A DNA stretch of 64,000 nucleotides, taken from a virus. Positions 1 through 64,000 of the stretch are shown piece by piece (positions within the stretch are counted from its first letter, which is position 1; each line of letters starts with the position of its first letter). The translations under genes and the position numbers were made by a program. The notes beneath the pieces are model-generated. The model was not told where the DNA came from and searched no databases. It saw nothing but the letters and a program-made list of their open reading frames with translations. The DNA lies in the IMG/VR virus record IMGVR_UViG_3300050343_000185. One strand, written 5' to 3'.

Positions 1-1031
1 GACCATAATGGATAATCAGGCAGTCCAAATCTTACACCAAAATCTAATTCCAATCCAACTTCAGTCCAACCAGATGGTCCAGGAGAGTTTGGATCATATG
101 TGACTCCCTGAAAGGTTACAGATATGAGATCAGGAAGATCTAATCTATAGATGTTATTACCTTCACCATCAGTACCTTTCTGTGGCATGTATCTAATACC
201 ACCATAACTATGGTTGGTGATGGTAGGATTTTTAATTCCTGTTTCTGGATTGATTGGTTTGTTTAAATGAAATGCTCTAAGGTAATCAAAGGTAAGTAGA
301 GGAGGAAATTGTTGCCCACTATCCCACGAATCTGTCACTGCCATATTATAAATGTTTGCCTCAGTCGCCCACCCATAATGTCTACCTGCCGCAGTTCCGG
401 TAACATGTATCCCATGGAACTGAGAGGTATTGAGGTTGGGAGCATAGACAATTGTTCCTGTTGGACGAACCTGGTTATCATCGTCAATAGAACTAACAGA
501 ACTATTCAGTTCGTTGAACCATTGATACTCAACAAACCTTGATTGTATTGTTGAAGGACTATACCACTCCTGACTATCAAATGACACAGGATCATCTACG
601 ATAACTACATCAACATGTCTTCCATTATTAAATACTTCTACATTATCAGTAACAATTTCTGTTGTTATCGGGTCACCCCATGTATTCTTCCTTCTCTGTG
701 CTTGATCTCCAGCACAATGTAGTTGTCCCCACTGTCTTAAATTAGAATTTAATGTTGTTCCTACAGGACCATCTTTCCAAAAATCCCCACCAATATTATA
801 AGGTTCGTTGTTAATAACTTGTCGTTTAATTTGAAAGCTATCTACTGCTTCAACTCCCCATACTCTAGGGTCTTGACGCAATCTTTCTGCTTGATCTTCT
901 GTCATCATATAGTGTGTGTTCCTACTCATAGGACGCTTCATCACTAAAGGAAATCCAGTAAGTTGCATCTCATTATAAAACTTCTCCAGATCATTTTTAT
1001 CACGGAGAGTTACAACATATTGTTTATCCAT
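1..1031 (-). CDS. Subtilisin-like (S8) serine peptidase, probably virion-associated; 3' end runs off the window
   Basis: Manual translation from ATG at 1031 (MDKQYVVTLRDK...) stays open to the window edge. It contains VDVVIVDD (catalytic Asp) and HGIHVTGTAAG (catalytic His). Not in the ORF track because there is no stop codon. Confidence 0.75.
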   Translation of the reverse strand, partial: MDKQYVVTLRDKNDLEKFYNEMQLTGFPLVMKRPMSRNTHYMMTEDQAERLRQDPRVWGVEAVDSFQIKRQVINNEPYNIGGDFWKDGPVGTTLNSNLRQWGQLHCAGDQAQRRKNTWGDPITTEIVTDNVEVFNNGRHVDVVIVDDPVSFDSQEWYSPSTIQSRFVEYQWFNELNSSVSSIDDDNQVRPTGTIVYAPNLNTSQFHGIHVTGTAAGRHYGWATEANIYNMAVTDSWDSGQQFPPLLTFDYLRAFHLNKPINPETGIKNPTITNHSYGGIRYMPQKGTDGEGNNIYRLDLPDLISVTFQGVTYDPNSPGPSGWTEVGLELDFGVRFGLPDYPLW

Positions 1032-1032
1032 A

Positions 1033-2007
1033 TCAAACCTCTAATGGAACTAAAGTTAATGTGATTTGTAAGCTCACCGGACCACCACTCTTGTTAACAA
1101 TTTTAGCATAAGTAATATTAGATCCACCACTATTATAACAAATTGTTCCTGGTGTAATTAATTGTGTTACAGCACCTGTAGTTACAATCTCTGCTAATAC
1201 ACCAGAACCAGGAACTGGATCAGTAGTTTCTGATCTACTCTGATCATTTGATCTGCTAGTTGTATCTGCATACAACGTTGCCCAAACAGCATGAGATGTT
1301 TCCATCTTCAATAGAGCATATGTTTTTGGTGTCGTAATTGAAATATCAGTAGCAACATTATCTTGAATTCCATTAGCAGTATACGAAATAGTTTTTCTAA
1401 CACTAGGAGCATCAGCATTTACCCAATTGCTACCATTATAACTAAGAACTTGTCCCGTAGTAAGAGTTGTCTCTACAACATTACCAACAGCATCTAGCGA
1501 TCCCAGAGACCCTGCAGATCCAGTGACACTAATAGTATAAGATCCTGATAGTCTAGCAGCAGGTAATGTGCCAGCATTTTGATTGCTAGAGTTTAGATAG
1601 TAAGATCCCTCTTGTCCGTCTAAGAGATCAGCATCTAGTCCACCGCCAATACCAGTAGCAGTATTTTCCCACTTGAGATTTGATTGATTCCATGCCAACA
1701 CATCTCCATCAGTAGGAACTCCATGGTTAACATCAAGGTGTGTATTAAGATTACCAGTTGATGTCAGATAAGATGAAAGATCGGGTGGAGTTAATGTAAA
1801 AACACCATCATTAAAATTATATGCTAGTGAACCACCCCCAGAAGCAGCAGCATTAGTAGCACTAAAGACAGTTCTGTCTGTAGCAGTAGCACCACCGCCA
1901 GCAGCAGTCCAACTCTCGCCGTTCCACGAGTAAGTAATACCTGCTACAACATAGGTAAATGTTCCATCTACTGCTTGCCCTGCTGTTGAGGGAAAATTAA
2001 TTGCCAT
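1033..2007 (-). CDS. Tail fibre-like structural protein
   Basis: 324 aa, G/S/T-rich. Has DADLLDG and GQVLSYNGSNWVN fibre motifs. Its C-terminal module is shared with the fibre gene ending at 5644. Confidence 0.75.
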   Translation of the reverse strand: MAINFPSTAGQAVDGTFTYVVAGITYSWNGESWTAAGGGATATDRTVFSATNAAASGGGSLAYNFNDGVFTLTPPDLSSYLTSTGNLNTHLDVNHGVPTDGDVLAWNQSNLKWENTATGIGGGLDADLLDGQEGSYYLNSSNQNAGTLPAARLSGSYTISVTGSAGSLGSLDAVGNVVETTLTTGQVLSYNGSNWVNADAPSVRKTISYTANGIQDNVATDISITTPKTYALLKMETSHAVWATLYADTTSRSNDQSRSETTDPVPGSGVLAEIVTTGAVTQLITPGTICYNSGGSNITYAKIVNKSGGPVSLQITLTLVPLEV

Positions 2008-2039
2008 TTCTTAAAGTGCTCCTTCCGTAGTATTTAGAA

Positions 2040-3002
2040 TTACCATGTTGCAAGTGCTGCTCTCTTCCACGTATCAGTAGCAATACAGATGTATACATAA
2101 TCTGCATCATATCTGATATCACCTACACTGCCCGTAGAACTAGCAGTAGCAGGAGGGTTAGAAGATAATGATGGAGCGAGTGGTGGTGAAGCATCAACCC
2201 ACTGTGTGCTATCAGTATCGTTGTAGTAAATCTTTAAGCGTCCTTTATCACTCTCCCACCACAGATCACCCGCATTAGCAGAACCAGGAGCAGTGTCTGA
2301 GATGGTTACATTAGCACCACCGCCTCCACCAGTAGGAGCAGCAGGTCCCCAGTTAGATCCATCCCACGTTAAAACATCACTCGCACTTGGTGCTGTAGTA
2401 GCAACATCAGCAAGTTCGCCAAGAGAAGAACCAGTGTCTAATAGTTGCGTCCAAGCACCAGCATGTGCGAAGTATCCATGACCTTCAGCATGAACGTGAG
2501 CGAACATACCATGATAGGTAGTTGCATTTGGAAGATCAACTGAGTTGGCAAAATTATTAGAGTAATAAATTTTACCTGTAGTTGTAATATCTCTAGCAGT
2601 GGTAGATCCAACTGACAAGACAGCATCCAATGATTGTGATTCTGCCGTTAGATATCCGGCAAGACTATGATCGCCCCATCCATATGCAGTATCCCATTCA
2701 GTAATCTTAGCGGCAGTTACATTAGCAGCATCAGAAGCAGAGAATACAGGATCAGTTTCAGTATAGGTTGTTAAGTATCCAGCACCAGCATGATCTCCCC
2801 ATCCATGTGCTGCGTTCCAGTTATTAATATTCTGAGTAAGAATACCAAACGATGGAGAACTAGTAAAGATAGGGTCAGTTTCAGATGAGGTAAACTGGAA
2901 CCTACCTAAAACTTTCCACGTTGTTCCATCATAAGTCCAAGTTACACCACCAAATGTATACGTGTCGTTAATATTTGGTGATGCAGGAAAATCTAATGCC
3001 AT
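2040..3002 (-). CDS. Tail fibre-like structural protein
   Basis: 320 aa. MALDFP N-terminus, ETDP(I/V)F..WGDH repeats and a GDLWWESDKG module. Confidence 0.75.
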   Translation of the reverse strand: MALDFPASPNINDTYTFGGVTWTYDGTTWKVLGRFQFTSSETDPIFTSSPSFGILTQNINNWNAAHGWGDHAGAGYLTTYTETDPVFSASDAANVTAAKITEWDTAYGWGDHSLAGYLTAESQSLDAVLSVGSTTARDITTTGKIYYSNNFANSVDLPNATTYHGMFAHVHAEGHGYFAHAGAWTQLLDTGSSLGELADVATTAPSASDVLTWDGSNWGPAAPTGGGGGANVTISDTAPGSANAGDLWWESDKGRLKIYYNDTDSTQWVDASPPLAPSLSSNPPATASSTGSVGDIRYDADYVYICIATDTWKRAALATW

Positions 3003-3035
3003 TTCTAGACTATACTACCTTTCAAATATATTTAG

Positions 3036-3311
3036 TTATCTATTGTAGTACCCTCTTGGGAAGAGCAATCCAAAGTATGGTCTCCTACCACGTAGGAATC
3101 CACGTTCAGACCTTCTACGTTCACGAGGAGAAGCACCTTTGTCTAGATCAGTAATGTCAAAATTTTGTGGTCCCAATGGAGGACCAGAAACTCTATCTAA
3201 ACTAGAGAAGTCTGGTGTGATAACCGCAGTAGAAGTAGTAGCAATCAATTTAGTTGTGTCGAAACCAGACACCACAGCGCCTGGTGTTTCGGAGAGTGTT
3301 ATATTTGCCAT
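3036..3311 (-). CDS. Hypothetical protein
   Basis: 91 aa ORF whose start overlaps the upstream stop codon by 1 nt. Confidence 0.6.
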   Translation of the reverse strand: MANITLSETPGAVVSGFDTTKLIATTSTAVITPDFSSLDRVSGPPLGPQNFDITDLDKGASPRERRRSERGFLRGRRPYFGLLFPRGYYNR

Positions 3312-5638
3312 CAGGTTGTACGTGCGAGGAATAGCATACCCATAGAACTATTATTATCTACGTTATCAAGACCGTTCTGACTAGTTTGATATCCAGCTAG
3401 AACAACTTCATAAATCTCAGAAGCACTGACTGTTACAGTATCTCCTGGTCTGAATACAGTTGCTCCTGGTGTAGTTGAGAACTGAAGCATGACAAAATCA
3501 TCAGGTAAGTAGTAAGGGCATGGAACCATGTTATGTGCGACAGGAATACCTTTGATTGGTTTGTAATAATCAGCAGCAGGATTTACAGAATTACCATTAT
3601 ATTGATCGTAAGTGCTGTTTCTATAGTAAGTCATAATCTCATTACTAGTAGTTTCTTCATTGTCAGTGTCAATATTACATTTATATCTTGACAAGAAATT
3701 AGTTCCATAATTTGTATCTCTCATGTATCCGTAAGAAGCTTCCCTAGATTTAGAGTATGTGTTTGCTGGTTCTTCAGTTGGTCTATCAGTAGATCCGGCA
3801 TAATATCCGGGGGAAATATATGACATGTCAATAGCTCTAGTTGTGGTGCTATACTGTGTGATTGATCCAATGTATACATTGTCTAAGTCCCAGACATTGG
3901 ATCCAAAGGTAGCACCATTATGAATTGTGAATTGTCCGTATGGAATAATACTTCCATTAATTGTTTGGGTGAATTGAATGACCGCAAAATTTGTATCTTG
4001 TGGTGCCTGTGCTCTATACACCCTGATACTCAATGGATAAGCAGTTGGTGTCGAGGAACTAGCATATGTAAATCTCGTGAAAGAACTATTACTATCTCTA
4101 TTAATATAATTTTGACTATTTCGTCTATCTAATCCAGGAGCTCCACCAAAGTATCCATATTCAGTTGTACCATTAAGAATTCCAGAATTTGTGCCAAATC
4201 TATTTAAGTAATTCCAATGATTACCACTATTAATATACATGGTATTGCTATTATAATTTGCCGTACCAAAACCATAATATGATGTGCCATAATCTTTAGC
4301 AGCATCATTCACAACTTTCAATACAGCAAAACGACCGTCATCACTTTTCTGATAGAAGTTAGATCCTGCACCCAAATTTGTTATGTAAATTTGACAGACT
4401 CCATCATTAGCACCAGTAGAAGATTCTGGAGTTCTTGTACCAAAATTAATATCATCCGATGGAGTCTGTCCACCAACCTGATCTCCTGGGATTGTAAACG
4501 TATCACCATTAGTCCATCCAGATCCAACACTATGAATTGTAATTCCTTCAAGTTCCGAACTTTGACTTACATCTCTATAAACTCTCAATTTTAATTCCGA
4601 TCTACCACCATTTGCTGGAACAGTATATTTCCAGTATGGATCCCATCCTGAGTTAGAACTAGCTCTTGGATTAACACGGATTTCTCCTTTCATACCAGCA
4701 TGGGTATCATTAGCATAGATATACTTTTTGATTCCATAATTGTCAGTGATAGATCTGTATACTAAAGGAATTCTCTCATCAGGAAGGCTTCTTTCATCTT
4801 CAGTTTGTTTCCAATAATAAGCTTGCCAATTCAATTCACCGGAGGTAATATTACTAGTGCTAGCAAGAGATGCAGAGCTAGTAGTAGCGTAAGACGTTCT
4901 AAAAGTCGAATCATTTAGTAGTTTAGCAGCATCGTAGTTATCAGTGCCGCCACAGAGACTGAAGTCACCACCACTTGTGTCAGTTACATTAAACTTAATC
5001 TGATCTCCAGTTCCTATTTCAATAGTGCGGTTATCAAATTGAGCGTCATCAATGTCTCTAAAGTAAGAAAGACTAGAACCTAGTGCAGCACTATCACTCC
5101 AAATATTACCATACAACAAATCAATTGCTACTCCATTACCAGCATCAACAGCATTAGCCGCTAGTTTAATCTTTGTAGAATCAACTACAATAACATAATA
5201 AACTGTATCTAATGTAAGTCCATTTAAATTTTTGTTATTATCAGATTCACCAGGACCCCAGTGAATTGGATCTCCTGTTGTTAAACCATGCATCCAACTA
5301 AAAGTAATCTCATCAGTATCAGAGTTAGGACCACCAGATGTATAAGTCGCAATAATATTTTTTTTCAGCATTCTATATGCCGAAGTTCCCTGACTGATCA
5401 CATCATATTGCCATACACGATATGAAAGATTTCCCCGATCCTGAACAGCAGTATTCCATCCTAAATTAAAACCTCTTTCTCCTGTTGGAGAAACAACAGT
5501 TACAGGAACTCCACTTACAGCGGAACCACCATGAAATCCTAGGTTGGCAAACACAGTCTCTAACGCATCCATTACGTCGGTATTAGTCCAACCTGTGTTG
5601 CCGTTATTGACATCAACGACTGACCTTAAAATTGCCAT
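3311..5638 (-). CDS. Large virion structural / receptor-binding-like protein
   Basis: 775 aa, beta-rich G/S/N/T composition, within the tail-fibre cluster. Confidence 0.65.
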   Translation of the reverse strand: MAILRSVVDVNNGNTGWTNTDVMDALETVFANLGFHGGSAVSGVPVTVVSPTGERGFNLGWNTAVQDRGNLSYRVWQYDVISQGTSAYRMLKKNIIATYTSGGPNSDTDEITFSWMHGLTTGDPIHWGPGESDNNKNLNGLTLDTVYYVIVVDSTKIKLAANAVDAGNGVAIDLLYGNIWSDSAALGSSLSYFRDIDDAQFDNRTIEIGTGDQIKFNVTDTSGGDFSLCGGTDNYDAAKLLNDSTFRTSYATTSSASLASTSNITSGELNWQAYYWKQTEDERSLPDERIPLVYRSITDNYGIKKYIYANDTHAGMKGEIRVNPRASSNSGWDPYWKYTVPANGGRSELKLRVYRDVSQSSELEGITIHSVGSGWTNGDTFTIPGDQVGGQTPSDDINFGTRTPESSTGANDGVCQIYITNLGAGSNFYQKSDDGRFAVLKVVNDAAKDYGTSYYGFGTANYNSNTMYINSGNHWNYLNRFGTNSGILNGTTEYGYFGGAPGLDRRNSQNYINRDSNSSFTRFTYASSSTPTAYPLSIRVYRAQAPQDTNFAVIQFTQTINGSIIPYGQFTIHNGATFGSNVWDLDNVYIGSITQYSTTTRAIDMSYISPGYYAGSTDRPTEEPANTYSKSREASYGYMRDTNYGTNFLSRYKCNIDTDNEETTSNEIMTYYRNSTYDQYNGNSVNPAADYYKPIKGIPVAHNMVPCPYYLPDDFVMLQFSTTPGATVFRPGDTVTVSASEIYEVVLAGYQTSQNGLDNVDNNSSMGMLFLARTT

Positions 5639-5643
5639 CTGTA

Positions 5644-8600
5644 TTATTCTCCGATCTGTAGTGCTGTTAGAGTAACTGTAATTGTAGTTGCCGATCCACT
5701 TCTGTTAGTGACTGACAAATAAATGGTGTCCGTTCTTGGACTATCATTATTAAACCCCATGATGCCTGGGGATATTAGAATTGATTCTGCTCCAGATGTT
5801 CTCACTTCAGAAATAACACCGCTACCTGGGGTAGGATCTTCTCCCTCACTTCGTGTAGTATCAGCATCTCTTGACGCATCATCTACATACACTCGCACCC
5901 ATGCCTCAGCATCAGTAGTAACTTTAAATAACGAATAGGCTTTGTAACCTGTAATATTTAGTTCTGCTGATTGGTCAGCAGCAAGTGATGCGGTAGTTCC
6001 AGAAAGATCTTGAATTGATGGAACACTAGAACCACCAGTAGCAGTCAGGACTCCATTGCCATCGATAGATAAACCAGAACCTACTTTAATACCACCAAGT
6101 GTTGTGGCATCTGCTGTTGGTAGTGTATATCCCCCAGCATTAGCACTAAGAATACCATCGCCATCTATGCTCAGATTAGCACCAACTTTAATACCACCTA
6201 AAGTTCCTGCTGCAGCAGTAGGTAATGCATATGCTGACGGAATAGATGGTTTATTGAGAATCTCTGCTAGTCCTGATGTTGCATCCCAGTCTGGTTGAAC
6301 TGGTGCTGTGCTACTAATAGTAATTTTTTCATTGGGACCATCCCAAGAAACGTCAGTTCCACCACCACCAGTAATTTCAATATTATCTTCGTTATTATTA
6401 GCATCCAGTAGAGTAATAATAGCATTATTGCTATTAGTATTAGAACCCACTAAGTCATAAGTAGTTCCACCACCACCTCCACCGCCTGCTTGTGCTGTGG
6501 CACTAAGAGAGTTGTTAGTATCATCATATGTAAATGTGATATTTGTATGTGTACCATTAGCAAACATCGTAGCAACAGCATCTTGTGCTTCCTCATCAGT
6601 ATAGAACTGAGAAGAAATATCAGGTGCTCTGAATGTAATTGTATTTGCGTCAGTGTTTTCTACTGTTAAACCATCAGCACCAGCAAAAACAACATCATCT
6701 AGGACTCCCTGACTATCAGTTAATCTTAAGATGGAGTTAGCACCAGAAGATGCCTCAACAGAAATGCCATACGTGGTGTCAACTACATCATTGTTGAATG
6801 TAATCTCGTTATTAGATTTGACTACTGATAATCCTGTTCCTGCTGTCAGGATAATATCACTAGTAACACCTTGAGAATCCGATAATCTTACAATTTTTCT
6901 AGCATTATTATATGCTGCTGATCCACCTGTAGTATAATCTATTGCGCTAACAGAATATGTTAGTTGAGTATTAGCAAGTAGTGTAGCAAAGTCGGATGAA
7001 GTGGAACTATTGGTAGTAACAAGTCTCTGACTAGTCCAACTTACAGAGTTGGAATAATACATCGCACCAGTCGCTTCAGAGTATGAGAAAGCACCAGTAT
7101 TTACATTTGCTCCAGGGAAGAATGCTACACTAGCATACACATTTTCAAATGGATCGCCAACAGGAGAAGCATCAACCCACTGTGCTGTGTTGCCATCATC
7201 ATACCACACCTTCATGGTGCCTTCATCAGACTTCCACCACATGTCTCCTGGCGATGGACTAGATGGAGCAGCATCTGAAATAGATGCTTTAGCAGTAATT
7301 GATGCTGGAGCATTTACCCAATCACTACCATTATATGATAATACATCACCATTAGTTGGGTGTGCTAATTGTAACATCACCAAGAGAATTGATAGAACTT
7401 GAAGTTGTTAGATACCCAGCATCATTTGTAAGTTCACTTGCGTTGATAGCAAAATTATAATAGGTAGATCCATCGTTAGTAAACTGCCACCTATCAGTGG
7501 TTTCATTCCATTTAATACTTACATCAGCATCAGTACCCCTCTCATTTGTAAGGAGAGCATCTAATCCACCAGACGCTTGGTTCTCGTTGAGAACTATTTC
7601 GTTATTAGTTACATTTAAGGTTGAAACGTTATTAGTAGTTGTTGTTCCAAGAACATTTAAATTTCCACTTATATTAAGATCGGTTAGAGTAACTGTAGTT
7701 GTTGTGCTAGCTCCTCTGGCAGTAATACTAGCTAGTGTATCGGTTTCTGTATACGATTCTAAGTATGATGGAGTATAATTAATCCAATTAGAACCATTAT
7801 ATTTCAACAACTGATCTGCAACTGGTCCACTAATAGCAACATCACTCAATAATCCAATTGAAGAGGAAGAAAGACCAGTTAGATAACCTGCTTGCCCATG
7901 ATCTCCCCACGTATAAGCAGTGTCCCCAGTTAGATACATTAGTAAGAGTAATTCCAGCAGCAACTGAAGCAGTGAATACAGGGTCAGTCTCTGAATATGA
8001 GGTTATATAACCCTGAGTGGCATGATTACCCCACCCATATGATGTGTCCCAGTTAGTCTTATTCTGTGTAGTAATTCCAGCAGCAACTGAAGCATTAAAT
8101 ACAGGGTCAGTCTCAGTATATGTTGTAATATATCCTGCTTGACTATGATCTCCCCAAGAATATGCAGTACTCCAGTCGATTCTATTCTGACTGGTAATCT
8201 GATACGCTGGAGACGCTAAGAAAATAGGATCTGTTTCTGTATATGTTGTAAGATATGAAGAAAGATCTGGCGGAGTAAATGTAAACTCACCATTTGCTTG
8301 GTTGTATGTTAGTGTCGAAGAACCAACACCAGTTAATACAATACTAGGTTGTGCTGGAATAACTGGTTTGTTTAAAATCGCAGAAACATCATTACCAGTA
8401 GCATTCCAATTAGATTGAATTTGAGCAGCAGGAATTGTAGGTGTGTTGGTAAGACTAAGATAACTGCCATCAAAAGGAGTAGTCCACTGAATAGAAGCAC
8501 CAGTTGCTGTAAGAACTTGACCAGAAGCACCTGGAATGCCTGCTGCTTGTAGTGGTTTTCCAGCAGGAATATTTACACCCTCCTTCACCTCAACAGGAGA

Positions 8601-8645
8601 GTTATCCCCGTAGTTGGCAATTTGGTTTGCAAGAATTTTTGACAT
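5644..8645 (-). CDS. Long tail fibre protein (about 1000 aa), split by two +1 indels
   Basis: ORFs 7842-8645, 7352-7963 and 5644-7383 join into one frame if one base is removed at the C-run 7924-7927 (restores SNWDTAYTWGDH) and one at the G-run 7358-7360 (restores STPTNGDVL). A late promoter (ATAAATA, 8683-8689) lies upstream. Confidence 0.8.
7900..8250 (-). repeat. Three tandem ~41-aa coding repeats (YTETDP(I/V)F...W.TAY.WG.H..GY)
   Basis: Visible in the translation. Two more copies lie at about 2640-2890. Confidence 0.75.
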
Positions 8646-8685
8646 ACTTCCAGTCCTGAAGACACTATTTCTAAGCTAGAAGTAT

Positions 8686-9138
8686 TTATGAATATACAAG
8701 ATTGCCTGCTACTATACTACGTCCAACACCTTTATTAGGAGGAACATAGTGATCCACATACCCAGGAAATAATAGCATCATACCAGCAACAGGTTTAATC
8801 CTCTTGCTCATTCCCCTGAATACAATTGGAGATGACCCTGGTGGTGTATTAACATAGTAAACAAAAGACCAGTCATTGTGTATATGATTATGAAAGGTTT
8901 GATAATGTCCCTCGTTATATACTTGACCCCATAAGTCAACTAACTTGGTTGGTTTATCAAGCAAACTCTTTGCGTAGTCGGCAAGAACATTAAATTCTTT
9001 AACATCAAAACAATCCCACTGTGTCATCAATGCTCCCTTATCACTGATAACACTGTTGTCACATATAATTTTATGGAGAACAGGATTAATATCTGCTGCT
9101 TCTGGATACTTATGTGCTTGTATATCTCCTATCTTCAT
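8686..9138 (-). CDS. 2OG-Fe(II) oxygenase superfamily protein
   Basis: FHNH...WSFVYYV...LFPGYVDHYV...RSIVAGN jelly-roll motifs. Confidence 0.75.
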   Translation of the reverse strand: MKIGDIQAHKYPEAADINPVLHKIICDNSVISDKGALMTQWDCFDVKEFNVLADYAKSLLDKPTKLVDLWGQVYNEGHYQTFHNHIHNDWSFVYYVNTPPGSSPIVFRGMSKRIKPVAGMMLLFPGYVDHYVPPNKGVGRSIVAGNLVYS

Positions 9139-9153
9139 ATCTATATTTTAAAA

Positions 9154-9225
9154 AGCGAATGATCGGACTTGAACCGACGACATCTAACTTGGAAGGATAG
9201 CGTTCTACCGCTGAACTACATTCGC
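9154..9225 (-). tRNA. tRNA-Gly(TCC)
   Basis: GCGAATGTAGTTCAGCGGTAGAAC...CT-TCC-AA...GGTTCAAGTCC...ATTCGCT cloverleaf; no encoded CCA. Confidence 0.95.
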
Positions 9226-9248
9226 AAAAAAAGGGGAGGTCAATCCCC
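9226..9248 (-). terminator. Intrinsic terminator-like hairpin
   Basis: GGGGATTGACCTCCCC followed by T7. Confidence 0.7.
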
Positions 9249-9249
9249 T

Positions 9250-9400
9250 AAGGCACATGCACGCCACTTGTTTGTTTCAGTTGTAAACAAGAACCAACCA
9301 CACGGAAGGGGTTTTGGCACCACCACTTACTTTTTATCAGAAGTAAGAAACTGAGCGGCAACGTAATCACCCGCACCAGGGCTAGTTTAGAGTCTTACCG
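9250..9400 (-). ncRNA. Structured ncRNA, manA RNA motif-like
   Basis: Non-coding 150 nt with hairpins CTTACTT/AAGTAAG and CTTGTTT/AAACAAG, each in a repeated G(T/G)TTCTT...AAGTGG(T/C)G submotif. It is adjacent to a tRNA, as described for cyanophage manA RNAs. Assignment is from recall, not a covariance-model search. Confidence 0.6.
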
Positions 9401-9403
9401 AGA

Positions 9404-9709
9404 CTAACTGAAGGTGATACTATCATCACTATTAGTATTGATACTAATGTTACCACCAAAATCAATAACATTATCAAAATTATCCAAATCTCCCCCAGGA
9501 CGAGGGAGATAATCAGACGACAGATTGAAATTGTAATTTGAATCATAAGCAAAATGAGTTAAGTCATTTACTTTTTTATTCAGATTACTGATTGCTTGAT
9601 ACTGAGTAAACAGTTCGGACAAACAATCTTCATCTCCCTCAGCAAGAGCGTTAATCAGTGCTTGACGGAGTGCTTCTTCAGCAGCTTGAACTTGTGATCT
9701 TACGCTCAT
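9404..9709 (-). CDS. Hypothetical protein
   Basis: 101 aa ORF co-oriented with its neighbours. Confidence 0.65.
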   Translation of the reverse strand: MSVRSQVQAAEEALRQALINALAEGDEDCLSELFTQYQAISNLNKKVNDLTHFAYDSNYNFNLSSDYLPRPGGDLDNFDNVIDFGGNISINTNSDDSITFS

Positions 9710-9718
9710 AATAACCTC

Positions 9719-9961
9719 TTAGTTTGTTACAGTGTCACGGACATAGCAGGGCACACCATCTGGATCTAACCATTTGGTATACTCTACATCTTCTAGACAG
9801 GTGTCTAGTTGCATTTGGTTGTCAAGGAAATACATGTCAAAGTATCTCTTCTTCCACTCATGATACTTTTGAATACGGTAGTCAGGTCTACCGTTGATCT
9901 CCAGAAGACCGCACTGAACGTAGCGGTAAGGAAATCTCTCAAGAATGACAGTGGGTTTCAT
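9719..9961 (-). CDS. Conserved cyanophage hypothetical protein
   Basis: MKPTVILERFPYRYV... The start overlaps the transporter stop (ATGA). Confidence 0.65.
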   Translation of the reverse strand: MKPTVILERFPYRYVQCGLLEINGRPDYRIQKYHEWKKRYFDMYFLDNQMQLDTCLEDVEYTKWLDPDGVPCYVRDTVTN

Positions 9962-11004
9962 AGGACGAAGGTGACGAGTGCTGCGTACCCAATAAGTATA
10001 GCACATAATCGGGTGAGGACAACGTAGTATTTACGAATTGGTGTGCCGAAATACTGTTGTCCGATCATGAGACACTTGTGAGCGGGTGAGATAAGGTATC
10101 CTGAATACTCAGTACAGAGGAACCACACCAAGTATTGAGGACCAAAGATTGCTACCAGAGCAGAGGTCATGCCAGCATACTTACCAGATGAACCCATAGC
10201 ATAGGCAGCAACCATTGCCACCAGAGAGGCAGGTATAAGCATCCCAGGCGTTGCTGCGTTGAGATACTCCATAACTGGTCCTTTCACCAATCCTACCACA
10301 CCACCAAGGGCAAGGACAAGTGTAGCGATGATGGCAAACTTACCATCCAACCACTTGCCCCACTTCCAATCCTTGAACACAATAGAATAGTAGATTGCCA
10401 TTCCAAGGAACCAAGGGAAGAAGAAGATTGCCCCACCTTTGCCTGTATTCAATAGAAGAATCACAGTAGCAATCAGTGGTGCCCATCCAGTAAGAGCACG
10501 ACGCCAGTTGAACTCACGAACATAATCTAGGTTGGGGACAACAGACGAAGCTGGAACCTTAGTAAAGATGTACCACCATGTGTATGTCAAGGTGATAATC
10601 AAAGGAACAATAGTATATCCTAGGAATGTTCCATAGGATACACCCATCACTGCCATAGGTAGAACAACTGTCTTCTCTAGTGGAGACCACCAGTAGTAAT
10701 GGTGGACTGATAGGTAATCAATTACACCAAAATCAGAACGGCGTTCTTGATCTCTTGGTGCAATGGCATCTAGGAGTGGTGCTGATAAAGCAACACGTCC
10801 TGGAATAGGTAGTATACCACCCAACAGTGAGGTGATAATAACAAGGACACGATTGTCCTTGATGTATTTCTTTGCTAAAGCATATACATCCTCAAGAGCA
10901 CTATAATCACGGATGAATCCACCCAAGATCATGATGCCAAAGATGTACCCCATGTAGAGTTCATTCTTAGCAATAGATTCTAATGTTTTAACTAGCATCG
11001 TCAT
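9958..11004 (-). CDS. Polytopic membrane protein, DUF401-like / ion-transporter (IT) superfamily
   Basis: 348 aa with about 9-10 hydrophobic segments. LGGILPIPGRVALSAPLL and HHYYWWSPLEK resemble DUF401 motifs. Confidence 0.65.
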   Translation of the reverse strand: MTMLVKTLESIAKNELYMGYIFGIMILGGFIRDYSALEDVYALAKKYIKDNRVLVIITSLLGGILPIPGRVALSAPLLDAIAPRDQERRSDFGVIDYLSVHHYYWWSPLEKTVVLPMAVMGVSYGTFLGYTIVPLIITLTYTWWYIFTKVPASSVVPNLDYVREFNWRRALTGWAPLIATVILLLNTGKGGAIFFFPWFLGMAIYYSIVFKDWKWGKWLDGKFAIIATLVLALGGVVGLVKGPVMEYLNAATPGMLIPASLVAMVAAYAMGSSGKYAGMTSALVAIFGPQYLVWFLCTEYSGYLISPAHKCLMIGQQYFGTPIRKYYVVLTRLCAILIGYAALVTFVL

Positions 11005-11191
11005 GTGTTGTCATCATATTTTCCCAATCAGTATCAGTAACCTGATCTGTTAGTTCTTTGTATTCATCAGCAGGGACTGCCATAACAGCAGTTCCATCTG
11101 GTTTACGAACTATAAAGCTTTCGCCTGCTTCAATGCGATCCATGTAAGCATCGAAGTCTTTTTCAAATTCATCAAACGGAACTTCAACCAT
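10988..11191 (-). CDS. Phd/YefM-like antitoxin (orphan)
   Basis: MVEVPFDEFEKDFDAYMDRIEAGESFIVRKPDGTAVMAVP matches the Phd/YefM N-terminal pattern. AGGAG SD upstream. Confidence 0.65.
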   Translation of the reverse strand: MVEVPFDEFEKDFDAYMDRIEAGESFIVRKPDGTAVMAVPADEYKELTDQVTDTDWENMMTTHDDAS

Positions 11192-11831
11192 TGATCTCCT
11201 TAAAATCTTTTTCAAAAATTGCCAAACCAGAATCGGTCAGCACATGGTTATACATTTTGTCGAATACAGCAGGTGGCAATGTAACTACACTAGCACCATA
11301 CATCAAGCAGCGAGAGACATGGTGGACATCTCTCAAACTGGCAGCAAGGATCTTGGTGCGAACACCATGAGCACAGTACAGACCAGAGATAGCACGAACA
11401 AGTTCAACACCACTGAGTGAATTATCATTCATACGACCCACGAAAGGTGAGATGTATGTGGCACCTGCCTTCGCTGCCATCACTGCCTGAGCGGCGCTGA
11501 AGCATAGCGTAACGTTAGTCTCTACACCTTGAGCAGTGAGTTCTTTACATGCCTTCAAACCCTCTACAGTGAGGGGCAGTTTGATCGTAACATTCTCACC
11601 AATATCACGATACTTAATAGCATTGGTAAGCATCTCAAAGCAAGACTCACCTTCTACTTCAGCAGAAATGCTTTCAAAGGCAAAGTTATTTGCTAGAGTT
11701 TTAATGAACTCCACATAGTCCACACCAGACTTACGAACTAGTGTAGGATTTGTAGTGATACCATCAACTAGACCAGTCGTATAGCGTTCAGCAATTGCTT
11801 CGTAGTCAGCAGTGTCTAGAAAAATTTTCAT
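11184..11831 (-). CDS. talC: Transaldolase (TalC/FSA family), auxiliary metabolic gene
   Basis: MKIFLDTAD, GITTNPTL, TIKLP (Schiff-base Lys), YISPFVGR. Confidence 0.95.
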   Translation of the reverse strand: MKIFLDTADYEAIAERYTTGLVDGITTNPTLVRKSGVDYVEFIKTLANNFAFESISAEVEGESCFEMLTNAIKYRDIGENVTIKLPLTVEGLKACKELTAQGVETNVTLCFSAAQAVMAAKAGATYISPFVGRMNDNSLSGVELVRAISGLYCAHGVRTKILAASLRDVHHVSRCLMYGASVVTLPPAVFDKMYNHVLTDSGLAIFEKDFKEING

Positions 11832-11845
11832 ATTCAGTAGGTTGA

Positions 11846-12052
11846 TTACACTCCGATGCGTTGCTGCATCGAGATACATTGTTCTTTCATATTATACTGG
11901 AGTTTATAGTTCTTTGTCAAGACATAATACCCATTAATGGTCACTCCATCATCTGTCCACCCGTAGGCGATTACTTTTTCACATGCTCCATCGATAGTAA
12001 AGCATTTGTTACTATGTAAGTATTCGTGATAACGAGCGTCTAGATTAATCAT
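11846..12052 (-). CDS. Hypothetical protein
   Basis: 68 aa ORF with a 1-nt overlap with the upstream gene. Confidence 0.6.
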   Translation of the reverse strand: MINLDARYHEYLHSNKCFTIDGACEKVIAYGWTDDGVTINGYYVLTKNYKLQYNMKEQCISMQQRIGV

Positions 12053-12300
12053 TAGCGTTCCTCAAAAGTGATGCGGCGGACCTTGCGTTGGCGTCGTTCC
12101 TCTTGGTATTTTAGGTCATCAGGTGTCAGGATACCATGATATTTGATCTTTTTGTCATGTTTCGTTAGAACTACTTGACCCAAGTCAATTGCTCCCACGG
12201 TATCGTCCACAACCTTCATCTGATTCGGACACCCACAGAACTGAACCTTGCTATTGCTTGTCAGTTCTTTGTTGCATAATTTACATCTTGCAGATAACAT
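12052..12300 (-). CDS. Hypothetical Zn-binding protein
   Basis: CKLC...CGC cysteine pattern. Confidence 0.65.
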   Translation of the reverse strand: MLSARCKLCNKELTSNSKVQFCGCPNQMKVVDDTVGAIDLGQVVLTKHDKKIKYHGILTPDDLKYQEERRQRKVRRITFEER

Positions 12301-12328
12301 TAGTAAGCATTTAACCTCATATGAGTAA

Positions 12329-12400
12329 TGCTCGAAGAGGGGATCGAACCCCCGACAATCTCCGTGTAAAGGAGGTGCTCTACCTCTGAGCTATTCGAGC
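12329..12400 (-). tRNA. tRNA-Val(TAC)
   Basis: GCTCGAATAGCTCAGAGGTAGAGC...TT-TAC-AC...GGTTCGATCCC cloverleaf. Confidence 0.95.
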
Positions 12401-12403
12401 GAG

Positions 12404-12485
12404 TGTCGGTAAGAGGACTTGAACCTCCACGTCATAAGACACCAGAACCTAAACCTGGCGCGTCTACCAATTCCGCCATACCGAC
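12404..12485 (-). tRNA. tRNA-Leu(TAG)
   Basis: GTCGGTATGGCGGAATTGGTAGACGCG...TT-TAG-GT, long variable arm. Confidence 0.95.
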
Positions 12486-12562
<77 letters not shown>

Positions 12563-12570
12563 ATATTTTT

Positions 12571-12960
12571 TTAACTTTGCCAATGATAATGGTAAAAGTT
12601 TCCTCTACGATCACACATTGGATCTTCTGCAACTACACGATAAGGCAACATACGCTGTCCTTTAAAACTGGTCCTGTCTCCAATAATTGAATACGCTTCC
12701 AGAAGATTGTCTGTGTTTTTTAACCTAGCAACAACACTTGACTTTGCTGCTGGACGACGGTATAAGAAACCTTCGTATTGACCAGGAGCATAAACTACAT
12801 CGGCAACATTGTTAGGGAATACAGGGGAGTTAACCCTGTTAAGGATGGAAACCGCAACGCAGTATTCATCTTTAGTTCCAGTTGCTGCTTCAACTTGTAC
12901 TGCTCTCGCAAGGTGGTCATAGTCAGCAGGCGTCAATGCCAGAATTGTTTCCAAAATCAA
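12571..12960 (-). CDS. Cell wall hydrolase (SleB/Hydrolase_2 family)
   Basis: LARAVQVEA...VAVSILNRV.SP.FPNNVADVVYAPGQYE and GNFYHY motifs. The likely start is TTG at 12960, downstream of the internal promoter. Confidence 0.8.
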   Translation of the reverse strand: MILETILALTPADYDHLARAVQVEAATGTKDEYCVAVSILNRVNSPVFPNNVADVVYAPGQYEGFLYRRPAAKSSVVARLKNTDNLLEAYSIIGDRTSFKGQRMLPYRVVAEDPMCDRRGNFYHYHWQS

Positions 12961-13402
12961 AATAGTCTTTCCTGTAGTAACGTCCGAGGATGTTGCTATT
13001 ATAGTAGGCAGGGGTGCCATCTGTCAAGCTTTCCGTCAGAACACCGTGTAAGAAGAGTTGGCGGGTCTCTTCGTAGTTGACTCGTCCTGGTGTGGTGTGT
13101 AAGGAGAGGATTTCTCTAGCAAAAGACTCCCGTCCATATTTTTTAATATCATCACTAAGTTCTGGACAACTTCCATAGTAGTTTCTCCAGTTACTTTCAC
13201 TTGTAACTCTTCGCCGCTTCTTAGTTTGACCAGTATCTCTAGGCTTTCGTTTTTGCCAGAAGTATTTTCTACCGATGTAGGAACGGTTGGTGGTGCTACA
13301 GGCAATCTTGTAAACAAAACCATAGTTGTCCCCAATAAGAGACCCGTCAAAGACGCTCCCACAATACATCCAGGGATTCGGATACTCTTTATTTTCTGCC
13401 AC
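12923..13402 (-). CDS. GIY-YIG family endonuclease
   Basis: GFVYKI...SYIGRK (GIY-YIG), YYGS, conserved E (NYEE) and YNSNI. Confidence 0.85.
   Translation of the reverse strand: MAENKEYPNPWMYCGSVFDGSLIGDNYGFVYKIACSTTNRSYIGRKYFWQKRKPRDTGQTKKRRRVTSESNWRNYYGSCPELSDDIKKYGRESFAREILSLHTTPGRVNYEETRQLFLHGVLTESLTDGTPAYYNSNILGRYYRKDYFDFGNNSGIDAC
12998..13027 (-). promoter_or_regulatory. Sigma70-type promoter inside the GIY-YIG gene
   Basis: TTGACA-N18-TATAAT with both boxes at perfect consensus. It points into hydrolase, tRNAs and talC. Confidence 0.75.
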
Positions 13403-13410
13403 ATACTCAT
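13036..13410 (-). CDS. Putative overprinted membrane protein (alternative frame of the GIY-YIG gene)
   Basis: 124 codons open. TAAATA and GGAGG sit just before its ATG. N-terminal hydrophobic segment followed by a Pro-rich linker. Confidence 0.4.
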   Translation of the reverse strand: MSMWQKIKSIRIPGCIVGASLTGLLLGTTMVLFTRLPVAPPTVPTSVENTSGKNESLEILVKLRSGEELQVKVTGETTMEVVQNLVMILKNMDGSLLLEKSSPYTPHQDESTTKRPANSSYTVF

Positions 13411-13427
13411 GATATAACCTCCATTAT

Positions 13428-13589
13428 TTATTCAGTCCCATGGGTCACGTATTTGTATTTTATTGCCTGCATTCGCCACGCTTGAGCGAGACTTGACGGA
13501 CCCTTTGAGAGGAGATCTCTCTCCTCCTGATTGAGTAGGTTTGTCCGTAGGAGATCTTCCCTCCAACCAGGTAAAGAATATCTTATCAC
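13428..13589 (-). CDS. Small hypothetical protein (53 aa)
   Basis: GTG start overlaps the nrdB stop; MIRYSLPGWREDLL...GPSSLAQAWRMQAIKYKY. Below the ORF-track cutoff. Confidence 0.55.
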   Translation of the reverse strand: MIRYSLPGWREDLLRTNLLNQEERDLLSKGPSSLAQAWRMQAIKYKYVTHGTE

Positions 13590-14776
13590 AACTGAAAACC
13601 AGCGAACGTATCTTTTTCAACATCTTGTTTAATACTCCCAATTAGATATGATTCTACTTCTGTTTCCTGAGGAGCAACTTGCATACCTTTAGAAGATAAC
13701 CAGTGCTCGGTCCATGGTAGAGGGTTGTTTGTGATAGGAGTATCAAAAATTGCCTTTAATCCAATAGACTTTAGACGACGATTAGCAGTCCACTCAACAT
13801 ACTTAGCAAGAAGTTTGTCATTAAGACCAATAAGAGAACCATCTTTAAACAAATACTCCGCCCAAGACTTCTCTTCTTCTACACACTCACGGAACATCTG
13901 ATATACATTCTCTTCCTCTTCCTTAGCAATCTCGACCATCTCAGGATCATCACCTTCCAACCACTTTTTGATAATGTTCTTGGTAATAGTCATGTGTTGA
14001 CTCTCATCTCTAGCAATGAGACCAATAATCTTAGCAGATCCTTCGAGAAGTTTGAGTTCACCAAAAGCAAATGAACAAGCAAATGATACGTAGAAACGAA
14101 TACCTTCTAGAATGTAGACATTGACCACAGCACGATACAATTTACGCTTGAGTTCACGAAGTTCTATCTGTGCTGTTGGAACTTCATCCAAAGCATGTTC
14201 CCATTGATTACCAGCACCCCATTCCTGTGCTGCCTGTAGAAACTCATCATAAGCACTAGTAACTGACTGTGCTCTAGCAAGAATCCTGTCATCATCTAAG
14301 ATTTTATCAAAGACATCAGAAGGATCAGCATATACATTCTTGATAATGTGGGTGTAGGAGCGACTATGGATCATCTCCATGGTCTGCCAGATATTCATGG
14401 CACCCTCAAGCTCGGGTAGGCTGCAATAAGGCATGAAAGCCATGCCAGGACCACGACCTTGTACAGAGTCAAGGAGGATTTGATACTTAAGGTTCGACGT
14501 GAAGATGTGTTTCTGTGCATCATTTAAAATTTGATAATCAGCGCGATCTTTTTGAAGAGATACCTCTTCAGGACGCCAGAAATAACCTAGTTGTTGCTGT
14601 GTAAGTTTATCAAACACAGGGTACTTAAACTTATCATATCTCTGAACCCCAAGAGGGGGTCCAAAGAACATTTTTTGCTTGGTGCTGTCAACAATGCTCG
14701 TATTAAACACCGTCATACCATCTACTTGACTACGCATTTGATTATTTGTTCTAAATTTTGCAACTGTCACAGTCAT
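13586..14776 (-). CDS. nrdB: Ribonucleotide reductase class Ia beta subunit
   Basis: FWRPEEVSL, EMIHSRSY, LEGIRFYVSFA, DESQH diiron motifs. Confidence 0.95.
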   Translation of the reverse strand: MTVTVAKFRTNNQMRSQVDGMTVFNTSIVDSTKQKMFFGPPLGVQRYDKFKYPVFDKLTQQQLGYFWRPEEVSLQKDRADYQILNDAQKHIFTSNLKYQILLDSVQGRGPGMAFMPYCSLPELEGAMNIWQTMEMIHSRSYTHIIKNVYADPSDVFDKILDDDRILARAQSVTSAYDEFLQAAQEWGAGNQWEHALDEVPTAQIELRELKRKLYRAVVNVYILEGIRFYVSFACSFAFGELKLLEGSAKIIGLIARDESQHMTITKNIIKKWLEGDDPEMVEIAKEEEENVYQMFRECVEEEKSWAEYLFKDGSLIGLNDKLLAKYVEWTANRRLKSIGLKAIFDTPITNNPLPWTEHWLSSKGMQVAPQETEVESYLIGSIKQDVEKDTFAGFQL

Positions 14777-17073
14777 CCTCCTCGGTTTCTAAAATTTCTG
14801 ATAATAAATCTTGGACTTGATTTGGTTTCTCATCAATAGCATCTAACAAATCATCTTTGTTATCATATGTGTTTTGATAATAAGAAGTTTTCCATCCATA
14901 CTTGTATGTCTTCAGGAAATCACCTGCCATAACAGATACTGGGACCTCATTATTGTCAATAGTTCTCTGGATTATAACTCCAGTTGCCAGAAATTGCCTG
15001 ATCAAAGAACTTCTGCATAGCAGCGACAACTTTAATGTATCCATCGTTGCCCTTCATATCCCATAGAAGAGTGTAATTATTCTTGAGAGTACCATACTGA
15101 GGAACGATCTGTTTGAGTGGTCCTTTTTTAGACTTTTTAGTGGACAGATATCCTCTAGGTGGCTCGATTCCATTAGTTGCGTTTGACACAACGGAACTGC
15201 TCTCTGAAGGCATCTGTGCGGACAGTGTTGAGTGCCTAAGACCGTAGGTAGCGATAGATTCTCTAAGACTTTCCCAATCATGATTCAATTCCGTTCCACA
15301 GAACTCATCGATATCACGCTTGTAAGTGTCGATTGGGAGGATACCGTCTGCATACTTGGTTCTATCAAAATATCCACACCTGCCCTTCTCTTTAGCGATG
15401 GCATTACTTGACTTGAGCAAGTAATATTGGAAAGATTCAGACAAGTCGTGGACGAGTTTCCATGCTGCGGGATCATCATAGTGTTCTCCATTTTTTGCTA
15501 GGTAATGTGCGAGTCCGATATAACCAATACCAAGAGATCTACGATTCTTGGTGCTCAATTCTGCTGCTTCTACTGGATACTCCTGATAATCTACCAGTTC
15601 CTCCAGACCACGAACAGCAAGATCACAAATTTCTTCCAGTTCATCTTTCTTTGATACCTTACCTATGTTAACAGCAGACAAGATACACAAAGCAATCTCA
15701 CCGTTAGGGTCATCGATATGCTGAAGTGGTTTTGTTGGGAGAGTGATCTCCTGACAAAGATTACTCATGTAAACTTTGTCCTTAAAGGAAGAATGTGCAT
15801 TACAATGGTCAATATTCATAAGATATAATACGACCTGTCTCTGCTCTCTCCTTCAGAATATCTAGGATAAGTTCCTGTGCCCCGATAGTCTTTCTCGGAA
15901 CAGACTGATCTGATTCATAGTCCACATAGCGAGCGTCAAATGCATCAGTACCAAAAGCATCATAGAGACCTGGTACGTCATGCGGTGAGAAGAGGCTAAT
16001 CTCTCCATTCGCAATGAAACGTTCGTAGAAAAGTTTTGAAATTTGGATTGAGTAGTCAAGTTTCCTCACTCGATTGTCTTCTGTACCCTTATTATTCTTA
16101 AGAACAATAATGTCTTCTATTTCCTGGTGCCAGATAGGAAAGTGAACTGTAGCAGAACCACCTCTGATGCCGTTTTGTGTACAGCATCTGACAGTTGCTT
16201 CAAACTTTTTAAGGAAGGGGACAACACCTGTGTGTTGTACCTCGCCGCCTCTAATTTTAGAATTGATGCCACGAATTCTGCCTGCGTTAATACCGATACC
16301 AGCCCTTGTGCGACGTACCTACCAATAGCCATATCGCTGCTAAAGATACTATCGAGGGAGTCATCAACATCAACGAGAACACAAGATGCAAATTGACGGA
16401 GTGGTGTCCGAACTCCTGCCATGATTGGCGTTGGGATGTTGATCTTGTGCTTGCTGATTGCGTTGTAGTATCGTCTGACATAATCCAGTCTAGTATCTAT
16501 AGGATAATTTTGGAAAAGAGTTGCCGCAATCATCATGTACATGTATTGAGGAGTCTCATACATTTCACCACAACTACGATCCTGAACAAGATACTTATCT
16601 ACAACTTGGCGGAGACCAGCGTATGTAAACAACATATCACGATCATGATCCATGTAAGAATCAATCTTGTTCCACTCTTCCTGAGTATATTTACGCAAGA
16701 TACCATCATCATAAACACTTTTGGAGACACATTTTATTGCGTGATCCAACACAGTAGGGTATCCTCTGATCCAATCAGGACCAAAAACTTGCTTACGAAC
16801 TCCAAATAAAAGTAATCGAGCAGCAACAAATTGGTAGTTAGGATTCTCCAAACTAATCAGGTCGCTAGCAGAGCGAACAAGGATCTCTTGAATATCGCTT
16901 GTCTGAATCCCATCAAAGAATTGGAGACCGGAGTTCATCTCTACCTGAGAGGCACTCACACCGCTCCCTAGACCCTCACATGCCTCTTCTACCATCTTAT
17001 GGATCTTATCAAGGTTCAAACCCTCTACAGCGCCATTACGCTTCTTTACTTTAATACCGTGTCCGTTTGTCAT
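14751..17073 (-). CDS. nrdA: Ribonucleotide reductase class Ia alpha subunit, split by three single-base indels
   Basis: ATP cone N-terminus, PTPIMAG, ASCVL, SNLCQEI, TSYY, C-terminal CDSCKI. Indels at about 16307 (-1), 15826 (+1) and 14958 (+1). There is no inserted sequence between the fragments. Confidence 0.92.
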
Positions 17074-18059
17074 ACTTTCTTCCAGTCGTTTAATTTAAGG
17101 GTTGCTTCTAATCCAGCATAGACATTAGAGTCTACCATGTTCTGAACGTCGTGTCCAGCAAGGAACATATCGTTTATGTCCTTTTCCTGTATCTTCTTTG
17201 GCCAAATGACTACCTTATCTCCTCGGTGCTAATAACTTTAGAGATTCGGTTGACGATTTCTTTGTTGCGTGGTTCATTATCAAATACCCAGATGTAATTG
17301 TTCCAACCAAAGGTTCTAACATCAGCATCAGATCCTGCCATAGCAACAGAATTACTGAGGAAGGTAGCATCGAATGGTCCTTCCACAATGTATACAGGTT
17401 TGTCGTCTTTTATTTTATCCAGTCCGAAGATCTTTGGGTGTTCTTCGTCTAGCATGATCGTTATATATCTTAGTTTTGCCTTAGGGGCGAGCGATCTGCC
17501 TTGGTATCCAAACAGGTTACCTTCTTTGTCTCGGAATGGAATAATAATGCGAGCACTATCTTGTCTAAGGTATCAAACATCTTCTTTTGCTCATTTGTCC
17601 AAGCCTTAAACTTGGGACAATAGTAGAAGTAATCTAGATCTTTGATCCCTCGGTTCTCAAGATATTCTCTTGCCGGGTGAGATATATTTAGCGAAGAAAT
17701 CTTTTCAAGATTTGTATCTTTCTTGCAAATTTTGGTGGTTTGAATTCAAACTTGGGATTGGGTACAGTAGTTCCCTTACCAGTCCTACCATCTTTAAATT
17801 TCTCCATGACATATTGATCATGGAGAAACATATCCTGGTCTTTTAAAAAATTAGAAAGTGTTCTACCCATGCCACAGTTATGGCACTTAAACACAAAGTC
17901 ATTCTTGATCTTAAAAAGATATCCCCTCGTTTTATTCTTCCTCTTTTGTGAGTCACCACAGTAAGGACACCTGAAATTATACAGGTCTGCCTTCTTGCGA
18001 CTAAAAAGAGTCAAACGAGAGGATACTAGTTGTATATACTTTACGTCAATGAATGACAT
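17070..18059 (-). CDS. gp61: DNA primase (T4 gp61-like), split by three indels
   Basis: Zn finger CPYCGD...CHNC; TOPRIM EGPFD and FDNE; KDINDM. Indels at about 17723, 17569 and 17230. Confidence 0.9.
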
Positions 18060-18065
18060 TCACTA

Positions 18066-18485
18066 CTAGGGATTCGCTGGTCCTATAATAGCAGCGTTTA
18101 CTTGGGGTGTCAACAGTTTGAAGACAGGAGGGAACCACTTGTAATACTGTCACAAGAGTTGTCAAGACAGCAGAGGTAGCAATTACAAACCTAGTATTGC
18201 TTTCCGTTTTTTTCTGGATCTTGCCAATTCGCTCAGTGTTGCATCAACATGATCTTTCTCATGTCTTTCCTTCATCTCTTCCAGCATACCGATGATAAGT
18301 TTATCGGCACGTTCAGATTCATCCAAACGATTTTCATGGCGCTCCAAGATTACAGCAACTCTGTTGCTGTTCTCTGAGATTGTGCCAACTGCTCTTTCGA
18401 GCTTATCAAGCATCTCTTTCGAGAGGTCTTCATAAATATCGAGTTTTGATTCTAATACTGCTAATCTACCAAGACCGAATGCCAT
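18066..18485 (-). CDS. Coiled-coil protein with a C-terminal hydrophobic segment; two indels
   Basis: Track ORF 18183-18485 continues in other frames (FVIATSAVLTTLVTVLQVVP...GPANP*). Confidence 0.55.
18085..18113 (-). promoter_or_regulatory. Sigma70-type promoter for primase-nrdA-nrdB
   Basis: TTGACA-N17-TATTAT. Confidence 0.7.
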
Positions 18486-18487
18486 AC

Positions 18488-19198
18488 TTAAACGTTCCTT
18501 ACTGCGAAATTGAGTGCTGTTTGATATGAAGAAGCATCTTTGTTCAGTAGATACTGGAACTGTTGCTTATGACTATCATCTAATTGAGCATAGCAAGCAG
18601 CAATACGTTTTGCTGAGAAGTTATCAAGGTTTTGTGTAGATCCATCGCCAAATTGTACCTTAGCAAATGATCCTTCACCTTGTGGATTGAGTTCTGATGT
18701 CGCAACGTCTAATGCAACTTGAACTACATCTTGATTTTCAGTCATAATTTCACCTGTGGGTTCATAAGAATTTTTTTGTTGGACCTTTTTTTCTTGATCC
18801 TTTGCTTTCTTTTTAAAGTCAGACATACGTGCCTTCATGAGAGTATCCATCTCACCAGACTTATTCATCATTTTTTCTTTCGCCTCTTTACGCTTTTTTT
18901 GCATTTCTTTCTGGCGATTCAATTTCTTACCCTGTTGGATAACTTTCTGTGCCCTCTCTGTATCGGACACAATTGCTTCGTCAATTTGTGTTTCTAGTTG
19001 TTCTTTCATTTTTCTTTTTTGTATACGATCGAAGAGGGTACGAGCGCCGGATGTGCGCCCATCAACTTTGTCTTGGTTATTCTTTTTATATTTACGGTGC
19101 TGTCTAGGATTCACCATAACAAAAGCAGGTGGCAACTGAAGACCAGAACCGTCTCCTGCCATCATTTCATTTAAATTAGATTCAGACTTCTTAGACAT
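18488..19198 (-). CDS. Hypothetical protein (charged coiled coil)
   Basis: 236 aa ORF. Confidence 0.7.
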   Translation of the reverse strand: MSKKSESNLNEMMAGDGSGLQLPPAFVMVNPRQHRKYKKNNQDKVDGRTSGARTLFDRIQKRKMKEQLETQIDEAIVSDTERAQKVIQQGKKLNRQKEMQKKRKEAKEKMMNKSGEMDTLMKARMSDFKKKAKDQEKKVQQKNSYEPTGEIMTENQDVVQVALDVATSELNPQGEGSFAKVQFGDGSTQNLDNFSAKRIAACYAQLDDSHKQQFQYLLNKDASSYQTALNFAVRNV

Positions 19199-19524
19199 TC
19201 TTCGTCAGCATCAGTAAAAGTGGGCGGTAATCTATTTAGAAACAACATAAACGCCTTGATTTGAGACCAGTATGTTGCTTCAATTTTATAAAACAAGAGT
19301 GGTGTTCCTGCTTCACCAAACACATTATATAATACAATCACATGATTTAAAATAAGATGTGTTTTTAACTCACCCGTCGTCTCATATCGTTTTAGTAATC
19401 TTTTGATATACTTAAATCTCTTTAAGTCTTCTTCAAAATCACTATAAGTTACTGACGACGGGTTGTTATAATTTTGAATAGCAAAGAAGAGCCAGTTGTC
19501 TGGCGTCAATTCAGCGAAGTTCAT
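19171..19524 (-). CDS. Conserved T4-like cyanophage hypothetical protein
   Basis: 117 aa; FEEDLKRFKYIKRLL...HLILNH. Confidence 0.75.
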   Translation of the reverse strand: MNFAELTPDNWLFFAIQNYNNPSSVTYSDFEEDLKRFKYIKRLLKRYETTGELKTHLILNHVIVLYNVFGEAGTPLLFYKIEATYWSQIKAFMLFLNRLPPTFTDADEECLRSLNLI

Positions 19525-19527
19525 TCA

Positions 19528-20139
19528 TCAACTTCCGAAGGTTAGTGTTGCAGCACCATCTGACATTACTTCTTCAGTACCACCCGCAGAGGTGATCTTG
19601 ACTCTAAACTTGTTACCGTCCAGAGTATCGCCAGCGAGACCACTGTAAGCAAGAGTTGCTGTCGTGAAGTCTGCATAAGTAATACCTGTGTCTGTGCCAG
19701 CAGCGATGTTAACCCAACGCTTACCAGTTGCAGTTTGACGCTGCCACTGATATGCAAGTGCTCCAGGTGTTCCTGTTGTCGTAGTGGTGAGGGTATAAGT
19801 ACCAGAACCTGAAGAAGATGTAGAGTTAGCAGGTTGAACCGTAATGGTAACTGCCGATGCTACGTCTGCTGCGATGGCATCATCTGCCTGAGTTTCTGTG
19901 CCATCAGGATTAGCAACAAAAATAAGTTGCTCTGCCTTATGACGGGTTGCGCCAGAAGAATCAGTATAGGTGAAATAAGACCACCAACCAGGACCAGTAA
20001 TACCACGGGACTTGGTTTCGTTTAGTTGTGCTTCAGTCTCGTCAACGAAGACTGTAGTTTTTGCTTGACTTGACGCTGCAATGCCTACACCAGCTTTGGT
20101 TTTATTTGCATTGCTGTCAGTTCTTCCGTATAGAGACAT
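19528..20139 (-). CDS. Ig-like domain protein (possible virion decoration)
   Basis: ITVQP...LAYQWQ...LDGNKFRVKIT Ig-fold pattern. Confidence 0.65.
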   Translation of the reverse strand: MSLYGRTDSNANKTKAGVGIAASSQAKTTVFVDETEAQLNETKSRGITGPGWWSYFTYTDSSGATRHKAEQLIFVANPDGTETQADDAIAADVASAVTITVQPANSTSSSGSGTYTLTTTTTGTPGALAYQWQRQTATGKRWVNIAAGTDTGITYADFTTATLAYSGLAGDTLDGNKFRVKITSAGGTEEVMSDGAATLTFGS

Positions 20140-20179
20140 GTTTATTCAGCGTTTATTTTCCTAATGGTTATTTATATTC

Positions 20180-20383
20180 TTAGGAATCTTTGCGAGCAGC
20201 AATCGCTTTCGATACAACTTCCAGAAGTTGATCGTCCATGTCAGTCTTAGTTAACTTAACTGCCTTAGCAAGAATAGCAAGACAGATCTCAACAAGTTTC
20301 TCGCCCAGTTCTTCATTTTCTGGAATTTTATTAACAGCATCAGAAATAATTTTGGATGCTAGTGGAAGTAGAAAGGATAACAT
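20180..20383 (-). CDS. Hypothetical protein
   Basis: 67 aa, preceded by ATAAATA at about 20409-20415. Confidence 0.65.
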   Translation of the reverse strand: MLSFLLPLASKIISDAVNKIPENEELGEKLVEICLAILAKAVKLTKTDMDDQLLEVVSKAIAARKDS

Positions 20384-20410
20384 TGGTTCATGTCATAGAG
20401 CATGAACTAT

Positions 20411-20770
20411 TTATTTCTCCCACTCGTCTAAAATAGATGTCAATTTTGACATGAACTGTTTAAAATTTAAAAGTGTTCCAGAACGGTAGTCGCGTCTTGC
20501 TTTTGCTACACCAGTTTCAAAAGATTCTTCTAGTGGATCAAAACCTCTGCCTTTAACAACAGCAGACCATGGAGCATACAAAGGACCCTGATAGTTCTTT
20601 GACTCATTAGTAGGTTTAGTAACCATGCCCTTCTGTCCGTCATTAACAGTAGGCATGACTTCTACAGTGCTCTTTTCTTTTTTCTTGGTTTTTTTATTAC
20701 AGCAACTTTTCTTACAATCTTTGGGGCAACTACTGCCACAATCTTCGCGAAGTTGTTTGAATGTTTTCAT
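20411..20770 (-). CDS. Hypothetical protein
   Basis: 119 aa; MKTFKQLRE N-terminus typical of T4-like head-associated proteins. Confidence 0.65.
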   Translation of the reverse strand: MKTFKQLREDCGSSCPKDCKKSCCNKKTKKKEKSTVEVMPTVNDGQKGMVTKPTNESKNYQGPLYAPWSAVVKGRGFDPLEESFETGVAKARRDYRSGTLLNFKQFMSKLTSILDEWEK

Positions 20771-21321
20771 TTTTTCTTTGACATACCAATGATCTTAGAG
20801 ACCTTCTTACGACGCATGTGGAGATACTTGTCAGACTTATCTACATCGCCATCGTTATCGATGTCAGCATCTGCCTTACCTACGGGGTCAAGTTTCTTTT
20901 CAGTGAGTTCATCACCTTCATATTCAACGCCTGCTTTTACACAGTTGTTAACTTCTTTACCACCTTTTTTCTTAGTGCCTTGCTTCTTATATCCTTTCCA
21001 GCATGAGGTGTTGCCGTTGTCATCAACGCCATCCATCTTTACTTTCTCGATGACATAAATCTCGCCATCGATCTCATACTCTTCACGCTCAAGAACTTCT
21101 ACTTCTTCTTTCTTGACCGTTTTCTTTGCTTTCTTTGCTTTTACCGTAGTGTCTTCAATTTCAGCACCATTGGACTGCTGTGGCATACCATCAAATGCTG
21201 CTTCGCTAATGGTAGTATTCTGGAAGGTGTCTCCACCCATCCACTTACCATATGCTTCCATCAACTCAGACGAAAACTCGTCATTATTGTTAACACTATT
21301 GACTGTCTTCTGATACTTCAT
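20767..21321 (-). CDS. Hypothetical acidic protein with CWKGY and EF-hand-like DIDNDGDVD motifs
   Basis: 184 aa ORF. Confidence 0.65.
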   Translation of the reverse strand: MKYQKTVNSVNNNDEFSSELMEAYGKWMGGDTFQNTTISEAAFDGMPQQSNGAEIEDTTVKAKKAKKTVKKEEVEVLEREEYEIDGEIYVIEKVKMDGVDDNGNTSCWKGYKKQGTKKKGGKEVNNCVKAGVEYEGDELTEKKLDPVGKADADIDNDGDVDKSDKYLHMRRKKVSKIIGMSKKK

Positions 21322-21553
21322 CGTTTAACAAGGAGGTTCTTCTCGTATTATTTATAGATCTAATATTCTTAATCCACTCCCTAAACATATTACCTTCTTC
21401 AGAAATTACGATAGCATAGTTTCCACCTACTCTATGGAGATGTCCTTTCTCTCCTGTACGTGATGACATGACAGCATCACCTTCTTTAAATATTTCTTCC
21501 TGCCGCTGTTGTTGACGCAGTGCTTCTTCACGTAGTTTCTTGAAATCTTTCAT
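21296..21553 (-). CDS. Hypothetical SH3-like protein
   Basis: 85 aa; FKEGDAV...G.LHRVGGNYAIV. Confidence 0.65.
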   Translation of the reverse strand: MKDFKKLREEALRQQQRQEEIFKEGDAVMSSRTGEKGHLHRVGGNYAIVISEEGNMFREWIKNIRSINNTRRTSLLNDEVSEDSQ

Positions 21554-22113
21554 TTAAAATTCGCAGGTAGATTTGCTTGTATCTCAATCATCATTTGCTG
21601 GCACTGTTTATCATTCAATGCTCTGGGAATACCAGAACGAAATGTTTTAAAGTCGTTAGCAAATGCGGCACGTCTCATCTTCGTTCCAGAAATAGCAAAG
21701 GTATCTCCATCAGCATCTCTGCTACCAGAAGATTGTATCTCGATTTTTCTGAACGAGAAGTCTTTACCATTGTATTTGTGTAAGAACTGCATCGCACCAA
21801 CACGATCGGATCCAACTAAAAATACAACTTCATTATATCCTCCCAACATTAAGTCTTGCATAATAGCGACAGGATCTTTAGGTCCAGAAATTATTTTACC
21901 ACGATGTTCTGGAAACATCAAGTTCATATAATACAATTTACGATCAGGTGGTAAGGGGTTCTTACCTTTAGTATCAAACGTCTGAGAGATATAGATCCGA
22001 TAGTCATGACTACCCGCGATACGTTTCACCCCATCAAAGTTATCTTTGTGTCCTGTGGTAGGTGGTTGAAACCTACCAAATGTAAAGTAGCAAGTATTAC
22101 AATTTAACGCCAT
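21550..22113 (-). CDS. Cytidylyltransferase-like (HxGH) nucleotidyltransferase
   Basis: TFGRFQPPTTGH, LVGSDR and ISGTKMR motifs. Confidence 0.85.
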   Translation of the reverse strand: MALNCNTCYFTFGRFQPPTTGHKDNFDGVKRIAGSHDYRIYISQTFDTKGKNPLPPDRKLYYMNLMFPEHRGKIISGPKDPVAIMQDLMLGGYNEVVFLVGSDRVGAMQFLHKYNGKDFSFRKIEIQSSGSRDADGDTFAISGTKMRRAAFANDFKTFRSGIPRALNDKQCQQMMIEIQANLPANFK

Positions 22114-23306
22114 TGCTTCTGTAGGGTGAAGTTATTGTAAGCAAACTCCATACGGTTGACAAACTTAATCATATCACCGTCTTTATGTAAGACATATCCT
22201 TCAGGAGTTGTGACCTTATATCCTTTTTCTGTTTGGACAAAAGTCCTGAACTCTTCTAGATGGTCAAGTTTATCTATAACCATTTGCTTGACTGCTTGTA
22301 GTTCTTTATACAAAGTAAGCATTGCTTTGAACTTGTATACATTATCTACTACGTAGTTCTGACTACCATATACAAGTTCTCTCTTCTTAGTCAGGTTTGC
22401 AACTGTCTTGATCTTGGCAAGTTCTTTACTTGTTTTCTCCTCATAGAAGTTCAACATGTCATACATCGTCTCATCAATTCTAACAATACTACGAGCATTC
22501 TTGATTTCATTATTAAAGAACTGTTTGAGATAAGATGCTATATGAAATTTAGAATCACCAGTAGTGCCTGTCTTGGCAACTAATTCGTCCAAGAAATTAC
22601 CACAGATACCACACATACGTTCGATCTTTGAAATATAGTTATTGAATTTAGTCATCTCCGCTTTAGAGAAACCAACCCTATCCATAGGAGTATCATTTTT
22701 GACAAGTAGAACTTCAGGAATATCATTGTAAGTATCAACAGGAGCTCCCGCCAATGCTTGCATTGTAGGTAAGTCAGTTCCCCGATAATGAGTATGAAAT
22801 ACTACACCAATTTTTGATCTACCTGCTGCTTTACCAATAGGATGATCTACTGGAATACCATAGGTAATAGTGTTAGGTCTAAAAGTGTATAGTAGTTCCC
22901 CATTTATAGTTTCTTTTTTAATATCAGAAGTGTAAAGAAGATCTCCTTGAATAACTCCCGTGATACCAAGTTTACTAAAATACCTATACGAAAACTTGAG
23001 TTTTTCTGCAAGGTCTCCACTATACATGGAGTCAACATCTTCTTCCGAATAACAAATCTTGGGAGTGTCTTTATTAAATACAGACTTAGTTCCCACAAAA
23101 AAGATATTAGCGAGAGGATCCATACCACAGATAACAGAAGGCGCACCGTCCCATTTAGTTTGCATAAAACCACCACTCTCTTGCTGACCCAACATCTTGC
23201 GGAGTTCTTTTAAAAATGATACTGCTGCCTTACACCCATCGACGCCATAGTTCAGCATCTCATCTTCCAAGTGCTCTAGGTGCTTGAGCTGTTTAATGTT
23301 TGCCAT
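22104..23306 (-). CDS. Uncharacterised protein with ligase-type covalent nucleotidyltransferase motifs (DUF6267-like)
   Basis: KWDG (motif I), IQGDLL (III), YTF (IIIa), EGYVL (IV) and MIKF (V) occur in the canonical order. Confidence 0.6.
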   Translation of the reverse strand: MANIKQLKHLEHLEDEMLNYGVDGCKAAVSFLKELRKMLGQQESGGFMQTKWDGAPSVICGMDPLANIFFVGTKSVFNKDTPKICYSEEDVDSMYSGDLAEKLKFSYRYFSKLGITGVIQGDLLYTSDIKKETINGELLYTFRPNTITYGIPVDHPIGKAAGRSKIGVVFHTHYRGTDLPTMQALAGAPVDTYNDIPEVLLVKNDTPMDRVGFSKAEMTKFNNYISKIERMCGICGNFLDELVAKTGTTGDSKFHIASYLKQFFNNEIKNARSIVRIDETMYDMLNFYEEKTSKELAKIKTVANLTKKRELVYGSQNYVVDNVYKFKAMLTLYKELQAVKQMVIDKLDHLEEFRTFVQTEKGYKVTTPEGYVLHKDGDMIKFVNRMEFAYNNFTLQKQWR

Positions 23307-24451
23307 TAGTCTACGTACCCATCCTCAGGAACACTGAACACAGCTTCACCATCAAACTTATACGCTGACTGTAGTTTATCAGGCCATGGGTCCGCACTGC
23401 CGCTAGTGTCACGAATGTTAAACTTAAGTTCCATGATGGGTGTGTTGACCGTGATATCAACACGTTGTCCTGTCCCAGTCTTGCCGCCATAGTGGACAGT
23501 TACAGAAGTGATACTAGTAGCGCGATCACATAACTGTTTTGTCATGGGAAAGTTTTTAATTTTACTTCCCTGCTTATGTGTATAGTGATATCCATATCCA
23601 ATAGATCCACGAATCATACCCTGCAACAAAGTTCTATTAAATTGTGGGTTGGGATCATTTCCACCACTTCTAACTCTACCCATCGCTGCTTCATTAAAAA
23701 TTCTACAAAACCTATCGTTATTAATACCAAAAGTTTCTAAAACTTTTAATCCAACATCAGTTTGGATAACACCTTTCTGTATATCATCCTTGGTAAATAT
23801 TTTTTTTACTCCCAAGTTAGACATGGTAGTAGTACCACTAGTTTTAAGAGAAAGATAGATAACACTTTTTTTAGATCCTTTCTTTGTTGTCAGTGTAAGG
23901 TCTGTAACTGTAGATCCAATATCATAGTGTGATCCATCAGCATCGCCAACTTTCCAATTTCCATTCTCATACTTAAGAGGTCTCTTTTTATTTTCACCAC
24001 CTTCAGCAACTACTTTCACAACTTGACAATCTTCTAGATCGTAATACTTAATTAAATCATCAATAAATCCTTTGTATTGATTGTTTGTATATTCTCCATC
24101 TTCAATCCAATCGTTCAATCCATTCTCAAGTTGTCCTTCAAATAAATTGCCTCTATTACCTGTGCCACGATTACCTCTGCTACCATCACCCCAAGTAATT
24201 TTAAAATTAGTATCTAATCCTACCTGTTTTTTAACCTTTGTTACATCAACTGTTCCTTTCAAACCACGCATAATTTTACAACTCTTACCTGCTTTAGTTT
24301 TAGGATTAAATGCCAACGCATCTTCTATGCCATAATGCTCTTTAATATGGTTGTAGAACTGAATGATTGGTCCTATGTATTTCTTTTCAATACTACTCCC
24401 AGCAAGAGATCTCATCTCAGAGGAGTTTTTAGGTATGCTATTAAATGCCAT
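23306..24451 (-). CDS. Putative PD-(D/E)xK restriction-like nuclease
   Basis: GNLFE...TDLTL...YLSLK pattern. Late promoter CTAAATA (24472-24478) and GGAGG upstream. Confidence 0.45.
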   Translation of the reverse strand: MAFNSIPKNSSEMRSLAGSSIEKKYIGPIIQFYNHIKEHYGIEDALAFNPKTKAGKSCKIMRGLKGTVDVTKVKKQVGLDTNFKITWGDGSRGNRGTGNRGNLFEGQLENGLNDWIEDGEYTNNQYKGFIDDLIKYYDLEDCQVVKVVAEGGENKKRPLKYENGNWKVGDADGSHYDIGSTVTDLTLTTKKGSKKSVIYLSLKTSGTTTMSNLGVKKIFTKDDIQKGVIQTDVGLKVLETFGINNDRFCRIFNEAAMGRVRSGGNDPNPQFNRTLLQGMIRGSIGYGYHYTHKQGSKIKNFPMTKQLCDRATSITSVTVHYGGKTGTGQRVDITVNTPIMELKFNIRDTSGSADPWPDKLQSAYKFDGEAVFSVPEDGYVD

Positions 24452-24470
24452 AAGAAAACCTCCCGCCTAA

Positions 24471-24668
24471 CTATTTAGAGGGGAGGTTGAGATAATCTTT
24501 TTCACTTTGATATGGGTGGGTTTGTCCTGTCCATAATCTATACCCTTCCTTAACTTCTGGCAAGAGCCACTGGTCCACACGAACACATTGCTCCCAGTTG
24601 ACAGGGTGAGCACAACTCACCACTACAACAGAAAAGAATGCTCGTAGGTGGATCCAGAGACTGAACAT
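24471..24668 (-). CDS. Hypothetical protein with a lipobox-like VVSC
   Basis: 65 aa with a hydrophobic N-terminus and Cys at about position 19. Confidence 0.55.
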   Translation of the reverse strand: MFSLWIHLRAFFSVVVVSCAHPVNWEQCVRVDQWLLPEVKEGYRLWTGQTHPYQSEKDYLNLPSK

Positions 24669-25071
24669 TATCTGTCGCCAGCAGCACGAACTTCTGAGTT
24701 ATGAACATTGAACTCACCACCTGGATAACGCTTCTTGAGTTTGTTGACGTTAGTTTCAATTACCTCATCGAAGGATATATCAAGTGCCATTGTAGCTTGA
24801 GCAACATACCACATAACATCACCCAACTCAATGATAAGATGCTCACGATTATCTTCGTTCCACGGTTTTCCTTGGAAGACCATTTTTTTAATGATCTCAA
24901 GGAACTCACCGCCCTCAGCATTAATTCCAACCCCAGCAGTAAGAAGTCTCTCAATATTGGCACCTTGTCGATCAAGATCCCCAATACGATCAGCAAAGTC
25001 AACAAAGTTTGTAGAGCCTCTGAAGTAACTGCTGAAACAAATTCTTCATAGCGTTCAAATTTAATAGTCAT
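24668..25071 (-). CDS. mazG: MazG-like nucleoside triphosphate pyrophosphohydrolase; one indel
   Basis: EGGEFLEIIKK...ELGDVMWY motifs; -1 indel at about 25015 (restores SEASTNFVD). Confidence 0.88.
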
Positions 25072-26457
25072 ACGTTCCACTCAGCAAATTTAGATAGTCG
25101 GTTTTGTGTTTGTGCAAATTGTGAGAACTCTTCACCAGGGTCCTCTTCGATTGATGTTGATGTCAGAAGCATCCTCCGCTACATCATACAGCCTCATCTT
25201 GGATCTGTCAATTCCCACCATGAATTTTCGTGAGGCAGCGGTTTCGTTGTATCTGTTCTTAAGTTGTTTGACCATGATGCGACCCTGTTGTTCAAGTTCA
25301 TCAGTACTGATAAGAGCAAACATAAAGTCAGCAGTGGCAGGCAAACCAAAAGACTCAGAAGTATCGGTAAGGTCAGGATCACTATTGCCATAACCACTGC
25401 GAGTAGTTTGAGTAGCTGTGACAATAGGAACATTACATTCCACAGCAAGACCCCGAAGCTCCTCAGCAATCGCCTTGACATACGTGTAAGAATTGACAAT
25501 CGCACCTTTATACCTCGCTGATGCACAGATGTTTAGATAATCAATATAGATTATATCTGGTTTGAAATCTCTCTTGAGAGACAGATCACTTATGAGTGAT
25601 TTGAAGTGTCCAGCATGTGCTGATGCTGTGGGATACTCTTTGATAATAAGTTTGCCTCTAGTTTTCCTAGAGATCTCTTGAACTTTAGAATTGAAGATAA
25701 CTTCAGGTAGTTCAGCAATATCTTTGATAGAAACATTTAAAAGATTCGCGTCAATTCGTTCAGCAATTTTCTCCTCTGCCATTTCACATGTAATATAGAG
25801 TACGTTCCTCCCCTGGGTGAGTGCGGCACCAGCGCAATGGCACATGAATAGAGACTTGCCGACACCCGTTCCAGCAAGAGCGACACTGAGAGTCTTGTTA
25901 GAGATACCACCTTTAGTAATATAGTTAAACTTTTCCAGATCAAAGGGAACCTTCTCTTCTTTGCGGTGATAGAATTCATAGCGGTCTTTTGCTTGTTCAA
26001 TGTAATCGTGTCCTATGTGTTCGTCGAACGATACTGCCAAGGCTTCTTGTAAGATACCTGGGATCGCATCCTTTGATATTTTTTTATCGCCTCCATCTGC
26101 GATCTTGATCGAGGACATAAGGGCGAGATAGATTGCTCTGTCTTGACACCACTTTTCGGTTGCGTCGAGGAGCCACTCGTAGTCAACCCATTCGTCTGTG
26201 AGTCCTCGTATTGTCGATAACGAATCTCTGAACGTTTCGTCAGTAAGATCATTACGATTTTGGAGATTAATCGATAAGACTTCTTGAGTAGGAACTTTGT
26301 CATACTTACCAGCGAAGTCAGCGATCTCTTCAAAGATAACTTTCTCATGATACTCCTCAAAATAATCTGCTCTTAGGAAAGGAACTACCTTACGATAATA
26401 CTCTTCAGTGAAGATGAGATTACGTAAGATAGTTTGTTGAATGCGCTCAGTTGCCAT
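25068..26457 (-). CDS. gp41: Replicative DNA helicase (T4 gp41-like); one indel near the C-terminus
   Basis: Walker [20 protein letters not shown]; +1 indel at about 25150. Confidence 0.93.
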
Positions 26458-27459
26458 AAGAGAATTCTTTCTGTGCTGCTTCTTCAAGTTTAGTCATTAC
26501 TTCTTCAGTGAAGTATTTTTCAGGGTCTGCGAGAATCGATTTAGGATAAACAGAAGAACCATCAATCTTAATACGATTGCCAACACGCTCAAAGACTCCG
26601 TATCGTTCACCCAGTTCCAGTAGTCCGTAATACTTGTCAAGTCCACGTTCGTCAAAAAATAAACGTGTCTCAATTTTACTACCTTCTTTTGTTAAACGAG
26701 ACTTCTTCGCCTCACACTTGATGATGTTACCTACTAATTCAGTACCATCTTTCTCTTTCTTCTTACCAAGATAAATGATTGTGGAAGCAGCATACTTAAG
26801 ACCTGTTCCCCCACCCATTTCTTTCATCGGAACATAAGAACCGATAACATCATATGTATGGTTGGTAACAATCATAGGAACAGATGCCTGTCCTAGTTTG
26901 AGGGTAAGCACACGAAAGGCACCCTTGATCAACTGACTCTTAGTCATGTCTCTGACCTGCTTGTCATTAGCAACGTCTTCCATCTCCTTAGATGTTGAGA
27001 GCATACCAAGAGAGTCTAACACAAATAGCATAGGAACCCTCTCGTCTTTAGGTTCTTTCACATACTTGTCTAGGATACGACAAGCTTGTGTCCTAAACTC
27101 TTCGATCGTTGCGACAGGCATGATGATCATACGTGAACTGTCAATGCCACGAGTCTCAATCATATCACGCGAGATAGCAGATTCAGACTCAAAATAAATG
27201 ACTCCACCCGTAGGATTATCAGCAAGGAAATTACTAACGACGCTGAGAGCAAAAAAAGTCTTACCAGTGCTTGATTCTCCAGCCAAGGCAGTAACTTTAT
27301 TGGAGGGTAGACCTCCAAACAACGAACCACTAACCAGGGCATTAAAGATGTAAGACCCAGTATCAACGTAAGATGTAATATCGCCAGCAGCAACCCCTTC
27401 ACTAACACGACTAGCAAACTCATTGCCACTATCCTTAATTACTGTGTCTAGAATCCCAT
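26447..27459 (-). CDS. uvsX: RecA-like recombinase UvsX; one indel in codon 4
   Basis: [21 protein letters not shown]. The true start MGF[L]DTVIKDSG at 27459 needs one extra base at about 27451. Confidence 0.92.
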
Positions 27460-27623
27460 TGGTTTACATTCTCCTCGTAAAAGTTTACATAATTATAAGA
27501 CTGCTTCATGAGTTTAGAAAACCCAATAGCAGTTTGGTAGTCCTCAAAGCACTTAATGTCCTCTGGTCCTACTTGACCGACAAGATGGTTAGTCCATGTC
27601 ACAACAAAGATTCTCTTACTCAT
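27450..27623 (-). CDS. Hypothetical protein
   Basis: [13 protein letters not shown]...; the start overlaps the gp43 stop. Confidence 0.55.
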
Positions 27624-30112
27624 CCAAAGAAACTCGTAATGGTAATGGTTTTCTCGTGTTGCCAACCGACACAGTATAGCACGTTTTTCAGTGGTTCGAG
27701 AAAAGACTTTTCAAATTGTGTCTGGTAGTCCACATACTTCTCGATACCAAACTCCTTAGGCAACTCGCCAAAGAAACTAACCACATTCTCATGGAGAGGG
27801 TTAGGTGTCTTGAGATACATGAACTTGATCTTCTCACCTTCTTGAATAAGAGGATGCTTGTGTTCTACCTTATGTTTCTTGACATAATAATTATAGAGCA
27901 GAGCACCCCTTACCGCAATGGGTGTTCCTTTCTGGTAAATCTCAGTCGGGTGGCGATATTTTGCCAGGTTGTTAACGCCTCTGGGGAAGGCAACCTCTTC
28001 GTAAGGTCGCAGTCTGGTCTCTGCTCGGACAACATTGATGAAATCGATAAGTTCATCATTTGTCTTGCCGATAATAATCTTAAACGCTGCATACAATTTA
28101 TCCCTAAAATAAGCTGGAGTAGAAGAACGAGCAGTCTCCAGACCCATGATTTTCATCTTTGGTTCTTTATATCTAACGCCTTCACTGTCCCATACGTTTA
28201 GAATGTAACGCTTCTTCGCAGTCCAGATACCACGATCAGCGATGTTCTCACGCTTCATACTCATCTTTTGATCATACGCCGCAACGTAATCCGCAAGTTC
28301 CTGATAAGAGGATTCGATGAATGGTTCCAACTTGTCTTCACAGATCTTGTCAAGTATGGAAACAATTGCTGCTTTGTCGCTAGACTTAGCACCAAAAAAT
28401 TTATCAACAAGAGGTCCGAGATTAAGATAAATTGAGTCAGTGTCAGATGCGATGACATAATCAACCGAATCTGTAGAGAGCAGTTTATTTAGGTACTGGT
28501 TCATCTTGCTCTCAATCCATCTGATGGAAACCTGACCGGATAGAGTGATTGCCTCAGCATTAGCAAGACGATAGTATCTAAAGTGTTCGTTGCCGATAGC
28601 ACCATAAGCAGAGTTCAAAGAGATCTTCTTTGCCATCTGGATGTTATTACAACGGGCAATCTCTTTCATGAGTTCAACAGTAGGAGTTTTCTCATACTGT
28701 TGCTTCGCCTTGATCATTCTCTTCTTGAATATAACACGACTGTCATACATCTTCTTCATCATTTGTGGCAGGAACCCGTGCTTATCTTTACGATACTGAG
28801 CTCCATTAGCACACACAGCATACTCACCATCAATCTCTACTTCGCCCTCAAGGATCTTATCAACTGTAACTGTTGAATGTCTCTGGTCGAGTAGTGTCTC
28901 GGGTGAAATATTGTACTGCATAATGAGATGAGGATACAGAGAGTTGAGATCAAAAGACACCACCCAATCATAGAATCCAGGCTTCGGTTCCTTAACATAT
29001 GCCCCCGCATACTTCTCTGTTTTAGTTGCACTCTCTTTCTTAGGAGGGATAGCAATCTTACGCCTAAGAAGTTCACAGTAAATGTAGTTGTCCCACATAC
29101 GAACCTGTGAAAACACGTCCTCATAGTTTACCTTAGCATCATATGCCATGGTGTATGCTAGTTCAACCAACTTCATCTTATCATCTAGTTGATCTACCAG
29201 ACGAACATCATGAATGTTGTATTCAATAAACTTCTGCCAGTCTCCCTCGTAGAACTCTTTGAATGTGTCAAACTCTGAGTGATCTAGTTTCTTAGATCCA
29301 AGTTCAACAAAAGCAATATGGTCCAGACGATATGATTCTTGGTTGGTGTAAGTAAACTTCTTATACAACTCAAGGTAATCAAGTTGCGAGATGCCAAGCA
29401 TATCAATAGAGAAGTTCTTACGACCTTTGATAAAGATCTCACGTTGCGATACAAGTTTCCAAGGCGACAACAGTTTCACAAATTTCTCACCCATAATACG
29501 ATTGATACGATTATGGATGTATGGCATATCGAACAGCTGACAGTTCCAACCGGTAACCACATCAGGATAGTTCTCCTGCCAATACTGTAGGAAAGCACCC
29601 ATCATGGTCTCCTCAGACCTGAAGTGCATGTAGTCAACCATCTTGTCCTGGTTGTCAAATGGACGGGCACCAAAGACCGTTATACGACCCGTGAAGGAGT
29701 CCTTGATACTGATAGCAAGAATCTCTTGGTCTGCCGTCTCAATGTCAGGGAAACCATTCTCAGCAGCAGTCTCGATGTCAATAGTAAAGACACGGATCTT
29801 GCTACTATCAAACTTCAGTTCCTCTTCAGGATGTTGCTCGGCAATGTATTGATACAAGAAACGAGAGTTTCCATAGATATCAAAGTCATCAACTTCTTTA
29901 TATTGTTTGATGAACTCACGAGCATCATTGATAGAACCAAACTTATGTGGTTCTACACAATCACCTTCTAGTGTTTTCCACTCAGAATAATTCTTACTAG
30001 GCAAGTACATCGTGGGACTAAACGGAACCCTTACGCTGTAGCGATTGCCATTCTCATAACCACGGACAAGCAGACGATTGCCTGCTTGCTCAACACTAGT
30101 GTAAAACTTCAT
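27620..30112 (-). CDS. gp43: Family B DNA polymerase (T4 gp43-like)
   Basis: Exonuclease DIET; SFDLNSLYP, KISLNSAYG, SDTDS. Confidence 0.97.
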   Translation of the reverse strand: MKFYTSVEQAGNRLLVRGYENGNRYSVRVPFSPTMYLPSKNYSEWKTLEGDCVEPHKFGSINDAREFIKQYKEVDDFDIYGNSRFLYQYIAEQHPEEELKFDSSKIRVFTIDIETAAENGFPDIETADQEILAISIKDSFTGRITVFGARPFDNQDKMVDYMHFRSEETMMGAFLQYWQENYPDVVTGWNCQLFDMPYIHNRINRIMGEKFVKLLSPWKLVSQREIFIKGRKNFSIDMLGISQLDYLELYKKFTYTNQESYRLDHIAFVELGSKKLDHSEFDTFKEFYEGDWQKFIEYNIHDVRLVDQLDDKMKLVELAYTMAYDAKVNYEDVFSQVRMWDNYIYCELLRRKIAIPPKKESATKTEKYAGAYVKEPKPGFYDWVVSFDLNSLYPHLIMQYNISPETLLDQRHSTVTVDKILEGEVEIDGEYAVCANGAQYRKDKHGFLPQMMKKMYDSRVIFKKRMIKAKQQYEKTPTVELMKEIARCNNIQMAKKISLNSAYGAIGNEHFRYYRLANAEAITLSGQVSIRWIESKMNQYLNKLLSTDSVDYVIASDTDSIYLNLGPLVDKFFGAKSSDKAAIVSILDKICEDKLEPFIESSYQELADYVAAYDQKMSMKRENIADRGIWTAKKRYILNVWDSEGVRYKEPKMKIMGLETARSSTPAYFRDKLYAAFKIIIGKTNDELIDFINVVRAETRLRPYEEVAFPRGVNNLAKYRHPTEIYQKGTPIAVRGALLYNYYVKKHKVEHKHPLIQEGEKIKFMYLKTPNPLHENVVSFFGELPKEFGIEKYVDYQTQFEKSFLEPLKNVLYCVGWQHEKTITITSFFG

Positions 30113-30366
30113 TCAAGAGATTCGATATAACGAGCAAGGAGTGCCTTGCTTGGATTAGTCACAACAGTCAGGTCAGAAGACCTAACGTTGAATTCACGTT
30201 CAGCAGCATGAGGAGCCCATTGATTTATTTGACCTTCACAGTCTACCACATAGGGTTCGATCATCCACACGTCAGGGTCACCTGGTAAGGTGTCCCCTTC
30301 AGCAGGTTCTACTTGAGCGATGATCCACTCATTCTGCAACTTGATTAGGTTCGCTGTTATTTCCAT
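30109..30366 (-). CDS. Hypothetical protein (Sm-like beta fold)
   Basis: LIKLQNEWIIA...MIEPY pattern; paralogous with the two upstream genes. Confidence 0.6.
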   Translation of the reverse strand: MEITANLIKLQNEWIIAQVEPAEGDTLPGDPDVWMIEPYVVDCEGQINQWAPHAAEREFNVRSSDLTVVTNPSKALLARYIESLE

Positions 30367-30733
30367 CAGTCTCCTCTTGAGTAAAGAATAATTGATCTTC
30401 TGTAATTCCAAAATTACCAAGTTCAGTAACAAAATTACTAAGAATATTATTATCTGGATAAGTAACAGCAATCAAATGCTCACCAGGAATTTTAAACTCT
30501 TGAACTGGTGTAAAAGGACACCAGCGAGTATATTGGATAGGCAAAGTTCCATCTTCGTTTTGATCTCCCAAGGACAAAACATAAGGATAAAGAAGTCTAT
30601 ACCCAAGTATTTTATCATCATCACCTTTAATCTCACCAAAGAGACAAAGAAGTGTTTCGTTAGTCGTTAGTTTTACAACACGAATATTATGATTCGTCTT
30701 CAGTATTGGTGCTTCCTGTGTCTGTTCCGTCAT
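30329..30733 (-). CDS. Hypothetical protein (Sm-like beta fold)
   Basis: VVKLTTNETLL...LLYPYVL...RWCPF. Confidence 0.65.
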   Translation of the reverse strand: MTEQTQEAPILKTNHNIRVVKLTTNETLLCLFGEIKGDDDKILGYRLLYPYVLSLGDQNEDGTLPIQYTRWCPFTPVQEFKIPGEHLIAVTYPDNNILSNFVTELGNFGITEDQLFFTQEETDGNNSEPNQVAE

Positions 30734-31058
30734 TTTGCTTTGCTCGTTTTTCTGTGATTTTATTTTCATATGCTTCTTGTAGTCCTGGTTCGGGATTGCT
30801 GATTGTCATGATGCAATCATAAGGCATCTTAAATTGCCAGTCTGAAGAATAAGGATTCCACTTACTAAATTTGATTTGGTATTCCATACCATACTCTTCA
30901 GTAAGGTATTGAGGATTACCACCTTCAAGATTCAATACATATGGTTCTTCCATAAGAAGACAGACTCCACGTTTGTCGTCTCCCTCCCCATCAAAGATTT
31001 CTTTCAGTTCAGCAATAACACGATCGCCAGTTTTCAAAGTTAGGATTGATACTGCCAT
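30687..31058 (-). CDS. Hypothetical protein (Sm-like beta fold)
   Basis: ILTLKTGDRVIAEL...MEEPYVL...KWNPY. Confidence 0.7.
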   Translation of the reverse strand: MAVSILTLKTGDRVIAELKEIFDGEGDDKRGVCLLMEEPYVLNLEGGNPQYLTEEYGMEYQIKFSKWNPYSSDWQFKMPYDCIMTISNPEPGLQEAYENKITEKRAKQNDGTDTGSTNTEDES

Positions 31059-31079
31059 AGTTATTATGAATTCTTTCTA

Positions 31080-31114
31080 AGTTTAGCATTAAAAAAAGGC
31101 ACCGTCAAGTGCCT
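31080..31114 (-). terminator. Terminator after hsp20 overlapping a sigma70 promoter
   Basis: AGGCAC-TTGAC-GGTGCC-T7. TTGACG-N17-TAAACT, with TGn before the -10. Confidence 0.7.
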
Positions 31115-31125
31115 TTCGTTTTTAT

Positions 31126-31530
31126 TTAGAACCAAGTCTTTCGTTTCTGTTTCTCTGGTAGGTTCTTAACCAGAATAACTGTGAGAAGACCGTCTTCAAA
31201 TTTTACTTCTTCCACTTCTACATCATCTGCCATTTGCCAGTTGCGAGCAAAGGTTCTGTATGAGATTCCTTTATGAGAATATTTACGTTCTTTGTCTGGT
31301 GGTGCTTTATTAGCAGATACTGTCAGAACATTTCGTTCTGTTGTAACTTCAATATCTCCTCCTGAAAATCCTGCAAGAGCGACTTCCAGCAAGGTTCTGC
31401 CATCATGTCCGTCCACCACATTGTATGGTGGGTAATTTGATCCACCTCCCGCAATAGATTCCAGTCTGCTGAATGTTTCATCAAATCCGATTGAGTAGGG
31501 AGTATAAGTTTCCCAGTTGATATTTACCAT
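31126..31530 (-). CDS. hsp20: Small heat shock protein (Hsp20/IbpA family)
   Basis: YPPYN, LEVALAGF, HKGISYRTF, FEDGLLTV. Confidence 0.93.
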   Translation of the reverse strand: MVNINWETYTPYSIGFDETFSRLESIAGGGSNYPPYNVVDGHDGRTLLEVALAGFSGGDIEVTTERNVLTVSANKAPPDKERKYSHKGISYRTFARNWQMADDVEVEEVKFEDGLLTVILVKNLPEKQKRKTWF

Positions 31531-31623
31531 GTCCTTTAATAAGCGACGTTAACTTTAAGACCCCGAAGGCATCTTGCGTAAAAGGGGGATGTTTCCACCC
31601 CAATCCTCTCACAGTATTATTTA
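31531..31623 (-). promoter_or_regulatory. Late promoter plus structured 5' UTR of hsp20 (ROSE-like)
   Basis: TAAATA at 31618-31623, then hairpins with GAAA and UUCG loops and GUCGCU-N6-AGGAC pairing over the SD. Confidence 0.6.
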
Positions 31624-31674
31624 ACAATAACCGTTTAAACTTTAATAACGGTTTTCCTTATTAAAGATTGCGGT

Positions 31675-32100
31675 TTACTCTACCGCAGTTTTTTTACGAC
31701 CGATATTATACTTTGACTCAAGTGTCCACTCACCTTTCTCTCTGAAAGACAGGACTTTAATTTGATTCAAAGGAGCAAGATCAGTAATTGTTTCAATGTT
31801 AACAACAGTAATCAATCCCCAATCACTAAGCAATTGAATGATACGATTACGACGTTGCACATCATTCAAAGACAGGTTAGTATTTTTACCATCAAGAGCA
31901 AACAACTCTTTGAAGTGAACAATATAATACTTACCTTGCTTATGTAAAATATGACAGGACTGATAGATCTTTTTTTCTTTACGGGATGCTACTCCAATAC
32001 GTGTTAGAGTCTCTCGCACTTTAAGAAAATCATCTGGTTCTCCAAGAACCACTTCCACCATATCAGTTTGTTTCCACTGGATTATAGTTTCATCATTCAT
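31675..32100 (-). CDS. regA: RegA translational repressor
   Basis: PDDFLKVRETLTRIG, CHILHKQGKYYIVHFKELF. Confidence 0.95.
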   Translation of the reverse strand: MNDETIIQWKQTDMVEVVLGEPDDFLKVRETLTRIGVASRKEKKIYQSCHILHKQGKYYIVHFKELFALDGKNTNLSLNDVQRRNRIIQLLSDWGLITVVNIETITDLAPLNQIKVLSFREKGEWTLESKYNIGRKKTAVE

Positions 32101-32480
32101 GTTCTTCCACCTTTATTCAATACCTTGGTAATATGATCTAACTGATCCTTGGTAAGAATCCTGAGAGCTTGGAGTGCTTTATCGTCATTATAACCATAAT
32201 ACTCTTTAACTACTTCAAGATAATCAATAGAATCTTTTCGTGCCCAAGGAGAGAAACGCTTCCTCGGTTTGACACTATTTAGTAAAAAGTCATATTGCAT
32301 CTTCTTGTCAAGATGAGAATTTTTATTCATCTCATTGACATATAGAATAGTATCAGTGAAAGAAGACAAGCACCTATTAACAATATAAGGAGGATACCCT
32401 CGCTCACCATCAACGTCATCATGTAAAATACTTTTCTTTGATTGATTAATTGAGTACAAGTAATCTTTCAGTTGATACAT
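32097..32480 (-). CDS. gp62: Clamp loader small subunit (gp62-like)
   Basis: YPPYIVNRCLS, KRFSPW, YYGYNDDKA. Confidence 0.9.
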   Translation of the reverse strand: MYQLKDYLYSINQSKKSILHDDVDGERGYPPYIVNRCLSSFTDTILYVNEMNKNSHLDKKMQYDFLLNSVKPRKRFSPWARKDSIDYLEVVKEYYGYNDDKALQALRILTKDQLDHITKVLNKGGRT

Positions 32481-32482
32481 TA

Positions 32483-33000
32483 TTAAATCCAGTCAGGTTT
32501 GCGGTGTGGTAATCGTAGGTAGTTATCAGATACCCATGGTTTGGAAGCGATGTACATTTTGTATGCTTCAATAGTAGTAATACTATCATCAAACTTAAAC
32601 TCATCGGGCATAGCACGAACAAAAGGAGTGTGATCATCCCAATGATACATCAGGGAATAATTTTGTCAGCAGCAAGAGAGTGCACTAAAACATGTATGGA
32701 CTTTATCATATCGAGCAGTATACTCTTCACATAAAGCAAACCCATGAGCAAGTAACCACCTAGTATTTGCTACAGTTTTGTTTGCCCACTTAGTGCAGGG
32801 ATGATTACGAAATGCTCCCTTTCTTCGTAGCATAGGGCATACCATCTGCTTTAGGAAGTGTGCCATAATTGTGTCCCCATTTTTTGAGAAGAGACTATAG
32901 AGAGCATCTGGCATGTCTCTAGGGGCATCTTAACGATGTGCTTGTCAGGTAAGACAGCAGCAGACCGCCATGGAGATTCATCTGTGACAAAGATATTCAT
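32483..33000 (-). CDS. Pyrimidine dimer DNA glycosylase / DenV-like protein; several indels
   Basis: MNIFV...DKHIVKMPLE..QML, NHPCTKW, EEYTARYDKVH, C-terminal RKPDW. At least three indels between 32650 and 32890. Confidence 0.7.
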
Positions 33001-33141
33001 TTAAATACAGCGGTTACACTAACAATTTTAGCAGTAGGGTTTCTAGCGAGTAGCAGTTTGTCTCGCTTCTTCATAATTACGAGCAATGACCTGCTCCTTG
33101 AACACGGTGCCTGCTACGTATAGAGTGACTTCACATTTCAT
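32997..33141 (-). CDS. Small conserved cyanophage protein; one indel
   Basis: MKCEVTLYVAGTVFKEQVIARNYEEARQT[A]LARNPTAKIVSVTAVFK after removing one base at about 33051. Confidence 0.55.
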
Positions 33142-33974
33142 AGTTTGCTAGGACGAGTTCCTTGCGAGACTGCTTGATCTGTATTATAACTCCCCACGCT
33201 CCTCATGGTGTAAGTGTGTGCAAATTCAGCAGCTGTCCACCCCTGCTTGAAGCGGTCTCGGATCAGTTGCGATGAGTTGTATGACACAAGTTGATGTGAG
33301 ATAAAGCGATCACAATCACTAGCAAACAAATCGTGATCGAATCCTTTATGCATGTTGCCTCGTTTACCATAAAGATTTGATCCGATCTCATAGGGAGGAT
33401 CAAGATAAACAAAGGTTGACTTGCTGTCGCTGAATAGTTCTTCGTAGGATAGATTAGTAATCTTCCACTTAGAAATCATTCTTGAATATTCAGGGAGTTT
33501 ATCAATGCCTCGCATCGAGAAGTTGCTAACTGACGCTTGCTTGGAGAATGAGCTGGACTCAGTGAGACCAGAGAAAGAGCACTTATTAACAATATAAAAA
33601 CACACAGCAGCAAATAAGTCGGATGTTGAATCATCGTTTAGTCTCTCCTTAGCGTCTAGAAATAAAGTTTTTGCGGATACTGGTTCTGGATGGGCGTTCT
33701 TAGAATCTCTCAACAGATCAGAAAGTTCTTCGCCTTGATCTTGAAGCACTCGCCAGAAATTGTAGAGTGGTCCATAAAGATCATTCACCCAGATATCTAG
33801 GTGTGGATATCGTTTACCAATTTCCAATGCCACAGAACCACCACCAACAAATGGTTCACGATACTCAGTGTAATCTTTCAGGTTAGGAATATACTGAAAG
33901 AGTTTACTCAGGGCACGACTCTTCCCGCCTGGATACCTGAGGGGTGTCTTCAATGACTTCAATGTCTGGGGCAT
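33131..33974 (-). CDS. dam: DNA adenine methyltransferase (D12 class, Dam-like); indel near the C-terminus
   Basis: RYPGGKS, EPFVGGGSV, VYLDPPY. Confidence 0.9.
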
Positions 33975-34161
33975 GGTATTTAAGGTATTCACGAAAGATC
34001 ATTTTCATTTCACGCTCTGTCATTCCACAATGAGCAGCAGCATGGGGTAGGTTCATTGTAGCATGAAACAATGCTTCATTTGCTTCCTGAACATTCTCGG
34101 GTGTAGTTTTGACTTTTGATGTACTCCCATTGTCTCTCTGGTTCTTTTTCAAGTCGCTCAT
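33904..34161 (-). CDS. Hypothetical protein
   Basis: NEALFHATMNLPHAAAHCGMTEREMK; exact start uncertain. Confidence 0.55.
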   Translation of the reverse strand: MSDLKKNQRDNGSTSKVKTTPENVQEANEALFHATMNLPHAAAHCGMTEREMKMIFREYLKYHAPDIEVIEDTPQVSRREESCPE

Positions 34162-34215
34162 ACATTTCCTCCATCATAATAATTTTAGGTTCTTTCTCAA
34201 TGAATTTGAGTAGTG

Positions 34216-35161
34216 TCATCGAAATTCACAACTCATCATGATCTCTGTTAGACATGCCAACAGGTTGATCTCTTGATCAGGAACAATAGTAATGTCTTTC
34301 ATATACTTCGCGATGATAAGAACAGCTTCAGGAATAGAAGCAGGTTTCAATACACCATACAAACTATCATAAACTCTTACGCATCACCATACTAGGATCG
34401 TTATCAAGATGCTGAACTACCCAGTTCTTTACATTAGTAAAGTCTTTCTTCTTCAGAGATGTAAGTAGAGTATCCAGATTAACATCTGCAACGTCAACCA
34501 AGATAGCAGAAGTAATACTCCCTGTGGCAGCATAACGCTGGCACTCGTTAATGAGACGACGCCAATCAGGATAATACCTCTTGACAAGTTTCGCGAGAAC
34601 TTTATCTTCATACTCAACATTCTCATTTGTTAGAATAGTTTTGAGACGAGTAAAGAATTCTCCCTGAAGTTGAGTAGACTGCTCAGGTTTGATTCTAAAA
34701 TCAACGACTGTACAACGTGAGTGTAACGGTTCAATAATTTTATTGATGAAGTTACAGGTAAAAATGAAACGGCAGTTGCCATGGAACTCCTCCACAGCAG
34801 TCCTTAGAGACAGTTGAACATCATTGGTGGTGTTGTCTGCCTCATCGATGATGACCACCTTGTGGGATGCTCCAGACGTGAGAGAGACAGTCGTAGCAAA
34901 CTGACGGACACGGTTCCTCACGGTGTCTAGGAAGCGTCCCTCATCAGATCCGTTGATCACGATGTAAGAGGCACCGATCTCCTCACACAGTGCCTTAGCA
35001 ACAGTGGTCTTGCCAACACCTGCTGTGCCGGTCAAGAGCAGGTTAGGTAGTTCGCCCTGGTTGACGAAACCCTGAAACACTTCTTTAGTGCTAGCAGGAA
35101 GGATACAATCTTCAACAATACTGGGGCGGTATTTCTCCACCCACAAAAATTCTTTGCTCAT
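34216..35161 (-). CDS. gp44: Clamp loader large subunit (gp44-like); +1 indel at about 34376
   Basis: LWVEKYRP, GTAGVGKT, IIDEAD, SRC. The C-terminus continues in another frame to DQEINLLACLTEIM. Confidence 0.92.
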
Positions 35162-35163
35162 AA

Positions 35164-35733
35164 TTAATTAGTGTAAACGGAATTCAAAAGAATACGACTC
35201 TTGTGTTTTGACGGAGAATGTCCTGTATGAACATAGTTCCCATCAAATACTAGCAGACGATTTGGCAAAGGGTCAATAGATTTCTTGATCTCATAATTTT
35301 TTGTGTAATCTATGTCATTGGCATTTACAACTTTCTTATCGTAAATTAAAGTATTGCCATCACTCTCATTCATATAAAGAATTGCCGAAACAAAACTATG
35401 ATGATTCATATCAATGTGATATGGGTGTCTATAATTTGATGGATTGTATGTAGTCAAATCATACCTGGCACGAACAATAGTTTTACATTTAACTTTTTCC
35501 TGAATAGAAAAAAGAGCAGGTAAAGTTATCCACGATTCTTTAGTTTCCCGAATACTATATTTTTGTATAGAATTAAAAATTGTGAAACTAAAACCATACG
35601 AATTATCATCTGAAAGTTCTTTCATCGCAGTAATGTTAGGAAAGAAATTCCAAGCAAAGTTAGGTGATGTAAGTAAATCTCTTAAAGAATCAAAGTATGG
35701 TTGTGGTAAAAAATTGTCATAGACTTTAATCAT
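35164..35733 (-). CDS. 2OG-Fe(II) oxygenase superfamily protein
   Basis: YHID...ILYMNESDGNT...NRLLVFDG..HTG...RILLN. Confidence 0.8.
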   Translation of the reverse strand: MIKVYDNFLPQPYFDSLRDLLTSPNFAWNFFPNITAMKELSDDNSYGFSFTIFNSIQKYSIRETKESWITLPALFSIQEKVKCKTIVRARYDLTTYNPSNYRHPYHIDMNHHSFVSAILYMNESDGNTLIYDKKVVNANDIDYTKNYEIKKSIDPLPNRLLVFDGNYVHTGHSPSKHKSRILLNSVYTN

Positions 35734-36322
35734 TATGTAATTGTAAATTAAAAGAAAAAGTCAATCTCATACTAGCACTGGTTTGTAAATCAACTGAGTG
35801 CTTTAAGTATGGTGGAAATAAAATTACATCACCATTTGATAAGTTTGGTTGTAAAGTGTCAGCAAAGTATTCTCTAAAGTCAGGTCCATTGTAAGGAAAT
35901 TGGTGAACCTTATTGTTTGAATCTGGTCTAAAGAATGTAGTTGGTGTAAACCCTTTGTTGTAATAGATTCCACACCAGTACGGAGTGACAGACATACAAC
36001 CAGTCAAATGTGTATGTTGTTCCTGTCCTTGGTTTTCATGGTATGAATTATACCAGAAATCAACAAAGTTAAACTTATCCGGTATGCCATGCATATAGAA
36101 AAGTTTTTTAATCTGTTCCTTTAAATCACTCATCATATTATCTCTAACATCTGGAGAGACAAGAGGATCGTTATCTTGTATAGCAGGAAACGTAGAGTTC
36201 AATGGAGTTGTCCATCCTCTAGGACGACTATCATTTTTTTCTAAATTAGAAAATTGATAGTCGCTATGTTTGTTAAACCTGAATGTAAAGATAGGAACAT
36301 AAAAAACTTTGTGTAACCTCAA
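35726..36322 (-). CDS. 2OG-Fe(II) oxygenase superfamily protein (TIGR02466-like)
   Basis: QEQHTH...GDVILFPPYLKHSV...RLTFSFN. Confidence 0.8.
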   Translation of the reverse strand: MRLHKVFYVPIFTFRFNKHSDYQFSNLEKNDSRPRGWTTPLNSTFPAIQDNDPLVSPDVRDNMMSDLKEQIKKLFYMHGIPDKFNFVDFWYNSYHENQGQEQHTHLTGCMSVTPYWCGIYYNKGFTPTTFFRPDSNNKVHQFPYNGPDFREYFADTLQPNLSNGDVILFPPYLKHSVDLQTSASMRLTFSFNLQLHND

Positions 36323-36990
36323 GGTTCCAATGCGATGTAGTAAGTCAGGTCAGTGTTTACGTTAGTCCACTCAGAAATGAGGTGTTGAGAGACTTTGACA
36401 GTGTAGTCACCAGGGAGAAGACGAATGTTTTCAATCTTAAGATCAAGAGTATAGGTGCCAGTAGTAGAACCTGCCACGGTGATATCGTAAGTATTACTGG
36501 TATCATTCTCTTTGTCCCTGAGGATAAGTTTAATCTCATCATGACCTTCGATTGATTGGAAGGTAAGATCAGGAAGACTGTAGACAGCAGATGCTTTCTG
36601 TAGAGCAATCAAATCTTCACCAGTCAGATTGAACTGAAGATCAGAACCAGGAAACTTTACATTTTTTTCTGGAGCAGACTTGAGCGTAATCTCTGGGTCA
36701 GAAAAGAAATAGCGAGCAGACTGACGACCGCCACGGATGCTGACAAAATTTTCGTTGTCAAACTCAAGCTGAGGGTCGCTAAACAAAGAGATCCCAGAAA
36801 GGAACTGACTAAGATCATAGATAGCGAAGTCAACAGGAAAGACTTCCTCACCAGTAAACTTTGCGAGGATGTTCTCTGCATTAGAGATAGTTCTAACCGT
36901 GGATCCTTTACGGAAGACAATCGAGGAATTGATAGTACTGAAGTTTTTAAGAACATCTAGGGTTTTTCTAGAAAGAATAACTTTACTCAT
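36319..36990 (-). CDS. gp45: Sliding clamp (gp45-like)
   Basis: LKNFSTINSSI, FAIYDLSQFL, YYIALE. Confidence 0.93.
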   Translation of the reverse strand: MSKVILSRKTLDVLKNFSTINSSIVFRKGSTVRTISNAENILAKFTGEEVFPVDFAIYDLSQFLSGISLFSDPQLEFDNENFVSIRGGRQSARYFFSDPEITLKSAPEKNVKFPGSDLQFNLTGEDLIALQKASAVYSLPDLTFQSIEGHDEIKLILRDKENDTSNTYDITVAGSTTGTYTLDLKIENIRLLPGDYTVKVSQHLISEWTNVNTDLTYYIALEP

Positions 36991-37274
36991 TGAGGATAGG
37001 TTTCGCGGTTGGAAGTTTTGTCAGAGAAGTGGAGCAGCAGCAATGCGTAGTGAAGGATCTTAATGATATCACGACGGGCAGTGCCTTTACGATCGTAGCG
37101 TGAAGCATACTTGAGGATGTTGCTACGGCAGAATGCCTCAGCGTCTCCACATGCTTCAATTAGATCTAACGTTTGAATGCTGTCGTTACCAGCAGAATAG
37201 TGTTGTCCATAAGTTCCAGAAATGTAATCACTCAACTCTTTCAACAGAGCATCTTCATTGTATTTTTTCGCCAT
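36987..37274 (-). CDS. DUF3310-like protein
   Basis: HYS...IQTLDLI...FCRSNILKYASRY.RKG...DIIKILHY. Confidence 0.7.
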   Translation of the reverse strand: MAKKYNEDALLKELSDYISGTYGQHYSAGNDSIQTLDLIEACGDAEAFCRSNILKYASRYDRKGTARRDIIKILHYALLLLHFSDKTSNRETYPQ

Positions 37275-37451
37275 TCAATTATCCCAAATTAAGCGTAGAC
37301 TACTATGGTAGCATTCTTCAACGTTGCCGTCAAGGTCTTTGACAAACAACTTCAAACCATCTCCACCCATAATTTTGACAGTCTTGCCAGTGTCAAGCAT
37401 GGCAAGACAATTCACGTATCCGTGAAATTTTTCAGAACGAAATATTGACAT
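37275..37451 (-). CDS. Hypothetical protein
   Basis: MSIFRSEKFHGYV...; short SH3-like ORF. Confidence 0.55.
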   Translation of the reverse strand: MSIFRSEKFHGYVNCLAMLDTGKTVKIMGGDGLKLFVKDLDGNVEECYHSSLRLIWDN

Positions 37452-38538
37452 TTTCCTCCTCCTCGGTTTGAACGTCAGCATCGATTTTATCATACAATTC
37501 AATGAAAGACTGCTTGGTCTCATCATCAAAACGATTTACACAGACCTTGATTGCCTTCATGCGATCACCCCAGATAGCATATGCTCGCATGATGTGGACC
37601 AGACGACGGGTAGAAATAACCTCATCGATACCACCATCAGCAAATGTCTTACGAATAATGTCAGCCCAGTTAGCAAGATTCTTACAGAAGTCTTCGTCAT
37701 GCTTACCTACAGATGCAGCAATACGAACAAGAATATTAGTTTCTACCGCAGGAGTAGGATACTCCTGCTCAAAGGTTAAAGCAAAACGCTCAAGAATGCT
37801 TCGTTGAGAACATTAGTGCCAATAAAACGACCATCATCAGAACCTTTACCTTTAGTGTTGGCAGTAGCAATGACATTGAAACCAGCAGCAGGTTTACATA
37901 ACGACCGGTCTTCTTCAAGAACACACCCTTACCTTCAAGGATGGACTGGAGACAAAGGATTTTATTAGAAGCAAGGTCAACTTCATCGAGTAGCAAGATT
38001 GCTCCACGTTCAAGTGCTTCAACGACAGGTCCGTTATGCCAAACAGTTGACCCATCGACAAGACGGAAACCACCAATAAGATCGTCTTCATCAGTTTCAA
38101 TAGTAATGTTTACACGAATAAGTTCACGTCCTAGAGCAGCACATGCTTGCTCCACAGAGAACGTTTTACCATTACCAGACAGACCAGTAATGAATGTAGG
38201 GTAGAAGATCTTAGACTTGAATGATTTTCTTTACGATCAGTGAAGTTACCGAACGGAACGAAGTTATCATCTTTATCGGGAACAAGGTTCTGTTCCTGGT
38301 TTTCAGAAACAGGAATACCAGCAGGTGCTTCGTAGGTTTGCTCTAGACGCTCTTGTACTGTCAAGTTCCAAGTGCCACGCTTGACATAGAAATCACGCAG
38401 ACGCTTGACCGCAGTAGGATAGGTGATACCAAAGTTATTACACGCAGCACGAACATGCTCGGCATTGATGTCATTGCCGTAGGTATCAGACAGATAAGAA
38501 GTAAGTTGTGTGGTGGTAAGGTCGGACTTGGCAGGCAT
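37432..38538 (-). CDS. cobS: CobS-like MoxR AAA+ ATPase; four indels
   Basis: Walker A GLSGNGKT, LLLDEVD, ATANTKGKG, NEAF[L]ERF, STRRL. Indels at about 38237, 38220, 37894 and 37797. Confidence 0.85.
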
Positions 38539-38542
38539 GGTG

Positions 38543-38566
38543 CGTTTCGTTGATGTAGTTATTATA
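38543..38566 (-). promoter_or_regulatory. -10 box plus CATCAACGAAACG leader motif (copy 1)
   Basis: TATAAT-N5-CATCAACGAAACG-N4-ATG. Confidence 0.65.
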
Positions 38567-38607
38567 GAACAGGGTGAGGTGGGATCAGAGGAGGAGTAGA
38601 CAGTACC

Positions 38608-40755
38608 TCAACTGACATACTCGATGAAGGAACTCAGGAGTTTTTTATTGGTGGATTTTGAACTAAGCATTTTCTTGAAGGCTTTACTGATTTCACTTTT
38701 CTTAGCACCAGAATCAACTTCTGTCATATCAGAATCATTCTCTCCACCAAGAGCAGTATTAGAAATAGCATACAATGCAGTGTATCCTTTAGGCATAGGA
38801 ATGATAGCAGACTTTTGTTTCCTCCATTGCTTCTGAACCTCACCGTAGTAAGCAAGGTCGCCATAGGAACCAACAAAATTAGAGAGTTGACTACCAGCCA
38901 TAATACGAAACCCAATAACGTTTACTCCAGAATTACGATCGCGAACTTGTTTGATGAAAGTGTTAGTAGATTCTTCCCATCCACTCATAGAAGAATACAT
39001 ACGACCCGTCTGGCGATCACGAAGTATGGTGGAATATTCTAAGCGATGTGGACGAACATAGTGCTCGTCTTTATGTTCGTTGTAATATCTACGACCGTAA
39101 GATGCCTGACAACTCTCACCATCAGTAAGAATACAAACATTTACTTTTTGTAAGTTGTTCTGTTTCTTAAACTCAGGAATGATGTAGTTCAACATAATGA
39201 CACTCTCATTCAAAGGAGTTCCAGAAAGACCAACACCAACAGTGCTACGATAAGAAACATAGTGCTTGAAGCAGTATGCTTCCCTAAACAAATTGAGACA
39301 CATACGTTCATAGTTCTTTGAATTAGATCGAGAAGATACAACATTCATCAAATGGAACATACCTTTGTGGAGGAAGATCTCTCCATCCACACAACCACGA
39401 CTCGCAAAGTATTCTTCATTGGATACGTATTCGGTATTACCTTCTTTGGCGCGACGGACAGCATACCACTCATTAGTGAAAGCATATACTTCAAATGGGA
39501 TCTGAACTTTCTTACAAAAGGCAGTCAAGTTAAGTAGTTGTTTTACCGTAGACAACAACTCATTTTGCATAGAACCAGACCAATCAAGAATAAAAATTAA
39601 ACCATGGTTCTTACCATCAGGCACAACTGTTACTTTCTTGAAGAGGTCTTCATTATACTTATAAGTATGAAGCTTTGAAGTATCAAGAACACCAGTTTTA
39701 GATTGGCTAGCACGAGCATAGGCATCAGCAGACTTACGACATTCAAATTCTTTTACTAGGTAGTTTACTTCTTTCTGAGATTGTTTACGAAATGTATCAA
39801 AAGCATTATCAACTTCTATATATCGGTCATAACGATTGTCAGTAGCATCAGGATCATTAACAAATGCTTCGCGCTGTTCATCAATCCAACCATGAACTTC
39901 AGTCCAGTCAGCAATATAATCTTCCAAGTTAACAGAAGAAGGGATCTCAACATACTTAGAATTATCACCAAAACGATCTGTTAATTTCTTAGCAGCATCG
40001 TTGAAAGAATCCTGTGTCTTAGAACCTTCTATCTCCTCTTCGTCATCATAGTCTTCTCCAACATGTGGTTGTGGTTGACTAGTAGAACTAGTGTTATTTT
40101 CTTCGCGACGTTGTGCTTCTTCTAGCATTTCCTCATGCGTCATCTCACCTTCTTTACCTTCAGAAGATTGATTGGCAGGCATTTCTGCTTCTGGTGTTTG
40201 CTCTTGCTCCTGTTCTTGCTTACTGAATTCATATACATCAACAGCAATCTGACAAACCTCATCAAAAGTTTCAGCAACATCTGTACGAGATACAAATACT
40301 TTTTCTTCAATAGAGAAAGGAACCATAGCACTTGCACCAATCTTAAAGTGGAGATTGATACGATCGATCAGACTGAATGTATTGAGATCTTCGTCAGCAA
40401 TACCAAAGAAGTCCTGATCGTTTAGTTCTTTATATCCACCAGCAAATGACTTGCGAAGACCAGGATACTTTTGCTTCATCAACTTCTCGATACGAGCATC
40501 CTCAATCACGTTAACGAAATCTTTAGGACAATCGAACATCCCAGTCCAGTCCTCATTAGGAGTGAAGAGAGCATGTCCTACCTCGTGTCCCACCAGAAGG
40601 TCGTAGACGGTGCTAGATGCCTTGTCCCAGTTAGGGAGAGTCAACACACGGCGATCCACATCAAAGGACGCTGTAGCGACTCTACGGTGCTCTACAATCA
40701 GGTTCTCTGTTGCGAGCAGTCGTGCTAAGTTTCCTTTGATCTCTTGGGATGACAT
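38608..40755 (-). CDS. Metallopeptidase (HExxH) plus vWA domain protein (CobT-like)
   Basis: HEVGH and NVIEDARIE; acidic linker; MIDAS motif LDWSGSM, GTPL, LTDGE. Confidence 0.8.
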   Translation of the reverse strand: MSSQEIKGNLARLLATENLIVEHRRVATASFDVDRRVLTLPNWDKASSTVYDLLVGHEVGHALFTPNEDWTGMFDCPKDFVNVIEDARIEKLMKQKYPGLRKSFAGGYKELNDQDFFGIADEDLNTFSLIDRINLHFKIGASAMVPFSIEEKVFVSRTDVAETFDEVCQIAVDVYEFSKQEQEQEQTPEAEMPANQSSEGKEGEMTHEEMLEEAQRREENNTSSTSQPQPHVGEDYDDEEEIEGSKTQDSFNDAAKKLTDRFGDNSKYVEIPSSVNLEDYIADWTEVHGWIDEQREAFVNDPDATDNRYDRYIEVDNAFDTFRKQSQKEVNYLVKEFECRKSADAYARASQSKTGVLDTSKLHTYKYNEDLFKKVTVVPDGKNHGLIFILDWSGSMQNELLSTVKQLLNLTAFCKKVQIPFEVYAFTNEWYAVRRAKEGNTEYVSNEEYFASRGCVDGEIFLHKGMFHLMNVVSSRSNSKNYERMCLNLFREAYCFKHYVSYRSTVGVGLSGTPLNESVIMLNYIIPEFKKQNNLQKVNVCILTDGESCQASYGRRYYNEHKDEHYVRPHRLEYSTILRDRQTGRMYSSMSGWEESTNTFIKQVRDRNSGVNVIGFRIMAGSQLSNFVGSYGDLAYYGEVQKQWRKQKSAIIPMPKGYTALYAISNTALGGENDSDMTEVDSGAKKSEISKAFKKMLSSKSTNKKLLSSFIEYVS

Positions 40756-40760
40756 ACGTT

Positions 40761-40784
40761 CGTTTCGTTGATGCTACTAGTATA
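40761..40784 (-). promoter_or_regulatory. -10 box plus CATCAACGAAACG leader motif (copy 2)
   Basis: TATACT-N5-CATCAACGAAACG-N5-ATG. Confidence 0.65.
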
Positions 40785-40787
40785 TAC

Positions 40788-40812
40788 AAAAAAAGGGTGC
40801 CCGAAGGCACCC
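40788..40812 (-). terminator. Intrinsic terminator after gp46
   Basis: GGGTGCC-TTCG-GGCACCC-T7. Confidence 0.9.
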
Positions 40813-42543
40813 CTAGTCCAGTTCAGAAACTGTCTCTCGGATCACGGAGAAGTTCTTTTCTTTCTCTGCTGTGATAGTTCTCTCAAATTTACCGTCAAGG
40901 TTTTCTCTATGACTGATAACATAGATGTTTGAGTTGTCATCAAAGTTACGTAGGATCCAACTCAGATCCATACCACCTTGCTGGTCCAATGAACTGTCAA
41001 AGATCTCATCTAAGATAAGGAGATTAGTATCCACACTATTCTTAAGTTTAGCAATAGAACGCCAAGTAAGCAACAGAGCGATATCAATACGAGATTTCTC
41101 TCCTTCACTGAACGAATCATAAGAAAACACATCCCTATACCTAGACTTAATTATCTCCTCAAAGTTCTCGTTCAGTGTAAAGTTGACATAAAAGTCCATA
41201 CTTTGAAGATACTGATTGATGAGTTGGTTCATCGCTGGAAGATAGGTCTTGATGATCCTAGTCTTGATACCATTGTCTTTCAACAATTGCGATGCCACTA
41301 ATAGTGTATCACGGTCCTTACGGTTTTCTGCGAGGGTGCCACCCAATTGTTTCTTATTCCTAACAAGACCCTCAAGTTTTACAAACTCTGCTTTCTTGTC
41401 TGGGTTGCTACCTTCTAGTTCTTTAATCTCAGATTCGATATCAGAAATAGTTTTTCTGAATGACATGATCTGAAAGTTAGATTGACTGATAGAGTTGTTG
41501 ATAGACATGACCTGACTTGACAGCTCAGTAAATTTATTAAACTTAACTTCCTCTTCTCCTATAGCAGAAAGGATATCATTGTATCCTACAAGCATTTCTT
41601 CAACCTTAGTCTTTCCAGACTCCAACTTTTCATCACGAAATTCTTCTGATAAGTCCTGAGTACATGTAGGGCACACATGATTCTTCTCAAAGAACTCATG
41701 TTCTTTTTTACAAGTCTTTAATTTACCCTGAACTTTAATAAGAAAAGTGTTTAACTTCTTCAGTTTTGAAGTGCTGGTAGACACCGCTTCCATTTCTTTA
41801 GAATGTTTTTCAACTTCAGACGATAGTCGCGCAATCTCTTGGTGCTGAGTATTCTCATCTCCCAACAATTCAGCGATCTTATTCTCTTTACGAGTGATCT
41901 CTTCCTTAGTTTTCTTTTCCAGTTCAAGCATATACTTCTTCTGGAGATCAATCTTCTCTGACACAAGATGGATTTCATAATCAAGTGTCTTAATGTCTTC
42001 GTTATTTTCTCTAACTTTATCACGAAGAAGAACATTCATCGTAGAGAATACTTGGATGTCTAGAATGTCTTCGATAATCTCACGACGTTGTGCTAGAGGC
42101 AGACGCATGAATGGAACAAACGTAGAAGAACCAAGCACCACAATCTGTGTGAATGACTTGTAGTTCATCTTGAGAACATTATTCTCAAAGTTCTTCTGCT
42201 GTTCTACTAAAGAGCTCTCTTGGTTCCACAACTGATCGTTGCAGTAGATTTCAAATAGATTTGGTTTGACACCCCTAATTACTTTGTATTCTTTCTTACC
42301 AATACTGAATTCAATTTCCGTTACAAGATCTTTTTCGTTAATGCTATTAACTAGCATCGGTTTGTTAATCTTACGGAATGGTTTTCCAAACAAAGAAAAG
42401 GTAAGAGCATCTAGAATAGTACTCTTACCTGCACCGTTTGATCCTATGATCAGATTAGTTTTGGATGCTCGTAAATCAACTTCACTAAAAACATTACCCG
42501 TTGATAGAAAATTCTTCCAACGGATTTTTTTAAAAATAATCAT
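40813..42543 (-). CDS. gp46: SbcC/Rad50-like recombination ATPase (gp46-like)
   Basis: GSNGAGKS, coiled coil with CPTC hook, FSEGEK signature, LDEIFD. Confidence 0.95.
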   Translation of the reverse strand: MIIFKKIRWKNFLSTGNVFSEVDLRASKTNLIIGSNGAGKSTILDALTFSLFGKPFRKINKPMLVNSINEKDLVTEIEFSIGKKEYKVIRGVKPNLFEIYCNDQLWNQESSLVEQQKNFENNVLKMNYKSFTQIVVLGSSTFVPFMRLPLAQRREIIEDILDIQVFSTMNVLLRDKVRENNEDIKTLDYEIHLVSEKIDLQKKYMLELEKKTKEEITRKENKIAELLGDENTQHQEIARLSSEVEKHSKEMEAVSTSTSKLKKLNTFLIKVQGKLKTCKKEHEFFEKNHVCPTCTQDLSEEFRDEKLESGKTKVEEMLVGYNDILSAIGEEEVKFNKFTELSSQVMSINNSISQSNFQIMSFRKTISDIESEIKELEGSNPDKKAEFVKLEGLVRNKKQLGGTLAENRKDRDTLLVASQLLKDNGIKTRIIKTYLPAMNQLINQYLQSMDFYVNFTLNENFEEIIKSRYRDVFSYDSFSEGEKSRIDIALLLTWRSIAKLKNSVDTNLLILDEIFDSSLDQQGGMDLSWILRNFDDNSNIYVISHRENLDGKFERTITAEKEKNFSVIRETVSELD

Positions 42544-42806
42544 TCTTCAGGATCGTCAGGGGGAATCAAAAAATCGTCAGCAGTAATAATAGAAAATTTA
42601 TGACCGCGTTCTTGACATGCTGTAATTATAGCATGGTCGTCAATCTCTAGGATCTGCATGGGTGGATAATCTTCATCAATCTGTAGCATCATCAGATATC
42701 TGTCAGCATCTTCTTCTTCCTGAAATATAGGAATTACCCTATCCTCATCATCATCGAAGATAGAGTAAACACCATCAGGTTGATCTTCTAAAGTTACAAT
42801 AAACAT
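42540..42806 (-). CDS. Hypothetical protein (DUF3110-like)
   Basis: FQEEEDADRYLMML; 88 aa between gp47 and gp46. Confidence 0.65.
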   Translation of the reverse strand: MFIVTLEDQPDGVYSIFDDDEDRVIPIFQEEEDADRYLMMLQIDEDYPPMQILEIDDHAIITACQERGHKFSIITADDFLIPPDDPEE

Positions 42807-43846
42807 TAGACCACATTACAACTCTCAATATATAGAGATCTCATCAAACCCTTAAGATCAGATTTGTCTACGGTCATTTCTACTTCATCAATATACTCAT
42901 TAAGAAGAGTGAGTGTATCTTTAGTAGAAACTTCAAGATCTACCTGATCTTCAATATCAACTAAGGTCTCTACAATTTTTACATCGTGGACTCCTACGTT
43001 GTAAAGACGATCAACTAATGTTTCAAACATTTGGTAGTCTCGTTTCTCTTCAACGACAAGTTTAATGAACTGATTTTTATAACCAGACACATCCTGTTTG
43101 TTGTAGTCTACACGAGTATCATCATAGAAAATTTTGTCAAAGATCTCATAAGGATTTGCAACAAACTTAAGTCTATCACTTTCAGTATCGTAGATATGGA
43201 ATCCACGACGGTCTTTATAATCGTTCCAATACATCTGATAGGGATTACCTAAGTATTGAACATTACCCTTCTTCGACTTGTGATGATAGTGTCCAGACCA
43301 AACACGCTTAAAACGATGGAACAAACCAGCATCCATGCCATGGTCCATTCTCATACCTGGCGTCACATCAAACCCATTAAGTTCCAAATGTCCGCAACAA
43401 ATATCTGCTTCACTAGTCTCAAGTAAATTTGTTACTTCTTCCAAGTTCTCTTTATTAATCCAAGGCAACATCAAAAACTTTTTGTTTCCAAGTTTTAGAT
43501 GCTTGGGTTCAGAATAGATTGTGATGTTGTGATACTTTTCAAGTAAAAGTTCTGGTGAGTTGATGCGGTTGGTGTTCTTGTAATACGTACAATGATTACC
43601 AAGCAACATGTGAACGTTATACTTTGCTAGTTTCTCGAAATAGTTTTCACGAACACGATGATAGGTATTAAAGTCCATAGACTTTCGATTATCAAATGTG
43701 TCTCCAAGATCAATGACGGTATCGATACCTTCTTTTTCAAGAGTTGGAAAAAAGATATTGTCATAGAATTGTTGCCAGTAGTTCCAAAACGCTAGAGAAC
43801 CTTTGCGTCCATCAAGATGTTGATCTGTAATTAAAGCAATCTTCAT
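42806..43846 (-). CDS. gp47: SbcD/Mre11-like nuclease (gp47-like)
   Basis: TDQH, LGDTFD, LGNH, GHYH. Confidence 0.95.
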   Translation of the reverse strand: MKIALITDQHLDGRKGSLAFWNYWQQFYDNIFFPTLEKEGIDTVIDLGDTFDNRKSMDFNTYHRVRENYFEKLAKYNVHMLLGNHCTYYKNTNRINSPELLLEKYHNITIYSEPKHLKLGNKKFLMLPWINKENLEEVTNLLETSEADICCGHLELNGFDVTPGMRMDHGMDAGLFHRFKRVWSGHYHHKSKKGNVQYLGNPYQMYWNDYKDRRGFHIYDTESDRLKFVANPYEIFDKIFYDDTRVDYNKQDVSGYKNQFIKLVVEEKRDYQMFETLVDRLYNVGVHDVKIVETLVDIEDQVDLEVSTKDTLTLLNEYIDEVEMTVDKSDLKGLMRSLYIESCNVV

Positions 43847-44067
43847 AATTTACCGCTCACTGTCCCATCATATCGTGCTGAGTATTTGCAGTTTGCCCAG
43901 TTAGTAGCGACACCTTCCAAGTGGAATGGCGTTCCTTCCATGACAGATTCCCTCGTACCGCCTGTGACGATTCCCTCGCCATCCTCACCAAAGCTAGTCC
44001 ACGTTCCAAACTGTTTCTTTTCAACACGGAATTTTCCATAGGGAGTTTCATACCATTCATAATTCAT
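43843..44067 (-). CDS. Hypothetical protein
   Basis: 74 aa with ATGA overlaps on both sides. Confidence 0.65.
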   Translation of the reverse strand: MNYEWYETPYGKFRVEKKQFGTWTSFGEDGEGIVTGGTRESVMEGTPFHLEGVATNWANCKYSARYDGTVSGKL

Positions 44068-44573
44068 CGGTTCATTCTTGTCTCAATGTTTTCTTTGATA
44101 CTACCCATGTCAGAATACGATGCGTTCATACCTGTCATTGTACCATCGTAAGAATCAGTGTGCATGACTTCATCATGTCCTGATCGTTCTAGAATTTTAC
44201 TTTTAATTTCTAGTTGCTTTTTCTCTTTCTGGATACGACGCAAGAAAGCGTAGTAGATAATCTGAGTGAAGTAAGCAAACGGGTTCTGGGATTTCTCTGG
44301 ATTGAAGTTGTCGATATACTGTAGGCAATTCTCAATGCCGTCACAGATCATATCCTCACGGAACATGTAATTGACAAAGTTTGGTTTGTATGATAGATGT
44401 GTAGCGATCTTAAGGAAACACTCGCCAATATAATTCGTGACACGCGGTCGAGGTTTTTCTTGTTCTTTTGCTTTAATAACTTTGTCTCGATACTCAGTAA
44501 TAGCAGCGAGAAACTCTTTGTTATTAACGTAGTATTCGGTTTGCTTTCGTTTTGCCATTACTGTGTATGCCAC
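44064..44573 (-). CDS. gp55: Late-transcription sigma factor (gp55-like)
   Basis: YYVNNKEF, YKPNFVNY, NPFAYFTQI..AFLRRI. Start at GTG 44573 or ATG 44558. Confidence 0.93.
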   Translation of the reverse strand: MAYTVMAKRKQTEYYVNNKEFLAAITEYRDKVIKAKEQEKPRPRVTNYIGECFLKIATHLSYKPNFVNYMFREDMICDGIENCLQYIDNFNPEKSQNPFAYFTQIIYYAFLRRIQKEKKQLEIKSKILERSGHDEVMHTDSYDGTMTGMNASYSDMGSIKENIETRMNR

Positions 44574-44599
44574 GGTTTGTCTTACATAATCATATATCA

Positions 44600-44628
44600 A
44601 GTATACCACTTTGTTAGTGATCTGTCAA
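44600..44628 (-). promoter_or_regulatory. Sigma70-type promoter for gp55-gp47-gp46
   Basis: TTGACA-N17-TATACT. Confidence 0.8.
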
Positions 44629-44635
44629 AGGGGGG

Positions 44636-44664
44636 TTGACAAATCCTCAGAACCTGAGTAGGAT
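44636..44664 (+). promoter_or_regulatory. Divergent plus-strand sigma70-type promoter (antisense)
   Basis: TTGACA-N17-TAGGAT; no plus-strand gene downstream. Confidence 0.55.
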
Positions 44665-44697
44665 GACTCTGTTAGGGTTCAAGAGAAGTTGTAGCTC

Positions 44698-45096
44698 TTA
44701 GCTTTTATTAAATAGATCTTCTAAAGATTTTTTCATTTCCTTTACTGAACCTAGGTATCCAGATCCTCTGGGTATTTTATTTCCTCTACCTGCTAAAGAC
44801 TTTCCAGTCTCCATACGGAGAAGAGTTTTTTCATAGAAGTCAACAATTTCTCCTTCAATTTCAACCATAGTTAATACATGATCTCTGTTAATAACAAACA
44901 TATTATCAAATGTAGCAGAGATCCATTCTTTTAAAGCAAAGCCTGTTACTTCTAACTGACCTTTTCTTTGTTTAGAATTTTCAACTATAAGAGGTCTCTC
45001 TAACATAACCTTGTCTTCTTCAGTAAGATAACATACTTTAGATACTAATTCTTCACCTGATACTAATTTAATAGTTGCATAGAATTCTTCTTCCAT
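44698..45096 (-). CDS. Hypothetical protein (Sm-like)
   Basis: IKLVSGEELVSK...LERPL...KEWI. Confidence 0.7.
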   Translation of the reverse strand: MEEEFYATIKLVSGEELVSKVCYLTEEDKVMLERPLIVENSKQRKGQLEVTGFALKEWISATFDNMFVINRDHVLTMVEIEGEIVDFYEKTLLRMETGKSLAGRGNKIPRGSGYLGSVKEMKKSLEDLFNKS

Positions 45097-45098
45097 AT

Positions 45099-46571
45099 TT
45101 AATTTGCTCTAAGGTTTACTTTTATAACCTCATACTTAAAGTTCTCTTCATTGTAAATGTTAACTCGTTCATTCAAATGTCTAAGGGTATAATTCTGACC
45201 GCCAATATCATCAGCGATATCGTATAAGGTTGCTATATCTTTACCTTCGCCTTTCCTGAGAACACGTCCGATAGATTGGAGGTTACGAATGCGAGACTTA
45301 CTAGGGGAAGCAAAAATAATATTGTGTAATCGTTTGATGTTGATACCTGTAGAGAACGTTCCGTAAGAAGCAATGATTACAGCATTGTTCTCAGTTTCAG
45401 TAAGTTGGCGTACTTGTTCTCTATCTTCTACATCAGTACCACCGTGAACAAAAAATACTTTTCGCTCGGGGTCTATGGTGCTATTTATCAATTCCAAAAG
45501 TGGTTCACCGTGCTTCTCGATATAGTTAAATAACACAAGAGTGTTTCCTTCAATATCTTTTACTAAATTTTTAATCAGATTATTTCTACCACGATGCTCT
45601 ACTAGGTAATCAATCTCCTCATGATATGATTCAAAGTGTTGCGGAGCATGTTTACAAAGTAGGATTTTGATCCTAAATTTAGAAAGATAACCTTCCTTAA
45701 TTAAACTGTCTGTTTTAGTAACTTGTTCGCAATCACCAAACAATCCTTCCAACACCCACTTGTGAGTTTTACTCCCGTCTAGGGTTCCAGTAAAACCAAA
45801 CCTATACTTGGCATTGTGTAGTTTAGTCATAATTCCCGTGAGGGATTTTGATTTAAACAGGTGTGCTTCATCACCGATAACACAATCAATATCATCAAAG
45901 TATCTTTTTGGGAACTTGTAGATGGATTGCCAGGTTGATATAATAATTGGTTTATCCGTATTTTTATCCTTGCCGGAATATATCTTATGCACATGATCGT
46001 CAGCATTCCACCCGTAGTCATTAAAGTCATTGACCATCTGTTCTACCAAGGACGTAGTAGGAACGATGATGAGCGTTTTCTTGTTGGTAGCAGTATAGTA
46101 TCTGACGAGGGAATAGATCATCAAACTCTTTCCGCTGCCCGTAGGAGAAAGAAGTAACTTTCTATTATTTTTTATAGCTTCGTAAACAGCACGATACTGA
46201 TACACTCTTGGTTTGATTTCAGATCGTGTAATTTTATTCATAAATGTTTCAATGCCTGCGTATGAAACAAAGTCGTTAGTTTCTCTGACTTCTCCATACC
46301 AGTCATTCATTTCATACTTGACTTTATATTGTCGCTCGTCAGCCCACACTTGTAGGTGCTTCATTAGACCACCATAAAGGTCGCCCGTACCAGGAGAGTA
46401 CAGACGAATAGTTCCATCCCAGTATTTGTATCTGGGGTTCTTCTTCAGGAACTTTGCTTCAGGAACTTCAAACGAAAAATAATCTGAGAGCTCCTGATGT
46501 ACATGTGGCTCAGCAGATTGAATGGTAACGTATACTTCGTTTTTCTTTTTAATACTGAGGGTGGTCATCAT
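45099..46571 (-). CDS. uvsW: UvsW SF2 helicase
   Basis: SPTGSGKS, GDEAH, TGT, QSIGRVLR. Confidence 0.95.
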   Translation of the reverse strand: MMTTLSIKKKNEVYVTIQSAEPHVHQELSDYFSFEVPEAKFLKKNPRYKYWDGTIRLYSPGTGDLYGGLMKHLQVWADERQYKVKYEMNDWYGEVRETNDFVSYAGIETFMNKITRSEIKPRVYQYRAVYEAIKNNRKLLLSPTGSGKSLMIYSLVRYYTATNKKTLIIVPTTSLVEQMVNDFNDYGWNADDHVHKIYSGKDKNTDKPIIISTWQSIYKFPKRYFDDIDCVIGDEAHLFKSKSLTGIMTKLHNAKYRFGFTGTLDGSKTHKWVLEGLFGDCEQVTKTDSLIKEGYLSKFRIKILLCKHAPQHFESYHEEIDYLVEHRGRNNLIKNLVKDIEGNTLVLFNYIEKHGEPLLELINSTIDPERKVFFVHGGTDVEDREQVRQLTETENNAVIIASYGTFSTGINIKRLHNIIFASPSKSRIRNLQSIGRVLRKGEGKDIATLYDIADDIGGQNYTLRHLNERVNIYNEENFKYEVIKVNLRAN

Positions 46572-47041
46572 TGTCCATTAACGAATTTCTCCCACTCAAT
46601 GGCACTCTTGACCTGAAAACCTCTATTAGAAATTTGACGCATGACTTGATCCAACCAGTAAAGCATCTGGTCTAGATATTTGATCTTCGCCTCAAGGTTG
46701 ATGATCTCCTCATCTGCCTCAAGGTAAGTTCTCATTTTTTCCGAAGTCTTAATGCTTGATCCGAATGGTTTAGCAGCGTAGGTCTTAGCGTCTGCTTCGC
46801 CTGAGTAATACTCACGCTTATTCTTTACCAGTTTGCGGGTCTCAAATTCCAGCGAAGTCTTGATCTGCTGAATGTCAGTGTAATGGTTTAAGTATTTATT
46901 ATGTTGGAAAGGGATCGATAATGCGAGTTGCCCTAGATCCGTGGTATACTGTTTGTTCTTAAATTGAAAGTCAACTGCTGAGTCTTCTGTCCAGTCTTCT
47001 CTCAATTTGTCAAATTTATTACGAAGAGTTTCAAAATTCAT
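46568..47041 (-). CDS. uvsY: UvsY recombination mediator
   Basis: KREYYSGEA...RGFQVKSAIEWEKF. Confidence 0.88.
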   Translation of the reverse strand: MNFETLRNKFDKLREDWTEDSAVDFQFKNKQYTTDLGQLALSIPFQHNKYLNHYTDIQQIKTSLEFETRKLVKNKREYYSGEADAKTYAAKPFGSSIKTSEKMRTYLEADEEIINLEAKIKYLDQMLYWLDQVMRQISNRGFQVKSAIEWEKFVNGQ

Positions 47042-47559
47042 AGAGTTTTAAATTGTTTATCACGAATAAAAAATTGTTGATGTTTAAATGTAACTTCAGC
47101 AGTAATGTATTCTACATCTGTCATTGTAGCATCAAATTGTAACCCCGACAAACTGACAGGAAAGATATCTCTGTAGTCGATAATAAATGCTGGATTGTAT
47201 TGTGAGGTGACAATGTTAAGTTGTCCGTTGGTATAAATCTCTGACTCTTTTGTTGTGCGTTGCATTTGATCTGCGTTACCATTGTCTCTAATCCATTTGT
47301 AAATACTGTTGTAGTTTACAAGATCTTCGTCAACAATAAAACGCACAGAAAAATCCCCGAACGTTACACCACCGCTGGGAATGATAGGCAAGTTTCTAAA
47401 AGGACTTGCTACTTCCGTAACTGGCATTGAAACGTCGGGGATATTTGCTGTCTGACAGAAAAAGTCTACACCTTCAAATTTTTCTAATTTGAGTAGATAA
47501 CCAATAGGGTTCAGGAAATTCCTATTAGTAGGTTGTTCCTTATACCATTCAGCAGACAT
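47038..47559 (-). CDS. gp3: Tail tube terminator / completion protein (gp3-like)
   Basis: NFLNP, FCQTANIP, FIVDEDLVNY, FPVSLS. Confidence 0.88.
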   Translation of the reverse strand: MSAEWYKEQPTNRNFLNPIGYLLKLEKFEGVDFFCQTANIPDVSMPVTEVASPFRNLPIIPSGGVTFGDFSVRFIVDEDLVNYNSIYKWIRDNGNADQMQRTTKESEIYTNGQLNIVTSQYNPAFIIDYRDIFPVSLSGLQFDATMTDVEYITAEVTFKHQQFFIRDKQFKTL

Positions 47560-47579
47560 GTCAACTTCCCAAGCTGATA

Positions 47580-47717
47580 CTATTTATCCTCGTTATACCA
47601 GAAGTCTTCCCAGTCTTTTTCATCTGCTTCATAGATTGGACAAGGTTCTTCCATTAAAATATCAGTTTTTATTTTTAAATCCTTCATAGCAAGTTTTTTA
47701 AAATTTTTATCTTTCAT
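47580..47717 (-). CDS. Small hypothetical protein (45 aa)
   Basis: TAATG-coupled to the upstream gene; acidic EKDWEDFWY tail. Confidence 0.45.
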   Translation of the reverse strand: MKDKNFKKLAMKDLKIKTDILMEEPCPIYEADEKDWEDFWYNEDK

Positions 47718-48427
47718 TAATCTAAGAAACAATTAAACGTTAAACGATCACTTTTCCATTTTGATGCAGTGTAATATGGGGAGTGCCATAAAGTACCTTC
47801 GTAAAAGATCATAGTATTATACGAATGTGGAATTACATGATACCTACTCCATCCATCGATAATAGCAATAGATGGATCACACTTAACATATTTAATTTTA
47901 TCTATAGGATCTGCATCACGAAAGTAGTTTGCTCTGTAGTTATAATCTCTTGACATATATTCTTCAGATGTACTATTTTTTCTCCATAGAGCAGTTCCAT
48001 TATCTTTTCCACAATATTCATTATCTTTATTGAGGGAACATACACCAGCATATCTAATGTTATCTGTATGAGGAAATAAACTTACCTCTCTAACATTTTG
48101 ATTTACTGCGTAATTTTGGAAAGTAAATTTATTTAAATAAGTAGAAGTTTCAAAACTTGCAAATTTACTTTTAATTATTTTTCTTATAGGTTTTGCAATC
48201 TCGGACAAATTTCCAATTGTGTAAACATAACCAGGAATATTACTTACTTGACCATCAATAGTATTTACATAAGCAACTGATTTAGCAAACTCTCTTACCT
48301 TATCTGGGTTTCTAAAAAATTTTTTAACTACTAAAATTCTATTATTTGAATTTCCAACATGATAAATGTTAACCCTCCAGTTAAGATCATCTAAAGCAAA
48401 AATTTCACATGGGTCAATAATTTTCAT
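47717..48427 (-). CDS. 2OG-Fe(II) oxygenase-like protein (DUF6445-like)
   Basis: PHTD...GTALW...YNTMIFY..TLWHS...RLTFN; AT-rich. Confidence 0.75.
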   Translation of the reverse strand: MKIIDPCEIFALDDLNWRVNIYHVGNSNNRILVVKKFFRNPDKVREFAKSVAYVNTIDGQVSNIPGYVYTIGNLSEIAKPIRKIIKSKFASFETSTYLNKFTFQNYAVNQNVREVSLFPHTDNIRYAGVCSLNKDNEYCGKDNGTALWRKNSTSEEYMSRDYNYRANYFRDADPIDKIKYVKCDPSIAIIDGWSRYHVIPHSYNTMIFYEGTLWHSPYYTASKWKSDRLTFNCFLD

Positions 48428-48435
48428 ATTATATT

Positions 48436-48603
48436 TTACTGCGCGTATTCATTAATTATATCTAATATCTTATCTAGAGAATCATGAGCTCCGTCATACC
48501 ACTGACCTGTCATGCCAGGATTTGTTTCTTTATCATACAATTCAGTTTTTAATCTATACACCTTTGCAAGCATATCTGTTTTGTGTAAGCGACCGCGAGG
48601 CAT
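48436..48603 (-). CDS. Small hypothetical protein (55 aa)
   Basis: MPRGRLHKTDMLAKVYRLK...; preceded by TAAATA at about 48626-48631. Confidence 0.55.
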   Translation of the reverse strand: MPRGRLHKTDMLAKVYRLKTELYDKETNPGMTGQWYDGAHDSLDKILDIINEYAQ

Positions 48604-48636
48604 AATGATAGGGTATTACTAGTTCTATTTAAGCAC

Positions 48637-48661
48637 AAAAAAAGGGACCCCGCAGGGTCCC
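48637..48661 (-). terminator. Intrinsic terminator after gp23
   Basis: GGGACCC-TGCG-GGGTCCC-T7. Confidence 0.9.
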
Positions 48662-48682
48662 TGTGTTGATATCGTAACTATA

Positions 48683-50098
48683 TCAGGCGAGGTTCGCAAC
48701 ACGAACACGTCTGTAGTACTGGTTCTTAGAAGCAGTAAGTGCTTCAGCATCAGGAGTTCCTGCAGAAGACTCAACGAAAGGATTGCTGACCATGCCGTAG
48801 CGGGTCTTGAAACCAATCTTAGGTTGGAAGGTCTGAGGATCGATGCTGCTGAGCATCTGGAGGGGAACGTAGGGGCAGTAGAATAGTCCTGCGTCATAAG
48901 GGGAAGAACCCTTATAACCAACTACGTAGTAGTGGGTGTTAGAAACGTTAGCAGAGTAAGGATCAACATAGACCTTAATGCGACCGTTCATGGTGCCGAC
49001 TAGAAGGTTTCCGGTGTCATCAACGTCACCGATGGAAGGACCACCAGCGCCAGTTAGACCTGAGGAATAGTCGAGTGTGCCAGACATGGCAAGAGCAGAA
49101 GCAACGTCAGCAGAAGTGACGATGAAGTTGCCCTTTCCTCTACGAGTCTCTTGTGCGATAGCGTTAGCATCGCGCTCGATTTGGAACATAAGTCCTTTGA
49201 ACTTCTCAACCGACCAACGACCGTTGCTGTCAACGTCGAGGTCAAATACACCAGCGTTAGCAACGTTGTTCTGAGCACCAGGCTTAGCAACGGTGTAAAC
49301 GGTACGAACAACCTCACGGTTGATCTCAGCAAGGATTTCGCTAGACAATAGGTTAGCGAGTTCCTGCTCTGCATCAAGACCGTGGATTGCCTTAAGGTCT
49401 TGTGCCAATTCTAGAGTGTACTCAGCGCGAAGAGCTCTGGTCTTAGCAGTGACCGCAGTCTTCTCGATGCTGAAGTCCATTTCGTTGAACAAGGTCGAAC
49501 CCGATCCAAGAACTTCTGCTGTTTCTCTAGCAATGTTGCCTGCTTGGCGCTCGTAGTTAGCAGCAGTTGTGCCGCCGCCAGTGGCGTCGTTAAGCAGACC
49601 AGGGTTAGCATCAGTCGTGCCGCCATCGCCAAGAGGAGATACGGGATCGTTGTATGCGCCAGGACCCTGTGTGTTTCCAGAGAAGTTGGTGTCGGGCTCG
49701 TTGTAGAGTGCCTCAGCGCCAGCTCTGGTGTTGTAGTGGCTCTTCATTGCGAAGATAAGTCCAGTAGGACCGCTCATGGGTTGAACGCCACAGATGTCGT
49801 ATGCAACCAAGTTAGGTGCTGCACGACGGATAAGGTTGATCATTACAGGATCGAAACCTGCAAGTCCACCAGTCTTGGTGGTTAGACCAGAACCACCTAG
49901 TGCTTGTCCACCAGCTGCGCTGATAGCTCCAACAGTACTAGCTTCGTTCATCATACCACGCTCTTCGCGTAGTTGATTTTCTGTGTTTTCTAACAGAACA
50001 GCGGTAACAGCCTTTCTATAGTTGTCTTTGATGGTGCCAGCACCTTCATGACTTAGAACAGGAGACCACTTTTCGGTTAGAGCTTTTGAATTAAACAT
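48683..50098 (-). CDS. gp23: Major capsid protein (gp23-like)
   Basis: GVQPMSGPTGLIFAM, YTLELAQDLKAIHGLDAE, FQPKIGFKTRYG. Confidence 0.98.
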   Translation of the reverse strand: MFNSKALTEKWSPVLSHEGAGTIKDNYRKAVTAVLLENTENQLREERGMMNEASTVGAISAAGGQALGGSGLTTKTGGLAGFDPVMINLIRRAAPNLVAYDICGVQPMSGPTGLIFAMKSHYNTRAGAEALYNEPDTNFSGNTQGPGAYNDPVSPLGDGGTTDANPGLLNDATGGGTTAANYERQAGNIARETAEVLGSGSTLFNEMDFSIEKTAVTAKTRALRAEYTLELAQDLKAIHGLDAEQELANLLSSEILAEINREVVRTVYTVAKPGAQNNVANAGVFDLDVDSNGRWSVEKFKGLMFQIERDANAIAQETRRGKGNFIVTSADVASALAMSGTLDYSSGLTGAGGPSIGDVDDTGNLLVGTMNGRIKVYVDPYSANVSNTHYYVVGYKGSSPYDAGLFYCPYVPLQMLSSIDPQTFQPKIGFKTRYGMVSNPFVESSAGTPDAEALTASKNQYYRRVRVANLA

Positions 50099-50134
50099 TT
50101 GTTTGCTCTTGTTTGAAAAATGTGGGGTTTATTA

Positions 50135-51277
50135 TTAGGACCAGCGATCAAGTGCTTTCAGATACTGCGCCATTACTGGGTTAGAATCATCTACACCTTC
50201 GACTGGGGATTCATCAACAACTTCCGTTGGGGTAGCGATTGACTCTTTGAAGTAAGACTCCTTGATGGTCGTAACCTTCTTGGAGAATGACTCTTCCGAG
50301 ACAAACTCTAGACCCTCAGCAAGTGCTGCGAGTTTTTCTTTCTGAGTATCTGCGAGTCCTTCTGACACGGTGGACAGAATATTGAGTTTGGCAGACTCAT
50401 TAAGACGATTTTGTAATTTCACGTTTGCTTTGACCTGTTCGTCAAGGCGTGTTTCCATCTCACGAATTGATTCAGCCATACCTTCTACAACATCGACTTT
50501 CTCGTCGGGAATAGAAATGTAGTGCTCTTCAAAGAGACCCTTCAAACCTGCGATGAAGTCTGTAGTGATCTCATTTCTGATTCCACGGTCAATAGCAACT
50601 TGGTTTTGCTCCATCCATTGACCGATGGCATAGGACACTGTGCCGTCTACTTCCTCGGAAAGTTCTGCCTTAGCAGATGATACGTGCTTATCGAGTTCAG
50701 CAGCAAAGTGCTCTACAAGTTTGTCATACTCCTCAGAGATTTTCGCTTTGACAGCAGCCTCAAAAATGACTTTTGCTTTCTCAGCGAACTCTTCAGAGAG
50801 TTCTGTGCCTTCTACTAGAGCGGCAACATCAGCGGAAACATCAAGTTCTTCAAAGGAAGGCTTGATGGGGTAAGTAACAGCAGGTCCAGTACTAGTTGCG
50901 TAGGCAACATCAGCACCAACGGTAGGCATAGCGTCAGGACTACCGGCACGCTGTTGGGGATCGCCAGATACTTGCGAAATAGGTGCTGCCGCTTTAGCGC
51001 CAGGATTCTCTTCGCCGTCGTCATCATCCTCATTAGGAGCAGTGGAAGTTCCACCTAAATCTGCAGCAGCAGATTGTCCAGGAGCAACACCTGGTTGAAC
51101 TGAAGGCATAGGATCCTTGCCGCCAGAACCAGTCTGCGCGTCAGAAACCTGAGAGGGTTCACTACCAGCACCGGGGATAATGTTAGCAGAAACTGTTGGC
51201 ATAGGATCACCAGCTTCTACAATCACCTTTTGCTCGGTAACGAACTCCTCAAATTTTTCATTTAACATATCTGACAT
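50135..51277 (-). CDS. gp22: Prohead core scaffold protein (gp22-like)
   Basis: KAKVIFEAAV, acidic coiled coil, MAQYLKAL. Confidence 0.9.
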   Translation of the reverse strand: MSDMLNEKFEEFVTEQKVIVEAGDPMPTVSANIIPGAGSEPSQVSDAQTGSGGKDPMPSVQPGVAPGQSAAADLGGTSTAPNEDDDDGEENPGAKAAAPISQVSGDPQQRAGSPDAMPTVGADVAYATSTGPAVTYPIKPSFEELDVSADVAALVEGTELSEEFAEKAKVIFEAAVKAKISEEYDKLVEHFAAELDKHVSSAKAELSEEVDGTVSYAIGQWMEQNQVAIDRGIRNEITTDFIAGLKGLFEEHYISIPDEKVDVVEGMAESIREMETRLDEQVKANVKLQNRLNESAKLNILSTVSEGLADTQKEKLAALAEGLEFVSEESFSKKVTTIKESYFKESIATPTEVVDESPVEGVDDSNPVMAQYLKALDRWS

Positions 51278-51330
51278 TTGAGATTACCTCGTAATTTTCC
51301 GTAAATAATTAATCTAAGTTTATTTATAAA

Positions 51331-51975
51331 TCAAAGTTTTCCGAGGAAATCCTCAAACACCTTGAGTGTTCTCTCTTCTAACTCACGACGCGGAGCGCCA
51401 TTGATATAACGTTGGTATTTATCAACTTTTGATTCCTTGAGAATACCGTTGTCCCATACCCATTCTTTACCTTCCATGATGCCATTAACAAAAGCATCAG
51501 GTGCTGAAGGATCTGCTACAATATCAGCAGCAGTTGTAAGCATGAAGTCATCGCGAACTACTGAAGTATCTTCGCGCTTTTCGATGCTTCCCATACCACG
51601 GGATGAAACACCTAACTGAACTCCTTCGCCAAGTAAAGACTTAGCAATCTGTCCCATGGGTGTATCAAGAATTTGTGCCTTACCAATGAAGTTATTTCCT
51701 TCAGCGCGAAGACTTGTGATTCTGTGAGATACTCTATCAAGATTGATAGTAGGACCATCGGGATGTCCGAGTTCACCTAGAGCACGCTTTGATTTCACAT
51801 ACTCTTCGTTGTATCTCTCAACTTCATTGTTGAGAACATCGAAAGGATACATGCGACCATTACGGTTCTTTAGTTCTGACTGTAAAAATACTCCTTCGAT
51901 ATAAAGAAGTTTCTTTCCGTCTCTTTCCTCAGTGAGGATTTTGACGTTTTCAATCGTTTCCGTTATCAGTTTCAT
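51331..51975 (-). CDS. gp21: Prohead protease (gp21-like)
   Basis: MKLITE, GELGHP, GVSSRGMGS, ADPSAPDAF. Confidence 0.95.
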   Translation of the reverse strand: MKLITETIENVKILTEERDGKKLLYIEGVFLQSELKNRNGRMYPFDVLNNEVERYNEEYVKSKRALGELGHPDGPTINLDRVSHRITSLRAEGNNFIGKAQILDTPMGQIAKSLLGEGVQLGVSSRGMGSIEKREDTSVVRDDFMLTTAADIVADPSAPDAFVNGIMEGKEWVWDNGILKESKVDKYQRYINGAPRRELEERTLKVFEDFLGKL

Positions 51976-52162
51976 CGGGTTCTTCCGTTTCTGTGGGTTC
52001 ATCAAAGAATGTATTCGCGGCAACCTGCTTGTATGTTGCCATAGCATCAGATGCTTTAGCAAAAAGTAGATCATGAATAGCATCAATAGCAGATGCCCTG
52101 TCGTTGTCGCTGATCTTATCAACGATATTTACCACGCCAGGTTCAGGGTTATGTTGTTCCAT
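51950..52162 (-). CDS. Small prohead core protein (gene 67/68 position)
   Basis: 70 aa acidic ORF between portal and protease. Confidence 0.6.
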   Translation of the reverse strand: MEQHNPEPGVVNIVDKISDNDRASAIDAIHDLLFAKASDAMATYKQVAANTFFDEPTETEEPDETDNGND

Positions 52163-52181
52163 AATAAGTATTCTGTATAAT

Positions 52182-53885
52182 TTATTTATTATTTGTAGAA
52201 GGTGAAGGCATTTTCTTTGCCTTATCTACTTCTCTTTCTGCCGCAGCGTCAGCAGAAATTGCCTCTCTTTCCGCTGCATCTTGTGCTTGCTGATCCTGAA
52301 TTTCAGGAGCAAGGGCAGTGTTTGCTGCTGTCATTTGATCCATAGCATTTGTTTCTGCTGGATCAACAGAGATACCAGAAGCAATCTCCTTACGAATTTG
52401 CTTATCGATATCCTTATATTCTGTATCTTTCTGACCCAGAACATGACGACGGATATATTCAACAGAGAAATACTTACCAACAAAAGGATCCATTTGACTT
52501 ACAGTCATCATCCTCTGGTTCATCATTTCAATTTCTTTTAGTTCATTGAAATGATTATCAAAGAGATAGTCATACTGGATATGCTCCTTCATATCATCCC
52601 AGTCTTCAGGAGAAATTACTCCTTTAAGAATGAGTTGAGTCTTGAGCATGTCGTGGAACATCTCAGAGAATCTCTTACGGAGACGACCAATGAACTTTGT
52701 AAACTTAAGTTCATCGCGAAGAACCTCAGTAGTTTTACCAAGATTAAATCCTTTGCTATCGTCAGTAAGACGTGAAGGTGGTAGGTTCAGTGAGTTGTAT
52801 AGTTTCTTTTTGAAATACTCAACATCCTTGAGCTCACCTAGGTTCTGTCCTCCAGGCAACGTAGTAATTTCAGTACCACGTCCACCCTCTCTACGAGGCA
52901 ACCAGAAATCTTCAAGCATACTCATGTGCTTTTTGTCATCACGCATCTCGCCAGTTTGTGCGTCATACACAAGCTTGTTGCGATAGCGAGACATAACATC
53001 ACGCAAGTATTGTTCTGCTTTTACCTTAGGTAGATTGCCTACATCGATGTAGAAAATTCTACGCTCAGGTGCGCGTGATAATCTGTAGATAACAATTGAA
53101 TCTTCAATCATTCTTAATTGATTGAGAGTCTTGATTGCCTTATGAAGGAAACCAAGAGTCATTCTTTTGTTTAAATCTTGTAGTCCAGAAGGACAGAATG
53201 TAATTGAATCAGTTGCCATCTTGACACCCTGAGACAAAGACATATCTCCAATCGGTCCTAGGACACCGCCTTTATAGAAACCTTTTGGATTGTAAAGATA
53301 GTAATCGACAAACGTTCCATATTCATACTCAAGCGCCGTGCCTTTGATTGCTGCTTTCGCTAGAGAATCTTTTGGAGTATTGTCAATTTTTTGACGAACT
53401 TTCTTGATCTTCATCGGATCAATATAACGAAGTTCTGTAATACCTTTTCTGGGATTATCTAAATCGATAACCTTATGATAAAATAAACGTCCATCAATAT
53501 ACCAAGTTCGGACAATCTCATGTGCTCGATTGTCGAAGTTTAAAAGTCTTTTGAGATACTCAAACTCATTACGAATTTTAGTTTTTACTCCAGCACCAAC
53601 ACCTAGATTATCTAAGTTAATTTCTACAGGAGAATCGTAAGCATCACTTACGATAAACTCGTTAACAACTTCATCTACAGCACTATCCACTTCTGGGTGG
53701 ATTGCCATATCACGATAACGACGGATCATCTCAAACTCATTACGAGCTTGATTATCCGTATCTACATACGTTCCATAATATCCACCTGCTGCTACTGCAA
53801 CTGGATCTTCAGCAGAAGGAGGGACAGGAGATTGACCTCGCTGCCCCTCTTTTCTGTTAATTTGGAAGCCAAATAACTGACTCAT
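52182..53885 (-). CDS. gp20: Portal protein (gp20-like)
   Basis: YRLSRAPERRIFYIDVGNLPK, EDFWLPRREGGRGTEI. Confidence 0.97.
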   Translation of the reverse strand: MSQLFGFQINRKEGQRGQSPVPPSAEDPVAVAAGGYYGTYVDTDNQARNEFEMIRRYRDMAIHPEVDSAVDEVVNEFIVSDAYDSPVEINLDNLGVGAGVKTKIRNEFEYLKRLLNFDNRAHEIVRTWYIDGRLFYHKVIDLDNPRKGITELRYIDPMKIKKVRQKIDNTPKDSLAKAAIKGTALEYEYGTFVDYYLYNPKGFYKGGVLGPIGDMSLSQGVKMATDSITFCPSGLQDLNKRMTLGFLHKAIKTLNQLRMIEDSIVIYRLSRAPERRIFYIDVGNLPKVKAEQYLRDVMSRYRNKLVYDAQTGEMRDDKKHMSMLEDFWLPRREGGRGTEITTLPGGQNLGELKDVEYFKKKLYNSLNLPPSRLTDDSKGFNLGKTTEVLRDELKFTKFIGRLRKRFSEMFHDMLKTQLILKGVISPEDWDDMKEHIQYDYLFDNHFNELKEIEMMNQRMMTVSQMDPFVGKYFSVEYIRRHVLGQKDTEYKDIDKQIRKEIASGISVDPAETNAMDQMTAANTALAPEIQDQQAQDAAEREAISADAAAEREVDKAKKMPSPSTNNK

Positions 53886-53921
53886 GATTATCTATTTAAC
53901 TTGTGCGCTTCCAACTATTTA

Positions 53922-54509
53922 TCAGACCACGCCAATGCCAGAAACTCCATCTCTGGATCCTGCTTCAGCGGTGAAGTAAGAATACTGCCACTCAACAGTG
54001 AATTCTTCAATCTGATCATTGCTATCATAAGCAAGATCGATAGGAGAAACATTAGTTGGGAAGCAATACTTCAGAGTATATGCTCTGAGAATTGATCCTT
54101 CTTCGCTCGCATCTTTTTCAAGTTGCTTGACAGAAAGATCTGCCATGTAACCAGAAGTTGTTGATGGAGTAAAGAGTGGGGATGTGTTTGCTTCGTGGGT
54201 GTTGATGTTGTTTGCCCACTCTTCAAAGAATGCGCGAAGTTTGAAGTCCTTATCATTGAAGAAAGTAGCAGACCATGTATCGAAGGTGCGATCACCTGCG
54301 ATTTTGACTGTTCTTCCTCTGAAAGGAACTTCGATCACACCTAGATTTGAACCTGGTAGAGCAGCAGACTTACAAAGAATATTTGTAAGTTTCAGATCCT
54401 CACCGCCCTTTGAAAGAGCGTCAGGAAACTTAACGTCCACCAGGAACATGTTGGGCTTAACGCCCTGACCGATAGTTTGTAAGAAACTAGAAACGTTTGA
54501 CAGTGCCAT
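53922..54509 (-). CDS. gp19: Tail tube protein (gp19-like)
   Basis: LPGSNLG.IEVPFRGR.VKIAGDRTF, IEEFTVEWQY. Confidence 0.95.
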   Translation of the reverse strand: MALSNVSSFLQTIGQGVKPNMFLVDVKFPDALSKGGEDLKLTNILCKSAALPGSNLGVIEVPFRGRTVKIAGDRTFDTWSATFFNDKDFKLRAFFEEWANNINTHEANTSPLFTPSTTSGYMADLSVKQLEKDASEEGSILRAYTLKYCFPTNVSPIDLAYDSNDQIEEFTVEWQYSYFTAEAGSRDGVSGIGVV

Positions 54510-54547
54510 TGTTGTTTATCTCGTAATTTTTTCTCTATAATTAATTA

Positions 54548-56452
54548 TCATCTACCGATGACTTCAGCAAACGAAACGCCCGTCTTAGTAGCAGTTACTG
54601 TAACTGTTACATAATTGATGGAGCGTGTAGGCTTGAGGTAGAGTTCAGCGACAAACTCATTTCTGTCGATGATTTCTGGAGTATTGTTTGTGTCGTCACA
54701 AACAACCAAGAAATCTGTAACACCTCTACGTGCTTGAACTTCAGCAAGATAAGAAGTCATTGAAGCAGCAAATGCTCCACGAGTTGTGCTGTCGTTTTGC
54801 TCAAAGAGTACGCTTTCTGCGAGTCCTCTTGCTCTCTTCTCAACGTTGAGGAATAAACGGCGAACGTTAATTCTGTCAAATGCGGAAGGAGAAGCAAGAG
54901 CAGTTTTATCTCCAAATAGAACAGGACCAGAACCGACCATTGAGACGATTGGGTTTACTCTATTTGTGTAAAGATCATCACGTTGTGCTTTGTTTGGATT
55001 GAAAGCAAGTTTTACAACATTCTGAATACCACCACGATTTAGACCAGCAGGTGAGAACCAGTCATCAAGGATAGAAGAAGTTGAAACACATACACCAGCA
55101 ACATCACCGTTACAACCTACGTAACGATACTTGTCATTGAAACGATCGTATGTATACTTAACACCACTGTCTAGAACAACATATGAAGAAGAACTGATGT
55201 TATCAAAGAATGCTATTGTGTTTGATAGTTGTAGTGCTGGAGTCAAAGCACTGCCACCAGAAGTAGCTACTTGAGTACCAGTCCAAGGAGAAAGGAATGC
55301 GACACAATCTTTTCTGCTGTTAGCAATAGCAGCAACTGCTTGTGCTTTAGCAACAGTATCGTTTTCGTTAGCAGCATTTCCACCCATCAAAACGAAGTCA
55401 ACAGTTGTTTGCTCTGTATCTAGGAACTCATCATATGCTGCTTGGATTTCACCAGCAGTATATGCGTAGTCATCAGTACCACCAGTTAAAGCACCACCTG
55501 CAGTAGGCAGAATTCTTGCTAGTTCTAGTGGGGAAGCAGCAGTAGCACCATAAGATGCAGCAGCAGCACCGGGATCTTCTCCAACAGTTGTTACTTCAGC
55601 AGAACTAAGACCAACACCAGCATAGACATATCTGGAATACTGATTTACGTAATCCTTCCAATAAGATGAAGCACCTTCTGGAGTTTTGCCGTCAGTTAAT
55701 TTTGTGAGATACGTTAGTCTCTCAACAATAGTATTGGTTGCTGTATCAACAACAGCAACATGTACTTCGTCATTTGAAAGGAAACGCTCTGCAGCATATG
55801 CAGATGTGCCAGGACGAGGACCAATTGCTTTATAAGTTAAACCAGTTGAAGCGATTGTTTGTGAATTGTAATCCCAAGCAGTTGCTGTATCACCAGCAGC
55901 AGGAGTTGGAACAGCAGAACCTTTTACAATGGAGAAACTATTAGCGTTAATAACTTCATACACTTCGTGTCCTACGGCAGCATCGTCTGTATATGTGCCA
56001 CCAACTGCTAAACCATGACCAGTTTTTGCGATGACATAATCAGCGCCACGGTCAACGACTACGATGCTAAGGTTGTTACCTTCAGCACCAGCATAGCGAG
56101 CAGCAAACTTCTCGGAAGTTACGCCAGCATCGAAAGCATCCTTATCACCGATAAGAACACCACTACCACTTTCGGTAGCATTTAAAACACTAGTTGTTGC
56201 TCTAACAACTGCGAGTTGTCCGCCGTAGCGGAGGAATTCTGAAGCAACCAACCAATCTCCAGCGTTAGCCTCGGATGGTGCGCCGAACACATCAATAAGT
56301 TCTCTTTCGGAACCAATGTTTACAATTTTGCCTACTGGACCAGTGCGGAATGAAGAAGCAATAGCACCGCGAATAGCGGTAGCTCCTACTACAACAGCAT
56401 TGGAAAAATCACGTTCTCTAATAACAACACCAGGCGAGACTTGACTTGCCAT
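54548..56452 (-). CDS. gp18: Tail sheath protein (gp18-like)
   Basis: SPGVVIRE, WFSPAGLNRG, FDRINVRRLF. Confidence 0.97.
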   Translation of the reverse strand: MASQVSPGVVIRERDFSNAVVVGATAIRGAIASSFRTGPVGKIVNIGSERELIDVFGAPSEANAGDWLVASEFLRYGGQLAVVRATTSVLNATESGSGVLIGDKDAFDAGVTSEKFAARYAGAEGNNLSIVVVDRGADYVIAKTGHGLAVGGTYTDDAAVGHEVYEVINANSFSIVKGSAVPTPAAGDTATAWDYNSQTIASTGLTYKAIGPRPGTSAYAAERFLSNDEVHVAVVDTATNTIVERLTYLTKLTDGKTPEGASSYWKDYVNQYSRYVYAGVGLSSAEVTTVGEDPGAAAASYGATAASPLELARILPTAGGALTGGTDDYAYTAGEIQAAYDEFLDTEQTTVDFVLMGGNAANENDTVAKAQAVAAIANSRKDCVAFLSPWTGTQVATSGGSALTPALQLSNTIAFFDNISSSSYVVLDSGVKYTYDRFNDKYRYVGCNGDVAGVCVSTSSILDDWFSPAGLNRGGIQNVVKLAFNPNKAQRDDLYTNRVNPIVSMVGSGPVLFGDKTALASPSAFDRINVRRLFLNVEKRARGLAESVLFEQNDSTTRGAFAASMTSYLAEVQARRGVTDFLVVCDDTNNTPEIIDRNEFVAELYLKPTRSINYVTVTVTATKTGVSFAEVIGR

Positions 56453-56534
56453 GTTTTATACCTCTTTAGATATCAATTTTATCTAAATCTATTTAGATTT
56501 TTGAATGCTTCAGAGGTGGTGAACAATACATGAA

Positions 56535-56765
56535 CTACCAATCTGGATATCCCCAATCAGTAAATGGATCTCTCTTTTTTCTAGATTCCATAACCCTTTT
56601 GACAGTACACTCTTTACATTCGTAGGCGTATGCTGATGGATGTCCTTTCTTAGTTTTTCGCGTAAGATAAAAATCTTCTATAAGATCTTTTTTAATCCCA
56701 CATGATCTACATTTTCTTTCTTTGAATAGAATATGTTCTAATGAAAATTGGTCTTCAATGTTCAT
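56535..56765 (-). CDS. Small Zn-ribbon protein
   Basis: CRSC...CKEC; TAATG-coupled to gp17. Confidence 0.65.
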   Translation of the reverse strand: MNIEDQFSLEHILFKERKCRSCGIKKDLIEDFYLTRKTKKGHPSAYAYECKECTVKRVMESRKKRDPFTDWGYPDW

Positions 56766-58417
56766 TAGTAGTTCCACATGTATCCGACTTCTTCTTGCTT
56801 GTCTCCATATTCCCAAAGGTTTCCATCTCCATCAACAAAAGTATCATCACCCATACCATCATCAAGGAAACCAAATGGAGCCATGTCTTGTTCTATTTGA
56901 TTACGTTGTTCGTCATAGATTCTTCTTCGGATATCCTGATCTGTCATCTCTTTAAAATACTCTTGCATGACTAACCATGCGAAGAGAACCATACACATTA
57001 CAAGGTCATCATGGTATCCTTCATCTGCTTCCCATGCTTGTTTCTTTTGAACGAACGTGGTAAGTTCTTGGAAGATCTGGAAATCATTAAACAATAACTT
57101 GTCTTCTTCAATAATAGCTTTGAGATTAGAGCAACCGATCTTCTTCACGGTCACACTCATCTTGACACCTAGTTGTGTTTTTGATCCTGAGAATCCTTGA
57201 CCCACAACTTGACCCGCTCTACCACGCATTGCACACATAAGTACATTAGGATATTCAAGATCATAATTGAGAGTAGCAGCAATAGAATCTCCAATGTCAT
57301 TTACTTCTACCAGAACGTATGGGTTATTATATTCTTTGCAAACTTGAAAAATTACTGAGGGAAACAATACAGGTTTAATCTCATTATTTCTGTACTTCGC
57401 AACGATCTTATACGGCATCGTGGTGATATCAAACACGAGGAAAGCAGAATAGTCGCCACCAATTCCCCTGGCAACATCGACAGTAATAATATATTCGTGA
57501 TCCTTTTCGACTCTCTCATAGATATCAAGTCCAGCATTTGATTTAATCGGATCAGCGAATGGTATAGTTTGTAGTTTTGCTGGACTAATCAAAGTGTCAG
57601 CAGATCCAAGGAAGTCGCATTCAAACTCCTGCGCGAACTGTCTTGGGGATGTGTTCTTAATCGTCTCTTCTTTCCACTTAGCATCTCTGCCAGGAACTTG
57701 AGACCAGTGAACTTCGTTAGTAGTATAATCATTTTTACCACGCCTAGCATCCTCCCACATCTTGTAGAAGTGATTCATGCCATTGGGCGTAGAGATAATA
57801 ATTACTTTCGTTGATTTACCAGAAGTAATAGTAGGATAAACAGAGGCAAAGAATTGCTCCGCAACATGGTTTGGAACGAATGCGAACTCATCGAGGAAGA
57901 GAATGTTAAACGACATGCCTCGGACAGCACTTGCAGATGTAGAAGCTGCCAATATCTTACTGCCATTTTCTAACTCCACATTACCTTTGTTCCAGACTAA
58001 CACACCATGCTGCATCCACTTTGGTAGATTCTCGTAAGCAAGTTGTAATCTTCCTAGCAGTTCCCTAGCGGTAGATGCCTTGTTTGCAAGAATACCAATA
58101 TTAACACTATCGTAAAAAATTGCGTAATAAAGAAGATAAGCGACAACCGTAGTAGACTTCCCTGTTTGTCTTGGGAGCTTTGCGATGTTGAATCTTGTCT
58201 CATGAAAATCACTCAAAATCTTTTTTTGAAAATCATACATCTCAAAAGGCACCAAACCTTCGTCAAGAGAGATGATTTTTATATAGTTCATCGCAAAGTA
58301 AATAGGATCATTTTTACACTTGATCCACTCATCAATCTGCTTCTTTGTAAATTGTATTGGGGTCCCAGCCTTTTTCAGGTTGGGATTACCCAAATATACA
58401 TCAGTACCAGTCGCCAA
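56765..58417 (-). CDS. gp17: Terminase large subunit (gp17-like)
   Basis: PRQTGKS, LDEFAF, ISTPNG, VDVARG, DDLVM; TTG start. Confidence 0.97.
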   Translation of the reverse strand: MATGTDVYLGNPNLKKAGTPIQFTKKQIDEWIKCKNDPIYFAMNYIKIISLDEGLVPFEMYDFQKKILSDFHETRFNIAKLPRQTGKSTTVVAYLLYYAIFYDSVNIGILANKASTARELLGRLQLAYENLPKWMQHGVLVWNKGNVELENGSKILAASTSASAVRGMSFNILFLDEFAFVPNHVAEQFFASVYPTITSGKSTKVIIISTPNGMNHFYKMWEDARRGKNDYTTNEVHWSQVPGRDAKWKEETIKNTSPRQFAQEFECDFLGSADTLISPAKLQTIPFADPIKSNAGLDIYERVEKDHEYIITVDVARGIGGDYSAFLVFDITTMPYKIVAKYRNNEIKPVLFPSVIFQVCKEYNNPYVLVEVNDIGDSIAATLNYDLEYPNVLMCAMRGRAGQVVGQGFSGSKTQLGVKMSVTVKKIGCSNLKAIIEEDKLLFNDFQIFQELTTFVQKKQAWEADEGYHDDLVMCMVLFAWLVMQEYFKEMTDQDIRRRIYDEQRNQIEQDMAPFGFLDDGMGDDTFVDGDGNLWEYGDKQEEVGYMWNY

Positions 58418-58444
58418 AACAAAAACCTAGTTCACCACTAGTAT

Positions 58445-58744
58445 TTAGAGATCTCCAAATTTATCATTTAATTCATTGATAGAATCTCTTTTTCCTTTGA
58501 TCATACCATCAATATATCCTGCGCGATATTCCCAAGTAGTTCCACCCTCTTTTCCTTTTGATGGGTTGATACAAGTATTATCTCCTAAGTTATTACAAAC
58601 TAAACCAGCAAGGTCTAGTTCACTTCTATCATATGATGCGGCAGTGCCACTGAAGATGTGTTTGCCGTTAATCCAAATAGCACCACATTTAGGACATTCT
58701 TTTCTCTCTAGTTTGAGATCCGACAGTTCCTTATCGTTGGTCAT
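58445..58744 (-). CDS. Hypothetical Cys-rich protein
   Basis: CPKC...LAGLVCN...CINP. Confidence 0.65.
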   Translation of the reverse strand: MTNDKELSDLKLERKECPKCGAIWINGKHIFSGTAASYDRSELDLAGLVCNNLGDNTCINPSKGKEGGTTWEYRAGYIDGMIKGKRDSINELNDKFGDL

Positions 58745-58952
58745 CTTTTAATTCCTTTATGAGTTTATTGTAATCAGGTAAATCCTTTATGAGTTGTTGT
58801 TCTAGTTTACGTCTCATCATAAACGTTCTAAATTTAATCCACTGATATCTAATCATAAGATCAATGTATGCGAAGAGACGCACTGTTTCTTCCATACCTG
58901 CATATGCTACAAGTAAAACGAAACCAGTAAGTAATACGTATATGCCAAGCAT
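58731..58952 (-). CDS. Small membrane protein
   Basis: N-terminal TM segment; 73 aa. Confidence 0.6.
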   Translation of the reverse strand: MLGIYVLLTGFVLLVAYAGMEETVRLFAYIDLMIRYQWIKFRTFMMRRKLEQQLIKDLPDYNKLIKELKDDQR

Positions 58953-59038
58953 GATAATATTCCACTACAAACATTATAGTGTATGTAGTGGAAAAGAATG
59001 TATCGTTTAGCTACTTTTTTATAAGTGTGGGTTTACAC

Positions 59039-59500
59039 TTATTCTATTAACGTGCCATGTTCTCTACGAATCTCTCTTAGTTTTTCTAAGTTCATATCTT
59101 TAGTGCCTCCATCATAGGCATGAGCATACCCTTCAGTAATCATCTGCTCGTTCAATGATATTTCTGCGTCTCCAATATATAACCAACCAAGAAGGCGACC
59201 GTACTTACCCATACCGCCAACCAATTCAGTTCGGACAGAGAGTTCATCATCACCAGCAATAGCACCTTCTAGTTTTTCTTTCATCCAGTTGGTAGCATCT
59301 AGTCCCAGAGCTTTCTCCTCAAGGTTTCTAGTTCTCTTCTCTGGCGTATCAACTCCAGCAACTCTAACTCTTTCTTTCTTGTATAAATCAAACCCGAGGT
59401 CGATAGTAACATCAATAGTATCACCATCAAGGACACGATTGATCTCCGTCACTCGGAAGTTGTAGCAGCTCTTCCTGCTCGGTGGCGTCATTGCTCCCAT
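59039..59500 (-). CDS. Thermonuclease (SNase-like) endonuclease
   Basis: VLDGDTIDV, RVAGVDTPE, KYGRLLG. Confidence 0.88.
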   Translation of the reverse strand: MGAMTPPSRKSCYNFRVTEINRVLDGDTIDVTIDLGFDLYKKERVRVAGVDTPEKRTRNLEEKALGLDATNWMKEKLEGAIAGDDELSVRTELVGGMGKYGRLLGWLYIGDAEISLNEQMITEGYAHAYDGGTKDMNLEKLREIRREHGTLIE

Positions 59501-59636
59501 CTTCTAACTCTGCAAATGCTTGTCGTAGTATGTATACGACTACGAACAATGCTCCGGCAACTGCTAGTATTACACATATAATTACCGACCATACAGGATC
59601 AGTAACATTATCAAGAGGGCGTAATAATAAATTCAT
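59427..59636 (-). CDS. Single-TM small protein
   Basis: VWSVIICVILAVAGALFVVVYIL hydrophobic helix. Confidence 0.55.
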   Translation of the reverse strand: MNLLLRPLDNVTDPVWSVIICVILAVAGALFVVVYILRQAFAELEDGSNDATEQEELLQLPSDGDQSCP

Positions 59637-59710
59637 TTCTTAACAGGCCAAGTAAGTTCCATTCCTATAGTAAGTAGTATCACAAATCCAAATACAAATA
59701 TAGCACTCAT
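59633..59710 (-). CDS. Single-TM microprotein (25 aa)
   Basis: MSAIFVFGFVILLTIGMELTWPVKK; ATGA overlaps on both sides. Confidence 0.5.
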   Translation of the reverse strand: MSAIFVFGFVILLTIGMELTWPVKK

Positions 59711-59898
59711 AGTTCATTAAATTTATAATCTAACATCATTCGGAAAAGAGAATCTCTCATTACCCATAGGTGCTCTTGTTCTTCTGCTGGTCGAGCAGGA
59801 AATCCTTCCCACATTTCTAACCTCTTTATCACACAATGGTGTAAGAGACGTATATCTTCTATTGTTAAATTGACAGTGTAGTCCGGTTCCTTATTCAT
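59707..59898 (-). CDS. Hypothetical protein
   Basis: 63 aa; WEGFPARPAEEQEHL. Confidence 0.6.
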   Translation of the reverse strand: MNKEPDYTVNLTIEDIRLLHHCVIKRLEMWEGFPARPAEEQEHLWVMRDSLFRMMLDYKFNEL

Positions 59899-60046
59899 GT
59901 TTGTGGAAAGGTTCCCAGTGCTGCCAATCGTATTTATGAACTGCCCACATTCCTATGATGGGGACAAAGACTAAAATGGTTGAGAGAAATCCTAATCCGT
60001 ATGGGTTGTTTAATACAACCCCACAGAATCTAGCGAATTGTAACAT
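59891..60046 (-). CDS. Single-TM microprotein (51 aa)
   Basis: MLQFARFCG...LGFLSTILVFVPIIGMWAVHKYDWQHWEPF; coupled overlaps. Confidence 0.55.
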   Translation of the reverse strand: MLQFARFCGVVLNNPYGLGFLSTILVFVPIIGMWAVHKYDWQHWEPFHKHE

Positions 60047-60129
60047 CATACTGGATAAGCGTTGTTGATTCCCCAGATAACAAAAAAAGCAATGCTACCT
60101 AAAATTACTAACGATGGTATTACTTTCAT
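60046..60129 (-). CDS. Single-TM microprotein (27 aa)
   Basis: MKVIPSLVILGSIAFFVIWGINNAYPV; coupled overlaps. Confidence 0.5.
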   Translation of the reverse strand: MKVIPSLVILGSIAFFVIWGINNAYPV

Positions 60130-60329
60130 ATCGTTTTTGCGTTTGTCCATAAGTCTCGGAAATAAAAATCGATACTAGTTAATGTTCCTTCTGGATGATT
60201 GTTATCAGAATCCGCCCATTGATAACTGAAGTGCATCATCTCCATTGTGATATGACTTGTACCATACATTCTTGAAAATGCTGATAAAGCAAAGTTATAT
60301 CGTTTTTTTAATTCGGGAGACCAATTCAT
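60126..60329 (-). CDS. Hypothetical protein
   Basis: 67 aa ORF directly downstream of petE. Confidence 0.55.
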   Translation of the reverse strand: MNWSPELKKRYNFALSAFSRMYGTSHITMEMMHFSYQWADSDNNHPEGTLTSIDFYFRDLWTNAKTI

Positions 60330-60338
60330 TATAGTCTC

Positions 60339-60662
60339 TCAATTTACGTGAACAACACCAGTCATACCTGCGCCCTGATGGGGACCACAGAAGAAGTTAT
60401 AGTCTCCTGCGTCAGCAAATACAACGTCCTGTGTTTCTCCTGGAGCAAACAGTAATGATTCTCTAGAGAGATCAGGACGTGCTTCTACAATAATATTGTG
60501 TGGTGGTAGTGCTTCGTTGATAAAGTGAACTGTGTCACCTGCCGAGATTGTGATCTCATTAGGTTCAAATACTAGGTTCCCACCAGAACCCATTACTACA
60601 TCTACTGCCCATACTGGGGCAGCAAAAAATAACACAACCAGAATCGTAATTAAAGATTTCAT
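60339..60662 (-). CDS. petE: Plastocyanin, auxiliary metabolic gene
   Basis: Signal peptide (VWA/V). Type-1 Cu ligands H (PPHN) and C-x2-H-x4-M (CGPHQGAGM). Confidence 0.93.
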   Translation of the reverse strand: MKSLITILVVLFFAAPVWAVDVVMGSGGNLVFEPNEITISAGDTVHFINEALPPHNIIVEARPDLSRESLLFAPGETQDVVFADAGDYNFFCGPHQGAGMTGVVHVN

Positions 60663-60826
60663 TTCGCTACAGAATGTTGTTCTTTGTAAGTGTTGAGTTT
60701 TTGAATTAAATCATTATACTCGTCCCACATGTATTCAGAACCCGTCTTCTCTTGGTAGAGTTGGCAAGCTTTGACTAAACGTGTGATGTCGCTGTCATTT
60801 AAACGCATTGTCATATCAGAACTCAT
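60659..60826 (-). CDS. Small hypothetical protein (55 aa)
   Basis: MSSDMTMRLNDSDITRLVKACQLYQEKTGSEYMWDEY...; the stop overlaps the petE start. Confidence 0.55.
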   Translation of the reverse strand: MSSDMTMRLNDSDITRLVKACQLYQEKTGSEYMWDEYNDLIQKLNTYKEQHSVAK

Positions 60827-60861
60827 AATATAATTATAGATTGTGTGAGTAAAATTGCTCT

Positions 60862-60891
60862 ATTTTAACATACTTTTAACAAGTATGTCAG
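60862..60891 (-). promoter_or_regulatory. Sigma70-like promoter with a palindrome, upstream of the petE operon
   Basis: CTGACA-N18-TAAAAT (TGn extended). Inverted repeat ACATACTT-N5-AAGTATGT at 60868-60888. Confidence 0.55.
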
Positions 60892-61313
60892 CAATTCCAC
60901 TTACGTAGTGATTTGTTGATTCTGCTGTCCTTATCGCTAGCAGTTTTTTTGCTGGTTAGTTTCTTTTTCATGCCCTTCATTCGAGCGCAGAACGATGCCC
61001 TGCGGGGGTTTCCAACCTTTTTGCTTGGTGCCTTAAGGTCAGATCCTGGATTTTCCTTCTCATAAGATCTTCGTCCCTTTTCATTGAGACCTCCTTCTTT
61101 GTTTTTGCCTGCTTTTTTTGTCCAGGCTGCTTCTGTGGTGAGTTCAAAACTTTCTTTGGCAGTCCTCGCCGCCTTTTGAAAAGCATCCTTAGCGGGGTAG
61201 TCCTTACTACCTGACTTCGCTGGTGCTTCTCCTCGTTTTCGCTTTGCGTGGATATTTGCGTAGAGACCGCGCTTTGCTTCACAGAGTTCTTTTAGTTCTT
61301 TATAATCTCTCAT
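60888..61313 (-). CDS. Basic hypothetical protein (DUF6321-like)
   Basis: GLYANIHAKR, GGLNEKGR, RRASFCARM, SLRKWNC. Confidence 0.7.
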   Translation of the reverse strand: MRDYKELKELCEAKRGLYANIHAKRKRGEAPAKSGSKDYPAKDAFQKAARTAKESFELTTEAAWTKKAGKNKEGGLNEKGRRSYEKENPGSDLKAPSKKVGNPRRASFCARMKGMKKKLTSKKTASDKDSRINKSLRKWNC

Positions 61314-61341
61314 GACAACCGACGAGGGTGTACGAGATTAT

Positions 61342-61755
61342 TTAGCGTTTACCCCCACTCATATCTTTAAGCATCTTCTGAAGCTCTGCTGTAGATCCTA
61401 CAAACATAGCATTGTTGGTAATTTTAGATGGTCCTTTCTTATCCTCGTCAAGATCTTTCATCTTCTTATGAAGATCAGCAAGTTTGTCTGTCATGTCTGC
61501 GACGTGCTTCATTGCCGCTACAGCGACTTCATACGCTCTTGGGTGCCCTGACTCCTGAGCGACCTCTAACGCCCCGTTGACCGCCTCCTGACCCTTGTCT
61601 ATGAGGGAGTATAATTCAGTACGTGTATATCTGTAATCTTTTTCACGATCTTCAGCATCAACCTTAGGTGGTTGTGGTTTAGATGGTTTGGATTCCTCAA
61701 CAGGTTCAGCACTAATGTTGAGGATTTCCTCCATGTTATCTTCTAGGTTACTCAT
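61342..61755 (-). CDS. gp16: Terminase small subunit (gp16-like)
   Basis: DYRYTR..LY, HPRAYEV, NNAMFVGST.ELQKML. Confidence 0.9.
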   Translation of the reverse strand: MSNLEDNMEEILNISAEPVEESKPSKPQPPKVDAEDREKDYRYTRTELYSLIDKGQEAVNGALEVAQESGHPRAYEVAVAAMKHVADMTDKLADLHKKMKDLDEDKKGPSKITNNAMFVGSTAELQKMLKDMSGGKR

Positions 61756-62552
61756 AAGAATTGAATCCCTTCATTAAATCCAAAGTCATCACCAGCATCA
61801 ACTAAGGCATCATCGTTTACATCGATAACTCCATCAGTATTGATATCTGTAATTGCTTTTGGTGTATATGTTCTTGTAATTGTTCTACGACCGACATCAA
61901 GATCGCCCAAAGTTTCATGGATAATTGCTTTCTTGATGACATCCGCAGTGTTGTATGGACCATACAGATACGATTTCATTGTAAACTGTAGTGTATAAGC
62001 AATATATCTACGCTCTAGAAAACTATCATCCCACTCATCTTCTCCACTGATACCATTTAATACAATAGCAATATCACGTTTCTCATTCATGTCTGGTATC
62101 ATGTTAAGAGTGATACTAAAAGATGGTTGAAAATATGGCAGAATTTGCTCTACAATCTGTAAAGCATCATCTTGAGATTTGGCAATAACTCCTAGTTCAA
62201 AATTTATATTATAAGGAACAGGAACATATTGAACTCTAACTTCACCACCATTACCATCAATGATAGTTTTGTATTTTTGAATTGGTGATGTCTTACGGGA
62301 AGAATCGTAATCAATTCCTGTCATCTCAAAGTAAATACGTGGCAAAGTAATTGCCACTTTACTGCTGCTAGCATTCTCTCCAATACGAACCAAGAACTTT
62401 TGTTTTGGTCCATAGGCAAGAGGAACTTTAATTTCCTCTAAAACTTCTCCTGTCTCAGGATCAGAACTCTTCATTGTGATATTATTGAAGAGTGTACCAA
62501 ATGCAATAATGTTCTTGCGAACTATTTGGTTATAAAAATGTGATCCTAACAT
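61752..62552 (-). CDS. gp15: Tail sheath stabiliser / terminator (gp15-like)
   Basis: FGTLFNNI, VPLAYGPKQKF, EQILPYFQP. Confidence 0.92.
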   Translation of the reverse strand: MLGSHFYNQIVRKNIIAFGTLFNNITMKSSDPETGEVLEEIKVPLAYGPKQKFLVRIGENASSSKVAITLPRIYFEMTGIDYDSSRKTSPIQKYKTIIDGNGGEVRVQYVPVPYNINFELGVIAKSQDDALQIVEQILPYFQPSFSITLNMIPDMNEKRDIAIVLNGISGEDEWDDSFLERRYIAYTLQFTMKSYLYGPYNTADVIKKAIIHETLGDLDVGRRTITRTYTPKAITDINTDGVIDVNDDALVDAGDDFGFNEGIQFL

Positions 62553-63676
62553 TAGATGCTATCCGTAAAGTTGCCAAATTCACCGAATGGATTACCTTCA
62601 GTCCAGTCGATAATCTCATCACCAGAATCTTCGATCTGTCTATTCTGATCGTAGTTGCTGTTGGTATTATTTAGAGTGTCGAATGTCTCAGGACTCCACT
62701 TGGCACCTGAAGTTATACCAGTAATTACTTCAGCAGTAGTAAAGGTTCCTGTTCTATTGTAGACTTGGAGAGCTCTGGTTGCGCTATCCCAGGACTTAAC
62801 TTCTGCTCTGTTATCTTTGGGTGAGTAATCAATTGTGATAGTAGGCGCAGAACTATAACCGCTCCCGCCACTGGTGATAGCAATGCCGTTAACAATGCCA
62901 GTAGAGCTAACCGTTGTAGTAGCAGTTGCACCTGTTCCACCTCCTCCAGAAATAGTTACGGATGGTGGTGTAGCAACTTTATAATGTGCTCCACCATCTG
63001 AAATTGTAATACTTGAAACAGCATCGCCTGTAATAGCAGATGTTGCTTTTGCTAAGAACTCATCACCAACAATCTCTTCTCCAACTATAAAGTCTCCAGA
63101 ACCACCAGGGTCCATGAATAGTTTAATTGCTGGATCAAATAGTTCTTCCACATCATCAATCTCTTCAACGCCTGTCTCGAACGAATCACTACCAACCTCA
63201 TAGATCTCAGCAGTGATAGCATAGAATTGGATCTTACCAAACTGGAAGAATGGTTCTTCCTTACCAACAAATTTAATCTCGTAGATATCTTTTGTTAGTG
63301 GGAAGTAGAGTAGATCTCCCTCGTTAGGTCTACTCTCAACAGTAATAGTAGGATTATGATCTGCTACTTCTTCGTCCCATCTTCTAGTAGATACTCGGAA
63401 GATAATCTCATCAGTAATCCTTAAACCAAACTTGGAGATAAACTCAGCGTTGTCTCCAAATCCCATGACGTTTTGAAGCAACATCTCAATTTGAAAATGT
63501 TCTTGATACTTAGAGTATCTAACCTCATTAAGAGTGTTATCTTTTAGAGCTACTCTAGGAATATAGTATATGTCTGTTCCGAACAGTTTGATTTGTTCGT
63601 CCACAAGATCCTGTGCGAGACCTTGCTCGCCGCTATGACCTGCGTAGTAAGTTGGAAAATAGGGACTAGTAGGCAT
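62552..63676 (-). CDS. gp14: Neck protein (gp14-like) with an inserted repeat domain
   Basis: EQIKLFG.D.YYIPR, FLSKFG-like motif, EGDLLYFP, E.NPFG. Confidence 0.9.
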   Translation of the reverse strand: MPTSPYFPTYYAGHSGEQGLAQDLVDEQIKLFGTDIYYIPRVALKDNTLNEVRYSKYQEHFQIEMLLQNVMGFGDNAEFISKFGLRITDEIIFRVSTRRWDEEVADHNPTITVESRPNEGDLLYFPLTKDIYEIKFVGKEEPFFQFGKIQFYAITAEIYEVGSDSFETGVEEIDDVEELFDPAIKLFMDPGGSGDFIVGEEIVGDEFLAKATSAITGDAVSSITISDGGAHYKVATPPSVTISGGGGTGATATTTVSSTGIVNGIAITSGGSGYSSAPTITIDYSPKDNRAEVKSWDSATRALQVYNRTGTFTTAEVITGITSGAKWSPETFDTLNNTNSNYDQNRQIEDSGDEIIDWTEGNPFGEFGNFTDSI

Positions 63677-63677
63677 C

Positions 63678-64000
63678 TTATCCGATCATATCCATAGGTG
63701 GAATGGCGTACTTACTGAGAACTTCGCTTTCGATTTTCTCAATCTCGCCTAATGCGTCTGTATATAATTCTCTACCATTAAGCGTGATACCGCCAGGTAG
63801 TTGAACGTTGTTATATTTAATCAAGTTTTGACCCCACTGTCTCTTCATAAGAGCAGTAGCATATTTCTTGACAAACATATCATTATTCATCTCTGTAGCA
63901 TCTGTAGGATCAATCATCCTATGTGCCTCAATTACAAGATAAGTATCTTCTTTGAGGAATGCTTTATTGATGTCAAGATATAAACGATCACGACGCTGTG
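63678..64000 (-). CDS. gp13: Neck protein (gp13-like), C-terminal part only
   Basis: KRQWGQNLIKY..VQLPGG.TLNG, PPMDMIG; the start lies beyond the window. Confidence 0.9.
   Translation of the reverse strand, partial: QRRDRLYLDINKAFLKEDTYLVIEAHRMIDPTDATEMNNDMFVKKYATALMKRQWGQNLIKYNNVQLPGGITLNGRELYTDALGEIEKIESEVLSKYAIPPMDMIG

Follow-up and report, generated by a model that had tools for sequence, protein, structure and literature searches.

A run of overlapping genes in the replication module of a T4-like marine cyanophage, lying between gp41/uvsX/gp43 and gp61/nrdA, raises the question of whether phages described as lacking the gp30 ligase (PMC2984593; PMC7824862) carry a ligase-like enzyme, and if so, what it might join. 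We analysed this locus in a 64,000-nt stretch of viral DNA (referred to here as the window; IMG/VR record IMGVR_UViG_3300050343_000185), and we propose that its core is a two-enzyme nucleic-acid end-joining or strand-sealing module so far unrecognised in print, a reading to which we give a probability of roughly 0.6.

Gene organisation and upstream signals

A first-pass annotation had described a late box and Shine-Dalgarno sequence at about 24458–24478 followed by three overlapping genes. Both signals were found there (Table 1) and the genes do overlap, by 1 nt between the 381-aa and 400-aa protein genes and by 10 nt between the 400-aa and 187-aa protein genes according to the ORF coordinates, but the set is longer than first thought, as the next three genes overlap as well and the coupled run ends only at position 20411. 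Of 80 loci, 35 have the DUF7201 gene after the module, and six have the 119-aa protein, which begins with MKTFKQLRE.

Table 1. Genes, putative signals and protein motifs of the locus (window positions, except for the last row, which gives residues).
Feature	Position	Strand	Remarks
381-aa protein gene	23306–24451	-	ORF list
400-aa DUF6267 protein gene	22104–23306	-	ORF list
187-aa NMNAT-like nucleotidyltransferase gene	21550–22113	-	ORF list
85-aa SH3-like protein gene	21296–21553	-	Overlaps neighbours in coupled run
184-aa DUF7201 protein gene	20767–21321	-	Translationally coupled; Pfam DUF7201 E 1.5e-29
119-aa Cys-/Lys-rich protein gene	20411–20770	-	ORF list; last gene of coupled run
Late-promoter-like box CTAAATA	24472–24478	-	20 nt 5' of the 381-aa protein gene ATG; putative function
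Shine-Dalgarno-like GGGAGG	24459–24464	-	7 nt ahead of the ATG at 24451; read from sequence
T4-type late box TATAAATA	21349–21356		DUF7201 gene's own box; sequence match
Motif assignment, 400-aa protein	I, K51-W-D53-G54; III, Q120-G-D122; IIIa, F142; IV, E369-G370; V, K381		

The cyanophage late consensus has been published as NATAAATA (PMC2984593), and the CTAAATA ahead of the run is therefore a one-mismatch variant of it. We refer to this box as promoter-like and as a putative late box; CTAAATA is not enriched in the window (13 copies seen and 13.1 expected), and all 13 copies are carried by the coding strand with several placed 20–40 nt 5' of start codons.

A predicted ligase-type fold in the DUF6267 protein

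The 400-aa protein belongs to Pfam DUF6267 (E 2e-123), and the five ligase-like motifs claimed for it are all present and in order, as KWDG (K51), IQGDLL (D122), YTF (F142), EGYVL (E369-G370) and IKF (K381). In an alignment of 91 homologues with 29–62% identity, K51, D53, G54, D122, E369, G370 and K381 are invariant, and the motif strings therefore exceed what would be expected by chance; all of the motifs are also retained in the short P-SSM2 form. The AF2 model (pLDDT 93.8, pTM 0.91) places the motif residues on predicted strands, has a helical domain of some 145 residues (about 205–350) inserted between motifs IIIa and IV, and contains no OB domain, in agreement with the first-pass annotation.

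When the model was compared with 48,161 PDB representatives, ranks 1–7 were all RNA-ligase nucleotidyltransferase domains with Z-scores of 8.1–6.7, though it should be noted that the structure-search tool calls Z 7–8 ‘middling’. The best core matches were the nick-sealing ATP-dependent RNA ligases NgrRnl (Naegleria Rnl5, 5cot; Z 8.1 over 185 residues), Trypanosoma REL1 (1xdn; Z 7.8) and T4 Rnl2 (1s68, 2hvq; Z 6.9), aligned over 176–191 residues, along with fungal Trl1 (PF09511, 6n0t; Z 7.4) and T4 Rnl1 (9do4; Z 6.7), while the DNA ligases of Sulfolobus, Archaeoglobus, T7 and Chlorella virus and human Lig3 share the superfamily fold and KxDG at Z 5–6. Foldseek gave no significant match for the model, and sequence-profile searches with the protein reached no ligase family. 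The sole hhalign match to T4 Rnl1 is local, has a probability of 2.7%, and covers motifs IV–V only, pairing E369-G370 with Rnl1 E227-G228 and K381 with Rnl1 K240. The ESM Atlas also pointed to a viral cluster labelled PF09414 RNA_ligase (score 0.76), which we treat as a lead only.

NgrRnl, REL1 and T4 Rnl2 share with the DUF6267 protein a KxDG-type motif I lysine, the order of motifs III, IIIa, IV and V, and the lack of an OB domain, but differ from it in having no detectable sequence or profile similarity. The accessory domain is inserted between IIIa and IV in DUF6267, whereas it is appended C-terminally in Rnl2 and N-terminally in Rnl5. The DUF6267 proteins also differ in having Asp rather than Glu in motif III, one lysine rather than two in motif V, an invariant N-terminal HLEHLED segment, and an obligate NMNAT-like partner. 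R54, K75 and F77 of T4 Rnl1 have no evident counterpart in DUF6267, and K242, the second motif V lysine of Rnl1, is missing. A single motif V lysine is also found in LigA; unlike the DNA ligases, however, the DUF6267 protein lacks an OB domain, a DNA-binding domain and LigA domain Ia, and has no Pfam match to them.

Our best reading of the model and the conserved residues is that the 400-aa protein is a divergent covalent nucleotidyltransferase of the ligase/capping superfamily, as had been suggested earlier: the structure search with the AF2 model supports this fold and the motif I lysine is invariant. Three observations had been named beforehand as telling against the suggestion, namely an unrelated fold, a KxDG lysine which is not conserved and a lack of co-occurrence with the neighbouring gene (see below), and although each was looked for, none was found.

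The NMNAT-like partner and the upstream nuclease-like protein

The 187-aa protein matches phrog_3041 (E 7e-71), which is annotated as a ‘cytidyltransferase’, and contains FGRFQPPTTGH, KNPL, GSDR and ISGTKMR. The earlier assignment to an HxGH cytidylyltransferase/NMNAT-like enzyme stands as far as the class is concerned but not literally, as ‘HxGH’ reads TTGH here (T19-T20-G21-H22, with only G21 and H22 of these invariant), and a true HAGH is found in some relatives. The nearest solved proteins, the MJ0541 NMNAT (1f9a), NadR (1lw7) and NadM-Nudix (2qjo), are weak matches (E 0.02–2), and there is also a weak match to TIGR01526 nadR. Nonetheless, the partner has in common with these NMNATs the GRFxPxxxGH motif, NP(L/F) after strand 2 and S-G/A-T/S-K-M/I-R near its C-terminus, and assignment as a NadM/NadR-like nucleotidyltransferase of the HxGH class is supported by these motifs. 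It differs from them in that the first HxGH His is usually Thr, in the additional invariant GSDR, YNG and SxGxRD, in having an SH3-like tail, and in being linked to a ligase-like gene and not to NAD-salvage genes. Viral clusters related to the partner carry the label citrate-lyase-ligase-like.

The tail is provided in the window by the separate 85-aa protein, which matches positions 208–276 of phrog_395 (‘cytidyltransferase’) and is predicted to be a small SH3-like beta-barrel; in most relatives the nucleotidyltransferase itself carries it as a C-terminal domain, which has been split off in the window. A match to the uL2 SH3-like barrel was weak and not significant (E 0.36). The 85-aa protein begins with MKDFKKLRE, which looks like a tag for capsid targeting and protease cleavage.

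The 381-aa protein belongs to phrog_8438 and has no Pfam family. It had been described as nuclease-like, and its AF2 model (pLDDT 82.9) bears this out, with Foldseek matches to HinP1I (2fkc; probability 1.00, E 4e-4) and MspI (probability 0.98), and VIA-align scores of Z 8.8 over 200 residues and Z 8.3 over 201 residues, respectively, with the next match at Z 5.4. We therefore take it to have, on the predicted structure, a HinP1I/MspI-like restriction-endonuclease fold (residues about 88–375). E105, D184 and S201-x-K203 are candidates for the catalytic residues; D184...S201-x-K203 is invariant and has a spacing that resembles the D...(Q/N)xK of HinP1I and MspI. The protein differs from these enzymes in its low identity (8–14%), an extra N-terminal domain of ~90 residues, and the Ser (S201) where they have Gln or Asn, and no methyltransferase partner was seen for it. 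Its membership of the module is optional: the gene was found upstream of DUF6267 in 12 of 67 informative loci (about 18%).

Distribution, gene pairing and fusions

DUF6267 is, on the records searched, a family of the marine Kyanoviridae and metagenomes, and the earlier scope of ‘T4-like phages’ was too broad. It is near-universal in the cyanomyoviruses (441 cyanophage records, including P-SSM2 T4-GC 71) and is absent from 14 control cellular genomes. The gene pair does co-occur: of 68 informative DUF6267 loci, 66 have the partner downstream and on the same strand (fused in two and adjacent in 50), fusions are known in both orders, and the two families have nearly equal counts among cyanophage records. 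The partner family also occurs in jumbo coliphages without a detectable DUF6267. Some relatives have fusions with an AAA_33 P-loop kinase, either on DUF6267 (P0208), an arrangement seen also in Trl1, whose ligase is linked to a P-loop kinase, or on the partner (L051); Pol-beta nucleotidyltransferases are also found fused to the partner. The two nearest complete genomes, S-RSM4 and G001, each have one DUF6267 gene and no matches to PF01068, PF09414, PF09511, PF01653 or RtcB.

Capsid-targeting tags

Many non-cyanophage relatives of the ligase-like protein and the partner, and once of the nuclease, begin with MKxFxxF[IL]xE, which matches the MKTYQEFIAE of T4 IPII and IPIII and the M-K-x-F/Y-x-x-F/Y-I/L-x-E pattern of the ejected head proteins IPI, IPII, IPIII and Alt, for which a capsid-targeting rule involves residues 4, 7, 8 and 10 (PMC9026906). 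In phage Melnitz, consecutive genes at the equivalent position are tagged. The cargo would differ from the T4 internal head proteins in consisting of nucleic-acid enzymes and not small basic proteins. These tags suggest that such relatives probably package the module in the head and eject it together with the DNA, in which case its action would begin as soon as infection does. The three enzymes in the window have no tag and start exactly where one would end by cleavage; packaging in this cyanophage is therefore uncertain and delivery is extrapolated from the relatives. The cytidylyltransferase is among the proteins identified in virion proteomes of cyanophages (PMC10665884).

What the module may join

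The points above, from the fold and the conserved residues to synteny, fusions and tags, are what the analysis shows, whereas the catalysis, substrate and timing set out next are inferred. A nucleotide donor would give up an NMP, most probably AMP, to Lys51 of KWDG, from which it would pass to a 5'-phosphate end; the enzyme would then join this end to a 3'-OH. The helical insertion between motifs IIIa and IV would hold the substrate in place of the OB or C-terminal domain that is missing. The ligase-like enzyme would work as an obligate pair with the NMNAT-like enzyme and its SH3-like tail, and it is possible that this partner makes the activated nucleotide, most likely by making or regenerating an adenylyl donor (NAD+ from NMN and ATP), or alternatively adenylylates the phosphate end directly. 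Nucleases of the HinP1I/MspI fold leave 5'-phosphate and 3'-OH ends, so the ends produced by the nuclease added upstream in the window phage could be joined directly by the ligase. As for timing, the genes lie behind a late-type promoter box. RNA is our first choice of substrate, if at somewhat less than even odds, DNA is a serious contender, and something else is less likely.

One possibility, which we advance tentatively, is RNA repair. Host anticodon nucleases or abortive-infection RNases would cut tRNAs or other RNAs, which the ligase would close up again; in relatives the kinase and Pol-beta domains would heal the broken ends, and NAD+ or adenylate would come from the NMNAT-like enzyme. 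The protein's top matches in the structure search are all RNA ligases, it has no OB domain but a helical accessory domain as in Rnl1 and Rnl2, and the kinase and Pol-beta fusions and the ESM Atlas lead point the same way; ejection at the start of infection would also pre-empt RNase defences. However, RNA ligases outscore DNA ligases by only some 2 Z units, the protein encoded upstream has the fold of a DNA restriction enzyme, and no polynucleotide kinase, phosphatase or RtcB was detected in the window cyanophage or its nearest complete relatives, and the lack of a recognisable end-healing kinase makes for a poor fit with classic tRNA repair.

It is more doubtful that the protein is the missing cyanomyovirus DNA ligase, replacing T4 gp30 in Okazaki-fragment joining or recombination, or sealing nicks in the incoming genome. 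The location within the replication module, the near-universal presence in cyanomyoviruses, and an upstream nuclease that would yield ligatable DNA ends are all consistent with this role. To our knowledge, however, every DNA ligase has the OB and DNA-binding domains that the DUF6267 protein lacks; its structural scores are lower against DNA ligases than RNA ligases, and a replisome enzyme would not be expected to have a late-type promoter, or capsid tags in relatives. A distant ligase homologue could have escaped notice, but the host NAD+-dependent LigA is also able to serve replication (PMC2984593).

A role in NAD+ or nucleotide metabolism or NMP-tagging, and not in strand joining, is unlikely. 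Here the NMNAT-like enzyme would counter NAD-depleting defences by restoring NAD+, and the ligase-fold protein would NMP-tag a non-polynucleotide or cap-like acceptor, which would suit the three motifs shared with NadM/NadR, the partners found without DUF6267 in jumbo coliphages, and the proposal that a virion-borne cytidylyltransferase modulates host NAD+ (PMC10665884). Against this, the characterised members of the ligase nucleotidyltransferase fold all act on polynucleotide ends, and nucleic-acid ends are also what the fusions to kinase and Pol-beta domains suggest. The NAD-restoring pathways known in phages use other enzymes, and nothing in our analysis favours the capping or protein NMPylation mentioned among the first-pass options. 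Finally, a structural or scaffolding head protein with a dead ligase fold might explain the capsid tags in relatives and the late-type promoter, but it is very improbable, as the invariance of all catalytic-motif residues at 29–62% identity, short forms included, is a pattern unexpected for a dead enzyme.

Our preferred reading remains an end-joining module built around the DUF6267 protein. This is the only ligase-superfamily gene found in S-RSM4 and G001, in a group of phages that has been described as ligase-less.

Source and organisation of the operon

The window is DNA of a T4-like marine cyanomyovirus (Kyanoviridae). Over the region described here it shares 80–83% DNA identity with two Synechococcus phages, Sf-CH1b and S-RSM4. 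The latter has the same genes between g43/uvsX/g41/mazG and g61/nrdA, annotated there as one 'cytidyltransferase' and two hypothetical proteins. The first-pass annotation had described three overlapping genes preceded by a late box and an SD sequence, and all of these elements could be read in the sequence; the translational coupling extends through three more genes downstream (see the table for coordinates).

Features of the operon and its surroundings (window coordinates)
Feature	Position	Strand	Remarks
mazG	24668-25080	-	split across two frames
mazG break	near 25016-25020
Spacer, mazG to nuclease gene	24479-24667		no ORF of at least 60 aa
CTAAATA box	24478-24472	-	putative, late-promoter-like
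SD sequence GGGAGG	24464-24459	-
Nuclease gene	23306-24451	-	381 aa; 1-nt overlap with ligase-like gene
Ligase-like gene (DUF6267)	22104-23306	-	400 aa; 10-nt overlap with partner gene
Partner gene (NMNAT-like)	21550-22113	-	187 aa
Exact T4-type late box TATAAATA	21349-21356	-	28 nt 5' of the DUF7201-gene ATG at 21321
85-aa protein gene	21296-21553	-
DUF7201 protein gene	20767-21321	-	184 aa
119-aa protein gene	20411-20770	-
Exact T4-type late box TATAAATA	20169-20176	-	30 nt 5' of the ATG at 20139

The CTAAATA box ahead of the nuclease gene is best described as putative and late-promoter-like, the published cyanophage late consensus being NATAAATA (PMC2984593). We dropped the idea that this word is enriched, as the window contains 13 matches against 13.1 expected by chance, and it is strand and position alone that favour a promoter role, with all 13 copies on the minus (coding) strand and several just 5' of gene starts. 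Judged from the two exact T4-type late boxes, the whole stretch around them looks late-transcribed. For the gene starting at 20139, S-RSM4 has an annotated 'head protein' at the matching position (a match of position alone).

Several other features of this region were noted. Residues 2–18 of the S-RSM4 MazG protein match one frame of the window and residues 19–133 match another (80% identity), which implies that 1 nt has been lost (or 2 nt gained) around GAGGCTCT; the break may reflect a genuine frameshift or pseudogene, or else a fault in the assembly. At the position of the spacer that follows, a small hypothetical gene and a putative thioredoxin are found in S-RSM4. At its C-terminus (residues ~153–184) the DUF7201 protein carries an EF-hand-like DxDxDGDxD...YLxxRRK motif which matches several unrelated cyanophage phrogs and is present as a single copy in the window.

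The DUF6267 protein is predicted to have a ligase-type nucleotidyltransferase fold

The ligase-like protein is assigned to DUF6267 in Pfam (E 2e-123) and to phrog_455, neither of which has a known function, and a full-text search found no papers naming DUF6267. In an exhaustive search, 2,311 cluster representatives of the family were recovered at E <= 0.001 (~2,300 representatives at 50% identity). The five ligase-like strings reported earlier are present in the order claimed, and the proposed motif I lysine is conserved, with K51, D53 and G54 (KxDG) invariant in 91 homologues sharing 29–62% identity. D122, Y149, H171, K340, E369, G370 and K381 are also invariant across this set, F142 (motif IIIa) is nearly so, and an N-terminal H-L-E-H-L-E-D segment is conserved. 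The short DUF6267 protein of P-SSM2, T4-GC 71 (270 aa as annotated), keeps all of the motifs, with KIDG as motif I and a smaller helical insert.

In the very confident AlphaFold model of the protein (pLDDT 93.8, pTM 0.91) the motif residues fall on beta strands, those predicted to carry motifs III, IIIa, IV and V being at 118–125, 137–142, 370–375 and 378–382. In a structural search of 48,161 PDB representatives, RNA-ligase NTase domains occupied ranks 1–7 with Z values of 8.1–6.7, which are moderate, over 167–194 aligned residues; these included NgrRnl (Z 8.1, 185 residues), REL1 (7.8, 191), Trl1 (7.4, 188), T4 Rnl2 (6.9, 176) and T4 Rnl1 (6.7, 167), and DNA ligases (archaeal, human, T7, Chlorella-virus and ASFV) followed at Z 5–6. 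A Foldseek search of the same model against the PDB returned nothing significant, with ligases among the noise only. We nonetheless consider the predicted ligase-type NTase fold, which had been suggested from the motifs, to be solid because the match list is consistent and the motif residues are invariant. The protein shares with the covalent NTase superfamily a KxDG motif I, followed in sequence by motifs III, IIIa, IV and V, and the modelled fold.

The protein nevertheless differs from canonical ligases in several respects. Motif III has an Asp where the canon has a Glu, and motif V has one Lys rather than two. The accessory domain, an all-helical insertion at ~205–350, is inserted before motif IV instead of being appended at either end, and after motif V the model has only a short helix (385–394), so there is no OB domain.

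These differences extend to family membership, and on profile evidence we would place the protein within the NTase superfamily and outside its known families. Profile and sequence searches against PDB sequences recovered no ligase, only low-complexity helical matches. When the 91 DUF6267 sequences were aligned by hhalign with 30 Rnl1 sequences, the probability was 2.7% over 21 columns (motifs IV–V), and whether T4 Rnl1 alone or the 30-sequence family was used, only PEG(F/Y)VA...(V/I)K(L/F) aligned, on E227-G228...K240. There was no profile match to the T4 Rnl1/Trl1 family (PF09511) beyond these columns. For the Rnl2-like family (PF09414) there was no Pfam match and hhalign against T4 Rnl2 gave a probability of 0.1%, the Z value of 6.9 reflecting a shared fold alone. 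As the match to Rnl1 or Rnl2 is at most 21 columns, the protein is not filed under either. It is also not an ATP-dependent DNA ligase of the PF01068 plus OB type, having neither a PF01068 match nor an OB domain after motif V, and it has no match to LigA (PF01653). Its conserved N-terminal HLEHLED helix might conceivably act like the NMN-binding domain Ia of LigA. The stand-alone 'ligase DNA-binding domain' of P-SSM2 (AAX44695.1; Iyer et al. 2021) is not the DUF6267 gene of that phage, which is AAX44453.1, T4-GC 71.

An obligate NMNAT-like partner

The partner protein falls in phrog_3041 ('cytidyltransferase') and has invariant FGRFxPxxxGH, KxxNP, GxDR, YNG, SxGxR and S..(K)(M)R motifs, with G21, H22, S142 and R147, from the (H/T)xGH and ISxTxxR-type motifs, among the invariant residues. 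The HxGH motif attributed to it earlier holds as a class motif, including the invariant G21 and H22, although the literal string here is TTGH. Its nearest solved proteins are all of the NMNAT branch (M. jannaschii MJ0541, NadR and NadM-Nudix, E 0.02–2), with TmcAL-like MJ0951 also nearby at a weak E value in the 0.02–2 range; the match to TIGR01526 is similarly weak (13.7 bits, where the cut-off is 341). Language-model neighbours were viral 'cytidyltransferase' clusters, together with a single cluster labelled 'citrate lyase ligase C-terminal'. On these grounds we label the partner NMNAT-like, and predict that it is an adenylyltransferase. In most relatives the partner carries a small C-terminal beta-barrel, which in the window is the separate 85-aa protein (its match to the uL2 SH3-like RNA-binding barrel, E 0.36, is not significant). 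The phrog_4808 label of this protein, 'ribonucleotide reductase alpha subunit', is an annotation carry-over, the protein being an NTase tail domain.

The co-occurrence of the two genes, anticipated by the first-pass annotation, was borne out in 80 IMG/VR loci with DUF6267 genes sharing 33–89% identity with that of the window. In 66 of the 68 loci informative for the partner, it was found downstream on the same strand (directly adjacent 50 times, within 4 kb 14 times and as a fusion twice). Fusions occur in both orders, with DUF6267 first in the homologues P0133, P0184, P0204, P0257 and P0152, and the partner first in P0139, P0150 and P0218. The ligase-like gene was found in 456 records of a phage collection and the partner in 545, and counts amongst the cyanophages are nearly equal (356/61/24 and 363/61/24, respectively). 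In the ACG-2014f and S-CAM7 cyanophages the two genes are far apart, and no DUF6267 was found by tblastn (E <= 1e-5) in enterobacterial or pseudomonad jumbo phages which have the partner. The pair is obligate, and we know of no characterised ligase for which such a pairing with an NMNAT-like protein has been described.

Further fusions suggest that the pair acts on nucleic-acid ends. The partner is fused to an AAA_33 P-loop kinase in one locus (L051) and to a Pol-beta-type NTase in four (L043, L044, L053 and L070), and in P0208 DUF6267 itself is joined to an AAA_33 kinase. Systems that heal and seal RNA ends are usually made up of a kinase, a ligase and a template-independent NTase (PMC7824862). 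Neither an AAA_33 kinase above threshold nor RtcB was found in the two nearest complete genomes, those of S-RSM4 and of G001 (the nearest virus record). Other architectures were also seen: P0253, a metagenomic protein of 1325 aa, combines DUF6267 and NMNAT-like domains with RimK-type ATP-grasp and 'putative ATP-dependent zinc protease' domains, and in P0200 and gene 17 of Methylophilales phage Melnitz DUF5824 is added instead. These are polyvalent-protein-like.

A predicted restriction-fold nuclease as an accessory gene

The first gene of the operon, described earlier as nuclease-like, encodes a protein that matches no Pfam family and for which only 239 homologues were found. The model (pLDDT 82.9) has a PD-(D/E)xK restriction-endonuclease fold of the HinP1I/MspI type, matched by Foldseek (HinP1I, probability 1.00; MspI, 0.98) and by VIA-align (HinP1I, Z 8.8 over 200/241 residues; MspI, Z 8.3 over 201/262; next match 5.4), and the nuclease-like assignment is upheld by this fold and by conserved acidic and xK residues. 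E105, D184, S201 and K203 are invariant, and are candidate catalytic residues. Enzymes with this fold leave 5'-phosphate and 3'-OH ends, which a ligase can join without end healing. Only 12 of the 67 informative loci have this gene ahead of DUF6267, which makes it an accessory to the core pair. Gene 14 of Melnitz, which occupies the nuclease's position, has no detectable homology to it.

The only ligase-like gene

The search for other ligases was run on S-RSM4 and G001 rather than on the window's own assembly. There was no match at E <= 1 to PF01068, PF09414, PF09511 or PF01653 in either genome, each of which has one DUF6267 orthologue; DUF6267 was found in none of 14 control cellular genomes. 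Cyanomyoviruses have been described as lacking the gp30 ligase, with the caution that a distant homologue may have escaped notice (PMC2984593), and Iyer et al. 2021 likewise report no ligase for their subgroup 2.1 (PMC7824862).

Capsid-targeting tags in relatives

In T4, residues 4 and 7 of the capsid-targeting sequence (CTS) serve in targeting and residues 8 and 10 in processing by gp21 (PMC9026906), and T4 IPII and IPIII begin MKTYQEFIAE. Using the rule of an aromatic residue at 4, a hydrophobic one at 7, I/L at 8 and E at 10, tags were recognised in 27 of 91 DUF6267 representatives (33 under a loose definition, about a third). They have the form M-x-x-F/Y-x-x-(F/Y/L)-(I/L/V)-x-E, with a conserved KNxHLEHLED following without a gap. 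Across 80 loci the tag was present in 21 of 882 ORFs, all on the strand of the module: nine ligase-like proteins, five partners, one nuclease homologue (L069) and six small neighbours. The cultured Kyanoviridae phage Melnitz (L085, 3872-10944) has tag-like N-termini on five genes at this position, 14–17 and 19, which include the DUF6267 protein and the partner–DUF5824 protein, and a weaker variant on gene 20. This block, located between gp41 and following genes, suggests a set of ejected internal proteins. The cytidylyltransferase has been found by mass spectrometry in cyanophage virions, though the authors warn of contamination (PMC10665884).

The CTS is absent from the window's three enzymes, which start MANIKQLKHLEH, MALNCNTCYF and MAFNSIPKNS, and so packaging in this phage is uncertain. 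They start where a tag would end (MANIKQLKHLEHLED; MAFNSIPK compared with ...VSE/AYDIIPK in L069). Within the window only the 85-aa and 119-aa proteins have anything comparable; they start MK[DT]FK[KQ]LRE, a shifted look-alike of the CTS and its L-x-E protease site. In the 85-aa protein this stretch has a homologous counterpart in an internal helix of the fused NTases, and for that reason it is possibly not a tag.

Possible function of the pair

We favour the view that the DUF6267 protein is a strand-sealing, RNA-ligase-type enzyme which works with its NMNAT-like partner, and would put the probability of this at roughly 0.6. K51 would be the residue adenylylated. The most economical link between the two proteins would be the use of NAD+ as AMP donor by the ligase, the released NMN being recharged with ATP by the partner; alternatively, the partner might adenylylate the phosphate end directly. 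RNA is somewhat more likely than DNA to be the substrate, since the structural neighbours are RNA ligases, there is no OB domain, and relatives have kinase and Pol-beta fusions. DNA is a live option because the nuclease has a restriction fold, the genes lie in the replication module, no kinase was found in these cyanophages, and DUF6267 is the sole ligase-like gene of the group.

A more elaborate version of this proposal, which we offer tentatively and think rather unlikely to hold in full, is that marine T4-like phages package the pair in the head and eject it along with the DNA as a two-enzyme ligation system. The partner would make the adenylyl donor or pre-adenylylate the 5'-phosphate, and the ligase would be the one missing from cyanomyoviruses, acting on broken phage DNA, or on host or phage RNA, at the very onset of infection and ahead of all phage gene expression. 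If this were true, it would be a new type of ligase, whose inserted helical domain takes the place of an OB or C-terminal one. Nothing specific was found in favour of the capping and protein NMPylation roles suggested by the first-pass annotation.

Within the ligase superfamily DUF6267 would form a new branch, set apart by its unusual arrangement of domains and by its obligate pairing with an NMNAT-like protein. RNA and DNA ligases are working tools of molecular biology, and a new type, perhaps partner-dependent, might be of use there. The tags in relatives suggest that nucleic-acid repair enzymes can be delivered with the genome, which would be new cargo for the T4 internal-protein system and plausibly a form of counter-defence. 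Cyanomyoviruses rank with the ocean's most abundant viruses, and for 15 years reviews have held that they are without a ligase and borrow that of the host; a near-universal, motif-intact gene with a ligase fold would change this picture.

Follow-up and report, generated by a model that had tools for sequence, protein, structure and literature searches.

A conserved leader of cyanophage hsp20 genes resembles the short ROSE-type RNA thermometers

Results

The hsp20 locus

The window analyzed here is a 64,000-nucleotide stretch of DNA from the IMG/VR virus record IMGVR_UViG_3300050343_000185. It belongs to a T4-like Synechococcus myovirus with ~95% identity to phage ACG-2014e. A leader sits between regA and hsp20 on the minus strand (Table 1). 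The top NCBIfam model for the window Hsp20 is IbpA (82.6 bits, which is under the cut-off of that model), and the protein is 33% identical to an IbpA-like protein of Elioraea and also 33% identical to E. coli IbpA. The terminator-like hairpin at the end of regA sets this gene apart from the hsp20 unit. The stem of the terminator past hsp20 is palindromic and was listed on the plus strand; TTTTTTT comes after the stem on the minus strand. The presence of this intrinsic terminator indicates that hsp20 is monocistronic. Possessing its own box, leader, gene and terminator, hsp20 is therefore a self-contained unit. A 48-aa ORF at 31481-31627 spans the leader, but was rejected as a gene because the indels and paired substitutions found in relatives are unlike a coding region.

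Elsewhere on the minus strand of the window (14956-17073), the large subunit of ribonucleotide reductase is seemingly split into two ORFs separated by ~300 bp. One, at 16117-17073, encodes the N-terminal part (ATP-cone and all-alpha), and the other, at 14956-15819, encodes the barrel domain. The split could be due to an intron, a homing-endonuclease insertion or a frameshift.

Table 1. Features of the hsp20 locus, in the direction of transcription
Feature	Position	Strand	Basis or remark
regA	31675-32100	-	Pfam Translat_reg, E 1e-43
Terminator-like hairpin across the regA stop codon	31669-31687	-	Consensus scan
A/T promoter-like box GTTAAATA, TAAATA core at 31623-31618	31618-31625	-	Sequence; 5 nt upstream of the hairpin 1 base
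Hairpin 1: basal helix GUGAGAGG/CCUUUUAC, internal loop AUU, apical GGGGUG-GAAA-CAUCCC	31578-31612	-	Fold
Hairpin 2: AAGAU-G-CC, loop UUCG, GG-GUCUU, bulged G31570	31557-31575	-	Fold; counterpart of ROSE_3 hairpin I
Spacer AAAGUUAAC, single-stranded, A/C-rich	31548-31556	-	Unpaired in fold; 9-14 nt and A/C-rich in relatives
Hairpin 3, SD-occluding: GUCGCUU, loop AUUA, AAGGAC; 6 pairs	31531-31547	-	Fold and alignment
hsp20 start codon AUG	31530-31528	-	1 nt past AGGAC
hsp20 CDS, 134 aa, IbpA-like small heat-shock protein	31126-31530	-	Pfam HSP20, E 1e-13
Intrinsic terminator past hsp20, 8-bp stem and T-run	31095-31116	-	Sequence and consensus scan

Structure of the leader and its promoter

Direct reading and RNAfold both reveal three hairpins in the minus-strand RNA between the TAAATA box and the hsp20 AUG (31530), as a sequence-only reading of this DNA had proposed. 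Hairpin 1 has an apical stem of GGGGUG (31601-31596) and CAUCCC (31591-31586) around the loop GAAA, and a base in which GUGAGAGG (31612-31605) is paired with CCUUUUAC (31585-31578). The earlier reading had described the apical stem, which is only the tip of a longer stem that includes the basal helix. The U-run of hairpin 1 is paired within the extended stem and thus provides no terminator tail. Hairpin 1 was rejected as the terminator of regA for this reason and because relatives keep the extended stem. Hairpin 2 had also been recognized, with its UUCG loop, but without mention of the bulged G31570. In hairpin 3, the anti-SD sequence UCGCU (31546-31542) faces the AGGA of the SD (AAGGA, 31536-31532), which is followed by C31531. 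The start-proximal hairpin, with AGGA paired to UCGCU and a single G bulged, is borne out at the level of prediction; the bulge is G31544 in both the predicted MFE and centroid folds.

The RNAfold structure of the leader contains all three hairpins and has an MFE of -29 kcal/mol (z = -2.3), and 6 of 200 shuffled sequences were equally stable. This single-sequence folding statistic is modest. It is the comparative evidence that places the leader beyond chance, since the arrangement is present in 305 of 326 loci and covariation is far above both shuffled and slid controls. Hairpins 2 (31557-31575) and 3 (31531-31547) have a local module in common, Y-[bulged G]-C-Y opposite R-G-R, which is kept in all clades.

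T4-type late promoters have the sequence TATAAATA ~6-8 nt before the transcription start site, and the published cyanophage motif is NATAAATA (PMC2984593). A TAAATA, TATAAT or TATAAATA-type hexamer lies a fixed few bases before the first hairpin in 182 of the 186 unique leaders without hairpin 1. In loci with hairpin 1, the box is shifted upstream along with the hairpin. The fixed distance and the joint movement of box and hairpin argue that transcription starts at the base of the first hairpin, which would place the start site in the window at about 31612. The box had originally been labelled a late promoter. Its presence at 31618-31623 is confirmed, but the label is putative; GTTAAATA agrees with TATAAATA at 6 of 8 positions, and many relatives have TATAAT in place of TAAATA. 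The hsp20 promoter may be either a gp55-type late promoter or sigma70-like.

Conservation and covariation in cyanomyoviruses

The hsp20 loci compared were taken from IMG/VR and from annotated reference phages, and fall into four Hsp20 clades: that of the window phage, Syn19-like, P-SSM2-like and P-HM2-like. Proteins of different clades are only 38-49% identical. Hairpins 2 and 3 are nevertheless found in 305 of 326 loci, from all four cyanomyovirus clades, and the loci without the arrangement are mostly cut off at contig ends. The order of elements in the 305 loci is an A/T box, 5-7 nt, a bulged-G hairpin whose 5' arm ends in Y-G-C-C and which has a tetraloop, an A/C-rich linker of ~11 nt, (C/G)U(C/U)GCU, a short A/U loop, AGGA(G/C) and AUG.

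Covariation was assessed in alignment A4, in which MAFFT aligned 71 diverse leaders without regard to structure. Standard pairs occupy 98.0% of its cells. Double compensatory changes are seen at 6 of the 13 pairs, of which two lie in the SD hairpin. The alignment has a covariation score of 0.357, compared to a shuffle mean of 0.107; none of 500 shuffles reached the observed score, and slid registers scored at most 0.058. Hairpin 2 occurs in all four clades, with 96.6% of cells paired and double compensatory changes in 4 of 7 pairs; at one position beside the invariant bulged G, U-G, C-G and U-A alternate. Hairpin 3 is paired in 99.8% of cells, and the position of the bulged G opposite the SD is invariant in the alignment. 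The 167 unique leaders with C-G as the outer pair come from three clades, and the 51 with G-C come from the window clade. The inner pair of the hairpin is U-A, turned to A-U in the P-HM2 clade. The anti-SD sequence among 220 unique leaders is UCGCU in 215 and UUGCU in 5, a change from C-G to U-G. The U-G wobbles indicate that the structure is specific to the sense RNA strand. The double changes in the SD hairpin are clade-wide and therefore represent few independent events. They show that pairing has been retained, beyond conservation of the SD letters alone. Both covariation across cyanomyovirus hsp20 leaders and conservation of the UCGCU/AGGA pairing in relatives, on which the sequence-only reading had been staked, are thus upheld.

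A covariance model (R2) built from the same alignment has one match in the 64-kb window, the hsp20 leader (61 bits, E 5e-15), and one match in a complete 192-kb relative, again the hsp20 leader. Hairpin 1 is present in 37 of the 305 loci, including that of the distant phage S-CAM1. Its basal helix is kept via changes between GU and GC or AU, and its apical stems vary in sequence yet all pair. Hairpin 1 is an optional 5' module, a third hairpin that fits a family with two to four hairpins.

Several observations concern individual loci. The SD-AUG spacing is 1-2 nt in the window clade (AGGAC then AUG, or A-AUG in some relatives; 31528-31536 in the window), compared to 4-9 nt in the other three clades. 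The clade with the short spacing is also the one in which G-C has replaced C-G as the outer pair of hairpin 3. In P-HM2 (NC_015284, PHM2_147; L086 287-361), the annotated hsp20 start lies upstream of the promoter box, such that the ORF reads through the whole leader. This annotation is probably wrong, and the true start is likely the in-frame ATG 72 nt downstream (L086:359), past the CUCGCU..AGGAG hairpin. Strong matches to the phage leader (37-67 bits) also occur in assemblies labelled as non-cyanobacterial genomes or MAGs (L342 3895-3941, L333, L340, L353, L363, L366, L347 and L365), among them a chromosome of a "Thermoplasmata archaeon" and a 188-kb contig of "Nonlabens xiamenensis 1Q3". 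The probable source of these matches is phage contigs that ended up in the bins or assemblies of such genomes.

Relationship to known thermometers

ROSE-like elements are defined by a small heat-shock protein (sHSP) gene, two to four hairpins, and a U(U/C)GCU sequence that pairs imperfectly with the SD and leaves a G bulged (PMC3669281, PMC4152365, PMC11182007). The phage leader runs up to the AUG of hsp20, an sHSP gene, and most relatives have two hairpins compared to three in the window. U(U/C)GCU opposite the SD and, by prediction, the bulged G are both found. The ROSE hallmarks claimed for the phage leader are therefore all present, and they are conserved. The sigma32-type promoter, which is typical of ROSE elements but does not define them, is absent in the phages, where a TAAATA/TATAAT box is found instead.

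Rfam did not return the ROSE resemblance for the window. A search at E<=10 with 1.2 kb and with 116 nt of the window gave no ROSE, PhotoRC or other meaningful family, and none of the Rfam ROSE models (RF00435, RF01832, RF02523) reached its gathering score in the window or the relatives tested. Among 12 diverse relatives, six have ROSE_3 (RF02523, Pseudomonas ibpA) as the top match, full-length and exactly on the leader, at sub-threshold scores of 19-28.6 bits against a gathering score of 43. The ROSE_3 consensus and the phage leaders have GAUGCC..GGGUC with a bulge, ACUCGCU and AGGAG in common.

The closest likeness is to the Pseudomonas ibpA thermometer (Krajewski, Nagel & Narberhaus 2013, PMC3669281). 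Both consist of two hairpins before an IbpA-type sHSP gene. Hairpin I contains GAUGCC..GGGUC with a bulged G and is followed by a single-stranded linker, and hairpin II contains ACUCGCU/AGGAG around a bulged G, with the core flanked by G-C pairs. Unlike those of Pseudomonas, both phage stems are shorter and richer in A-U, the box is TAAATA/TATAAT and not sigma32-type, and the carrier is a virus of cyanobacteria. The window clade differs further by the inverted outer pair of hairpin 3 (G-C), an AUG 1 nt past AGGAC and the extra 5' hairpin.

The three-hairpin E. coli ibpA thermometer, read from MG1655 (leader sequence CUCGCUGAUUUCAGGAG), has the same anti-SD and SD letters, CUCGCU..AGGAG. E. coli IbpA, at 33% identity, has R93 and Y34, whose equivalents occur in phage Hsp20. 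However, the upstream hairpins lack sequence kinship, the two-hairpin phage model misses the E. coli leader, and the E. coli SD hairpin is predicted to be ~2 kcal/mol more stable than that of the phage. The thermometers of cyanobacterial sHSP genes (Synechocystis hsp17 and Anabaena avashort and avalong; Cimdins et al. 2014, PMC4152365) also occlude the SD, and the avalong anti-SD is ROSE-like. However, avalong has a bulged U and one long hairpin 1, and hsp17 has a single hairpin. The phage leader is closer to the proteobacterial type.

A scan of 185,579 species genomes for the UUCG-loop pattern produced 40 matches, most of them by chance in GC-rich genomes and one within a 23S rRNA intron region. 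Four Elioraea genomes and one Reyranella genome were matched; no cyanobacterial genome was. In Elioraea tepidiphila, the motif lies behind a sigma32-like box and before the gene for a 143-aa IbpA-like protein, the one 33% identical to phage Hsp20. ROSE_3 is the top Rfam match to this leader (30.8 bits, E 6e-5), and the phage-derived model matches the same leader. The phage-derived model found only four weak matches in 151 alphaproteobacterial genomes, one of them spurious. Two further alphaproteobacterial ibpA-like genes have the leader. One genome (G146, 3.3 Mb) has GGAUGCC..GGGUCC, exactly as in many phage leaders, and ACUCGCU..AGGAG. The other (G117, AT-rich, 1.2 Mb) has CTTGAAA-N16-CCCATAT, then a hairpin, then CUUGCU..AGGAGG.

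The alphaproteobacterial ibpA-like leaders and that of Pelagibacter phage HTVC008M resemble the cyanophage leader in having a bulged-G hairpin and then (C/U)U(C/U)GCU..AGGAG before an IbpA-like gene. They differ in that the cellular copies lie behind sigma32-type CTTG..CCCAT boxes, and the phage-derived model scores only 19-22 bits on the alphaproteobacterial copies. The hsp20 gene of HTVC008M (L369 190-275) has a perfect TATAAATA box, the bulged-G hairpin AUGCC-AUAA-GGGU and the anti-SD variant UUGCU. The IbpA-like protein of G117 (L374) has an N-terminus that resembles HTVC008M Hsp20, and its gene has the same leader as HTVC008M, behind a sigma32 box.

Discussion

The results presented here reveal that the hsp20 leader of cyanomyoviruses contains a conserved, covarying structure that sequesters AGGA and abuts the AUG. 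With moderate confidence, the leader can be assigned to ROSE-type translational control, of the short ROSE_3 kind, and temperature probably sets the output of the phage chaperone. We read the phage leader and the short ibpA thermometer of proteobacteria (the ROSE_3 kind) as divergent relatives, and the phage leader may have been acquired with its gene. A proteobacterium would have supplied an ancestor of these T4-like phages with both the leader and an IbpA-like gene, and the sigma32 promoter would later have been swapped for a phage promoter.

In the mechanism proposed, the hsp20 mRNA would start a few bases past the TAAATA box. The stable bulged-G hairpin 2, preceded in the window clade by hairpin 1, may serve as a folding or stability module. 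The weak 3' hairpin, in which UCGCU is predicted to pair with the AGGA of the ribosome-binding site with one G bulged, would end 1 nt short of the AUG. According to the predicted structure, the 30S subunit would be largely excluded at low temperature. Warming would melt hairpin 3 and lead to more Hsp20 synthesis, by analogy with homologous elements that have been tested experimentally. In Pseudomonas, binding of the 30S subunit is controlled by hairpin II of ibpA, which melts over the range of 25 to 42 C. Deletion of the bulged G locks hairpin II shut, and hairpin I remains folded (PMC3669281). In the phage leader, by analogy, the bulged G would make hairpin 3 labile.

The predicted stability of the SD hairpin bears on how such a switch might operate. 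The hairpin of the window has a predicted dG37 of -2.0 kcal/mol alone and -3.5 kcal/mol with flanks. The predicted dG37 of the isolated SD hairpin is -1.1 to -2.0 kcal/mol in phages, -4.1 kcal/mol in E. coli and -5.5 kcal/mol in Elioraea tepidiphila. At 20 C, the phage hairpin (predicted at -3 to -4 kcal/mol) approximates the E. coli value at 37 C. These modelled stabilities are consistent with tuning to a colder host. Nearest-neighbour modelling has the SD >90% paired up to 42 C, far above the temperatures that marine Synechococcus meets, and opening would therefore need the help of the ribosome or be graded. In the window clade, AGGA is 1-2 nt from the AUG, which is too close for a classical SD, suggesting that the hairpin may mask the whole initiation region and not a working SD.

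Other functions of the leader were considered. The leader could be mainly an operator for phage Hsp20, to which free Hsp20 would bind and repress its own translation. Aggregated proteins would titrate Hsp20, such that the leader reports protein damage more than temperature, a role that is plausibly compatible with thermosensing. IbpA of E. coli, Cedecea and Vibrio represses its own translation by attaching to the ibpA 5' UTR, which needs R93, the aromatic Y34 and the cationic R97/K98 (PMC10474464). Of 241 unique phage Hsp20s, 239 have the R93 equivalent, 236 have the Y34 equivalent and nearly all have R97, and the bulged-G module common to hairpins 2 and 3 could be a putative repeated protein site. 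However, an R93-type arginine is kept in many sHSPs for structural reasons. Moreover, the phage proteins have V, N, A or G in place of K98, and repression in E. coli is lost with K98A (PMC10474464). A role mainly as an operator is unlikely. The two functions might also be combined, with the bulged-G modules of hairpin 2 and the SD hairpin docking the Hsp20 oligomer. Translation would then be freed by warming and also when misfolded proteins titrate Hsp20 away. Such a dual sensor is a tentative and rather doubtful proposal; if true, the virus would read the proteostasis state of the captured cell.

It is also conceivable that the leader is a relic of a ROSE element that no longer senses temperature. 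Hairpin 3 would then only hold translation at a constant low level, with the 5' hairpin guarding the mRNA from 5'-end-dependent decay. Hairpin 3 is predicted to be closed across 10-30 C, the SD-AUG spacing is degenerate in the window clade, and the ocean is without sharp heat shocks. In addition, a 5'-terminal hairpin is a known mRNA stabiliser, a role proposed for hairpin I of Pseudomonas (PMC3669281). Loss of sensing is nonetheless improbable, given that the bulged G and weak A-U upper stem are present in all 220 unique leaders, though a perfect or absent stem would do for a fixed rate, and that predicted stability in phage, E. coli and Elioraea follows the temperature at which the host grows. 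Recognition of the leader by another regulator, either the RegA repressor as RNA or host PhoB as a DNA Pho box, is highly improbable. T4 RegA binds A/U-rich initiation regions, and regA adjoins hsp20 in the window, P-HM2 and S-CAM1. However, loci in which hsp20 and regA lie apart (Syn19, P-SSM2) have an equally conserved leader, and the leader occurs in bacteria without RegA, which makes a RegA site unlikely. In the case of PhoB, the sequence ATTCAAACTCGCTTAAATA upstream of hsp20 in S-PM2d was predicted as a Pho box (PMC10976474). This Pho box was rejected, because the fragment did not bind PhoB in EMSA and S-PM2d hsp20 was not phosphate-regulated (PMC10976474). U-G wobbles and compensatory changes indicate an RNA structure and not a DNA site. 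The "putative Pho box" of S-PM2d130, ATTCAAACTCGCTTAAATA, corresponds to the anti-SD arm and loop of the hsp20 leader.

A full-text literature search found no paper describing a ROSE-type leader on cyanophage hsp20. RNA thermometers are known in phages, namely lambda cIII, SPbeta blyA and a sigma70 gene of gut Caudoviricetes (PMC11182007). Like the element proposed here, each is a phage-encoded temperature-responsive 5' leader. However, they belong to other structural classes and precede other genes, and none is ROSE-type or located before an sHSP gene. The sequence-only reading knew of no such element characterised in a phage; the search agrees with this for a ROSE-type leader on an sHSP gene, whereas phage thermometers of other classes were already known (PMC11182007).

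Finally, hsp20 belongs to the core genes of the T4-like cyanophages, a group that ranks among the most abundant marine viruses (PMC3037559). A ROSE-type leader in ~300 phage loci would represent a rare instance in which a regulatory RNA accompanied its gene into viruses and only the promoter was replaced. With it, the ROSE family would no longer be confined to alpha- and gammaproteobacterial chromosomes and would come to include much weaker, cold-tuned hairpins. If the ROSE-type reading is true, these phages own a built-in means to scale chaperone synthesis with sea temperature.
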